Source: Shigella phage vB_Shi_2KOFFS. From it: 53,672 nucleotides of DNA. The stretch lies in the sequence record PV615261; one strand, 5' to 3'. Positions 1 to 53,672 of this stretch are shown here, piece after piece; position 1 is the stretch's first letter, and the number at the start of each line of letters is the position of its first letter. A program made the translations under genes and the position numbers. A model generated the notes under the pieces. It was not told the origin of the DNA. It ran no database searches and worked only from the letters and a program-made list of their open reading frames with translations.

Positions 1-236
1 TTACCAAGCCCAGCCCGTTCGCAGACAATTGTTAATATCTGCATAACGGCTCTGGGCTATTTTAATAGCCGCAACACTGGAGTCCTTATGGATTTTGATG
101 CACTTGATAACTTAGACTTCGGTGCTGCCGAAGAAGCAATTGAAGAACTTAAGAAGAAGCAGGACGAAGAAGCAATCGTTCCTGGTGCTGGCGATAACGA
201 CTGCTCAAGTGGTGCGTGCGCCATCTAAGGACGTAT

Positions 237-443
237 ATGTTTTCAGAGTGGGTAAATGACCCAGGAAGCTCTAAACAAGCATACTTGAAGTTTTCACTAA
301 ATCCAGACAAAACAGTTGGTCATGTATATAATGGTGATTGGGATTTCAAAGTTGTCGAATTCAAGCCACCATATATGAAGGTTATCGTACTTCACCCGCG
401 CAAAGAGTTTGAAGTGGAGTTTAACTATGTTAGACCAGCTTAA
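237..443 (+). CDS. hypothetical protein (68 aa)
   Basis: ORF with ATG at 237 preceded by AAGGA Shine-Dalgarno; no recognisable motif. Confidence 0.4.
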   Translation: MFSEWVNDPGSSKQAYLKFSLNPDKTVGHVYNGDWDFKVVEFKPPYMKVIVLHPRKEFEVEFNYVRPA

Positions 444-666
444 GTCAATCTTTCTTGGCGTCTTGACTGCATTGGGCATTCTCCTTGCAGTGTTCCTCAA
501 AGGCAAAAGCTCGGGCAAAGCCGAGGAGCGCCAGGAAGCCAAAGAGAAGCAATTCGATTCCATTAAAGAATCTATCGAGATTAAAACGCATGTTCAGAAA
601 GAAGTGTCTAGCAGTTCTGATAGCAATGTCGATAGTGAGTTGCTCTCAAAGTGGGTTCGTAAGTGA
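427..666 (+). CDS. small membrane protein, one predicted TM helix
   Basis: ATG 427 after GGAG; hydrophobic segment IFLGVLTALGILLAVFL followed by charged Ser-rich tail. Confidence 0.4.
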   Translation: MLDQLKSIFLGVLTALGILLAVFLKGKSSGKAEERQEAKEKQFDSIKESIEIKTHVQKEVSSSSDSNVDSELLSKWVRK

Positions 667-762
667 TTACTGCATGATTGCACAACCAATCTATTTGGAT
701 GTTGCAGAAGTGAAAGTTTTATCACGCGAAACCAAAACACAGATTTTAGTCCACAATGAAAC

Positions 763-1233
763 GTGGGCACAAAAGTGTTCGAAACAATGAAACTATCAAA
801 GCAGTATATTTACGACAGAGTTTCTAAACGTCAGGAACCTACTTGGCAAGTAGACACAGATGGGTATTTATCTGCTTCGATTACTTTGCCGGAAGGCACC
901 TTCAACGTAAGAAAACATATTCTTGTGTTCTACAAAACGAACGGATACATTCCAGATTTTGTAGACCATAAAGATAACAACAAATTAAACAATGCTCCGG
1001 ACAACTTGCGAGAAGCAAGCAAATGCCAGAACCAGCAGAACTCCAAGAAGCCAAAGAATAACTCCTCTGGCGTGAAGGGAGTGTCACGAACCAAACATGG
1101 CAAGTGGCAAGTTAATGTTATGGCATTTGGTGTGAAGCATTATGGTGGATTGTTTGACTCTCTAGAAGATGCCAAGCAACACGTAGAATCATTGCGAATG
1201 AAGTTGCATCGTGACTTTGCTCGTAGTGTGTAG
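763..1233 (+). CDS. HNH homing endonuclease with AP2-type DNA-binding domain
   Basis: HNH motif VDHKDNNKLNNAPDNLR and AP2-like block SSGVKGVSRTKHGKWQV...HYGGLF; start uncertain (GTG 763 or ATG 787). Confidence 0.8.
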   Translation: MGTKVFETMKLSKQYIYDRVSKRQEPTWQVDTDGYLSASITLPEGTFNVRKHILVFYKTNGYIPDFVDHKDNNKLNNAPDNLREASKCQNQQNSKKPKNNSSGVKGVSRTKHGKWQVNVMAFGVKHYGGLFDSLEDAKQHVESLRMKLHRDFARSV

Positions 1234-2377
1234 ATTTACTTACCCGACAGTGAGTGAACAAGACGGACGTCTATAACTTCCCACATGGCCTAGCTAGTTG
1301 GTGGTGTAAAAGACTGACCAAGGTGACGACAGCCAAACAAATGCTCGCCATCGCATTTCATTTGGCAGTCCGGTACGGGACTTTAAATACACGTATATCA
1401 TAGTCGAGGGAGTGCGCGACTTTAAATAACGAGACTCTAGCCACTTGTGGTATGGCAGGTGTAATTCCTGCAAGTTGCTCTGGGCATAACAATTAAATTG
1501 CTGCCTCCTAGGATTGGAACGTCCCGCTACACATCGTTAGTGTGAGAAGGTTAGTCCACCGAGACAAAGGCTTGCGGCTTGACTCCAGCCAAAGAAGAAA
1601 ACGGCGTGCTTGAGAACGAAGCTCCGATGACTCCGTAAAGTCAACGTAATGAACACGAGACGTTCAGGTGGATACTTCCTAAAACAGTGTCCGAGAACAC
1701 CCCTCGCCAAAGTGCTTGAGAACGTTAGCTCTGTCTTGCCAGCATTAATGGCACGTTGGCCGCGTAAAGGCCACAGCGTCTGACCAACGTATCGGTCACC
1801 AAATTCAATGGATTCGTAGAGTTAATTAAACCTGCACGATGGGATAGGGATGAAGCATCCGAGGCCGACTGTGTAATTGCTGGCTTACTATAAACCAGCC
1901 GAATCCACCAATCGGGAGAAAGTGCTGTGGACGATATTGTATCGTAGGTGGTCGCATTCCACCCTCCCAACTTCTACCAAACAGTTATGCCTCTGTTCAA
2001 AAGGCTCAAGAGAGCGTCTGGCATACCGTAGCGATACGGCTTAGTTGCGCTGATTGTGTTGTGCAGAAAGAAAGTTCAGGCTTTCGTTTGGGTTACTCCT
2101 CATCCCGAAGTTAGCTGGATTCAAAATCCAGACTATGTTCCTATACACATGAAATATGCAAGTCGAGGGTTCTTAATGTTCAAACATGATGCGAGCATTA
2201 AGCGGGTTTATACTTTTCCCCGATGGTCCCCATAAACAAGGCTGATTCACTTGGGCGGTTCGAATCAAATTTAATAAGTGTCTTGGCCGCAGTGGAAACA
2301 TCATCTAAGCCAATGTATTGTAATGTTCGTAATAGTCCACGTCAGGACACTTACTTAAATTTTAACTGGAGAGAAAC

Positions 2378-2608
2378 ATGAAAACTGCTGAAATTGCCGA
2401 AGAGATTTATAAGGCCGTAATAGCCAACCAAATCACAAGTGAAGTCCTGCACATGGATATTGAAGAAGTTCGCAATGCCTTTGGTGGTTTTGCAATCTTG
2501 TCAATAGAAGCTGCGGAAGCACTGACAAACACGTACAATCAACGCGAATATGAAAAGCGTTCTGTACTAAATGCGTCGCTAAAAGAAATTCAGGCGTCAT
2601 TAAAATAA
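2378..2608 (+). CDS. hypothetical protein (76 aa)
   Basis: ATG 2378 preceded by GGAGAG; no motif recognised. Confidence 0.5.
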   Translation: MKTAEIAEEIYKAVIANQITSEVLHMDIEEVRNAFGGFAILSIEAAEALTNTYNQREYEKRSVLNASLKEIQASLK

Positions 2609-2664
2609 TACCATTATCATGGTGCGGAGCTAATTTATCTCCCACCATATGAACCGGAGAGCAA

Positions 2665-3315
2665 ATGATTACTGCCACATTGGTCGACCACATGGGTAGC
2701 GACCTCACAACTGTTAATGCTGCACGAGCTTCTTATGGTGCAGAGTCACACGAAATGACTTTACGTGACGAGAAGCTGATTGAGTTTCTTGCAAAGCATA
2801 AGCACAATACACCTTTTGCCCATGCGTATGTGACATTACGCTGCACTGCGCCAATCTTTGTTGCACGCCAACTGGGCAAGCACCAGGTGGGCTTTCGTTG
2901 GAACGAAGTTAGCCGTCGTTACAAAGATGGCGAAGCAATCGAAATTGAATGCTTTGTACCTGATGTGATGTTTGGTCGTCCTGAAAAGTTGATGACTCAG
3001 ACTGCACAACCATTGCCACAAGATTTTGCTGACGATATTCACTATCGCATGGAAATCCACAACAAGGCTTGCATTGCAGAGTATGAAACGTTAATTGGTT
3101 TGGGGATTGCTCCAGAGCAAGCCCGAATGGTGTTGCCACAATCCATGATGACTACATGGATTTGGACTGGCTCTTTACTGGGCTGGGCTAATATGTACAA
3201 GCAACGCTCTACAGAGCACGCCCAATATGAGGCACGTTTGTTTGCAAAAGAAGTCAATAAAATTATGTCAGAGTTGTTTCCTGTTTGCTGGGAGGCACTC
3301 ATTAAACAGGAATAA
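2665..3315 (+). CDS. thyX: ThyX-family (flavin-dependent thymidylate synthase-like) protein
   Basis: Translation ARQLGKHQVGFRWNEVSRRY aligns to the ThyX RHR-x7-S region but reads KHQ instead of RHR; good RBS; position in nucleotide-metabolism block. Confidence 0.6.
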   Translation: MITATLVDHMGSDLTTVNAARASYGAESHEMTLRDEKLIEFLAKHKHNTPFAHAYVTLRCTAPIFVARQLGKHQVGFRWNEVSRRYKDGEAIEIECFVPDVMFGRPEKLMTQTAQPLPQDFADDIHYRMEIHNKACIAEYETLIGLGIAPEQARMVLPQSMMTTWIWTGSLLGWANMYKQRSTEHAQYEARLFAKEVNKIMSELFPVCWEALIKQE

Positions 3316-5082
3316 ATGATGAACGTTAAGCAATGTGTGGCTAAGATTAAGCACGATGTACCAGACTGTAAATCCACATCTGGCAAGTCTTTACAGGTTT
3401 GGTTGAATGTCGATGAAGCTGGTAATAAGAATTTTTCTGGTTACTGTTTTGCATGTGGCGTTCTAGTACCAAATCCTTACGGAAATAATCCGGAGAACAT
3501 TCCAGAGATTAAAGTCAAAACTCCAGAAGAAATTCAGGAAGAAGTTGATGAAATCACTGCTTGTCCTCCGTTTGATTTAACCCATCGCAGCATTGAGCCA
3601 GAATTTTGGAAAGCTGCTGGTGTTCGACTTCTATATTCAGAGTATGATGGAAAGACTCCAAATGCTCTGGCACATGGCTACACCAAAAATGGTAAACTTG
3701 TTCGTTGGAAGATTAAACTTCTGAACAAGAAAGTTATGTGGTCAGTTGGCGACACTCAGGGTAACGACCCTTACAACTGGATGGCTGCAAAAGCAATTGG
3801 CGGTAAGACACTGTTCATCACAGAAGGTGAAGAAGACTGTATCGCATTGCGTCAAATCCTCAAAACTATGAACCGTGGTGGTGCATATGAAGATTTGGAT
3901 TTTGCTGTAATTAGTTTGAGCGACGGAAGTGATTCCGTACACAAATGTTTGTCACCAGTTGCAGAAGAAATTAAGCAACGTTGGGAGCAGGTTGTTATCG
4001 TATTTGATGATGACGAACCTGGACGTAAAGCTGCAAAAGAAGCGTGCCGATTGTTGCCTGGTGCAATGATTGCAACACTTCCAGCTAACGATGCCAACGA
4101 TTGTTTGAAGCGTGGCTTGCTCAAAGCTACTCAATCTGCTGTTGTGTTCCGTGCTGCTCGTCCTCTGCCTACAGCACTTGTCAACAAAGAACTTCTTATG
4201 GAAGAGCTTGATGACGAGGTTGAACAGGGTGTGGATTATCCTTGGCCCAAATTAACCGACTTAATGTTTGGTCAACGTCGAGCCGAAGTTATTACAATCG
4301 GTGGTGCAGAAGGTGGTGGTAAAACTACACTGTCCCGTCAGATTGTGCATCACAACATTACCAAGCACGATTGGGGAGTGTTTACTGCATACATGGAGGA
4401 AACTCCTACAGAAACACTGCGCCGTATGGCTGGCCTTAATGACAACTTGCCATATTGGGAACCCGCGTTCACTCGTGAAGACCCTCGATATGATGAAGCT
4501 AAGTTCCGTCAAACTGCTGCGAAGATGCTTCGTAACATGGAGATTTGGGACCGCAAGCAAGCTGGAGAAGACCCTTATGAAACCTGGGATGGGTTAAAGA
4601 CGATTCTTCGTCAGATTGGACCAGACATTGATATGTTTGTCCTTGATAACTTAACCTACTTATCGGAAGGGATTTCTGCCTCAGAGAAGAACGACTTCTT
4701 AGGTAAGCTGTATGCAGATATTACTAAGCTGGCAGACCAATATCAGTTCCATGTAAATATCTTGTCGCACCTTAACCCTGTGGCAAAAGGTCAACGACCT
4801 CATGAGGATGGTGGACGTATCAAGAAGTCAGACTTTACTGGCTCACGTGCTGCTGCTAAATATTCTCATGGTATGTTTGGCTTTGAGCGTAATAGCCAGG
4901 CAGTTGACCCAAACTGTTCTATCATTCGTTCCATTAAGGCTCGTAAGAGTGGTAAAACAGAAGGCTTCAAGACGTACTATGACACCGAATCCGGTCGAAT
5001 CATTCAACGTTCTTGGGATGACTCGCTGTTCGAAACCAAAGAGATTGTTCAACTCACTAAGAAGAACGGTCCACACCAATAA
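3316..5082 (+). CDS. bifunctional DNA primase-helicase (TOPRIM plus RecA/DnaB-like ATPase)
   Basis: N-terminal Cys cluster; TOPRIM motifs FITEGEEDCIAL and VVIVFDDDEPGRKAA; Walker A ITIGGAEGGGKTT; 588 aa. Confidence 0.85.
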   Translation: MMNVKQCVAKIKHDVPDCKSTSGKSLQVWLNVDEAGNKNFSGYCFACGVLVPNPYGNNPENIPEIKVKTPEEIQEEVDEITACPPFDLTHRSIEPEFWKAAGVRLLYSEYDGKTPNALAHGYTKNGKLVRWKIKLLNKKVMWSVGDTQGNDPYNWMAAKAIGGKTLFITEGEEDCIALRQILKTMNRGGAYEDLDFAVISLSDGSDSVHKCLSPVAEEIKQRWEQVVIVFDDDEPGRKAAKEACRLLPGAMIATLPANDANDCLKRGLLKATQSAVVFRAARPLPTALVNKELLMEELDDEVEQGVDYPWPKLTDLMFGQRRAEVITIGGAEGGGKTTLSRQIVHHNITKHDWGVFTAYMEETPTETLRRMAGLNDNLPYWEPAFTREDPRYDEAKFRQTAAKMLRNMEIWDRKQAGEDPYETWDGLKTILRQIGPDIDMFVLDNLTYLSEGISASEKNDFLGKLYADITKLADQYQFHVNILSHLNPVAKGQRPHEDGGRIKKSDFTGSRAAAKYSHGMFGFERNSQAVDPNCSIIRSIKARKSGKTEGFKTYYDTESGRIIQRSWDDSLFETKEIVQLTKKNGPHQ

Positions 5083-5143
5083 CAGAGTTGCTGCGCTGCA
5101 TGGTTCGCCCACCAGCGCGGCCCTCACTTTACAATAGTTGGAA

Positions 5144-5527
5144 ATGATGAAAATTTGTTCTAAGTGCAAAGTACCTCAAGATGAAGCAAACTTTCACAAG
5201 AGTTCATCTTGGTGTAAGCTTTGCAAGAAATTGAAGTATCGCGCAGAGTACAAATCTGCACCATTACCAGAGAAGCCTGTTCGTAATATTGAACGAGAGC
5301 GGGAACTAAATAAGGCAAGGTCTAAGAAACATGCAGAGTTAAATCCTAAGAAGCGTGCTGCCAGAGTCGCGGTACGTGGGATGATTCCTCCTGCACGTTG
5401 TATGGGGTGTTGCCAAGATAAGAAACTTGAAGCACATCACGACGACTACAATAAGCCAAAGGTTGTTCGTTGGCTTTGCAAAGAATGTCACACCCTGTGG
5501 CATATGAATAATACACCTATTGAATAG
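5144..5527 (+). CDS. HNH endonuclease (zinc-ribbon plus HNH)
   Basis: CSKCKV...CKLCKK zinc ribbon and C-terminal EAHHDDYNKPKVVRWLCKECHTLWH; paralogue of 46603..46995. Confidence 0.7.
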   Translation: MMKICSKCKVPQDEANFHKSSSWCKLCKKLKYRAEYKSAPLPEKPVRNIERERELNKARSKKHAELNPKKRAARVAVRGMIPPARCMGCCQDKKLEAHHDDYNKPKVVRWLCKECHTLWHMNNTPIE

Positions 5528-5540
5528 TTCGGAGCCTGAA

Positions 5541-7466
5541 ATGTTGTATCCTTACTCCAATATGTATGCTATGGATATTGAAACCACTGGCTTACTGGAC
5601 CAAATGAAGAAGCAAGAAGCACCGCGCTTGCACAACATGGGAATCATTGATGTTGTTTCTCGTGAAGAGAAGTGGACCGACAGAAAGTCTATCCAGGCAT
5701 TTCTGGATACAGGCCCAACATTAATCATGCACAACGGCGCAACCTTTGACTTTGAAGCACTGAGGTTCCTTGGCTACGACGTTTCAAAATGTACCTTAAT
5801 TGATACTTTGTTTATCAGTTGGTATCTGCAACCTCGTCGTGTTAAGCACGGCTTAGAAGGTTACGGCGAAGAGTTTGGTGTGCCAAAACCAGTCATTGAT
5901 GATTGGGAAAATCAAACTCAAGAAGAATACAACCATCGTGTGATGGAAGACTGCAAGATTCAGTTGAAGCTGTGGGAACAGCAATACATTCAACTCTTGA
6001 AGATTTATAAATCTCCTAGCGAAGTTAAGCGCTTCATTGAATACCTGATGACAAAAGCTCGTCAACAGGTTATTCAACAACGTACTCGCTGGAAGCTGAA
6101 CATTGAGAAGGCATTGGCATTTAAGGCCAAGCTGGAGCCAATGATTAAAGAGAAGACGGACGCATTGGAAGCATCAATGCCACGTATTCCAGAATATGTT
6201 ATCAAAACCCGTCCAGCTAAATGCCACAAGTTGAACGGACAATTATCTTCCGCTGGCATCAAGTGGAAAGCTATTTGTGATGCAAACGGTTTGGACTGGA
6301 AAGACCCAGACCTGGCTATCAAGGTTCTTAAAGGTTATAAGAATCCTAACGCTGGTTCTCATGTGCAAATTAAAGACTGGTTGTTCAGCTTAGGTTGGGA
6401 ACCGGAAACCTTTAAGTTTGACCGTAACAAGGAAACAGGTGAAACTCGCCAGATTCCACAAATCACTGTGAAGGATGAAGATGGCAATCCTGAAATATGT
6501 CCGAGCTTGCATAAGCTGGCGGAAAGAAACCCCGACTCTGGTATTCAACATCTTATTGGGATGGGCGTGTATAAACACCGTCTGTCTGTTGTTAATGGCT
6601 TCCTTCGCGACGTCGATGAAGATGGGTTCCTTACTGCACGATGCGGTGGCCTTACCAATACTTTACGCCTTAAACATCGCGAACTTGTTAACCTCCCTTC
6701 TATTCGTGTATTTGGCGGTGAAGAACTGCGTTCAATGTTGGAAGCGTGGCGCGAAGACTACGAACAGCTAGGCTCTGACTTGTGTTCTCTGGAAGACCGT
6801 TGTAAACACCACTTCCAGTGGATGTATGACCCTGAATACGTTAAGAAGCAGTTGGCACCAGACTATGATGCTCACCTTGCAATCGGCGTAATTGGTGGAT
6901 TTATTACTGAACAAGAGTCTCAGGACCACAAGGACGGAATTAAGAAGTGTAAACAACGTCCAATGTTTAAGACTACAAACTATGCTTGTCAGTATGGTGC
7001 TGGTGTGCCGACTGTAGCTCGTTCTGCTGGCTGTGACCAGACTACTGCTGCACGACTGCATAAAGCATATTGGGACTTGAACTGGTCTATTAAAGAGATT
7101 GCTGCAAACACCAAAGTTATCACAGTCGACGGTCAGATGTGGCAACAGAATCCAGTAAACAAATTCTGGTATTCATTGCGTACAGAGAAAGACCGCTTCT
7201 CCACATTGTGTCAGGGTACTGGTGCATATGTGTTTGATGTTTGGTGTAACAACATCATTGCAATTTGTAATGAACGTTGGGGCTGTGACCCACTTCTGTC
7301 CGGGCAATTCCACGATGAATTGATTCTCCAAGTTAAGAAAGGTTTCCGCGATTTGTGGACGGACTTGCTTAATGAGGCAATGGACCGAACCAACAAAGAA
7401 CTTAAACTTAACCGCGATTGTGCATGTGATGTACAGTTCGGTGATAACTACGCGGAGATTCACTAA
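5541..7466 (+). CDS. family A DNA polymerase with 3'-5' exonuclease domain
   Basis: Exo motifs MDIETTGL and HNGATFDFEAL; pol motif B KQRPMFKTTNYACQYGAG; motif C QFHDELIL; ATG 5541 after GGAG. Confidence 0.85.
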   Translation: MLYPYSNMYAMDIETTGLLDQMKKQEAPRLHNMGIIDVVSREEKWTDRKSIQAFLDTGPTLIMHNGATFDFEALRFLGYDVSKCTLIDTLFISWYLQPRRVKHGLEGYGEEFGVPKPVIDDWENQTQEEYNHRVMEDCKIQLKLWEQQYIQLLKIYKSPSEVKRFIEYLMTKARQQVIQQRTRWKLNIEKALAFKAKLEPMIKEKTDALEASMPRIPEYVIKTRPAKCHKLNGQLSSAGIKWKAICDANGLDWKDPDLAIKVLKGYKNPNAGSHVQIKDWLFSLGWEPETFKFDRNKETGETRQIPQITVKDEDGNPEICPSLHKLAERNPDSGIQHLIGMGVYKHRLSVVNGFLRDVDEDGFLTARCGGLTNTLRLKHRELVNLPSIRVFGGEELRSMLEAWREDYEQLGSDLCSLEDRCKHHFQWMYDPEYVKKQLAPDYDAHLAIGVIGGFITEQESQDHKDGIKKCKQRPMFKTTNYACQYGAGVPTVARSAGCDQTTAARLHKAYWDLNWSIKEIAANTKVITVDGQMWQQNPVNKFWYSLRTEKDRFSTLCQGTGAYVFDVWCNNIIAICNERWGCDPLLSGQFHDELILQVKKGFRDLWTDLLNEAMDRTNKELKLNRDCACDVQFGDNYAEIH

Positions 7467-7711
7467 TGCGTGTTTTAGCCTTGTACGACAAACAACAAAT
7501 GGAACTTTACCAGGCGGCTGGAGATATTCCGGCCACAGAACTGGCGGTGTCTGCAATTGAGATGCACGCCTCGGCATTATTTGGAAGTGATTATCAGGGC
7601 GATATTACCTATGAAGGTGCCCTGAAAGCACTAAAGGAATCGAAAGATTTCGCAGTAACACAATCTATCCTGTCCGACCTGGACATTGACTCTCACATTA
7701 TTGAAATTTAA
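7466..7711 (+). CDS. hypothetical acidic protein (81 aa)
   Basis: ATGA overlap with polymerase stop; acidic composition; no motif. Confidence 0.5.
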   Translation: MRVLALYDKQQMELYQAAGDIPATELAVSAIEMHASALFGSDYQGDITYEGALKALKESKDFAVTQSILSDLDIDSHIIEI

Positions 7712-7722
7712 AGGTACTCAAA

Positions 7723-8586
7723 ATGGCATTTGCTGCTCCTACCCTGGCCTCGAACAAGACTCCTTCTGCTGCACCATTACTGGAAGCGGGTGGTTATCCT
7801 GCTCGTGTTTGCCGTATTATCGACCTGGGCTTACAGCCTGGTTCTGCTAAATATCCTACTCCGTCTCTGAAACTTCTGGTTACTTTCGAACTGCTCGATG
7901 AGTACATGAAAGAAGTTGACAGTGAAGGTAAAATGGTCATGGTTCAAGACCCAGACGAAGATGACGGCATCATGATGGCGAAGAATCTTGAAGACAAGCC
8001 ACGTTGGTTTGACTTTGAGTTTACCTATAATGCTGACGGCTTCATGGGTGAGAACTCCCACATCTACAAATTCGCTAAGGCGATTGATGCACTGGAAGTT
8101 AAACCTAATCTGGAACAAGGCATTCAGGGCCATCCTGCCAAGAACCTGCCAGACTGGTTGGGCGAACCTCTGATTGTTGGCATTGTTCAATATACCAAGC
8201 AGTCAGGCAAGAATGCTGGCCAGGTTGCGAACAAAGTTGCTACCTTCTCCCCGATGAAGTCTAAGGAGAAGAAAGAGGCTAAAGCTCTGGTTAACCCGAC
8301 TGTCTTCTTCGACATGTCTGAGCCGGACCTGGAAGTATTCAACAAACTGCCAGGTGGCGAATCCCCGTATGCAATCAAGAACCGTATCACTTCTGGTGTT
8401 GATTTCTACAAGACTAAGCTGTCTGCACTGTTAGGCGGTAAACCTGCTGATGAAGGTACTGTACCTAATCAGGCTTCTGATGAAGAAGTTGATGCAGCCA
8501 TGAAAGCTGAACTGGAAGCACAGGCTGCTGCAAAAGCACAGCGTGAAGCCGAAGGTGGTGCAAGCACGTCTGCTATGCCGTTCTAA
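7723..8586 (+). CDS. hypothetical protein, possible ssDNA-binding or annealing protein
   Basis: Optimised codon usage; sits between polymerase and 5'-3' exonuclease; Ala/Glu-rich C-terminus ending MPF; function is inference. Confidence 0.55.
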   Translation: MAFAAPTLASNKTPSAAPLLEAGGYPARVCRIIDLGLQPGSAKYPTPSLKLLVTFELLDEYMKEVDSEGKMVMVQDPDEDDGIMMAKNLEDKPRWFDFEFTYNADGFMGENSHIYKFAKAIDALEVKPNLEQGIQGHPAKNLPDWLGEPLIVGIVQYTKQSGKNAGQVANKVATFSPMKSKEKKEAKALVNPTVFFDMSEPDLEVFNKLPGGESPYAIKNRITSGVDFYKTKLSALLGGKPADEGTVPNQASDEEVDAAMKAELEAQAAAKAQREAEGGASTSAMPF

Positions 8587-8594
8587 TTATAAAT

Positions 8595-9656
8595 ATGGCT
8601 CCTTCGGGAGCCTTTAATTTGGAGCTTACCAAAGTGAGTAAGAAACGAGTTTTGTTGCTGGTTGACGGCGACATGGTTGCATTCAGTCACTGTGCTGCTG
8701 AGGAATACGGCAAAGATTCAGAAGATATTAACTTTGCTAAGATTCAAATGTCAATGGATTCCAAGATGGAATTCCTTGCGAAACGCGTGGGAGCTACAGA
8801 AGTAGTCACCTGCATTTCACCATCCAAAACATTCCGTAATGTTCTTGCCGAGAATTACAAAGGCAATCGTGATGACGTGTGGCGACCAGAAAACTTAAAG
8901 AATGCGAAAGCACATCTTATGGTTGCCTGGAATGGTGTATGGATGAAGGGTCTGGAAGCAGATGACCTTCTTGCTGTATTCGCACGTCATGAATACGAAA
9001 TGACAATGGGCAAACGTAATGAGATTAAGAGCCTCAAGCGCATTGGTCCTTGCACATATGATGAAGTCTGGATTGCGTCGCTGGACAAAGACTTGCGACA
9101 AATCGGGCAGAATGGTGGTGCTGGTCCGGTAATTAAACATTACCAATGGGAACGAGAAACCCAGGGTATTGGTGAGAAGGTTGTAACTCCGCAGGATTAC
9201 GGCGAACTCAAATTAATCATCAAGGACAATGGCAAATCGAAGAAGAAAGAAGTTAAAGGCAATGGCCCTAAATTCTTCTTGCATCAATTGCTTATTGGCG
9301 ACTCAACGGATAACGTTATGGGTTGCGGAGTTCTTGAAGAAAGAATCTACAAAACTGGTGCCAAAGCTGGAGAAACTTATTTCCGTCGTGATGGTATTGG
9401 TGCAGTTGCTTCATTCGAAATGCTGGATGGTACAACCTCCTATGCAGAAGGTTTGAAGAAAGTTATTGGTGCATACATTATGCGCTTCGGAGATGGTTGG
9501 GAACAAGAGCTACTCAAAGTGGGCCGTCTTGTTTACATGCACCATCAAATTGAAAAGGGTAATTGTGTTCGCTTGTGGCATTACAAGAACATTAACGAAT
9601 ACTTTGACCTTAAAGAGAATCGTATCCTCACTCAAGAAGAGTACCTCCAGAAATAA
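8595..9656 (+). CDS. 5'-3' exonuclease / flap endonuclease (FEN, PIN-like)
   Basis: Motifs LLLVDGDMVAF, GLEADDLLAV and SLDKDLRQI matching the Pol I 5'-nuclease / T5 D15 family. Confidence 0.8.
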   Translation: MAPSGAFNLELTKVSKKRVLLLVDGDMVAFSHCAAEEYGKDSEDINFAKIQMSMDSKMEFLAKRVGATEVVTCISPSKTFRNVLAENYKGNRDDVWRPENLKNAKAHLMVAWNGVWMKGLEADDLLAVFARHEYEMTMGKRNEIKSLKRIGPCTYDEVWIASLDKDLRQIGQNGGAGPVIKHYQWERETQGIGEKVVTPQDYGELKLIIKDNGKSKKKEVKGNGPKFFLHQLLIGDSTDNVMGCGVLEERIYKTGAKAGETYFRRDGIGAVASFEMLDGTTSYAEGLKKVIGAYIMRFGDGWEQELLKVGRLVYMHHQIEKGNCVRLWHYKNINEYFDLKENRILTQEEYLQK

Positions 9657-9667
9657 TTGGAGTTGGA

Positions 9668-10192
9668 ATGGCTTACGGTTATTGTGGAACGGAAGCCAAG
9701 TTTGTATCTTGGCTCCAATCTGCTATTCGAAGTGTTTGGTCTAAACACCCAAGCAAACTCGCGCTGATACAATCTCGACGCATTGCATTGAAGGTCGGTG
9801 ACTCAAAGAAACCAATCTTCCACATTCAATGCTACCATTGCAAGAAGTTGTATAAGCTCAAAGAGATTGAAGTAAACCACAAAGTTCAGGTTGGTGGCCT
9901 TCTTAAGTTGGAAGACCTGCACCGCTTTGTGGACAACCTTCTACTGGTTCAGCCAGAAGATTTGGAATTGCTGTGTAAAGATTGTCACGGCATTATTACA
10001 TACATGGAACGATATGGTGTATCACGACGTGATGCAGTCATTGAGAAGAAGTGTATTGCATTTGCCAAATTGTCTGACGAAGAGCAAATTGCCAAGTGCA
10101 ATCTTGCTAAAATAGAACCAGTTCCTAAAACCAAAATCGGACGTAAGAATGCTGTTCGAGAATACCTGAGAAAGAATCTTAATGTCTATTAA
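9668..10192 (+). CDS. HNH-like endonuclease
   Basis: CYHCKK...EVNHKVQVGG...LCKDCH pattern; ATG after GGAG. Confidence 0.5.
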   Translation: MAYGYCGTEAKFVSWLQSAIRSVWSKHPSKLALIQSRRIALKVGDSKKPIFHIQCYHCKKLYKLKEIEVNHKVQVGGLLKLEDLHRFVDNLLLVQPEDLELLCKDCHGIITYMERYGVSRRDAVIEKKCIAFAKLSDEEQIAKCNLAKIEPVPKTKIGRKNAVREYLRKNLNVY

Positions 10193-10937
10193 GCTCCTCG
10201 ATGATGGTACAAAATATACAAAGGCTCACGCACATGATTGGGAAGACCCAGACTGCCGTATCAAAGGGCGCTGTGAACTCTTCATCAAGATTGACGGAAT
10301 TCGAGCTATCCGTAATAAATCAGGTAGTGTCTGGAGTCGTAATTCCAAACCCCTACCTCATTTGGACCACTTACAGTTCAGAGATGCTGAAATATTCCGT
10401 AATAGTTGGAATGAGACTTCTAGCATCCTCGGACGTATTGACCCGCCAAGCATTCCTCTAACCCAGGACAATGTGTATGAGTTGAGCGATGGTGCTGTTG
10501 ACCCACGCTTGTACATCGGCTGGTGCAAAGACCCAAGCAATGAAAACCTTAAGGCATTGATGGATAAATATCTGGCGCTTGGTCATGAAGGTATCATTGT
10601 CCGTGATGCAAAAGGTAAATGGTGGAAGATTGTACCATATAAATATGCCGATGTGAAGATTACTGGTATGAAAGAAGGTACTGGTGCTCTTAAAGGTATG
10701 TGTGGCTCTATCTCCTCGAACTACGGCAGTGCTGGCTCAATGGTGAAAGATTGTCTGGCAGACCACGGTATTCCAGAATCTAACACATTGATTCGTAAGT
10801 GGTTGTGGGAACATCGCCACGAGCTAATTGGTTCGATTATGCAAGTTCGATATCGTGAGAAGACAGAAGCTGGTAAGTTCCGGTTCCCGTCACTCGTTCG
10901 TTTACGTGCAGACAAAAGTGAGGAAAGTTTTGATTAA
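10182..10937 (+). CDS. ATP-dependent DNA ligase (minimal type)
   Basis: Motif I FIKIDGIRAI (KxDGxR), motif IV HEGIIVRD, motif V WWKIVPYKYADVKITG. Confidence 0.8.
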   Translation: MSIKLLDDGTKYTKAHAHDWEDPDCRIKGRCELFIKIDGIRAIRNKSGSVWSRNSKPLPHLDHLQFRDAEIFRNSWNETSSILGRIDPPSIPLTQDNVYELSDGAVDPRLYIGWCKDPSNENLKALMDKYLALGHEGIIVRDAKGKWWKIVPYKYADVKITGMKEGTGALKGMCGSISSNYGSAGSMVKDCLADHGIPESNTLIRKWLWEHRHELIGSIMQVRYREKTEAGKFRFPSLVRLRADKSEESFD

Positions 10938-11555
10938 GCGATTAGCTGTTATTCTCAATGGACCTCCAGGCTGCGGTAAAGACACCATTGCAAATAAGAT
11001 TGTTGCTGCCGAGGAACCATACTTTCTCGGTAAGCGCAAGTTCATTAAACACCAGTTTAAGGATGCACTGTATGAGCATACTGCCAAACACTTTCAAGTT
11101 GATGTGGACAAGTTTATTCACTACGCTTCGGACCGTGACCTCAAAGACTCTATCTCCCTTGCAGGTCTTGGTGGCAGAACACCTCGTCAGGCTCTTATTC
11201 ACGTTAGCGAAGATGTGTATAAACCTCGCACGGACAAGACTACTTCGGTAAGGTTGAAGCTGCTCGTGTTGAAGAACTCGCGGGGCGTATGGGTGGCATT
11301 ATTAATGTCATTTATCCCGATGGCGGTTTTGGTGATGAAGTCGTTGCCATTGAGTCTGCTTATGATTTTGTCCTCATTGTGCGTTTGCATCGTGATGGTT
11401 TTGATTTCACGGGCGATTCTCGCAGATACATCAACCTCCCAGACACACCTACCCGCGTAACAGTGGACGAACATTTAGTTGATGGTAAAGTGGGTGATTC
11501 TGTATTCAAAGTGTTCAACTGGATTGAACGCGTAACTTATCAAGTAGAGAAATAA
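10930..11555 (+). CDS. P-loop nucleotide kinase (dNMP kinase-like), reading frame broken by a -1 frame change near 11223-11250
   Basis: Walker A LNGPPGCGKDT after TTG 10930 with GAGGA RBS; frame 1 stays protein-like to about 11240, then frame 3 (DYFGKVEAARVEELAGRMGG...) runs to stop 11555; no slippery heptamer. Confidence 0.5.
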
Positions 11556-11557
11556 TC

Positions 11558-12052
11558 ATGTCTTGTATGACCCAAGTTGTTGCTGTAAAGCGAGTGCATC
11601 CTAATGCGAAATTACCTGTGTACGCTACTGTTGGCGCTGCTGCTGCTGACGTTTGCACTATCTCCGATAGCACTGTTGTTATCAATCCCGGCTGCTCTGC
11701 TGTTTTCGATACTGGCCTCCAGTTCGAGGTTCCAGTTGGATACGAACTCAAAGTATATAGCCGTTCTGGTCATGGCTTTAAGTCTGGCATTCGCCTGGCA
11801 AACTGCACAGGAATTCTGGACTCCGATTATCGTGGCAATCTTATGGTTAAGTTGCACAATGACTCGGACACAGCCTTTGTGGTTCAGCCAGGTGAACGTA
11901 TTTGTCAAGTGCAAGTTAGTAAAGCTACTCAACACCATTTCGTTGAAGTTGACCGCTTGAATGCAACTGGTCGTGGTGAAGGTGGATTTGGCTCAACTGG
12001 TCGTGTGATGAGTGTAGTATTCGACATTAGTAACCGATTGGAACCTATCTGA
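11558..12052 (+). CDS. dut: dUTP pyrophosphatase
   Basis: dUTPase motifs AAADV, YSRSGHGFKSG, GILDSDYRGNL, RGEGGFGSTGR. Confidence 0.9.
   Translation: MSCMTQVVAVKRVHPNAKLPVYATVGAAAADVCTISDSTVVINPGCSAVFDTGLQFEVPVGYELKVYSRSGHGFKSGIRLANCTGILDSDYRGNLMVKLHNDSDTAFVVQPGERICQVQVSKATQHHFVEVDRLNATGRGEGGFGSTGRVMSVVFDISNRLEPI
12034..12051 (+). promoter_or_regulatory. degenerate copy of promoter-like motif inside the 3' end of dut
   Basis: TATTCGACATTAGTaaccgATTGG shares TATTCGACATTAGT with copy at 41894; immediately upstream of 12054 ORF and packaging genes. Confidence 0.3.
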
Positions 12053-12053
12053 A

Positions 12054-12383
12054 ATGAAACTGTCCTCACCTGTTGTAGTAAATAACCGCAAAGTTAAATT
12101 TGCATATCTCAAGTCTAATGTCACCTCAACTGGTGGCGGGACTTATCTCACCCGTGCACTTGCAGTTCGCAACGAAACAGGTGCGGATGTTATCGTTTTC
12201 ATGCTTCCTCATGGTGAAAACACAATCAAGAACGTCGAACGTATCAAGCGTGGGCGCGAAGATTTAATGTCGGCTGTCAAGCCGCTGATACTGCCATTTA
12301 AGATTGTGGTGGTTGTTGGTTCTACCCAAGCATATCTTGAAGATTTCTATAAAGATATGGCCTGGAGCGATATTAAATATTAA
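12054..12383 (+). CDS. hypothetical protein (possible small terminase subunit)
   Basis: 109-aa ORF directly upstream of the packaging genes; function by position only. Confidence 0.45.
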   Translation: MKLSSPVVVNNRKVKFAYLKSNVTSTGGGTYLTRALAVRNETGADVIVFMLPHGENTIKNVERIKRGREDLMSAVKPLILPFKIVVVVGSTQAYLEDFYKDMAWSDIKY

Positions 12384-12399
12384 GCGACACGCATAATTA

Positions 12400-12430
12400 G
12401 GGAGGCTATCTGGCCTCCTATCTTATTCGG
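12400..12430 (+). terminator. stem-loop with downstream T-rich tract (intrinsic terminator-like)
   Basis: GGAGGC-tatctg-GCCTCC hairpin followed by tatcttattcgg. Confidence 0.4.
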
Positions 12431-12438
12431 AGTCGCTT

Positions 12439-12624
12439 ATGCGCACAATACAATGCCCCAACTGCCATTATGAAATTGCAGAAGATGATTTCATAACGCA
12501 GCAATGCCCTATCTGTGATTCATACATGCCACTAAACCGCCTGTACTTAAAGGCCGATTCTGGTTTAGGCAGCATCATTCGCATCAATCCCGTGCAAACT
12601 CAGCCATTAGTGGATTGTGATTAA
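12439..12624 (+). CDS. small zinc-ribbon protein
   Basis: CPNCHYE...CPICDSY paired CxxC motifs in 61 aa. Confidence 0.45.
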   Translation: MRTIQCPNCHYEIAEDDFITQQCPICDSYMPLNRLYLKADSGLGSIIRINPVQTQPLVDCD

Positions 12625-12643
12625 AAACAAAGAGAACGAATCA

Positions 12644-14662
12644 ATGTCAAAGACTGATGACCTCGGACCGGAGTTTAATGATACAGTAGCCTCGTATCTT
12701 GCCAAGCACTACGGTGACGTATTAAAAGTCTCAAGAGAAAGATTCTGTATTCTATCTTTGCCATTGCTCCGTCGATATATTTCAGAAAATACTGCAATAG
12801 TTGACAGCTATGAAGAACAAATTCAAGCAGAGTTAGAAGGCCAGGGTCTTGAAAACGATGCTGTATTGCGTTCCGTTTTCAGAGCACAACTTGAGCGTCT
12901 TCGCTCTGGCGACAAGAAAGACTCGACTGCCTATGCAGATGAGTTGAAGAAAGGTATTCAAGCAGGTGTTACTGACCGTGTTGCAGGTTCCACATTAGAG
13001 GAGCCAAACTCGGAGCATGATAACACCGACGAACTTGTAGACAAGATTCTGCATGACCCACACAATGTGGACCCAACTGTAATCCCTGCCAAGGTTGCAG
13101 AACGTGTTCGCAAAATCTTGATGAAAAGTTTCGAAGCCTTTGGTAAATGGCAGTTCCATATTCAGATGGGATTTCCATTTCAAGCACAGGACTTTCACGA
13201 TGTAATATTCAGTGTTGGTCAAAAGGTTGTTGATGGCGAGATTGACCGCTTAATAGTGACCATTCCTCCACGACACTCTAAGACTCAGCTCATGAGTATT
13301 GCATTGCCCTTGTATTCATTTTGCCACAATGAATCAAGCCATAACATTATCACTTCGTATGCAGAAGACGTTGTTCTTGAATCGAGTGGTTACATCCGTG
13401 CTGTAATGATGGACCCACTGTTCCAACGCATATTCCCGAAGGTGAGAATCGACCCCAACAAACGTTCTCTTGAACGCTGGGGTACAACCAAAGCTGGAGT
13501 TATGCACGCAGTGCCTACTGGTGGTAAGCTAACTGGTAAAGGTGCTGGACTTCTTGTTGCAAAATACTCCGGCTGTTTCGTGGTGGATGACGTTATCAAG
13601 CCGAAAGATGCCTACTCTGACACAGTTCGAGCAGAAATCAACGACCGATTTGATAACACCTTCATGTCACGTCTCGCCAACGATGGTTGCATAACTGATT
13701 CGTACGGAAACCAAATTAAGTGTGCCCGTACACCAATGGTTATCATCATGCAGCGAGTTCATGACCAGGATTTAGTTGGTTATATACTCCGTGGTGGCTC
13801 TTCTGATAAATACCATTATCTCAATATCCCAGCGATTATTGAGAAAGGTGTCGGAAGTGCTGAATGGTATGATAAGTTAATCAAGAAGCAGAACTACACT
13901 CATGCTATTCCCATTCTGTATAATTTGAACAGGAAGGAAGAGAAGTCTGCATTATGGCCTTCACGTAAGAGCTTAGAATCTCTGGAGGCAATGAAAGAGT
14001 CTAACCCATACACATACAATTCACAGTATGCTGGCGACCCATCTGCACAAGGCCATGGCCTTATCAAAGAAGATTGGTGGCAAGAGTATGAGCCAGACGT
14101 TTTCGACAGAAGTCGCATAGTCAGAAGTTTTATTACAGCGGATACGGCATCAACTGCCAAATCCTATTCTGATTATTCGGTCCTTAAGCATTGGGGCGTG
14201 ACTAAAGAGCGTGACGTTTATTGTTTAGATATTATGCTCGGTAAGTTTGAAACTCCAGAACTCAAGACTGCTATCATCGACTTCTGGAACAAATGCAACA
14301 AGTTGGACTTGAAATGCGTAGGTTGTATTCCTCGTGCATTGTACATGGAAGACAAGTCTGCCGGACAATTCTTGAACCAACAATTTATCAGAGATGGGAG
14401 TGTCCGAGTTTTACCATTGCCTCGTGATGGGATTAATGGTAATGACAAGGTAACTCGATTCCTTAACGCAATCCCATATTTCTCGCAAAAGAGAATATTC
14501 TTCCCTGCTGGTCATGAACACATTGACCACGTTAGACGTGAAATACTTGGATTCACTTCTTTGGGTAGTGGTACTGGACACGACGATTGTGTCGATAACG
14601 TTTCAGATATGGTTGCAATCGAATTCTCAGGCCCAAGTGCCAACTACTCCGCATGGATGTAA
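12644..14662 (+). CDS. terminase large subunit
   Basis: Deviant Walker A IPPRHSKTQ, Walker B-like CFVVDDVIKP, C-terminal acidic nuclease-like region; position before portal. Confidence 0.8.
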   Translation: MSKTDDLGPEFNDTVASYLAKHYGDVLKVSRERFCILSLPLLRRYISENTAIVDSYEEQIQAELEGQGLENDAVLRSVFRAQLERLRSGDKKDSTAYADELKKGIQAGVTDRVAGSTLEEPNSEHDNTDELVDKILHDPHNVDPTVIPAKVAERVRKILMKSFEAFGKWQFHIQMGFPFQAQDFHDVIFSVGQKVVDGEIDRLIVTIPPRHSKTQLMSIALPLYSFCHNESSHNIITSYAEDVVLESSGYIRAVMMDPLFQRIFPKVRIDPNKRSLERWGTTKAGVMHAVPTGGKLTGKGAGLLVAKYSGCFVVDDVIKPKDAYSDTVRAEINDRFDNTFMSRLANDGCITDSYGNQIKCARTPMVIIMQRVHDQDLVGYILRGGSSDKYHYLNIPAIIEKGVGSAEWYDKLIKKQNYTHAIPILYNLNRKEEKSALWPSRKSLESLEAMKESNPYTYNSQYAGDPSAQGHGLIKEDWWQEYEPDVFDRSRIVRSFITADTASTAKSYSDYSVLKHWGVTKERDVYCLDIMLGKFETPELKTAIIDFWNKCNKLDLKCVGCIPRALYMEDKSAGQFLNQQFIRDGSVRVLPLPRDGINGNDKVTRFLNAIPYFSQKRIFFPAGHEHIDHVRREILGFTSLGSGTGHDDCVDNVSDMVAIEFSGPSANYSAWM

Positions 14663-14664
14663 AT

Positions 14665-14877
14665 ATGGCGGTTATCACTCGTTTAGATGCCCGCTCACGC
14701 AAGAACAACTCCTTCCAGATTCAAGATTTGGAAGGAAACATTTTGTGTGTGATTGAGGCAGTTTCTACCACAGAGAGCGACTGTGTTAAGTTAAAGCACG
14801 AGTCAAATCTGCGACTCCACACCTCCGACAACATTCAAATTGTTAAGGGTAATGGAACTATTCTAAGGAAGAAATAA
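14665..14877 (+). CDS. hypothetical protein (70 aa)
   Basis: Small ORF between terminase and portal; ATG 14665. Confidence 0.4.
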   Translation: MAVITRLDARSRKNNSFQIQDLEGNILCVIEAVSTTESDCVKLKHESNLRLHTSDNIQIVKGNGTILRKK

Positions 14878-16193
14878 TGACTTCCAAGAAGAAAAACAAT
14901 CTTTCTGTTAAAGTTGCAGATGGGTTAGAAAACCTTGTAACGGGGTTGGGCGGTCAGGCAGATAAGTCCACTTTTAACCAGTGGACTTTCTCAAACAAGA
15001 ACGCGAACTATCGCGAACTTATGAACCGCTTCCGTGAGGATTGGGTTGCACAGAAAGTGTGCACCGTCATTCCTCAAGACATGACGCGCAAGTGGCGACA
15101 TATTGATAGTGAAGAAGGACGCAAAGCGGATAAGAAACTTCGTATTCGTAAGCTGTTCCGTGAGGCATATCAATGGGCCAGATTGTATGGTACTTCATTT
15201 GTTCTGCTCGACCTGAAAGGTACGGGCAAACTTGATACACCATTGCGACTGGATAACTTGAAGACTGGATGTATTAAATCCATGAGAGTTATTGACCGCT
15301 CACGCTTATTTGCCGCAGGGACTATGGTTCTGGACCCTTTGAGTCCTCACTATGGTTTGCCAGAGTATTATACTTTGGCTGGGTATCCCGGCTATATCCA
15401 CTACACTCGTTTCCTTCGGTTCGAGGGTACTGAACTACCGCTGTTCGAATTCCAACGCAACATGTGGTATTCCGATTCGGTACTTATTCCACTGCTGAAA
15501 ACGATTGACCAATTCTACACAACTGCTGCCGCTGCCGCCAGCCTCGCCCAAGAAGCCACCATTGATGTGGTAACTGTCGAAGGCTTACAATCTTTGCTTA
15601 CATCACCGGAAGGTGAAGCTGCTGTGATGAAGCGCTTCAAACTTATGAAGCTGGCAAAGAGTATTTATAATGTCTTAATTCTCGACAATACTGAGAAGTA
15701 TGACACCAAGTCAATTGCACTATCTGGTGTGAAAGACTTGATTTGGGAATACTTGAAGATAGTTGCTGCCGCAGTTGGTATTCCGGCTACACGTTTCCTT
15801 TCTGCATCTCCAGACGGTATGAATGCTACGGGCGAATCTGACCTCGTAAACTATATCGACTTGTTGACAGGCTTGCAGACTTCTGTGTTCGACCCTCGTT
15901 TAGATGTGGTAGACAAGATTGTCCAAGCGCACTTTGGCATTGAAGAGTATAGCTACGAATGGCTAGACATCTTCCCTGAATCCAACGTTGAGAAAGCGAA
16001 GCGAGCTAAAGATTTGGCATTTGCTGTTGACCTGCTGGTTAACAACGGTACTATTACTACCGAAGTTGCAAACGAAGTCATGTTCCATTCGGGCGTGTTC
16101 GGAACTTGTGACCTTGGCAAGCCAAATCCTAATCCTCCTAACATCCAAAAGGGTAACGCAAGTGAAGCAAAGCCAAAACCTGGTTCAGCTTAA
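14877..16193 (+). CDS. portal protein
   Basis: 438-aa ORF between terminase and scaffold genes; assignment by synteny and size. Confidence 0.6.
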   Translation: MTSKKKNNLSVKVADGLENLVTGLGGQADKSTFNQWTFSNKNANYRELMNRFREDWVAQKVCTVIPQDMTRKWRHIDSEEGRKADKKLRIRKLFREAYQWARLYGTSFVLLDLKGTGKLDTPLRLDNLKTGCIKSMRVIDRSRLFAAGTMVLDPLSPHYGLPEYYTLAGYPGYIHYTRFLRFEGTELPLFEFQRNMWYSDSVLIPLLKTIDQFYTTAAAAASLAQEATIDVVTVEGLQSLLTSPEGEAAVMKRFKLMKLAKSIYNVLILDNTEKYDTKSIALSGVKDLIWEYLKIVAAAVGIPATRFLSASPDGMNATGESDLVNYIDLLTGLQTSVFDPRLDVVDKIVQAHFGIEEYSYEWLDIFPESNVEKAKRAKDLAFAVDLLVNNGTITTEVANEVMFHSGVFGTCDLGKPNPNPPNIQKGNASEAKPKPGSA

Positions 16194-16206
16194 CGACGAA
16201 GATACC

Positions 16207-17226
16207 GTGAATGAAGTAGTTTTGTTGAACGACAAGGCTACTTTGACGACCCGTCGTTTACGTGACTCTGGCGAAATGATTGCAGAATGCACCATCGCTC
16301 GTACTGGCATCATGCTGTATAAAGCAAAAGAACTTGGTGAAATCGCAAAACATCTGGACCCAGAATCTATTTGCCGTGTTCGTACCAAGCCGGAAGTATT
16401 ATTTGACGAAGCAACCATTGAAGGTTGTCGCTCAATTCCGGTTACTATCGGCCATCCGAAAAATGATGTTAACATCAAGAACAACAAAGAACTCCAGAAA
16501 GGGTTCATCGAAGGGCGTCCAGTTGCAGACGGTTCTTTCTTGGCTGCATCAATCGTTTTGAATGACGAGCAAGCTATTCGATTAGTTGATTCTGGTGTTG
16601 ACCAAATCTCCTTGGGCCATAATGCTGAACTGGCTGTATCAGAAGATGATGAAGCCGACTTCGATAAAGTTCGCATTATTCCTAATCATGCTGCAATTGT
16701 TGTTCGTGGTCGCGCTCAGACTACGCGCATTGGCGACTCTGGCGAAGAGATTGCCATTGTTGATAAGGCAACCTTTGACGTTGTTGAAGCAGAGCGTGAT
16801 GCAGCGCTTGACAAGATTAGTGTCCTTGAACAGAAACTTGCTGATGCAGAAACTGCACGACTATCCGATGAAGCTATTCAGGCTGAGGTAGACAAACGTG
16901 TAGTTGCTCGTACAGCATTGCTTGTTGATGTGGCCCGTCTTGGCGACGAGTTCTCCAACCTCGATTTCTCCGGCAAGACCGATGCAGAAATTAAGTTGGC
17001 TGTAGTTAATAAATTGCATGACAAGGATTTCAGCGATAAGAGCGAAGACTATATCTCCGCCCGTTTCGATGCAGCTCTTGAAGATTGCGATTCCATTACT
17101 TTGGGAGATGCCCTGAATCAGTCTATGCAATTCTCTGCTAAGAAAGATTCAGAAGCTCGTAAACCTAAAGTTTCTATTTCCGAAGAAGCTAACAAACGTC
17201 GTTTAGAACGCTTCAACTCTTTATAA
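16207..17226 (+). CDS. capsid scaffolding (or scaffold/protease) protein
   Basis: Acidic coiled-coil-like segment DVVEAERDAALDKISVLEQKLADAETARLSDEAIQAEV; position between portal and capsid genes; start uncertain (GTG 16207 or ATG 16276). Confidence 0.5.
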   Translation: MNEVVLLNDKATLTTRRLRDSGEMIAECTIARTGIMLYKAKELGEIAKHLDPESICRVRTKPEVLFDEATIEGCRSIPVTIGHPKNDVNIKNNKELQKGFIEGRPVADGSFLAASIVLNDEQAIRLVDSGVDQISLGHNAELAVSEDDEADFDKVRIIPNHAAIVVRGRAQTTRIGDSGEEIAIVDKATFDVVEAERDAALDKISVLEQKLADAETARLSDEAIQAEVDKRVVARTALLVDVARLGDEFSNLDFSGKTDAEIKLAVVNKLHDKDFSDKSEDYISARFDAALEDCDSITLGDALNQSMQFSAKKDSEARKPKVSISEEANKRRLERFNSL

Positions 17227-17235
17227 GGTAAGACA

Positions 17236-17709
17236 ATGCCAAAGCAAGATTGGTCTATTAATACTGGTGAAGCATATGCAGGTGAACAATATGGCCTGGC
17301 TACCACCAACTCCCAGCGCCTGACCTACGTTGCCGAAGAAGAAATGGCAAACTTTGGTCTGGCTGTTGTTCAAGGCACAGCTTCTAATCAGGTTAAACCT
17401 GGTATTGGGGAAGACGGCACTGTTCTGGGCATTACTATGCGCCAGATTAACATCGAATCTGCTACTCGTCCTGGCGACGGCACTGTTGCAATTAAAGTTG
17501 GCTGGCCTCTGGGTGTTATGCTGTCTGGCCCAATCATGGTCAAACTGAAAACTGCAATCACCGACAAGAACATTGGTGTATCCACTAAAGGCGAATTTGG
17601 TGGTGTTGGTGCTGGGTATACTAAAGCAACCAACCTGACTGCCCTGCGTTATCCGGCTTCCGCTGGCGATGTTGTCCCGGTCATGATTAACGTAGTCCCA
17701 AAGCCGTAA
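17236..17709 (+). CDS. capsid-associated decoration-like protein, 0-frame product (157 aa)
   Basis: Optimised codon usage; beta-rich Gly/Val composition; located between scaffold and major capsid gene. Confidence 0.65.
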   Translation: MPKQDWSINTGEAYAGEQYGLATTNSQRLTYVAEEEMANFGLAVVQGTASNQVKPGIGEDGTVLGITMRQINIESATRPGDGTVAIKVGWPLGVMLSGPIMVKLKTAITDKNIGVSTKGEFGGVGAGYTKATNLTALRYPASAGDVVPVMINVVPKP

Positions 17710-18002
17710 CGCCACCCCCAGCCCCTACAGTATCTGCTGTAGCTGGAGTTGTAACGGTTGATGCGTCTTCTACTGATGCCACTGTAACTGTAGACAAGCT
17801 GTTCAAGTTTGAGAACTCTACAGCAACAGATTATAACTTCGCTGTTACACCTCCTGTGACTGGTGTTTCTGTGGCGGCAAACGGCACTGTGACTGTCTTG
17901 AATGAGACGACCACAGAGACTTCTGCTACAATTAAGGCAACAAACAAAACAACCTCTAGCGTAACTGCGACCAAAGAAATTACCATTACGCCGAAGGCTT
18001 AA
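17236..18002 (+). CDS. -1 frameshift fusion product: decoration-like protein plus C-terminal Ig-like domain
   Basis: After slipping at 17697-17703 the -1 frame reads AVTPPPAPTVSAVAGVVTVDASSTDATVTVDKLFKFENSTATDYNFAVTPPVTGVSVAANGTVTVLNETTTETSATIKATNKTTSSVTATKEITITPKA, ending TAA 18000-18002. Confidence 0.55.
17697..17703 (+). promoter_or_regulatory. -1 programmed ribosomal frameshift slippery heptamer C CCA AAG
   Basis: X XXY YYZ heptamer in the 0 frame, 3 nt before the TAA stop of 17236..17709; the -1 frame is open for 99 codons downstream. Confidence 0.6.
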
Positions 18003-18024
18003 GTTGCAATGGCGCAATTAATGG

Positions 18025-19064
18025 TTGCGCCTCATCAAACAAAACGGATTAATTTACATGCCTAAGATGATTAAACTGGCGGACGGTTCTGAATTTGAAC
18101 TGAACGACGCTATCACCCGTATTCAGGATTCTGGCACTGTTGTCCTGAATGACGACGATGCAGTATTCTTTCAACGCCAGCTTGAGTTCATTGAAGCTCA
18201 AACTTATGACACCCTGTATCCAGAACTGGAAGCGCGTGCTGCTTTCGGTGTGGACACCACTGGTGGCGCTGGCGTAAACACTCTGACCTACCGTTCCTAC
18301 AACCATGTAGGTAAAGCTCAGGTAATTAACGCCCGTGCAACCGACCTGCCGAAGTCCAGCATTTCTGGTAAAGAATACAGCATCCCTGTTAAATCAGTTG
18401 GTACTGCATTCGACTACGATATTGACGAAGTAGCGTCTGCTGCTGTTACTGGCCTCCCGCTGGAAACTCGTAAAGCGAATGCTGCTATTCGTGGTTACGA
18501 GCAGTATGTTAACTCTGCTGCATGGTACGGCGATAAAGCTAACGGCTTTGTTGGCTTCTTCGAAAACCCAGACATTACCAAAGCAACTGTTGCTCAGGGT
18601 GCTGGTGGTTCTACCAAGTGGGCCGAGAAGACCCGACCGAAGTTATTGCCGACCTGACTGCTGCTGTGTCTGCAATGTATGCTTCTACTCTGAAAATTAT
18701 GCGCCCAGATGAAATCTGGATGCCTGTTGAGCATGAGCAGTACATCTTCAACACTGCACGTTCTGAACAGTCTGATAAGACGATTGGTCAGTTCTTCATT
18801 GACAACAACCAGTTCATCAACTCCCGCGATAAAATCAAGGGTCTGAACGCAATCAAAGGTCACGGCGATTCTGGCTCCGATTGCTTCGTTGTTGTTTGCC
18901 GCAATGCAATGGGCAACCGTACTTTCCGTCTGCGTGAGCCTCTGCCACTGACCTGGCAACCGGTACAGCTTCATGGTCTGGTTTATGAAGTTCCTGGCCG
19001 TGGTCGTTTCGCTGGCTTCCAAGCGATGTATCCGGCAGCAATCTCCATCAACTCCGGCATCTGA
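18025..19064 (+). CDS. major capsid protein; reading frame changes (-1) near 18628-18640 in this sequence
   Basis: Strongly optimised codons; frame 1 (18025..18657) and frame 3 (18618..19064) are each protein-like and together about 350 aa; no slippery heptamer at the junction. Confidence 0.65.
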
Positions 19065-19070
19065 TAAATA

Positions 19071-19090
19071 GGGCGGGACTGTTCTCGCCC
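19071..19090 (+). other. stem-loop after capsid gene (possible terminator or RNA processing site)
   Basis: GGGCGGGA-ctgt-TCTCGCCC, 8-bp stem with one G-U pair; no strong U-tract. Confidence 0.35.
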
Positions 19091-19110
19091 ATAACTTAAG
19101 AGAAATAGTA

Positions 19111-19551
19111 ATGCAGATTAAGAACAACGAATCACGCAACCTTCAATTCTTCTTCTATAAGAAGGGAAAGTCTGGCAAATCTGAGCTGGACTTTGTTCAC
19201 ATTCCTGGTGGCGCAACTGTAGAAATCGATGACGAAATCTACAAATCTCTTACGGCATCTCTGACGGAAGTTGAAGAACTGCGCGAAGAAGTGGTTCCGC
19301 TTGATGACGAGAATATCGGTGCTTCTGTTAATACTGGTAAAGAAGCTCTTGTCATTAAAGAGTATTACAGCACTGGCAAAACTCGCAAAGTCAACCTGGT
19401 TAAAGAAGCAATCAAAGCTGGTTCTCTTACCATTGTTGAACGTGTGAAAGTTGGTATGCCTGACATTGATGCTATTCTGACTAAGAATGGTATTGATATC
19501 AAAGGTATGCCGGAAGACGTTAAACTGGCACTCTACGATAAGTTGGCGTAA
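19111..19551 (+). CDS. hypothetical virion/head-completion protein
   Basis: 146-aa ORF in structural block; ATG after AGAGAAATAG. Confidence 0.5.
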   Translation: MQIKNNESRNLQFFFYKKGKSGKSELDFVHIPGGATVEIDDEIYKSLTASLTEVEELREEVVPLDDENIGASVNTGKEALVIKEYYSTGKTRKVNLVKEAIKAGSLTIVERVKVGMPDIDAILTKNGIDIKGMPEDVKLALYDKLA

Positions 19552-19941
19552 ATGATAACACTAACCGATTTGGTGAAACGTTATCCGGCTATGGCTGACA
19601 TGACCCAAGCACGTTTTGACATTTTAGTTGAAGATGCAAAACTTGTGATGGGAACAATCGAATCGCGTTGGTGTGGGTTTTATGACCCAGCTATGGCATC
19701 ACTTGTCGCGCACTGGTCTTCAACAATTGATGACTTAATGCCTGGTGATGCCGCAATGCCAGCTATGCCTGTAAGTCGTACTGATGTGGACGATGTGCAG
19801 GTAGAGTTCAGCGACCGAATCATTTCGACTATCCCATATATCGAAGCTGATTTCATGTCAACCGTGTACGGTCAACGTTATTTACAATGGCGGCGTATGG
19901 CATTTGCTGGGCCGAGGGTAAGCCCTGGGTCACAGTTTTGA
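19552..19941 (+). CDS. hypothetical head-tail connector protein
   Basis: 129-aa ORF, ATGA overlap with upstream stop; function by position. Confidence 0.45.
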   Translation: MITLTDLVKRYPAMADMTQARFDILVEDAKLVMGTIESRWCGFYDPAMASLVAHWSSTIDDLMPGDAAMPAMPVSRTDVDDVQVEFSDRIISTIPYIEADFMSTVYGQRYLQWRRMAFAGPRVSPGSQF

Positions 19942-30243: not shown

Positions 30244-30614
30244 TGGCTGGAAACTTACTGTTAGATTCTAACCACGATATTATTATTGGTCGTGGTGCAA
30301 CCAGGGTCGGTGGTGTAGAAGAGGTTGCTCAAATAGTTAAGTGCAGATTATTAACAGTGTTCGGAGAATGGAAACATGACACGACCACTGGCCTCCCTTG
30401 GTTCGAGGGAATCTTCACTAAGACTGTCAGAACTGCTGATATTGAAGCAGCCATCGCCAACGTCATTCGAAGCACCCCAGGTGTTCAACAACTTATCTCT
30501 ATAAATATTGATGCTGACTTCCGTGAGCGTGAAGTAAGAGTTTCATTCATTGCTATCTCAGATTATGGAAGTCTTGAGGATTACTTAACATGGCAACAAT
30601 CCAGTACGGCGTGA
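30243..30614 (+). CDS. baseplate wedge protein (GPW/gp25-like)
   Basis: 123 aa with LLDSNHDIIIGRGATRVGG...GEWKHDTTTGLPWFEGIF typical of GPW/gp25 family. Confidence 0.6.
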   Translation: MAGNLLLDSNHDIIIGRGATRVGGVEEVAQIVKCRLLTVFGEWKHDTTTGLPWFEGIFTKTVRTADIEAAIANVIRSTPGVQQLISINIDADFREREVRVSFIAISDYGSLEDYLTWQQSSTA

Positions 30615-31744
30615 CTGAAAACGGGTTCGTACAGAAGCCTGTTCAAGAAATCGTGTCGCACATTAATAGCAGATTCCGTAGCGTGTTCGGTGCCAACTTC
30701 GACATTAGTCCAGAAGGCCCAGATGGACAGGTTATTGGAATTATTTCAGAAGAAATTTCTAAGTGCTGGCAACAGGCTGAAATGGTATTCAATGCCTATC
30801 GTCCTGGTGCAATGCAGAAGGTTGGTCTGGACAACATCTGCGAACTAACCTTCACAAAGCGATTGGTCAATTGGCCGTCTCGTGTTGGTGTTCGTTGTGC
30901 TGGTCAGGCTGGCACTCTTGTCCCTGCTGGCTCTATTGTCAGTGACGGGACAATGAACTTCAAAACACAGTATGATTGTATTATTCCAGGAACTGTTACG
31001 GCAGTAGCAACTGAGTCTGGCGAATATTACATTGCTGCTAACACTGTTAATAAAATTGTTACCACAGTCGCAGGTTGGGAATCAGTTAACAACCCAGAGA
31101 TTGGGCAAACAGGTGTGGATTATGAGTCTGACCCAGCACTTCGTATCCGCCGTGACAGAACTACTGCGCACAGCGGTTCAGCATTTGTTGAAGCTATTTA
31201 CGCTGCACTCGCTGACCTTAATCTTTCTTACATTCGTATTCGTGATAATGATACCGGCGCTCCTATTGGGACTCAGCCTTCGGGTACAGTATTTGTTGTC
31301 GTAGAGGGTGGAACAGAAGACGAAATTGCTCGTCGAATTTATTCCTCCAAAACAGGCGGTGTTCCTACCCATGGTACTACATCCGTATCTATCTACGATA
31401 GTAAAGGCTATCCGCACGAAATTAAGTTCAGTCGTCCAGAAGATGCAACCATTTATGTAACTGGTACATTCAAGCGTCGCCCTGGTTCTAATATTAGTTC
31501 CAACGATGCGGCACGCCAGTTGCAAACGGCTATGATGGAGTATATCAACTCCCTGAACCCAGGTGATTCTGTTATCTGGTCAGAATGTTTCAAGCCTATC
31601 ATGGACGCTACTAACGGTGTTCAGGTTGATTCATTATTCATTGGTACTTCTGCGAGTCCAACTGGAATTGCTACAATCGAACTGGACATTGACAAGAAGG
31701 CTGTAGCCACATCTGCGTCTGTAGTTTTCACTGAAACACCATAA
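30590..31744 (+). CDS. baseplate J-like protein
   Basis: 384 aa directly after the GPW-like gene; order matches Mu gp46-gp47 / P2 W-J. Confidence 0.55.
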   Translation: MATIQYGVTENGFVQKPVQEIVSHINSRFRSVFGANFDISPEGPDGQVIGIISEEISKCWQQAEMVFNAYRPGAMQKVGLDNICELTFTKRLVNWPSRVGVRCAGQAGTLVPAGSIVSDGTMNFKTQYDCIIPGTVTAVATESGEYYIAANTVNKIVTTVAGWESVNNPEIGQTGVDYESDPALRIRRDRTTAHSGSAFVEAIYAALADLNLSYIRIRDNDTGAPIGTQPSGTVFVVVEGGTEDEIARRIYSSKTGGVPTHGTTSVSIYDSKGYPHEIKFSRPEDATIYVTGTFKRRPGSNISSNDAARQLQTAMMEYINSLNPGDSVIWSECFKPIMDATNGVQVDSLFIGTSASPTGIATIELDIDKKAVATSASVVFTETP

Positions 31745-31752
31745 GGTTAATA

Positions 31753-32397
31753 ATGGCTGGTAAATCTGGTTTAGATATGCTGCTAATGCAGTATAGCGAT
31801 TCTCCAAACTTACGGGCGTACATTCAGATTTTCTTGGACGAGTTAAAGCTCGTCCAGAATGCTCAAGAAGAGTCTGTTAAATACCGATACCTTGCCGATT
31901 CATTTGGCGTTATGGTTGATGATATTGCATACCTCGTTGGTGCCAGCCGTACTATCTATGGTGCTGCACCACTTGGGTACTTCGGCTTCTATTCTGACCC
32001 AAGTGCATTCCCTGCCGGAGATGACAATAATCCTGGCGTTGGTGGCATTTTGAAGTCAGATGGTGACCGGGACTCTGGTGACTTTGTTCGTACCGATACT
32101 CAACTTAAAGATGCAATACGTGCACGTATCCGCAAGGTTGTAGGAAGCTGCACAATCGAAGAACTGATTGTTTATGTGGACCTTGTTCTTGGTCGTAGCC
32201 TGAATCTTGAAATCATTGAAGGATTCCAGACTCTACATTACCAAGTACATAACACACTGTCAGTTGCAGAGAAAGTGTTGTTGGCTTACATGCTTCCAGA
32301 CTTTAAGCCTGTTGGCATCTCCATAACTCTTTCGGACAATGGTGGTGCTATTGAACTCCCATATGTTTCTAAAGTTTATCCACCGGAGAACCGATGA
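31753..32397 (+). CDS. baseplate/tail protein (gpI-like position)
   Basis: 214-aa ORF between J-like gene and fibre genes. Confidence 0.45.
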   Translation: MAGKSGLDMLLMQYSDSPNLRAYIQIFLDELKLVQNAQEESVKYRYLADSFGVMVDDIAYLVGASRTIYGAAPLGYFGFYSDPSAFPAGDDNNPGVGGILKSDGDRDSGDFVRTDTQLKDAIRARIRKVVGSCTIEELIVYVDLVLGRSLNLEIIEGFQTLHYQVHNTLSVAEKVLLAYMLPDFKPVGISITLSDNGGAIELPYVSKVYPPENR

Positions 32398-33593
32398 CAA
32401 ATCGTTTGAATTACCCAGAATATTGGGCGCAGGATGGCGAAGCACTTGACCCCGATTTGGATACGACTGCACCATCCTATATCCCAGACCGATACGAAAA
32501 TGTCGGCTGGGAAGCTGAAAAGCCTCCCGAACAATGGCAGAACTTCTTAACTCAAATCACTGACGTTAAGATTCGAGATATGTTGGTTGGTGGGATATTG
32601 CAATGGTGTGATACCGTAACATATTCGCTTGGCGCTTTTGCAATAGTTGATGGTAAGATTTATCAGAAGCGGGAAGAGATTCCTGGCAATATAAGTCCTC
32701 CAACCTCCGGAAGTGGTTGGCAAGAGGTTCTTGAGACAAACCTTGTTAAGTTTAATGAAAAGGTTCAATATCTCAAGAATGTGTTCAATGCTCATATGGC
32801 AGAACAGAACCCTCATAAAGATACTGTAGACACAATTGTTGATGGGACATACCTTCAAGAATATGTGTACGACAGATTCGCCAGCGACGAACGAGTTACA
32901 ACAATCCCATATCACATCTCCAGAACCGGCGCATCTGTCCACAGAGTAACTCCAGAACAGCTTGGAACACTTCCAACATCTGGTGGGACTTTCACAGGAC
33001 CGATAACTTTCACCGAAGAAGCATATGCTGGTGGCGGTGTTTCACAATATGTACACCGAAATGATTCGACTGGCATATTCGAATTGGTTAATGGGACTAC
33101 TGCAATTGGTGTGGACAGTAGTGGTCATGCGTGGTTCATAAACTCCGCCGGTGCTTTTGAAATCATTACGGAAGCAAACTACAACAAGTTCAACATTAAG
33201 TATGGGAACCAGTTTGCACTCCCTGTTCCAATGCTTCGTGCTGACTTTCATGAAGACATTAATGACGCAGGGTCTGTTGGTCTGTGGACCGTTGAGACAA
33301 CCACTGCCCCAGAATTTTGGTATGGCGGATTTAACATCTCCAACAATGGGTTGAAGTTCTTTGGACCAACCTTCAATATCCCGACCACTGTGGTTGTTGT
33401 AGTTACTACCGATGAAGTTGATGTAGTTATGCGAACTTCTAATGAAGATTCTTTCAGCTTTCCAGACGGACTTGACCTGAAAGACTACATTGATAACAAA
33501 CTCTTTGCAGATAAGAATGTAATGGCTCTAAGATTCTTTGAGGTATATCCAAGACTTTCTGCTAACCAAATCTCTATGCTTGCGAGACGATAA
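32394..33593 (+). CDS. tail fibre protein
   Basis: Fibre motif NPHKDT...QLGTLPTSGGTFTGPITFT shared with the next gene. Confidence 0.6.
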   Translation: MTNRLNYPEYWAQDGEALDPDLDTTAPSYIPDRYENVGWEAEKPPEQWQNFLTQITDVKIRDMLVGGILQWCDTVTYSLGAFAIVDGKIYQKREEIPGNISPPTSGSGWQEVLETNLVKFNEKVQYLKNVFNAHMAEQNPHKDTVDTIVDGTYLQEYVYDRFASDERVTTIPYHISRTGASVHRVTPEQLGTLPTSGGTFTGPITFTEEAYAGGGVSQYVHRNDSTGIFELVNGTTAIGVDSSGHAWFINSAGAFEIITEANYNKFNIKYGNQFALPVPMLRADFHEDINDAGSVGLWTVETTTAPEFWYGGFNISNNGLKFFGPTFNIPTTVVVVVTTDEVDVVMRTSNEDSFSFPDGLDLKDYIDNKLFADKNVMALRFFEVYPRLSANQISMLARR

Positions 33594-34984
33594 TGTTAAG
33601 ACCAAAACTTAATAGAGTCTGGACTTCAAACAATGCCAACCTACGGCGTGACCCTGGGGATGCCAAATATCTCCAAGGGTGGATTGCAGAAATCCCAACC
33701 TTCCAGGTTCTTAACTATTTGCAGTATAAGGTTGACACTACTCTCCTAGCACTGGCTGAGCGTGGTGTCTTCGAATGGGGAACCGATGTTCAGTATGGAC
33801 TTGGTTCCCTCGTGTGGGATGATGCAACTCGAACTGTTTATGTTGCAACTGTTGGTTCTCCTAGCCGTACTTTACGTCCTAGTGAGAACTTGGGGCAGTG
33901 GGCTGCAAGTGCTATTCAAGTATCTCGTTACGACTACGATGATATTGTTAGCAAGATTTCTGCACACATCGCAGATACCACTTCCAACCCACATCGACTG
34001 ACAGCCAATATGATTGGTGCATACAACAAAGCACAAATCGATTCGCTGATTTCTCAGTACAATGCCCTTGTTGCGAGTCATGCCAATGACCGGAACAATC
34101 CTCATAAAGTAACTGCTGCCCAGGCAGGTGCTGTTCCTGTCGCTGGAGGTACTTACACCGGACCTGTTACATTCCAGCAAGGTATGCTGTTCGATGTAAG
34201 CGGTACTTCTAAGTTATCGTTTGGTCCTGCTGGCCTTTATATGCAGTCAGGTGACGAACGTATTGGGCTGGATGCCAGTGGTGTTCCGGTTGTTGGTAAG
34301 GCATCAACAAACACCAACTCTCGAATTATTACTGATGCAATATTTGCAGAAGTTAAGGCGCGAGAAGAGCCAAAGTATGCAGTACCTGCACCAAATTTCT
34401 GTCAGCACTTGATTGGCGATTTTAATATCAACTCTGGCAAGGGTGCAATCAATGCCTCCGACAGTCTATATTTTAACAACGATTATGGTGGCGCTCTGTA
34501 CAGAACTGCTGGGCAGGATGTTCGAGAAACTCTTTACGAAGGTGCGGGATACGGATTTACAGACTGCACAATCTGTGTGGATGTTCTTTCCAACTCACCT
34601 CGTGCGCCGAGCAGTGACGATTCTGTTGGCGTATTCTTCTCCCTAAATGGATTGAATAGTGAGAACATAGACTTCTATTTGCAGAACAAGGGGCAGCTCA
34701 ACCTTAACCGAAATGCCTCTGGTGCTAGTGACTGGATTTACTATAATCTCCCTAACCGAGTGAATCGCTGGTATCGTATTGCTGCAACCCTAAGCACGAC
34801 CACTGGACTTGAAATATACGTTGATGGTGTTCGTGTGGCTTCTGATGCCTCGCAGAATGGTGCGGCTGCATGTGTTGGCAGGTATCCTCAGATTCATTTC
34901 CAGCCAACATCAAGAAACTATGCTGTTCGCAACTTCCGAGTTTGGGATTTCAAAATGACACCAAACCAAATCTCTACTTTATAA
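33593..34984 (+). CDS. tail fibre protein with C-terminal lectin (LamG/ConA-like) domain
   Basis: NPHKVTAAQAGAVPVAGGTYTGPVTF fibre repeat; C-terminal ...WYRIAATLSTTTGLEIYVDGVRVASD lectin-fold-like block. Confidence 0.6.
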   Translation: MLRPKLNRVWTSNNANLRRDPGDAKYLQGWIAEIPTFQVLNYLQYKVDTTLLALAERGVFEWGTDVQYGLGSLVWDDATRTVYVATVGSPSRTLRPSENLGQWAASAIQVSRYDYDDIVSKISAHIADTTSNPHRLTANMIGAYNKAQIDSLISQYNALVASHANDRNNPHKVTAAQAGAVPVAGGTYTGPVTFQQGMLFDVSGTSKLSFGPAGLYMQSGDERIGLDASGVPVVGKASTNTNSRIITDAIFAEVKAREEPKYAVPAPNFCQHLIGDFNINSGKGAINASDSLYFNNDYGGALYRTAGQDVRETLYEGAGYGFTDCTICVDVLSNSPRAPSSDDSVGVFFSLNGLNSENIDFYLQNKGQLNLNRNASGASDWIYYNLPNRVNRWYRIAATLSTTTGLEIYVDGVRVASDASQNGAAACVGRYPQIHFQPTSRNYAVRNFRVWDFKMTPNQISTL

Positions 34985-34993
34985 GGTAATGTA

Positions 34994-36346
34994 ATGGCTA
35001 AAGGTTGGTCATTTGGCGGCTTAATTGCCGCCTTAAAGTCTGCTGCATTCTTAAATGCAGGTACTGCTCGTGGTGAAGTAATCACTGTTGGACAAAAGAA
35101 TGCCCAGATTCCAACCACAGCATTTGTAACAAACTTCAATTTCAATACATACACATTCACCAATGGTGAAGTTCTATATGTTGAGATGAACTCTGCTGTA
35201 AACGTTCCACCAGAGTTACAGAAGTGGGACCTTGGGAAGTTCAGCGGAGCATATGTAATCATAACTGTGCTTGGAATTTCTGATAACAGCAATGCCTCCA
35301 TCCTCGTAACGCATGGTGAGGCAGCACGACCTCCAATCATGTACTATTCTCGCGGACCGTCTGGTAGCAGGTCGTACACAGCGCAACCCCTAATGTCTTG
35401 CAAGGATGCCGGAAGCGCGAACATTAACCTGTTTACAGGTGCGTCAGATGTTGGTGTTTATTATCAAGAGTCTGATGCTGTTGCTGGTTCTGCTGGCGGC
35501 TATCCAGCAGCACATGCTGGCACACTGGAAGTTTTGCCAACTGCATATGGTGTACAGCAACGCTATACATCCATATATGGTAACGTTTGGGTTCGTAGTC
35601 GTACGCTTGATTCCTCGCAGAATTGGGCTGATTGGAGGGAGCTTGCGCGAGTAAATCAGCGCGACCGCATCACAGAAGTTGGTGCAATGGAGTTGTATAA
35701 CGATATTCCATACATCGACTTCCACTATGCAAACTCTGGTTTAGACTACACTGCACGTATTATCGCAGAAGGATACAATCAGTTAGCTTTACGTGGAACT
35801 GGTCAAGACTTCAAGCTGTTCCTGAGTGGGCAGTATCGCGGTATAACTTGGGGCCGTGGTTGGGGCCAAGAGACAGATGGGAACGTCCCTTATGGAGTGT
35901 ACAACTGTGAAGTTGGTCCAGATGCCTGGGTCCCAATCTTGACGCTACAAACTGTAACAACTGGTCAAGGGTATGGAACCCATATTTCGTTTGGCGCATA
36001 CAGCAGAAATAATGATTTCTCAAATCCTGTAATCTCACGACGTGGTGATAATGGTGCTGTACACAACTGGACATTCCAGAATGACGGCAACATTGACTAC
36101 ACTGGCAATGGTGGTCCATTCCGTTTTGCACGGGAGAATTGGGTAAACTCTTCTTTCATGAGCGATATTCGCCTGGCCTCCTACCAAGAGACTACCACAT
36201 GGCGTGGCTACGGGTATCGAGATGAATCTGGTTGGGTAATCACTGCTGTAATCAACCAAACTGCTGACGAATTCATCGACTACGTTGGTCGTCGTAAACT
36301 CCAGAAATATATGAATGGAACATGGTATGACAGCTATTCTGTGTAA
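34994..36346 (+). CDS. tail fibre / receptor-binding protein
   Basis: 450-aa Gly/Tyr/Asn-rich ORF in fibre block. Confidence 0.5.
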   Translation: MAKGWSFGGLIAALKSAAFLNAGTARGEVITVGQKNAQIPTTAFVTNFNFNTYTFTNGEVLYVEMNSAVNVPPELQKWDLGKFSGAYVIITVLGISDNSNASILVTHGEAARPPIMYYSRGPSGSRSYTAQPLMSCKDAGSANINLFTGASDVGVYYQESDAVAGSAGGYPAAHAGTLEVLPTAYGVQQRYTSIYGNVWVRSRTLDSSQNWADWRELARVNQRDRITEVGAMELYNDIPYIDFHYANSGLDYTARIIAEGYNQLALRGTGQDFKLFLSGQYRGITWGRGWGQETDGNVPYGVYNCEVGPDAWVPILTLQTVTTGQGYGTHISFGAYSRNNDFSNPVISRRGDNGAVHNWTFQNDGNIDYTGNGGPFRFARENWVNSSFMSDIRLASYQETTTWRGYGYRDESGWVITAVINQTADEFIDYVGRRKLQKYMNGTWYDSYSV

Positions 36347-36857
36347 GTATGAAGGGTTTGTTGAGAATACAAGCCTGACTGAAAGCCAACAAGTGCTCAG
36401 GGACGAGCACAAGATTCTATTCGGATGCGATAAGAATGGAACATGTTGGTATAAAATTCGTGAGTCTTTAAAGGACGGTACAGCCAAAGTTGTGTACGAA
36501 AATGATGGGACTATTCGACACATTGACTTTGGTCCTGGTGATACTGTGGCCACACCGCTGGGTGGGAACATAGTTGAGCTGGAGTCGCTGCCAGAGGGTG
36601 TTGAAGAAAACAGACACTTTTGGAAGTTTGATGGTGAGAAGTTTGTCGAGCATAAAGAAAACCGTGTGAAATACAACGAGTTTATGCGTAAGAAGAAACT
36701 TGCACCATTGACGGAAGAAATTGGCATTCTCACTGACATGGTTGAGCTTGGCATGGCCAAGAAGTCTGACAACGAACTGCTTATTAAACTCAAGAAGAAG
36801 CGTATCAAACTGTCTCAACTCGACCTAACCGAAACAATCGACTGGAATGAATTCTAA
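36327..36857 (+). CDS. tail fibre assembly chaperone (Tfa-like)
   Basis: C-terminal LTDMVELGMAKKSDNELLIKLKKKRIKLSQLDL resembles the conserved C-terminal region of Mu/P2-type tail fibre assembly proteins. Confidence 0.6.
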   Translation: MTAILCKYEGFVENTSLTESQQVLRDEHKILFGCDKNGTCWYKIRESLKDGTAKVVYENDGTIRHIDFGPGDTVATPLGGNIVELESLPEGVEENRHFWKFDGEKFVEHKENRVKYNEFMRKKKLAPLTEEIGILTDMVELGMAKKSDNELLIKLKKKRIKLSQLDLTETIDWNEF

Positions 36858-37198
36858 TGGATAGACAAACTTTCCAGATGATTTGGGAAGCAATGCACCA
36901 ATACGGCGTTTGGCATGGACTGTTGGCTGGACTGACAGCCTTAATCCGTGGTGCATATGAGAGTGAGGGTTTAAGCAAAGCGTTGCTGGATGCGACGCTA
37001 TGCAGCTTAATCGGCCTGTTTGCATTTCAGGTCGCAGGTACATTTGAAACTTTCACAACTAACGTTACTATGCAGTTGGTGTTAGCTATTGTGATTGGTG
37101 TCATTGGTGCCAACCTCATTATCACAACTGTCAGAGAAAGTTTCTCTGGCGCAATCAAACAACTTAATCCTTTGACGTGGTTCAAGAAGGCACGATGA
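36857..37198 (+). CDS. holin (three predicted transmembrane segments)
   Basis: 113 aa with three hydrophobic helices; immediately upstream of the hydrolase. Confidence 0.6.
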   Translation: MDRQTFQMIWEAMHQYGVWHGLLAGLTALIRGAYESEGLSKALLDATLCSLIGLFAFQVAGTFETFTTNVTMQLVLAIVIGVIGANLIITTVRESFSGAIKQLNPLTWFKKAR

Positions 37199-37215
37199 AA
37201 TGGTAAGGAACCCGA

Positions 37216-37770
37216 ATGTTATCATTCAAAGTCCTTGCACTTCTGACAGCTTTAGTTCACATCAACGCCCCAGCTTCGGTTGGGGCAGTGAATTCTGCTA
37301 TTACAGATTTTGCAAGTCACTCTTATTTAAATGGAAGTCTGAAACTATCTTCTTCACAACGCAAAGAGCTAGAATGCTACACTAAAGTTATCTGGTATGA
37401 AGCTCGCGGAGAAGACAAACATGGAAAGATTCTGGTAGCTAATGTCGTCCGTAATAGAACTAAGTTCGGGAAGCCATTCGCTAACACCGTTTGTGATGTT
37501 GTCTATCAACGCAACCAATTTGCATGGACACGAGAAGCAAAGAAGAAGAATGCTCAATGGAAGCATGTAGCAAAGGTTAATTATGCCACAGAACAACAAC
37601 AAGTTCTGGACACCATTAATGTTGCAATCTCTTTTGTATTATTTAATCAACCCTCTGTCACCAAAGCAACCCACTTTTGTACAGCATCGGAGAAGTGCAA
37701 CTTCAAGAATGTTAAAGGTTTGGGACGTTATGGTGGCCATAAATTCTATGAGTATCTAGGAAATCTGTAA
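37216..37770 (+). CDS. SleB-type cell wall hydrolase with N-terminal signal peptide (endolysin)
   Basis: Signal-like [24 protein letters not shown]; SleB-family block [28 protein letters not shown]...[13 protein letters not shown]. Confidence 0.7.
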
Positions 37771-38870
37771 TGGCTTACACTACCTTTTCACAAACCAAGA
37801 ATAACCAACTATTAGAACCAATGTTCTTTGGTCAGAACGTTAACGTTGCTCGATATGACCAACAGAAGTACAGCATCTTCGAGAAGTTAATCGAGAAGCA
37901 GTTATCTTTCTTTTGGCGACCTGAGGAGGTTGATGTTAGCCAGGACCGAATTGACTATGCTGGTCTTCCTGAGTGTGAGAAACACATTTTCACCAGCAAT
38001 TTACGATACCAAATCCTGCTTGATTCCATTCAGGGACGCGGACCAACCACAGTTTTACTACCAATTGTGAGCATTCCTGAGCTGGAAACTTGGATTGAAA
38101 CTTGGTCATTTTCGGAGACAATTCACTCTCGCTCTTACACGCATATTATTCGTAATATCGTGACAGACCCAAGTGTCATTTTCGATGAAATTGTGGAGAA
38201 TGAGCACATTAAAATGCGTGCAATCGGCATCTCCCAATATTATGACGAGCTTCAACATCTGACTTCCATGTGGCATCTGCATGAAGATAAAGTTTCTCTT
38301 CGTGAGCTTAAGAAGAAGCTGTATTTATGCCTCATGTCCATTAATGCACTGGAAGCAATTCGCTTTTATGTCAGTTTTGCTTGCTCATTTGCCTTCGCTG
38401 AACGTAAGTTAATGGAAGGAAATGCCAAGATTATTCGCTTAATTGCTCGTGATGAAGCACTCCATTTGACCGGAACTCAGCACATGCTGAACCTTCTTGC
38501 AAGCGGTGTTGATGACCCAGAAATGGCCGAAATTGCTAAAGAATGCCGTCAAGAATGCCAAGAAATGTTCGAAAATGTGGCCCAACAAGAGAAAGATTGG
38601 GCTGATTATTTGTTCAAAGATGGCTCAATGATTGGCTTAAATAAGCAAATTCTGTGCGGATATGTGGAATATATCACGAATATTCGTATGCAAGCAGTTG
38701 GATTGGATGCTCCATTCAAAGGTGCTACTAACCCGATTCCTTGGATTAACGCATGGCTAAATTCGGATGCTGTACAAGTTGCTCCACAAGAAACGGAGAT
38801 TAGTTCGTACCTTGTCGGGCAGATTGATTCCGAAGTGGACACCAATGCTCTGGGCGGATTTGAGCTGTAA
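37770..38870 (+). CDS. nrdB: ribonucleotide reductase small subunit (class Ia R2-like)
   Basis: [20 protein letters not shown] and [30 protein letters not shown] match iron-ligand and tyrosyl-radical regions of class Ia NrdB. Confidence 0.75.
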
Positions 38871-39015
38871 CGATTATATGCGAGAAGAGATTCGATGCGT
38901 TAGCATCGTTTCTCTTTGAGCTAGAATAAAACAAGTAAATTAAATATTTATTTATTCCCAATATTGCTACAATATTAAGAGTAATATTAGGAATGCGTAA
39001 AGTTAAAACCAAATG

Positions 39016-39050
39016 GTACATGGTCGGTCAACTGTACCTGCTTCAATCTT
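39016..39050 (+). repeat. 35-40 nt intergenic repeat element, copy 1
   Basis: GTACATGGTCGGTCAACTGTACCTGCTTCAATCTT; second copy at 42611-42650. Confidence 0.6.
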
Positions 39051-39419
39051 CGTTCACGGTCGGTCAGCTGTATCTCGCCGAAATTTGTTCGAACAGTTGT
39101 CTGACTATGAAATAATTTTTTTTTTATAATTTTTTTTTATTCTTAATATTGTTACAGAATTAATGAGACTAAAATTCGTAACAAAGCTACGAGACTCGAC
39201 TTGTTACAATATTAATGAGACTCGAATTGTGGCAATATTAATTTTTTATTTTTAGGGGCCGGGGAGCAGAAGCCCAACGTCCTATCGGACTTAAATACGG
39301 TCCCTACTCCAACTTTTTCCTACAGCCTATCGGCTTTCAAACAACACCAAGTTAGGCGCTTCGCTTATAAGTCAAGGTCAAAGGCAATCAGAGTACGCTG
39401 TTGTAATGTGCTAATCTCA

Positions 39420-39436
39420 CCATTAGTTGGTTGTGA
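39420..39436 (+). promoter_or_regulatory. conserved promoter-like motif (CATTAGTTGG family), upstream of RNA polymerase gene
   Basis: cCATTAGTTGGtTGTGA; one of at least 9 copies of consensus ACATTAGTTGGATGTGAA. Confidence 0.45.
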
Positions 39437-39498
39437 TTATGAATAGGCTACGCAAGTCTAATCCGTTTCAGTTAAATCATAATCAATTGGAGACTATC

Positions 39499-41613
39499 AT
39501 GACTAACGAAGAATACCGTGCACTGGCTGCTGATGGCGCTCGCTTGAAAGAAGAAGGCCAAGGTTGGAAAGACGTGCTCGATACGATGGACCGTTGCAAT
39601 CAGATGGTAGATGAAATCACCTCCGCTACACAATCCGAAACTAAAACCGAAACTAAATTGGAGACTCGCAAAATGACAACTATCTCAACTCAAACTATCA
39701 AATCCGTTGTCCCTGCTATCACTGCTCTGGTATATCGTGCCAAAGAGAAACAGAACTACATGCAACCTCAGACCTGTGCTATTGCTGCTCTTGCAATCTT
39801 TAAGATGATGACCTCATTCACTCGTGATGATGTTGTTCCTGCAATTGCAATGGTTGAGCTGGCTTCTGCTTCAATTGCTGATGCCAACCGCTACAACAAC
39901 GATTTGAAAGCAATGCACTATGTTGACCCAGCTATCAACCTCATTGGTCTGGCTAAACACTTTGGCTTCATCACCATGAACGAAGATAAGTCATTCCAAC
40001 AAACTGACACATGGGTTGAACTGGTTACAACCAAAGACACAGCAGTGCCATTCACTGAGCGTGTTACATCTGAATCTCGTCGCAAGCCTTTCGTTAAAGG
40101 TGGCAAAGTTAAGCCATCCAAGACTCTGAAAGCTGCAATCGAATTCCTGCAAGATACTGAGTACCATGTGGAGACTGAGATGGTTCGCATCATTCAGTCC
40201 ATGCTTGAGCAACGTACTTATGGTGGCTTGCAGATGCCAGAAGCAATCCAGACTGAACTCCATGTTTGGAACAATGCTGTAGCAATGATGAATCAGGACA
40301 CACTGTATTCTGACTACTTTGCTGATAACCGTGGCCGTCTGTATCATGTAGCATGTGCTGGCCCTAACCCACAATCCTCTGACTTTGCTCGTTGCTTGTA
40401 TTCTCACAATGTTGAGAACATCGTTAAGAAGTTTAACGAAGATGGTTCTACTACCATTGCATACAACATGTTCATGGCAGAGCTGGAAGATATTTCTGGT
40501 GGTGAATGGTGCAGTGCTAAACGTTTAACTTATGTTGCTCAGAATCCGGCTGGTTCACTTGCTCGCATGATGAACATGCCTAAAGCTGAACGTCCTTCCA
40601 AGCCATTCACTTATGTTCGTCTGGCTCTGGATTGGTTCAAGTTTGAGACTATAGGTGAATGCGATTCTCGTGTAGGCTTTGGCTTAGATGCTAAATGTTC
40701 TGGTACTCAATATCTGGCATTCATTGCTGGTAACATGGAAATGGCTCGTGCTACAGGTCTGGTTGATTCTGAGACTAAAGCATCTGACCCATACCAGTTG
40801 AGTCTCCGTGAACTGTTGAAGTTACTCGACCGCTCTTCAATGAAGCCATCTCCTGAAATCATGGACGAATTCTTGAATCCGAAATCTGGTCGTAAGTTTA
40901 TCAAAACTCCGTACATGGCTATCCAATATGGTGGTGGTAAAGCTGCATTAACTGGTTCTTCTGACTTTATCTCCTACATGACAGAAGCGCTCCAGATTCC
41001 TATGGAGAAAGCTGAGGCATTTGCTGAACTGTGTGTAGAAGCAATCCATAACGCATTGGGTGCTAAGATTAACATGTTCATTGAGAAAGCTGCTGATGCT
41101 GCATACAACCGTTGTGTTGAACTTGGTAAAGAGTACATCACATACCGTCACACAGACGGTCAGGTTGTAATGAAGCCTTGCTTCCCATCTCGTGAAATCT
41201 GTGAGGCATTCAGCATTCGTGTTGACTCTCAAACTCGTGTCATCTTTGGCCAGATTCAGGAGAATAAGCCTTGGACCATTCGTGAATCCAACCCAACTAA
41301 AGAAGAATTCAAGCGTACTTTCGTTGTTAACTACATTCAAGGTATTGACGCATTGGTTGCTCGTACTGTTGCAGTTAAAGCTAAAGAAGCTGGTCTTCGT
41401 GGTTTTACTTCAATCCATGATTGTTTCCGTTGCTGTCTGGCAGATGCTCCACGTATGATGGAAGTTATTCGTGCAGCATATGTTGAAATCTTCGTAACCA
41501 ACAATCAATTCGAGAATCTGTCTAAGCAACTTGGTGGCATTCAGATGTATCATGAGAACATCGTAACCGAAGAGCTTCTGATGAGCGAACACGCTTACTA
41601 CTTCTGTCAATAA
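39499..41613 (+). CDS. T7-like single-subunit DNA-dependent RNA polymerase
   Basis: Motif A GLDAKCSGTQYLAFIAG (T7 DGSCSGIQH), motif B RKFIKTPYMAIQYGGGK, motif C FTSIHDCFRC (T7 IHDSFGT); ATG 39499 after GGAG; about 704 aa. Confidence 0.8.
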   Translation: MTNEEYRALAADGARLKEEGQGWKDVLDTMDRCNQMVDEITSATQSETKTETKLETRKMTTISTQTIKSVVPAITALVYRAKEKQNYMQPQTCAIAALAIFKMMTSFTRDDVVPAIAMVELASASIADANRYNNDLKAMHYVDPAINLIGLAKHFGFITMNEDKSFQQTDTWVELVTTKDTAVPFTERVTSESRRKPFVKGGKVKPSKTLKAAIEFLQDTEYHVETEMVRIIQSMLEQRTYGGLQMPEAIQTELHVWNNAVAMMNQDTLYSDYFADNRGRLYHVACAGPNPQSSDFARCLYSHNVENIVKKFNEDGSTTIAYNMFMAELEDISGGEWCSAKRLTYVAQNPAGSLARMMNMPKAERPSKPFTYVRLALDWFKFETIGECDSRVGFGLDAKCSGTQYLAFIAGNMEMARATGLVDSETKASDPYQLSLRELLKLLDRSSMKPSPEIMDEFLNPKSGRKFIKTPYMAIQYGGGKAALTGSSDFISYMTEALQIPMEKAEAFAELCVEAIHNALGAKINMFIEKAADAAYNRCVELGKEYITYRHTDGQVVMKPCFPSREICEAFSIRVDSQTRVIFGQIQENKPWTIRESNPTKEEFKRTFVVNYIQGIDALVARTVAVKAKEAGLRGFTSIHDCFRCCLADAPRMMEVIRAAYVEIFVTNNQFENLSKQLGGIQMYHENIVTEELLMSEHAYYFCQ

Positions 41614-41632
41614 CAACTAAGCGCCAAGGATG

Positions 41633-41650
41633 GCATTAGTTGCATGTGAA
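41633..41650 (+). promoter_or_regulatory. conserved promoter-like motif copy
   Basis: gCATTAGTTGcATGTGAA, 26 nt upstream of ORF start 41676. Confidence 0.45.
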
Positions 41651-41675
41651 TCTAATAAACAATTTGGAGCATATC

Positions 41676-41843
41676 ATGTTTACAGTGACCCTAGTAACCT
41701 ATTACGGCAAACAAGTTTGTGAGAAGTTTGAGACTTTAGAAGAAGCAAGAGCTTTTGCAGCACTTGAAGAGAACATTTATGTAGAGTGTGAAATCACTGA
41801 TGGTGATAAGCAATACGAAATAGTTAAGCCTACACTCAACTGA
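41676..41843 (+). CDS. hypothetical small protein (55 aa)
   Basis: ATG after GGAGCATATC; downstream of promoter-like motif. Confidence 0.45.
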   Translation: MFTVTLVTYYGKQVCEKFETLEEARAFAALEENIYVECEITDGDKQYEIVKPTLN

Positions 41844-41893
41844 TTCCCAATATTCAGACAATATTGCTGCATGTAATATTGTCTCGATATTCG

Positions 41894-41911
41894 ACATTAG
41901 TTGGATGTGAA
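41894..41911 (+). promoter_or_regulatory. conserved promoter-like motif copy
   Basis: ACATTAGTTGGATGTGAA exact consensus; no ORF follows for about 1.1 kb. Confidence 0.45.
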
Positions 41912-42610
41912 GTAAAAGAATACGGAGAAATATTACTCACGTTGTTCGTGGGTTTCCGCATGTCATGTTGAATCATTCTAGAAACATTCAGCATGTCAGC
42001 TTTGAGTTACAGTGTTGTAATGATGTGGCAATCATTGAACTCCCTAGGTAGGCCACCTACAGTTCCAGCAACCATGACTTAGAGTAGGAATATCTATCCG
42101 AAACTTGTACTTCACCTATAGCATGTTCAATTGCGACAATATTGCTCCATCTCCTATTATAAAGGCCCACCCACAAGCCGGGAGATAACTTTGGTAATAT
42201 TGGAACTTTTGGACATGCTTCTTTCTTTCAATCAGAATTCGAAAGAAGAGAAGAGTCGGAGCAAAGCCTCTCGTTTTCACGCAGAAGCCGCCCCGATTTT
42301 GAGCAACAAATATTGTGACAATTTTGTCGCAGTATGGCATGTAAATATTGCTACAAATTGGCATGTTAGAATGTGGCAGAATTGTTAGAGGACTAATCAC
42401 CTCGAAGATACAATCGTCTACCAATCTGGCATGTTAATTTTGTAACAGTATTTGTGCCAATTTCGCATGTAATAGCTGTATCAGTAATGACCCAATATTC
42501 TTGCAACCCGCATGAATACTGGCTTCCAGCCAAGCGAAGGCTTTATCATCGCATGTAATATTGTGACAATATTGGGATAAAACCCTTTATTTAATTTGTT
42601 TTATTATGCT

Positions 42611-42650
42611 GTACATGGTCGGTTTTCCGTACCTGCTTGCTCCAATCTTA
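42611..42650 (+). repeat. 35-40 nt intergenic repeat element, copy 2
   Basis: GTACATGGTCGGTTTTCCGTACCTGCTTGCTCCAATCTTA; matches 39016-39050. Confidence 0.6.
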
Positions 42651-42765
42651 ATGTGCCAAATACGTTAAGTATGGGAGTAAACCTGTAATTAATGGTGCAT
42701 GTTTAATTGTGACAAAATTCGTCTATTTGGCAGATGAATTAGTTGCAATTAAGCATGTTCATTTA

Positions 42766-42783
42766 TCATTAGTTGCATGTGAA
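42766..42783 (+). promoter_or_regulatory. conserved promoter-like motif copy
   Basis: tCATTAGTTGcATGTGAA. Confidence 0.45.
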
Positions 42784-43076
42784 TAAGACCAAATCTCTGT
42801 AAATTCTGCTGAAATTGTGTGACAGATTTTAGAGAGATTATGTCTCCAAGCTAATCATTGTAGTTTTTAGACACTTTGTGTGTCACATATATAGCCTGTG
42901 AAAAACGTGTGGTTTATTGCCGGATTGCAACGCGCCCACCAGACTAGGAAGTCCCTGATGGCGGCACACACAGGAATACTATATAACTCCCTACAACTTT
43001 AAGGTGGATTGAGGTAAGACAAGACCTCCACAATCGTTCTGTAGGGAGTTCTTTTAACTTAGGAGAATAAGCAGAA

Positions 43077-43307
43077 ATGAATTACGCACTGTATTGCTAT
43101 TTAAACAAACAAGGCTTTGTTAAGCACGCTTTGGTTAACATTAAAACTAAGGAAGTATTGTTGGCCGACCAATCAATTGTTGACTTTAGATTGGTATGGA
43201 AGAAAGCAATGCACCCTGAACATGTTTGGGAAACAATTCAGTTAGATAAGCACCACAAAATTGTGGCAACTGCTACTCGTCCAGACCACATTCTACCAAG
43301 AGGTTAA
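43077..43307 (+). CDS. hypothetical early protein (76 aa)
   Basis: ATG after AGGAG; first ORF after the 1.2 kb non-coding region. Confidence 0.55.
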   Translation: MNYALYCYLNKQGFVKHALVNIKTKEVLLADQSIVDFRLVWKKAMHPEHVWETIQLDKHHKIVATATRPDHILPRG

Positions 43308-43309
43308 TC

Positions 43310-43498
43310 ATGGACTTCATCGTCTACTTTAAGTTAAATGGTGTGGAGCAAAGATTGTACTTCAATTCTTTACTTCGTTTGCAACAGTGGGCGGAGAAGT
43401 TTGTTGGGTATGACTTTGAATACATCAACGCATGTACACCCGACGAACACGAGGAAATCGTGTTCAGCTCTTTAAATCAAATTCTGGAGGCCAAATGA
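43310..43498 (+). CDS. hypothetical early protein (62 aa)
   Basis: Tightly packed ORF. Confidence 0.45.
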   Translation: MDFIVYFKLNGVEQRLYFNSLLRLQQWAEKFVGYDFEYINACTPDEHEEIVFSSLNQILEAK

Positions 43499-43743
43499 GC
43501 CAGTTTAAGTTAAAAGCAGATTTAATCGAATTGGCCTCTTATGAAGAGAAGGTTGAATTCATCCAGGAGCGTCTTGTTGTCAACTTTAATAATTGGATAC
43601 ACCTTCCAGTAAGTGATGTAGTTAAAGAAGTTAAAAATGATTTCGGCATTGAAATCACAAAAAGACAATTCAATAAAGATGTTATGACTGACCGAATCAT
43701 GGATAGTTTAGTTAATAACTTTATGTCCTACAAAGGTGTGTGA
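43495..43743 (+). CDS. hypothetical early protein (82 aa)
   Basis: ATGA overlap with upstream stop. Confidence 0.45.
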   Translation: MSQFKLKADLIELASYEEKVEFIQERLVVNFNNWIHLPVSDVVKEVKNDFGIEITKRQFNKDVMTDRIMDSLVNNFMSYKGV

Positions 43744-43745
43744 TA

Positions 43746-43919
43746 ATGAACGACCAGCAATTCAACACATTCATGCAGCAAATTAATCATCAAGAATTGA
43801 TAGACACTCTCAAAGGCAAGAAGCCAGTTGAACGTAAATATCGTAAAATTGATAATTATATGCCAACAATCATTGCATGTGTTGGTGTTGCTATTGTTCT
43901 CTACTTCCTGGTGAGATAA
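43746..43919 (+). CDS. small protein with C-terminal transmembrane helix (57 aa)
   Basis: ATG 43746; C-terminal hydrophobic IIACVGVAIVLYFLV; below the ORF-track size cut-off. Confidence 0.35.
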   Translation: MNDQQFNTFMQQINHQELIDTLKGKKPVERKYRKIDNYMPTIIACVGVAIVLYFLVR

Positions 43920-44005
43920 TGGACATTGTTAAGAAATTAGTATTCTGTATCGTAATGTTCCCTCTGGTGCTGCTCGTTGTGGGCAGCTTCATGTACTTAA
44001 ACTAA
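43919..44005 (+). CDS. tiny hydrophobic peptide (28 aa)
   Basis: MDIVKKLVFCIVMFPLVLLVVGSFMYLN; ATG overlaps upstream stop (TAATG). Confidence 0.25.
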   Translation: MDIVKKLVFCIVMFPLVLLVVGSFMYLN

Positions 44006-44014
44006 GGTAATTAA

Positions 44015-44314
44015 ATGGCTTCTTTACTTGAATTCTCAAATATTGCAAATGTTGCTAAGAATTCCATTCCGGAAAACGCTGATGTAATTGCATATATGCG
44101 TGTTGATGTGAGTCTGTTGGCTTTTGTAATGGACCACATCAATCTTGTTGAAGAGCAGTTGTCTCAAGCCAATGAAACAATTGATAATCTTCGTGAGCTT
44201 CGTACAGCGGAGCAAAATTCTTATGCCGAACTGATGGAGCAGAAGAACAAGCTCCAAGAGCAATTGGCAGATGCACTTCAACAAATTGAAGAGCTGACTC
44301 CAGCATCTAAATAA
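44015..44314 (+). CDS. hypothetical coiled-coil protein (99 aa)
   Basis: ATG after AAGGT; heptad-like ELRTAEQNSYAELMEQKNKLQEQLADALQQIEEL. Confidence 0.5.
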   Translation: MASLLEFSNIANVAKNSIPENADVIAYMRVDVSLLAFVMDHINLVEEQLSQANETIDNLRELRTAEQNSYAELMEQKNKLQEQLADALQQIEELTPASK

Positions 44315-44332
44315 TCAAACTTAGGAGTTATT

Positions 44333-44593
44333 ATGGCTACCAAAACAGGCATGATGATTGTCCCGAGCCGTAATAACTCTTTAAGCGGCTTTACACCATA
44401 TCGCATCTACCGTGTAATCTCAGGGACTGGTGAAGCAAACCTGTCAGAAGTTGCTTTGAAGTTGGGCCGTATGGTCCACTCCGAAATATCCTGTAACGTA
44501 GTTGATGACGAAGGTAAAATCCGTTTTGTAACAATGGATTTCTTTCGTGAATTTAACCTCAAATCTGAATTAGGAGTTCTGTACCATGAATGA
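44333..44593 (+). CDS. hypothetical protein (86 aa)
   Basis: ATG after AGGAG. Confidence 0.5.
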   Translation: MATKTGMMIVPSRNNSLSGFTPYRIYRVISGTGEANLSEVALKLGRMVHSEISCNVVDDEGKIRFVTMDFFREFNLKSELGVLYHE

Positions 44594-44768
44594 GGATGAT
44601 GTTGTTTGCCCAAAGTGTGGCAGCAATAACGTAGACCATGTAACACACGAAGCAGTGGGAATGTATGGTCCCGTAGTTCTGGACAGTGCATTCTGTGTAG
44701 ATTGTGGTTTAAACATTTATCGTGGAAAACTTATAGACAACAGTGGGAATATCCCTCCAAAAGGATAA
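44586..44768 (+). CDS. small zinc-ribbon protein
   Basis: CPKCGSN...CVDCG paired CxxC in 60 aa. Confidence 0.45.
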   Translation: MNEDDVVCPKCGSNNVDHVTHEAVGMYGPVVLDSAFCVDCGLNIYRGKLIDNSGNIPPKG

Positions 44769-44770
44769 TC

Positions 44771-44998
44771 ATGAAATTTAAATGTGTTGCTTCGACCAAA
44801 GATTATGTTCCAGTTGGCTTCATCGTTGAAGGTGAAGCTATCTCACCTTTGGAATTTAAAGTGACCAAATCGGCTGAGAATGTTTCTCCAGCATTTCGTA
44901 AAGGTGCTGTAGTTCCTATGAATGGTGCGTTCTGGACATGGCAGCGTGACCATGAAGCAGAATTTGCAGATATTTGTGAACAAGGCTTATTACAATGA
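44771..44998 (+). CDS. hypothetical small protein, paralogue A
   Basis: MKFKCVASTKDYVPVGFIVEGEAISP...FWTWQRDHE; similar to next ORF. Confidence 0.5.
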   Translation: MKFKCVASTKDYVPVGFIVEGEAISPLEFKVTKSAENVSPAFRKGAVVPMNGAFWTWQRDHEAEFADICEQGLLQ

Positions 44999-45225
44999 CA
45001 AAGTTTAAATGTGTGAAATCAACCTCTTCATCTGAGTATTCTCCAAAAGTTGGAGATGTGATTGAGGGAGAACTTATCCAAGTACACGGAGGTCGTGGAT
45101 TCCGCCACAGAGTGCTTATTTCTAAAGATAGTGACCGAAAAATGCCAGACGGTAAGCCATACTTTTCACTTGGTGAAACAGTTCCCTTAGAAGGCAGTGT
45201 TTGGACTTGGAAAGAAGTTAAATAA
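44995..45225 (+). CDS. hypothetical small protein, paralogue B
   Basis: MTKFKCVKSTSSSEYSPKVGDVIEGELIQ...VWTWKEVK; tandem duplicate of 44771..44998. Confidence 0.5.
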   Translation: MTKFKCVKSTSSSEYSPKVGDVIEGELIQVHGGRGFRHRVLISKDSDRKMPDGKPYFSLGETVPLEGSVWTWKEVK

Positions 45226-45288
45226 TTTCCTCAACCACTTTTGTAATGAGAGTGGTTGCTGAATATTATTAATCAACTTGGAGCATTT

Positions 45289-45579
45289 ATGAAACAGCGT
45301 ACTCGTTTACAACGTGACCCAGCCACAGGTCGCTTGTTACCAGCATATTTGAAAGTTGGTGACTTAGTTTACACTCGCGACTTTGCTTTTGATATTTGTC
45401 CAAGCAAAGCGTATGAAGTTCTTGCCACCAGCTTGTCTGGTCCTAAAGTGATATTCGGTGCACTTGAGCCAATTCAGTTAACCGGAACTCAGTTTGTCAT
45501 TAAAGACGAATCTGGTTGCAATCGTATCTTCAATCTCGAAGGTGGATTATCCAAATGGGAGAAGGTGAAGCGTGGGTAA
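45289..45579 (+). CDS. hypothetical protein (96 aa)
   Basis: ATG after GGAGCATTT. Confidence 0.5.
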   Translation: MKQRTRLQRDPATGRLLPAYLKVGDLVYTRDFAFDICPSKAYEVLATSLSGPKVIFGALEPIQLTGTQFVIKDESGCNRIFNLEGGLSKWEKVKRG

Positions 45580-45805
45580 GAATTATATCGAAATGTTTAA
45601 GCAACTGTCCATCAATGGGCAGGAGTTCTTGCTAAACGATGCAAGGCAAGATGTAGAGCTGTCTGATAAGTATAGCTCCTTATATCAGAGAACCATTGTA
45701 AAATGGACGTTCTCTTATATATCTTACAATCTTCCAGAAGAGACGCTTGTAATTAGCGGTTCTGGAAATTCAGTTTTAGCAGCTTTGGAGAAACTAAAGC
45801 AATGA
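45572..45805 (+). CDS. hypothetical protein (77 aa)
   Basis: GTG start overlapping upstream gene end. Confidence 0.4.
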   Translation: MGKNYIEMFKQLSINGQEFLLNDARQDVELSDKYSSLYQRTIVKWTFSYISYNLPEETLVISGSGNSVLAALEKLKQ

Positions 45806-46089
45806 ACAAGAATTCAATCGTTAAATATGTTGGTGAAACTAATTCCAGCTTTACCAAAGGAAAGAAGTACAAAATCGTCGCAGGTCGTGGTGACGGGGTT
45901 CCTCGCAACAACGGTACACTCGGTGCGTATATTCAATCTCCTTTGGGTTTTGTCGTTGTTGATGATAACAACGTTCTACTCTATCGTACATTCACCAATT
46001 TGTGGGAGTTGGTAAAAGATTCTGGCGAAGTTAGTTGGTATAAACCTGAATCAAACATCGACCCAATTCCTATTTCCAAATCTATGTGA
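45802..46089 (+). CDS. hypothetical protein (95 aa)
   Basis: ATGA overlap. Confidence 0.45.
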   Translation: MNKNSIVKYVGETNSSFTKGKKYKIVAGRGDGVPRNNGTLGAYIQSPLGFVVVDDNNVLLYRTFTNLWELVKDSGEVSWYKPESNIDPIPISKSM

Positions 46090-46130
46090 TTAACAATGGG
46101 CATCTCCTGTAGGTGTCCATGATTAATCTA

Positions 46131-46148
46131 ACATTAGTTGGATTTGAA
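46131..46148 (+). promoter_or_regulatory. conserved promoter-like motif copy
   Basis: ACATTAGTTGGATtTGAA, 75 nt upstream of 46223. Confidence 0.45.
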
Positions 46149-46222
46149 GAGGGACAAAGCTATTCCGTGGTTAGCAATGTCACTGAAACTTAAACTGTAA
46201 TTAACTTAAGAGAATCTTAATC

Positions 46223-46603
46223 ATGGCACAATATTCAGATGTAAACACTGGCATCATCGGTCCTAACGGCTTCAAGAAAGACCCAAAACATCCTGACATT
46301 CGTGGACGTATTAACGTTGACGGAATCTGGTATTGGGTGTCTGGTTGGAACAAGCAAGCCAATGGTAATGAATTTACCTCACTTGCATTAACCATCATGA
46401 CCCAAGAACAGGTTGATGAAATGATGCGTAAGCGTGAAGAGAAGGCTAAAGCCAAAGCTCAACCTCAAGCTGCCGCTCAACAGCAACAGCAACGCCAGCA
46501 ACCTTCTGCACAACAGCAAGCACCTGCTCAACAGCAAGCTCCGCAGTCATCTGGATACAACCCAAATGAGCCGCAGGACTTTGATAGCGACATACCATTC
46601 TGA
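46223..46603 (+). CDS. small protein with Gln-rich linker and SSB-type acidic C-terminal tail (DFDSDIPF)
   Basis: 126 aa; about 60-aa beta-rich N-terminus, Lys/Ala helix, QQQ-rich linker, terminal PQDFDSDIPF resembling the bacterial SSB C-terminal peptide. Confidence 0.6.
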   Translation: MAQYSDVNTGIIGPNGFKKDPKHPDIRGRINVDGIWYWVSGWNKQANGNEFTSLALTIMTQEQVDEMMRKREEKAKAKAQPQAAAQQQQQRQQPSAQQQAPAQQQAPQSSGYNPNEPQDFDSDIPF

Positions 46604-46995
46604 TGAATAAGGTCTGTAAAATCTGTGGGAGTTTAAAAGCTCCTACAGACTTCTATCGGAATGACAGGACATGTAAAGTTTGCCGTTGCGCCAAAGTACG
46701 TGCAAACCGTGCAGCAAAGATTGACCATTATCGCAAGTATGAACGAAAACGCGGTTATCATGGTAACGGCCTTAATGATGCCAGGAAGAAATATCCAAAT
46801 CAATATAAGGCCCAAACTGCTGTAAACAATGCTATTCGAGATGGACGATTACAGGCAAAACCTTGTCAAGTGTGCGGTTGCATTATATCTCATGCCCACC
46901 ATGATGATTACAACAAGCCTCTTGATGTTCGCTGGTTGTGTCCTCGCCACCACAATGAGTGGCACGCCGAAAACGGAGAGGGACTTAATCGATGA
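46603..46995 (+). CDS. HNH endonuclease (zinc-ribbon plus HNH)
   Basis: CKICGS...CKVCRC and HAHHDDYNKPLDVRWLCPRHHNEWH; paralogue of 5144..5527. Confidence 0.7.
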   Translation: MNKVCKICGSLKAPTDFYRNDRTCKVCRCAKVRANRAAKIDHYRKYERKRGYHGNGLNDARKKYPNQYKAQTAVNNAIRDGRLQAKPCQVCGCIISHAHHDDYNKPLDVRWLCPRHHNEWHAENGEGLNR

Positions 46996-47100
46996 AAATT
47001 TTATGTTTTATAGGGCTACATAATTGGGAGATTTCTCATACAAACGATTATGTAACCCTTTGGGTGTGTAAGCACTGTTCAGAAATGCGTGAGGAATATC

Positions 47101-47790
47101 ATGGCAAATAACTTTGTCGAAATACCTGCCAATTTGGTCAAACCTGGTGATGTATTGGTTTACGGCAACAGGGAATACCGGATTGAAAACATTCTACGGT
47201 TTAGTGATGCAGTTCAGTTGCAATATTCTGGTGGGTACTACAATTTTGAATTTGGCCGCATAGTCAAAGTGCTCGACAGGCCACCAGCTTTGGAAACTCC
47301 AACAGCAACATTCAACACCCAGATAACACCAGTATTTCTCCCCTATGGTGAAGCAGTGAAGCCATTCTCAGACGAAGAGGATGTTAAGGGTGCTGATGTA
47401 GAAGTTGGTGATGTTATTTGGTACAAGGGAAATTGGGCAACTGTTACAAATACGTACAAGCATCCGTACTCACCATACAATAAAGTCAATATTGACCATG
47501 ATGGTGTAAAAGGTCTGCAAGTACGCCTGACATTATCTGGAACTTATTCAAGAAAGGTAAGAGCAATAATGGAAACATTAAATATTCAAAATGCAATCGA
47601 AGCGCAACGTATTCTTCTGCAAAAGCTAGAGCAAATGCTGGACTTACAGCAACTTGCACCAACAGAAGATGGCAAGATTGCAATCGGCAACTGTAACATT
47701 CGCGTGGACAAGGCATCAATCACTAAAGCCGCACGCGATGAAATGAAAGCTGCTGCAAGCAAATCAGCAGAGCTTATTAAGAAGCTGTAA
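47101..47790 (+). CDS. hypothetical protein (229 aa)
   Basis: ATG after GAGGAATATC; no motif recognised. Confidence 0.55.
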   Translation: MANNFVEIPANLVKPGDVLVYGNREYRIENILRFSDAVQLQYSGGYYNFEFGRIVKVLDRPPALETPTATFNTQITPVFLPYGEAVKPFSDEEDVKGADVEVGDVIWYKGNWATVTNTYKHPYSPYNKVNIDHDGVKGLQVRLTLSGTYSRKVRAIMETLNIQNAIEAQRILLQKLEQMLDLQQLAPTEDGKIAIGNCNIRVDKASITKAARDEMKAAASKSAELIKKL

Positions 47791-47842
47791 TTAACAGAGG
47801 TCATTCCACTTCGAGTGGCCTCGATTAATTATTGGAGGAATT

Positions 47843-48202
47843 ATGAAACTTAAGTACATCATTATTTATACTTTAGCATTAATTGTTTTGGCGTTCTTCA
47901 GCTTTGAGTCTAAAGCGTCAACAAAGAACTTCAAATGTGGAGCATATGCTCTTGTAATTGATAACATCGGAGACAGCCAACCTCTGATTGCGTCAATAAT
48001 TCCTGAAGCTGGTGTTTGGATAGAGGTTCCAAGTGATGAACCCAATCCTGCAACAGTTTTGTTTTACAACATTAAAGATAGCAGGTTTGCTGCACTGTTT
48101 ATAAATCATGAAGATAAACTTGTACTTCAGATTTTCCGTGACGGAGACTTCCTCAAAGCAAACTACCCTATCTTATCCACCAGCTGTACGGAGAAGAAAT
48201 GA
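47843..48202 (+). CDS. secreted/periplasmic protein with N-terminal signal peptide
   Basis: MKLKYIIIYTLALIVLAFFSFESKAS signal-like N-terminus; ATG after GGAGGAATT. Confidence 0.5.
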   Translation: MKLKYIIIYTLALIVLAFFSFESKASTKNFKCGAYALVIDNIGDSQPLIASIIPEAGVWIEVPSDEPNPATVLFYNIKDSRFAALFINHEDKLVLQIFRDGDFLKANYPILSTSCTEKK

Positions 48203-48432
48203 CTTCAACCGAATTTACCATTGATGGAGTTCAATACCTGCTGGAATCTGATTGCGAATATCGCCATTGGACAGTAGTTCACGACCGAGTTGTAAAATAC
48301 TTGGAACGTGTAGGGAAGGAAACTGCTAAATCTATGTTGTTTGAGGCAACAGTTCTTGGAACAACCTCAATCAATAAAGAATTAGTGTCTTTCAAATTAA
48401 CCATTCACCCTAGCGGGAATAGCTTTCAATGA
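48199..48432 (+). CDS. hypothetical protein (77 aa)
   Basis: ATGA overlap. Confidence 0.45.
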   Translation: MTSTEFTIDGVQYLLESDCEYRHWTVVHDRVVKYLERVGKETAKSMLFEATVLGTTSINKELVSFKLTIHPSGNSFQ

Positions 48433-48704
48433 TTTCGATAGACCAAGTTCCAGTTGAACTAAGTAAGGCAAAAGGTAAGCTAGATGATGCCAAATCTGAC
48501 TTATCTACCTTTGATTTAAATGCTCCGGCCGATAAAGTTAAAGTTTTCATCGACTGTATTGACGGATGGGTGCTTGTTGAGCACGCAGTCCTTCGAGCAT
48601 TACTTGTTGATGAAGTTACCAAGGCTCAGGCATCATTTGATGAACTTGATAACCTCAACACACTGTTAAACAATACTTTAAACGATGCGTTAAAGGGTAA
48701 ATAA
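48429..48704 (+). CDS. hypothetical protein (91 aa)
   Basis: ATGA overlap. Confidence 0.45.
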   Translation: MISIDQVPVELSKAKGKLDDAKSDLSTFDLNAPADKVKVFIDCIDGWVLVEHAVLRALLVDEVTKAQASFDELDNLNTLLNNTLNDALKGK

Positions 48705-49117
48705 TGAATGTTAAGCTCGGTCAACGTTCTTTAGACCGACTTAAGGGAGTAAATCCTTCATTAGTTGCAGTTTTCAAACGAGCATGTGAAACCATGCCTT
48801 TTGATGTAACTGTTTTGGAAGGTTTACGCTCTTATGAACGTCAACAAGAACTGTTAAAACAAGGTGCAACCAAAGTTTCAGTAAGCCGACACATGTCTGG
48901 TAACGCTTTGGACATTGCACCATATCCAATTGACTGGAATGACCTCGAACGATTCAAAGTTTTAGCTCATCACATGTTCAAAGCTGCAAAAGAGCTTGGA
49001 ATTACCATTCGTTGGGGCGGGAACTGGAGCCGTATTGATGAAAATCAGCCGTATCCACCACTTGCACCAGGTAAGAAGAAGCTGATTGATATGCCCCACT
49101 TCGAACTTCCAGCATAA
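48704..49117 (+). CDS. peptidase M15 family cell-wall peptidase (zinc D,D- or L-Ala-D-Glu peptidase fold)
   Basis: Zinc-ligand pattern [13 protein letters not shown] plus C-terminal MPHFEL; 137 aa, no signal peptide. Confidence 0.65.
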
Positions 49118-49137
49118 CTTCATCAATGGAGAATCCG

Positions 49138-49404
49138 ATGAATTATCAAGACATACCAGCAGAGATTCAGCATCACTATGCCCGTATAGATAAGGCAAAG
49201 AAAGAATTGCATCAAATGTCTGCGCTGAATCTAAGCGATGAAGTTCGATTAAATGCTTATATGGAGGTTGGAGAAACTTCCATGAAAATTAGCTTCAATG
49301 AGAAAGAAGCTATTATGCGGACGCTTATTAAAAATAGCGAGGAAAGATTAGTAAAACTTCGTAAAATACATAGTGCACTAACTGACACAATGGAGAGCAT
49401 ATGA
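49138..49404 (+). CDS. hypothetical protein (88 aa)
   Basis: ATG 49138. Confidence 0.45.
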
Positions 49405-49943
49405 GCACCATTATCCAAGCAATAGAAAATCTTAAGTCCTGGCGTAGAGATGAAACCTTATTGGTTCGTTTCTACACAGGCGAAACTAATTCTGAATTTG
49501 TAGATGCGTGGATTGATGGCCTATCTTGGCGTCATTATGATTTCAACATGCGAGATTATTTGCATGAAGAATACGGCATTGAATATCCAGAAGACGGTAC
49601 ATACGACGTAATTGAATCAAACGAAGAAGATGTTACCGAAGTTTGCTTTGCCAACGGCCTATTCAGCATTCGTAAGTACGATAAGTTCAATGAGCTGCTT
49701 GTTGATACTGATTTGGATGTAATTCTTGCAGCATTCCGCAGTGGTGATATTGATATTTTCACTGTGGATGATTTGAACGATATGTTCATTACACGTTGTG
49801 ACTCAATTACAGAATACTTGAAGCAAAGTGAGTCACTGGATATTCCAGACCGCCTTGCACCATATATTGATTGGGATGCAATCACCAAAGATTATGGAAG
49901 TGACTACATCTTCTCTGAGGGAGTATTGTTCTTAAATGTCTGA
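49401..49943 (+). CDS. hypothetical strongly acidic protein (180 aa)
   Basis: Very high Asp/Glu content throughout. Confidence 0.5.
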
Positions 49944-50172
49944 CTTAAATATCAACTCAATAAAGCCAGAAGATATTCTCTTCCACCAGCCTCGTGGACA
50001 CTACTATCGAATTCTGTTTGCTACAAAAATTAAAACCCACTGCGGCAATTGGGTAGATGGGTTTGCTTACCAGGAAGTTAAGAAGTATGGAAATCATACT
50101 TTCTTGGGAATTAATTCGATAATTTATACAAGACCGAAGGAACTGTTTGATTCAGATTGGAAAGCAGTATAG
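49936..50172 (+). CDS. hypothetical protein (78 aa)
   Basis: ATG overlapping upstream gene end. Confidence 0.45.
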   Translation: MSDLNINSIKPEDILFHQPRGHYYRILFATKIKTHCGNWVDGFAYQEVKKYGNHTFLGINSIIYTRPKELFDSDWKAV

Positions 50173-50240
50173 TTCCAGGCTGTTCCGTCGAAGTGCCAAG
50201 CGGGTTTTGTACTCGCATTGGCCTTCGGCTTAATTCTGGG

Positions 50241-50258
50241 ACATTAGTAGAATTTGAT
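50241..50258 (+). promoter_or_regulatory. conserved promoter-like motif copy (degenerate)
   Basis: ACATTAGTaGaATTTGAt, preceded by TTAATTCTG shared with copy at 50381. Confidence 0.35.
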
Positions 50259-50380
50259 TCTGACCTCTTAGGGAAGAACTGCATTATACATCTATCGCCA
50301 AATGGGTGTCAAGCACTTTCTTAATTTATTTTATTTATTCTTATTATTCGTGCGGTTTGGAATAATGGAATAATTCTGAA

Positions 50381-50398
50381 ACATTAATTGGAATTGAC
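50381..50398 (+). promoter_or_regulatory. conserved promoter-like motif copy
   Basis: ACATTAaTTGGAaTTGAc, preceded by TTCTGAAACATTA as at 52345; 10 nt upstream of the structured element. Confidence 0.4.
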
Positions 50399-50408
50399 AA
50401 CATCAGAT

Positions 50409-50486
50409 AAGAGCTTTGTAACTAGGTAGTCCGTCTGGTACCAAGACGTGTGAGAACGTTCGATTCGTTCTACAAAGCTCTTTTCG
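50409..50486 (+). ncRNA. candidate small structured RNA with tRNA-like T-arm and acceptor-like stem, ending in a U-tract
   Basis: 12-bp closing stem 50409-50420/50471-50482; internal hairpins 50432-50448 (5-bp stem, 7-nt loop) and 50454-50470 GAACG-TTCGATT-CGTTC (canonical T-arm shape); no D-arm; followed by CTTTTC. Confidence 0.35.
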
Positions 50487-51031
50487 ATGGAATGTTTCCA
50501 TCATATACATTTATCTTTTAACATAGGCCAAAAGGCCGGAATACTTATTCGCAGAAAAGCTATTCACTTGTTATAGGCGATGTATTGGGATGAATTGGAA
50601 CTAAATAAGCAAGCTGTTAGGGCTGAATAATTAGAGGGTTATGCCTCATGCTTATGTTAGTCGTTCGAAAATAGGTTTGTGCCACAAGCTGCTGGTGCTC
50701 TGAGGAAGTCGGACAAACAGGGCTTAGAGTGGCATAATCCTCACAAAACCGCGCCACCAGCTATGCCAAAGCAGGTAGGTTGGGTGAATGTATTGGGAAG
50801 GGTTACAAAGCCTCTGTGACCTCCGTAGCTTGCCAGGCTGCGGTGCAGTTATGATACGCAGGTCGCACCCTAACGGGAGTAACCCTTCGCCAATGCAGTC
50901 ATCCAGAATTGACACAAACGGTAGGCAGTGGCCCGATTTTCGGCCTTCCTGCGCTGCCCTGTGGCCTGTTTCATGGGCCAAAAGATGAGAAGAGAAGTCA
51001 CAAACACTGAATCGAAAATTGGAGAGTTCCT

Positions 51032-51352
51032 ATGATTCGCAAGCATTCTGCTAAAGTTTTGACATTAAGAAATGTACTAATGTCTTCGCCAAGTGGGGAA
51101 GAGGAGGAAGAAACAATCCACTTCGTTCTCGTTGGCGGGCGTTGGTATTACAACGGGACCAATAACTTCACCGTAGGAATTTCGGAGAAAGATGGGTTCT
51201 GGAAGCACACTTTCAAAGACATACTCGAATGTAGTGCTAAATACACCCTTGCAGAAGTTAAGAAATATTTCTACTGCGGCCCAAACAAGTCCATGCAAAT
51301 CGCAACTCGCAATTGGACAACAAACCAACCAGTTTACGGAGTTCCATTTTGA
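51032..51352 (+). CDS. hypothetical protein (106 aa)
   Basis: ATG after GGAGAG. Confidence 0.5.
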   Translation: MIRKHSAKVLTLRNVLMSSPSGEEEEETIHFVLVGGRWYYNGTNNFTVGISEKDGFWKHTFKDILECSAKYTLAEVKKYFYCGPNKSMQIATRNWTTNQPVYGVPF

Positions 51353-51639
51353 ACTTACAAGACAAATCCAAAGAAGAGTTGATTGAGATTATCCAGAAGG
51401 AGCACGAACTCGCTGGCATCACAATCAACTATGAACTCCGGGCAATGCAAGCTGTTGCTTTGGGTCATGGTCTAATGGCTACACTCATTCATGCCAAGAA
51501 TGTGTTAGGCATTGACAACGAAAAATACCAAATTCTGGAGAAAGCTGCGCAAGAGCGGATTTCGCAGTGCTTGGTGACATTAGTTGATTTGGGAATCGAC
51601 GCAGAAACTGCGAACAAACGTATCCTACAAGGCCACTAA
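51313..51639 (+). CDS. hypothetical protein (about 96-108 aa)
   Basis: Start uncertain (TTG 51313 or TTG 51349 overlapping upstream stop). Confidence 0.4.
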   Translation: MDNKPTSLRSSILNLQDKSKEELIEIIQKEHELAGITINYELRAMQAVALGHGLMATLIHAKNVLGIDNEKYQILEKAAQERISQCLVTLVDLGIDAETANKRILQGH

Positions 51640-51640
51640 A

Positions 51641-52315
51641 ATGTCTTATCATGATGATGACAAAGAGATTGCACTATCAACGTGTAAGCAATGGCTCAAT
51701 GATAATGATGCCGTCTATCTTGCCAAGGAAGATGTTATCATTATGTGGGTCCATTTTAATCCAGAATCGAAGCGCGGTGAGTGGCAACGCTACAAGATGA
51801 AAGAGGCTTGTCGCATAATTAAAGCCACACGCGCTGGCTTCTCTGCTATGAAATACATCAAGCCAGAGATGCTAATGCTTGCTGCACAAGAAGAAGAACG
51901 TGCATATAAGCAAGCTGTTAAATCTCGTTCAACTGTTCCTCCAGAGTTCTTTAATTTGGAGCGCGCTGGACACTTCAACAATTTAGAAATGTTGACACTG
52001 TGCCTGTTGCAAGAATTAGTTGGAAGAGGACAAAACATTGAAGCTGTTTGTCTTGGAGAACTCATGAAAGAGTTGTTCTCGGCAAAGGGCTTTGCTGTGC
52101 CAAATCGAACTTTACGCTGGAAATTGTTGCGAGCAGTCGCACAAGAAGCTGGTGTAGTTGTTCGTGACAGAACAAACCGACTCACTGTAACTGGAGTTGG
52201 GCGTTTTGTAGCAATCCAGATTGAGGGTTATGACGAATCAATCATCACTGAACTCACTGTCGATGAGACAAAGGATTTAGTAAATAAAACACTAGAACGA
52301 TTCAATAGATATTGA
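51641..52315 (+). CDS. hypothetical protein (224 aa)
   Basis: ATG 51641 immediately after upstream stop. Confidence 0.5.
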   Translation: MSYHDDDKEIALSTCKQWLNDNDAVYLAKEDVIIMWVHFNPESKRGEWQRYKMKEACRIIKATRAGFSAMKYIKPEMLMLAAQEEERAYKQAVKSRSTVPPEFFNLERAGHFNNLEMLTLCLLQELVGRGQNIEAVCLGELMKELFSAKGFAVPNRTLRWKLLRAVAQEAGVVVRDRTNRLTVTGVGRFVAIQIEGYDESIITELTVDETKDLVNKTLERFNRY

Positions 52316-52344
52316 GTCGTTTGACGAATCAGAGCAGTTCTGAA

Positions 52345-52362
52345 ACATTAGTTGGATGTGGA
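52345..52362 (+). promoter_or_regulatory. conserved promoter-like motif copy
   Basis: ACATTAGTTGGATGTGgA, 77 nt upstream of 52439. Confidence 0.45.
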
Positions 52363-52438
52363 AAGAGAAAGGCTCTTTAATTTTATCTAAGTCACGTCAC
52401 CGTGGCGTGCAAAACTATTCAATATAAGGTATATACAA

Positions 52439-52777
52439 ATGGCTAAGATTGTAACCGTAACTCAGTACGAAGCTAACGATGGTTCCCTGTTCCTGACCGA
52501 AGCAGAGTGTAATGCACATGACTTCAAACTGGAAAACGGTGCTAAAATTGAGAAAGCTGCCGAAGCGTACCTGAACACCGTTGGCGCTATCGACCGTTCT
52601 CGCTCCATGCAGAAGAACACCATCGAGCAGTTCCTGGCATTCTACCTGCCGTGGGTTGAAGCTGGTGAGCCGGAAGTTGAGCGTACTAAGTTCGATACTC
52701 CGAAAGAAGCTAAAGTTGCTGATGCAGCTGTTTCCGAAGCTGCCGAAGCTGCTGTTGAAGAAGCTCCGGTATTCTAA
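52439..52777 (+). CDS. small acidic protein with highly optimised codon usage (112 aa)
   Basis: ATG after AAGGT; net charge about -11; codon usage like the capsid genes; flanked by promoter-like motif and downstream hairpin. Confidence 0.6.
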   Translation: MAKIVTVTQYEANDGSLFLTEAECNAHDFKLENGAKIEKAAEAYLNTVGAIDRSRSMQKNTIEQFLAFYLPWVEAGEPEVERTKFDTPKEAKVADAAVSEAAEAAVEEAPVF

Positions 52778-53672
52778 GTTGCCGATGGCAAACTTGAGAG
52801 ACTAGGCTAAATCGATCTGGCGTGCACTGGAAGTTTTCCGGTGCTGCCTTGAACCCATTCCAGAGTGAGTGGGCTTCAATGAGCATTCTTGTGATTAGAG
52901 TTGGGAGGTAGGCCGATGCCCAAGCTCATGGCCCAGACAAGAGTGTTCATTGAAGTAGTTTTCTGAGTCTTACGACGGGCCTAAACTGCCTGGAGTTATT
53001 GCGACTGTTTTATTCATTTAAAATAAATGCAAATGATTCTGAAATGCGAGTTGCGGCTTAATTAAATTTAAGTCCTCTCCGTGGTCTTCCAATCCCACGT
53101 AACCAAATTTGGCGCATTGTGGCTTCGAGATGTGATTAATAAATCGGAGCATTAATTAATTTGTATTCTGCGATGCAAAGCAGGCTTAAGTCCTCCAGTG
53201 CGCGTGGGGATGTGACAGAGTACAAACTTAATTATGCAGTTGGATATTTCTAGAGGACGGACGAGCACACTGGAATGTCTTCAATTGGTTTAGTGTGAGA
53301 AGCTATGCCAATTTGAAACGTAACTCCTTGAGGAAGTGCTCCTCTGGACTTCCCTCCACACAGGAATCTCAAGCCTGTGGCAGCGACTTCGAAGCTGCAC
53401 TGCGTAACCTAATTCACCCTAAAGTGAGTTGCCCTGAGCATGGAAATAAACTGCTCATAACCGATGGTATCTACAAAGGTAGATTAAATCAGGTTGCCTG
53501 TTGGTACTTGGGTTCAACACCTGCTTGCACTCGCAAAGTAGTGCCTCGTACCTGAGATGAAGTGAGTCGGGACCATCAATCCCACGTTATGTCAAAACAC
53601 AGTAGGCGACTCACAGATTCTACAAGCCTCGCAGTTCGGGAAAACCTGCGTTATCAAAACCCCCCCCCCACC

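What the first reader, a model, noticed from the sequence alone, without database searches (positions are those of the whole stretch)
52338..52800. Self-contained promoter / highly codon-optimised acidic 112-aa gene / hairpin unit: candidate abundant host-takeover or DNA-mimic protein
The gene at 52439-52777 uses the same optimal codons as the capsid genes, is net acidic (about -11), and has a conserved promoter-like motif 77 nt upstream and a hairpin right after its stop. Small, abundant, acidic early proteins in T7-like systems include DNA mimics that block restriction enzymes. The 180-aa protein at 49401-49943 is even more acidic and is a second candidate.
Basis: inference. Interest (0 to 1): 0.45.

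Follow-up and report, generated by a model that had tools for sequence, protein, structure and literature searches.

The report
Top-expressed phage protein with SSB-like tail
The 112-residue gene is a real, very highly expressed core gene of the Chaseviridae phages, but it looks like a replication-module adaptor with a floppy acidic tail ending in phenylalanine (as in single-strand-DNA-binding proteins) rather than a DNA mimic that blocks restriction enzymes.

Summary
The window is a Carltongylesvirus (Chaseviridae) genome, about 98.7% identical to phage vB_EcoM_SA91KD.

**Observation: confirmed.**
- ORF 52439-52777 is the phiEcoM-GJ1 gp29 homologue.
- It has the highest codon adaptation of all genes, above the capsid genes, and net charge -10.
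- A phage promoter-like motif sits 76 nt upstream, and hairpins follow the stop codon.
- Its homologue ranks first in codon adaptation in four genera.
- The 4HA13 homologue was detected by mass spectrometry.

**Interpretation: only partly supported.**
- The protein is abundant and acidic, but it does not look like Ocr or ArdA.
- Its charge density is about a third of Ocr's, and half the charge lies in a disordered tail.
- It matches no anti-restriction family.

**What stands out instead.**
- The architecture is a small fold of a beta-hairpin plus a helical hairpin, followed by an Ala/Glu tail.
- The tail ends in a conserved C-terminal Phe: 91 of 127 relatives end exactly in F.
- This is the tail type of bacterial SSB and of T7 gp2.5 and gp4.
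- The gene always follows a winged-helix protein and lies upstream of primase-helicase and DNA polymerase, even in relatives with 26% identity.

**Best guess (0.38):** a stoichiometric replisome adaptor or loader.

**Second candidate:** the 180-aa protein at 49401-49943 is a divergent ArdA-like protein. Related records already annotate it as anti-restriction.

The parts
52343..52362 (+). Phage promoter-like motif AAACATTAGTTGGATGTGGA, probably recognised by the phage single-subunit RNA polymerase.
   Evidence: Three matches with up to 3 mismatches against 0.02 expected. Annotated as a putative phage promoter in GJ1 and SA91KD. Conserved upstream of the homologues in 4HA13, Y2 and Myduc. No transcription start site has been mapped.
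52393..52409 (+). 5'-UTR stem-loop (CACGUCA CCG UGGCGUG).
   Evidence: Predicted in both the MFE and centroid folds. By my own inspection, Y2, 4HA13 and Myduc have non-homologous stem-forming sequences at a similar position. The function (mRNA stability?) is inferred.
52425..52429 (+). Shine-Dalgarno sequence TAAGG within the conserved block AATATAAGGTAT, 9 nt before the ATG.
   Evidence: The block TATATAAGG/AATATAAGG is conserved in five phages of four genera, while the rest of the UTR is not.
52439..52777 (+). 112-aa gene, the phiEcoM-GJ1 gp29 homologue (phrog_17419). Layout: beta-hairpin motif (residues 9-18), helical hairpin (21-48 and 52-74), conserved VERTxFDTPK segment (80-89), Ala/Glu disordered tail (about 90-112), C-terminal P-V-F.
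52776..52796 (+).
   Evidence: Fold. It lies in a 33-nt segment absent from 4HA13 and Y2, so it is lineage-specific.
52809..52820 (+). Conserved box AAATCGATCTGG, which directly follows the stop codon in other genera.
   Evidence: Unique in the window. Conserved in GJ1, 4HA13 and Y2. Function unknown.
52819..52848 (+). GC-rich hairpin (13 pairs), a terminator candidate.
   Evidence: Fold. The position matches the terminator annotated in SA91KD. The sequence is not conserved between genera, but each genus has a hairpin here.
52849..52879 (+). Conserved 12-bp hairpin UUGAACCCAUUC-loop-GAGUGGGcUUCAA.
   Evidence: Fold. Both stem halves are conserved in GJ1, 4HA13 and Y2 despite loops of 6 to about 45 nt.
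51641..52315 (+). 224-aa conserved upstream partner gene (phrog_13087), with a predicted C-terminal winged-helix domain.
3316..5082 (+). T7 gp4-like primase-helicase, the downstream anchor of the conserved module.
5541..7466 (+). Family-A DNA polymerase.
7723..8586 (+). 287-aa protein after the polymerase gene, with a tail ending ...SAMPF. It is the second-best codon-adapted non-structural gene.
   Evidence: Homologues end GQPF, VIPF, DDPFA and PNPFD.
46223..46603 (+). 126-aa SSB with the canonical tip ...DFDSDIPF. Its promoter motif matches exactly and has the same spacing as that of gp29 (motif at 46131, ATG at 46223).
49401..49943 (+). 180-aa divergent ArdA-like anti-restriction candidate, net charge -26.
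   Evidence: Annotated as anti-restriction in relatives.

Best explanation
The gene encodes a very abundant, Chaseviridae-wide core protein that belongs to the DNA-replication module.

Architecture: a small folded N-terminal domain (a beta-hairpin packed on a helical hairpin) carries a roughly 40-residue flexible region. That region contains a conserved VERTxFDTPK segment, then an Ala/Glu acidic tether whose very last residue is a conserved phenylalanine.

I propose it works as a tethered-ligand adaptor. The N-terminal domain anchors it, probably through the neighbouring winged-helix protein p224 or by self-association. The acidic Phe-COOH tip docks into a basic-rimmed hydrophobic pocket of a replisome partner such as the primase-helicase, the DNA polymerase or an SSB cleft. 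Bacterial SSB tips and the T7 gp2.5 and gp4 tails dock in this way. The protein would thereby help load or couple the helicase and polymerase on phage DNA.

Shown: expression signals, abundance proxies, architecture, conservation of the terminal Phe, and synteny.

Inferred: every binding partner and the replication role itself.
For: 1. Synteny is conserved down to 26-35% identity. The order is p224-like gene, gp29-like gene, 0-5 small genes, primase-helicase, PolA, p287-like gene, 5'-3' exonuclease, ligase. This holds in pAh6-C, VPs20 and metagenomic contigs L003, L013, L014 and L015. In L014 and L015 the gp29-like stop codon lies 10 nt before the helicase start.

2. Tail: 91 of 127 family members end exactly in F, and 106 of 127 have F in the last four residues. 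The preceding 30 residues carry -5 to -12 charge. Distant members end EDDLF, EEDMF and even EDSIPF. pLDDT falls to 47-58 over residues 91-112.

3. The same tail type occurs on T7 gp2.5 (...EADEDGDF) and gp4 (...SNDTDF). Those tails bind T7 DNA polymerase (PMC12339929). It also occurs on this phage's own SSB (...DFDSDIPF) and p287 (...AMPF), and is conserved across genera.

4. gp29, p287 and SSB are among the best codon-adapted non-structural genes in several genera: gp29 ranks first in all four genomes tested, p287 ranks 2nd to 5th in all four, and SSB ranks 2nd and 3rd in Y2 and Myduc. gp29 and SSB co-appear in the 4HA13 proteome.

5. gp29 and the SSB gene share the exact promoter core, with the same 92-94 nt spacing to the ATG. 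The motif class is confined to the early/middle region.

6. The partner p224 has a confident winged-helix model whose best structural matches are origin-recognition proteins.

7. The gene order, sizes and bipartite architecture parallel SPP1 G38P (origin binder, 29.9 kDa), G39P (loader, 14.6 kDa) and G40P (helicase) (PMC3561973).
Against: - No homology to any replication protein. hhalign against SPP1 G39P gives probability 0.1%.
- The N-terminal domain is not an OB fold and is net acidic (-5), so DNA binding is unlikely.
- A helicase loader is normally needed in small amounts, whereas this is the most codon-optimised gene in the genome, above the capsid protein.
- T7-type gp4 helicases load without a loader.
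- The front basic patch of T7 DNA polymerase, which binds the acidic tails, is not recognisably conserved in this polymerase.
- The gp29 tip (P-V/L/M-F) differs from the phi-P-F tips of SSB and p287.
- Location inside a replication cluster does not prove a replication role. The abundant T7 H-NS binder gp5.5 also sits between the polymerase and exonuclease genes (annotation).
Confidence: 0.38

Rival explanations
1. Host-takeover decoy. The abundant free 'SSB-like tail' saturates pockets on host proteins that normally bind acidic, aromatic-tipped tails. Candidates are SSB-interactome enzymes such as ExoI, RecQ, RecJ, PriA or Pol III chi, the ssDNA cleft of host SSB, or basic nucleoid proteins such as HU and H-NS. 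This would shut down host replication and repair, or protect phage DNA ends.
For: Very high expression fits a stoichiometric competitor. The acidic tail ends in a conserved terminal Phe, and one relative ends in the true SSB tip EDSIPF. The gene belongs to the early/middle promoter class. The N-terminal domain has no detectable enzymatic or DNA-binding features.
Against: The phage's own SSB keeps a canonical DIPF tip, presumably to use the same host partners, and a decoy would compete with it. The usual gp29 tip (P-phi-F) has proline one position away from its place in the SSB tip. Host SSB partners are low-copy proteins and would not need a protein more codon-optimised than the capsid protein. 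The strict pairing with p224 and the helicase module is not explained.
Confidence: 0.2
2. One reading: an Ocr- or ArdA-like DNA mimic that blocks type I restriction-modification or BREX.
For: The protein is small, acidic (pI 4.49) and abundant, in a phage with a T7-like RNA polymerase. Nothing excludes electrostatic binding of the tail to DNA-binding proteins.
Against: Charge density is about a third of Ocr's, and half the charge lies in a disordered tail. It matches no anti-restriction or defence-related family. It is not among the first genes to enter the cell. The phage already encodes an ArdA-like protein 2.5 kb upstream. Distant relatives carry both genes separately. An invariant terminal Phe is not a feature of known DNA mimics (my own knowledge).
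Confidence: 0.06
3. A virion-associated protein: packaged or ejected, a decoration protein, or a scaffold-like assembly factor.
For: The 4HA13 homologue was found in CsCl-purified particles at 53% coverage. Its codon usage resembles that of capsid genes. It has a helical-hairpin fold and is acidic, like many scaffolding proteins.
Against: The same preparation also contained SSB and other proteins the authors call non-structural, so detection may reflect carry-over of abundant proteins. The gene is far from the morphogenesis module and uses the early/middle promoter motif, which is absent from the structural region. A protease/scaffold-type gene already lies next to the capsid gene.
Confidence: 0.1

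Closest known systems
Acidic C-terminal tails of T7 gp2.5 (SSB) and gp4 (primase-helicase), and the bacterial SSB C-terminal tip (DDDIPF)
   Same: A disordered acidic tail whose last residue is a conserved phenylalanine. The proteins are highly expressed and encoded in a phage with a T7-like primase-helicase, a family-A polymerase and a single-subunit RNA polymerase.
   Different: There is no OB fold or other recognisable DNA-binding domain in front of the tail, and the folded part is net acidic. The tip consensus is P-[VLM]-F or [DE]-[LM]-F rather than I-P-F or D-F. No sequence homology.
SPP1 G39P helicase loader, within the G38P-G39P-G40P operon
   Same: A protein of about 13-15 kDa with a folded N-terminal domain plus a tail predicted here to be unstructured. 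That G39P has the same bipartite build is my own recollection of the literature and was not checked here. The gene lies between a DNA-binding 'organiser' gene of about 25-30 kDa and the replicative helicase gene. This is strictly so in contigs L014 and L015.
   Different: No sequence similarity (hhalign probability 0.1% for gp29 against G39P and 0.09% for p224 against G38P). The helicase is gp4-type, not DnaB-type. G39P has no terminal Phe. The extreme expression level is unexpected for a loader.
T7 Ocr and ArdA DNA mimics
   Same: Small, acidic and abundant. A candidate counter-defence protein in a phage with a T7-like RNA polymerase.
   Different: Much lower charge density, a charge-poor folded domain, no family match, a different genomic position, and a separate ArdA-like gene in the same genome.
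E. coli YebG (SOS-inducible, PF07130) and the repeated 'TSDGKxFxSxxEAxAH' motif of actinobacterial surface proteins
   Same: The N-terminal beta-hairpin/helix motif Y-x-A-x-DG-x-x-F-x-x-x-x-E-A-x-A-H. The library search found repeated stretches matching this part of the gp29 family profile in P0105 and P0109. Pfam's YebG model aligns weakly to the same kind of motif in P0105 and in family member P0114.
   Different: hhalign probability is only 1.6%. This is resemblance at motif level only and tells nothing about function.

Membership tests
Ocr/ArdA-type DNA-mimic anti-restriction proteins (112-aa protein) | Sequence or profile membership in a known anti-restriction family. | tested here: not met
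   No Pfam, NCBIfam or PADLOC hit. The only PHROG hit is phrog_17419, of unknown function.
Ocr/ArdA-type DNA-mimic anti-restriction proteins (112-aa protein) | Very high density of surface carboxylates on a rigid folded body. | tested here: not met
   -8.9 net charge per 100 aa, against -23.9 for Ocr. The folded part (residues 1-78) carries only -5; the rest lies in the low-confidence C-terminal third, where pLDDT averages 63 for residues 81-90 and 47-58 beyond.
Ocr/ArdA-type DNA-mimic anti-restriction proteins (112-aa protein) | Inhibits type I R-M or BREX. | not testable with these tools
   Needs plating and biochemical assays.
SSB / T7 gp2.5-type tail-bearing replisome hub | Intrinsically disordered acidic C-terminal tail. 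| tested here: met
   pLDDT is 47-58 for residues 91-112. The last 30 residues carry -5 to -12 charge across the family.
SSB / T7 gp2.5-type tail-bearing replisome hub | Conserved aromatic residue at the extreme C-terminus. | tested here: met
   F112 is invariant in alignment A1. 91 of 127 relatives end in F. T7 gp2.5 and gp4 end in DF.
SSB / T7 gp2.5-type tail-bearing replisome hub | OB-fold ssDNA-binding core. | tested here: not met
   The AF2 model is a beta-hairpin plus two helices. No SSB family hit.
SSB / T7 gp2.5-type tail-bearing replisome hub | The tail binds the polymerase, helicase or other partners. | not testable with these tools
The T7 polymerase basic patch does not align.
SPP1 G39P-like helicase loader | Gene lies between an origin-binding/organiser gene and the helicase gene. 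| tested here: met
   The order p224-like (winged helix), gp29-like, primase-helicase is contiguous in L014 and L015, with 1-5 genes between in L003, pAh6-C, VPs20 and L013. In this window about 4 kb intervenes.
SPP1 G39P-like helicase loader | Sequence or structural homology to G39P. | tested here: not met
SPP1 G39P-like helicase loader | Delivers the helicase to origin-bound initiator. | not testable with these tools
   Biochemical assay needed.
Beta-clamp-binding motif proteins (QL[SD]LF) | Q at position -4 and a hydrophobic residue at -3, before [SD]-L-F. | tested here: not met
   Position -4 is mostly E, G or A, and position -3 is A, P, D or E. Only positions -1 and 0 (phi-F) fit. The motif consensus is from my own knowledge.
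ArdA family (180-aa protein, 49401-49943) | Match to Pfam PF07275 or annotated anti-restriction families. | tested here: inconclusive
   The window protein scores 16.3 bits (E 0.015), below the gathering score of 27. However, all 11 homologues hit ArdA (best E 1e-6), homologue P0180 carries PF07275, and PHROG 14321 'anti-restriction protein' matches at 5.5e-50. No PDB ArdA hit by profile.
ArdA family (180-aa protein, 49401-49943) | Strongly acidic. | tested here: met
   Net charge -26, pI 4.05.
YebG (PF07130) | Profile-level homology. | tested here: not met
   hhalign probability 1.6%, 31 aligned columns.

The most novel reading that the evidence does not exclude
The family is a new kind of phage protein: an 'SSB tail without an SSB'. 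It would be a massively expressed, non-DNA-binding carrier of an acidic Phe-COOH ligand. Paired with a winged-helix initiator-like protein, it would either organise a T7-like replisome in trans or flood the cell with decoy tails that disable the host's SSB-dependent replication, repair and nuclease network, or defence systems that sense SSB.
Probability: 0.25. Interest if true: 0.7.

Novelty: new variant of a known kind. Interest (0 to 1): 0.45.

Why it matters
Chaseviridae are being developed as biocontrol phages against E. coli, Erwinia, Pectobacterium, Yersinia and Aeromonas. Yet the gene with the strongest codon adaptation in each of the four genomes tested here, which span both subfamilies, is annotated only as 'hypothetical'.

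If the protein is a tail-bearing replisome adaptor or a decoy, it would show that the SSB/gp2.5-type C-terminal ligand can be carried by a separate, non-DNA-binding protein. It would also provide a handle on how these phages, which pair a myovirus virion with a T7-like transcription and replication set, start and organise DNA replication.

The finding also corrects the anti-restriction assignment. The plausible anti-restriction protein of this phage is the ArdA-like 180-aa protein, not this one.

Tried and rejected
Searches with the 112-aa protein that found nothing useful:
- Pfam, NCBIfam and PADLOC: nothing.
- PDB by sequence profile: nothing, best E 1.2.
- Foldseek against BFVD: only uncharacterised family members.
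- The afdb50 library was not available.

Comparisons with known proteins:
- YebG: the motif aligns but the probability is 1.6%. Rejected as homology.
- SPP1 G39P and G38P: no similarity.
- T7 gp2.5 against the 287-aa protein: no similarity.
- The T7 polymerase front basic patch is not conserved in the pairwise alignment.
- Beta-clamp motif: does not fit.

Other checks:
- Sigma-70 promoter and intrinsic-terminator scans around the gene: nothing at the relevant sites. The signals are not of the host type.
- Rfam and tRNA scans of the whole window: empty.
- Literature searches for Chaseviridae transcriptomics, Carltongylesvirus, phiEcoM-GJ1 and SSB-tail mimics found no functional study of this protein. 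The phiEcoM-GJ1 and Y2 genome papers are not held.
- I considered that the gene sits next to the physical genome end because the window ends nearby. I rejected this because Myduc and 4HA13 place the terminal repeat at the RNA polymerase gene.
Full report
**Identity of the window.** The region around the finding is 97-98.8% identical to Carltongylesvirus phages (vB_EcoM_SA91KD, PO103-1, ST32, phiEcoM-GJ1) of the family Chaseviridae. All genes lie on the + strand. Chaseviridae are myoviruses with a T7-like single-subunit RNA polymerase, a T7-like primase-helicase and a family-A DNA polymerase. The ICTV profile states that their promoters 'have not yet been identified' (PMC12842549). The window is permuted relative to the physical genome. 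In Myduc and 4HA13 the roughly 3-kb terminal repeat starts at the RNA polymerase gene, which here lies at 39439-41613. The gene of interest therefore sits about 13 kb from the left end, not at an end.

- ORF 52439-52777 encodes 112 aa.
- With Sharp-Li E. coli weights its CAI is 0.737, the highest of 68 genes. The capsid cluster scores 0.55-0.62.
- With weights derived from the phage's own capsid and sheath genes it ranks first of 71, and it has the lowest ENC, 31.2.
- Net charge is -10 and pI is 4.49.
- The motif AAACATTAGTTGGATGTGGA at 52343-52362 ends 76 nt before the ATG. Two close copies lie at 41892 and 46129, so there are 3 matches against 0.02 expected. The core has weaker copies only in the early/middle region.
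- Public records already annotate this site as a putative phage promoter.
- The motif is conserved upstream of the homologues in 4HA13, Y2 and Myduc, although the surrounding sequence has diverged. A conserved ribosome-binding block AATATAAGG follows.
It lies in a 33-nt segment found here only in the two Carltongylesvirus sequences (this window and phiEcoM-GJ1) and absent from 4HA13 and Y2.
- The conserved downstream elements are the box AAATCGATCTGG (52809-52820), a GC-rich hairpin (52819-52848; annotated as a terminator in SA91KD) and a 12-bp hairpin (52849-52879). The stem halves of the last are conserved in GJ1, 4HA13 and Y2 despite very different loops.
- Distant Nefertitivirinae homologues also have a terminator-like hairpin downstream.

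**The protein is real, abundant and a core gene of the family.**
- It belongs to phrog_17419, of unknown function.
- It has 88 close relatives in the 5.8-billion-protein collection (E below 0.001) and 48 representative clusters in the exhaustive HMM search.
- tblastn with a distant member finds it in 107 phage records. All listed ones are Chaseviridae of both subfamilies, with Escherichia, Erwinia, Yersinia, Pectobacterium, Proteus, Aeromonas, Shewanella and Vibrio hosts.
- In Y2, Myduc and VPs20 the homologue again ranks first of 58-68 genes by capsid-referenced codon adaptation.
- The 4HA13 homologue (AC4HA13_0029) was detected by LC-MS/MS in CsCl-purified particles at 53% coverage. The SSB (62% coverage) was detected alongside it, and the authors describe the protein set as including non-structural components (PMC9699118).

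**Architecture.**
- The alignment shows a conserved N-terminal region with a conserved motif, a variable tail and an invariant last residue.
- Invariant residues include Y10, D14-G15-S16, F18, H27, F29, R53-S54-R55 and N60.
- The segment V-E-R-T-x-F-D-T-P-K (residues 80-89) is nearly invariant.
- AlphaFold2 (pLDDT 75.5) gives a short beta-hairpin, two long helices (21-48 and 52-74) and no structure after residue 75. Confidence averages 63 over residues 81-90 and 47-58 over the rest of the tail.
- Of 127 family members, 91 end exactly in F and 106 have F within the last four residues. The consensus is E-[A/P/D/E]-[P/A/E]-[V/L/M]-F-COOH.
- Distant members end in EDDLF, EEDMF, EDELF and DDSLFL, some carry two tandem tips, and one ends in EDSIPF.

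**Why it is not a DNA mimic.**
- Its charge density is -8.9 per 100 aa. T7 Ocr has -23.9 and the phage's own ArdA-like protein has -14.4. The value resembles that of T7 gp2.5, -6.5.
- The folded part carries only -5.
- No anti-restriction or defence-related family matches, and no structural match exists.
- The phage has a separate candidate 2.5 kb upstream. The 180-aa protein matches PHROG 'anti-restriction protein' at 5.5e-50. All 11 of its homologues hit Pfam ArdA (best E 1e-6), and one homologue carries PF07275. It is annotated as such in relatives.
- Distant contigs that carry a gp29-like gene also carry a bona fide ArdA gene elsewhere.

**What points to replication.**
- *Synteny.* In every genome or contig with enough flank, the gene is immediately preceded by a homologue of the 224-aa protein at 51641-52315 (profile E 1e-35 to 3e-23 in distant contigs). 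It is followed, after 0-5 small genes, by the primase-helicase, PolA, a p287-like gene, the 5'-3' exonuclease and the ligase. In L014 and L015, whose protein is 26% identical to the query, its stop codon lies 10 nt before the helicase start.
- *The tail type.* A disordered acidic tail with a terminal Phe is the signature of T7 gp2.5 (...EADEDGDF) and gp4 (...SNDTDF). Those tails contact T7 DNA polymerase (PMC12339929). It is also the signature of bacterial SSB. In this phage the SSB ends ...DFDSDIPF and the 287-aa protein after the polymerase ends ...SAMPF, and both endings are conserved across genera.
- *Expression.* gp29, p287 and SSB are among the best codon-adapted non-structural genes: gp29 is first in all four genomes, p287 is 2nd to 5th in all four, and SSB is 2nd and 3rd in Y2 and Myduc. 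gp29 and the SSB gene share the exact promoter core at the same distance from the ATG.
- *A possible helicase motif.* The helicase itself carries a conserved WDDS[LMQ]FE near its C-terminus, which resembles the tips of distant gp29-like proteins.

**Best explanation and its limits.** I read the protein as a tethered-ligand adaptor of the replication module. Its nearest functional analogy is the SPP1 trio G38P (organiser), G39P (small loader) and G40P (helicase) (PMC3561973); I recall G39P as bipartite, which I did not check here. The tail chemistry matches SSB and gp2.5. This is inference. There is no homology to G39P. The N-terminal domain is not an OB fold and is acidic. A loader should not need to be the most strongly expressed protein of the phage. 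The T7 polymerase docking patch is not recognisably conserved. The abundance fits a stoichiometric role better. That role could be many tails per replisome or per stretch of ssDNA-protein filament, or a decoy against host proteins. I therefore give the replication-adaptor reading 0.38, the host-directed decoy 0.20, a virion-associated role 0.10 and the DNA-mimic anti-restriction reading 0.06. The remainder is unassigned.

**Novelty and verdict.** The transcription unit and the ORF were already annotated, with the gene as a hypothetical protein. As far as the held literature shows, four things are new:
- the recognition that this is the top-ranked gene for codon adaptation in four genera spanning both Chaseviridae subfamilies;
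- the conserved Phe-terminated acidic tail, shared in type with the phage's SSB and p287;
- the deep pairing with a winged-helix protein at the head of the replication module;
- the resulting reassignment away from anti-restriction.

This is a worthwhile, testable lead of moderate interest, not a demonstrated new mechanism.

Noticed in passing
window 18058-19064 (junction about 18633-18657): The major head protein gene is split into two ORFs in different frames (18058-18657 and 18675-19064). tblastn with the Y2 capsid protein switches frame at residue 194. This is a frameshift in an essential gene, most likely a sequencing or assembly indel, though a real or programmed shift is not excluded.
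   Followed up: partly
window 7723-8586, 46223-46603 and 52439-52777: The 287-aa protein, the SSB and gp29 all have flexible tails ending in Phe (AMPF, DIPF, APVF). The endings are conserved across genera. All three are among the best codon-adapted non-structural genes in several genera.
   Followed up: yes
window 3316-5082 (C-terminal region): The primase-helicase carries a conserved W-D-D-S-[L/M/Q]-F-E motif about 20 residues from its C-terminus. It resembles the tips of distant gp29-like proteins (e.g. DDSLFL) and may be the counterpart of the T7 gp4 tail.
   Followed up: no
window 50172-51032; 52880-53672 continuing into 1-590; 1233-2223; 41843-43077: Several stretches of 0.8-1.5 kb contain no convincing ORF, in an otherwise tightly packed genome. 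No Rfam family or tRNA was found, although phiEcoM-GJ1 annotates a 'tRNA-Arg, may contain an intron' in the corresponding region after this gene.
   Followed up: partly
window 17711-18000: An open frame without an ATG start follows the 157-aa head protein gene. It encodes a Thr/Val-rich sequence that looks Ig-like to my eye (...TVTVDKLFKFENSTATDYNFAVTPPVTGVSVAANGTVTVLNETTTE...). It may be a gene with an unusual start codon or a frameshift extension.
   Followed up: no
window 50312-50283 (minus strand): A perfect sigma-70 consensus (TTGACA, 18 nt, TATAAT) lies on the minus strand, in a genome where all genes are on the plus strand.
   Followed up: no
window 53650-53672: The window ends in a C-run (...aaaaccccccccccacc). 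This is not the physical genome end, judging from Myduc and 4HA13.
   Followed up: partly
window 39420-39432: A copy of the promoter-like core (CCATTAGTTGGTT) lies directly in front of the RNA polymerase gene itself (ATG at 39439). This is odd if the motif is read only by the phage polymerase.
   Followed up: no
window 52403-52411 and 52820-52828: The 9-mer TGGCGTGCA occurs both in the 5'-UTR stem-loop and in the first strong 3' hairpin of the gp29 transcript. It may be chance or a shared processing signal.
   Followed up: no
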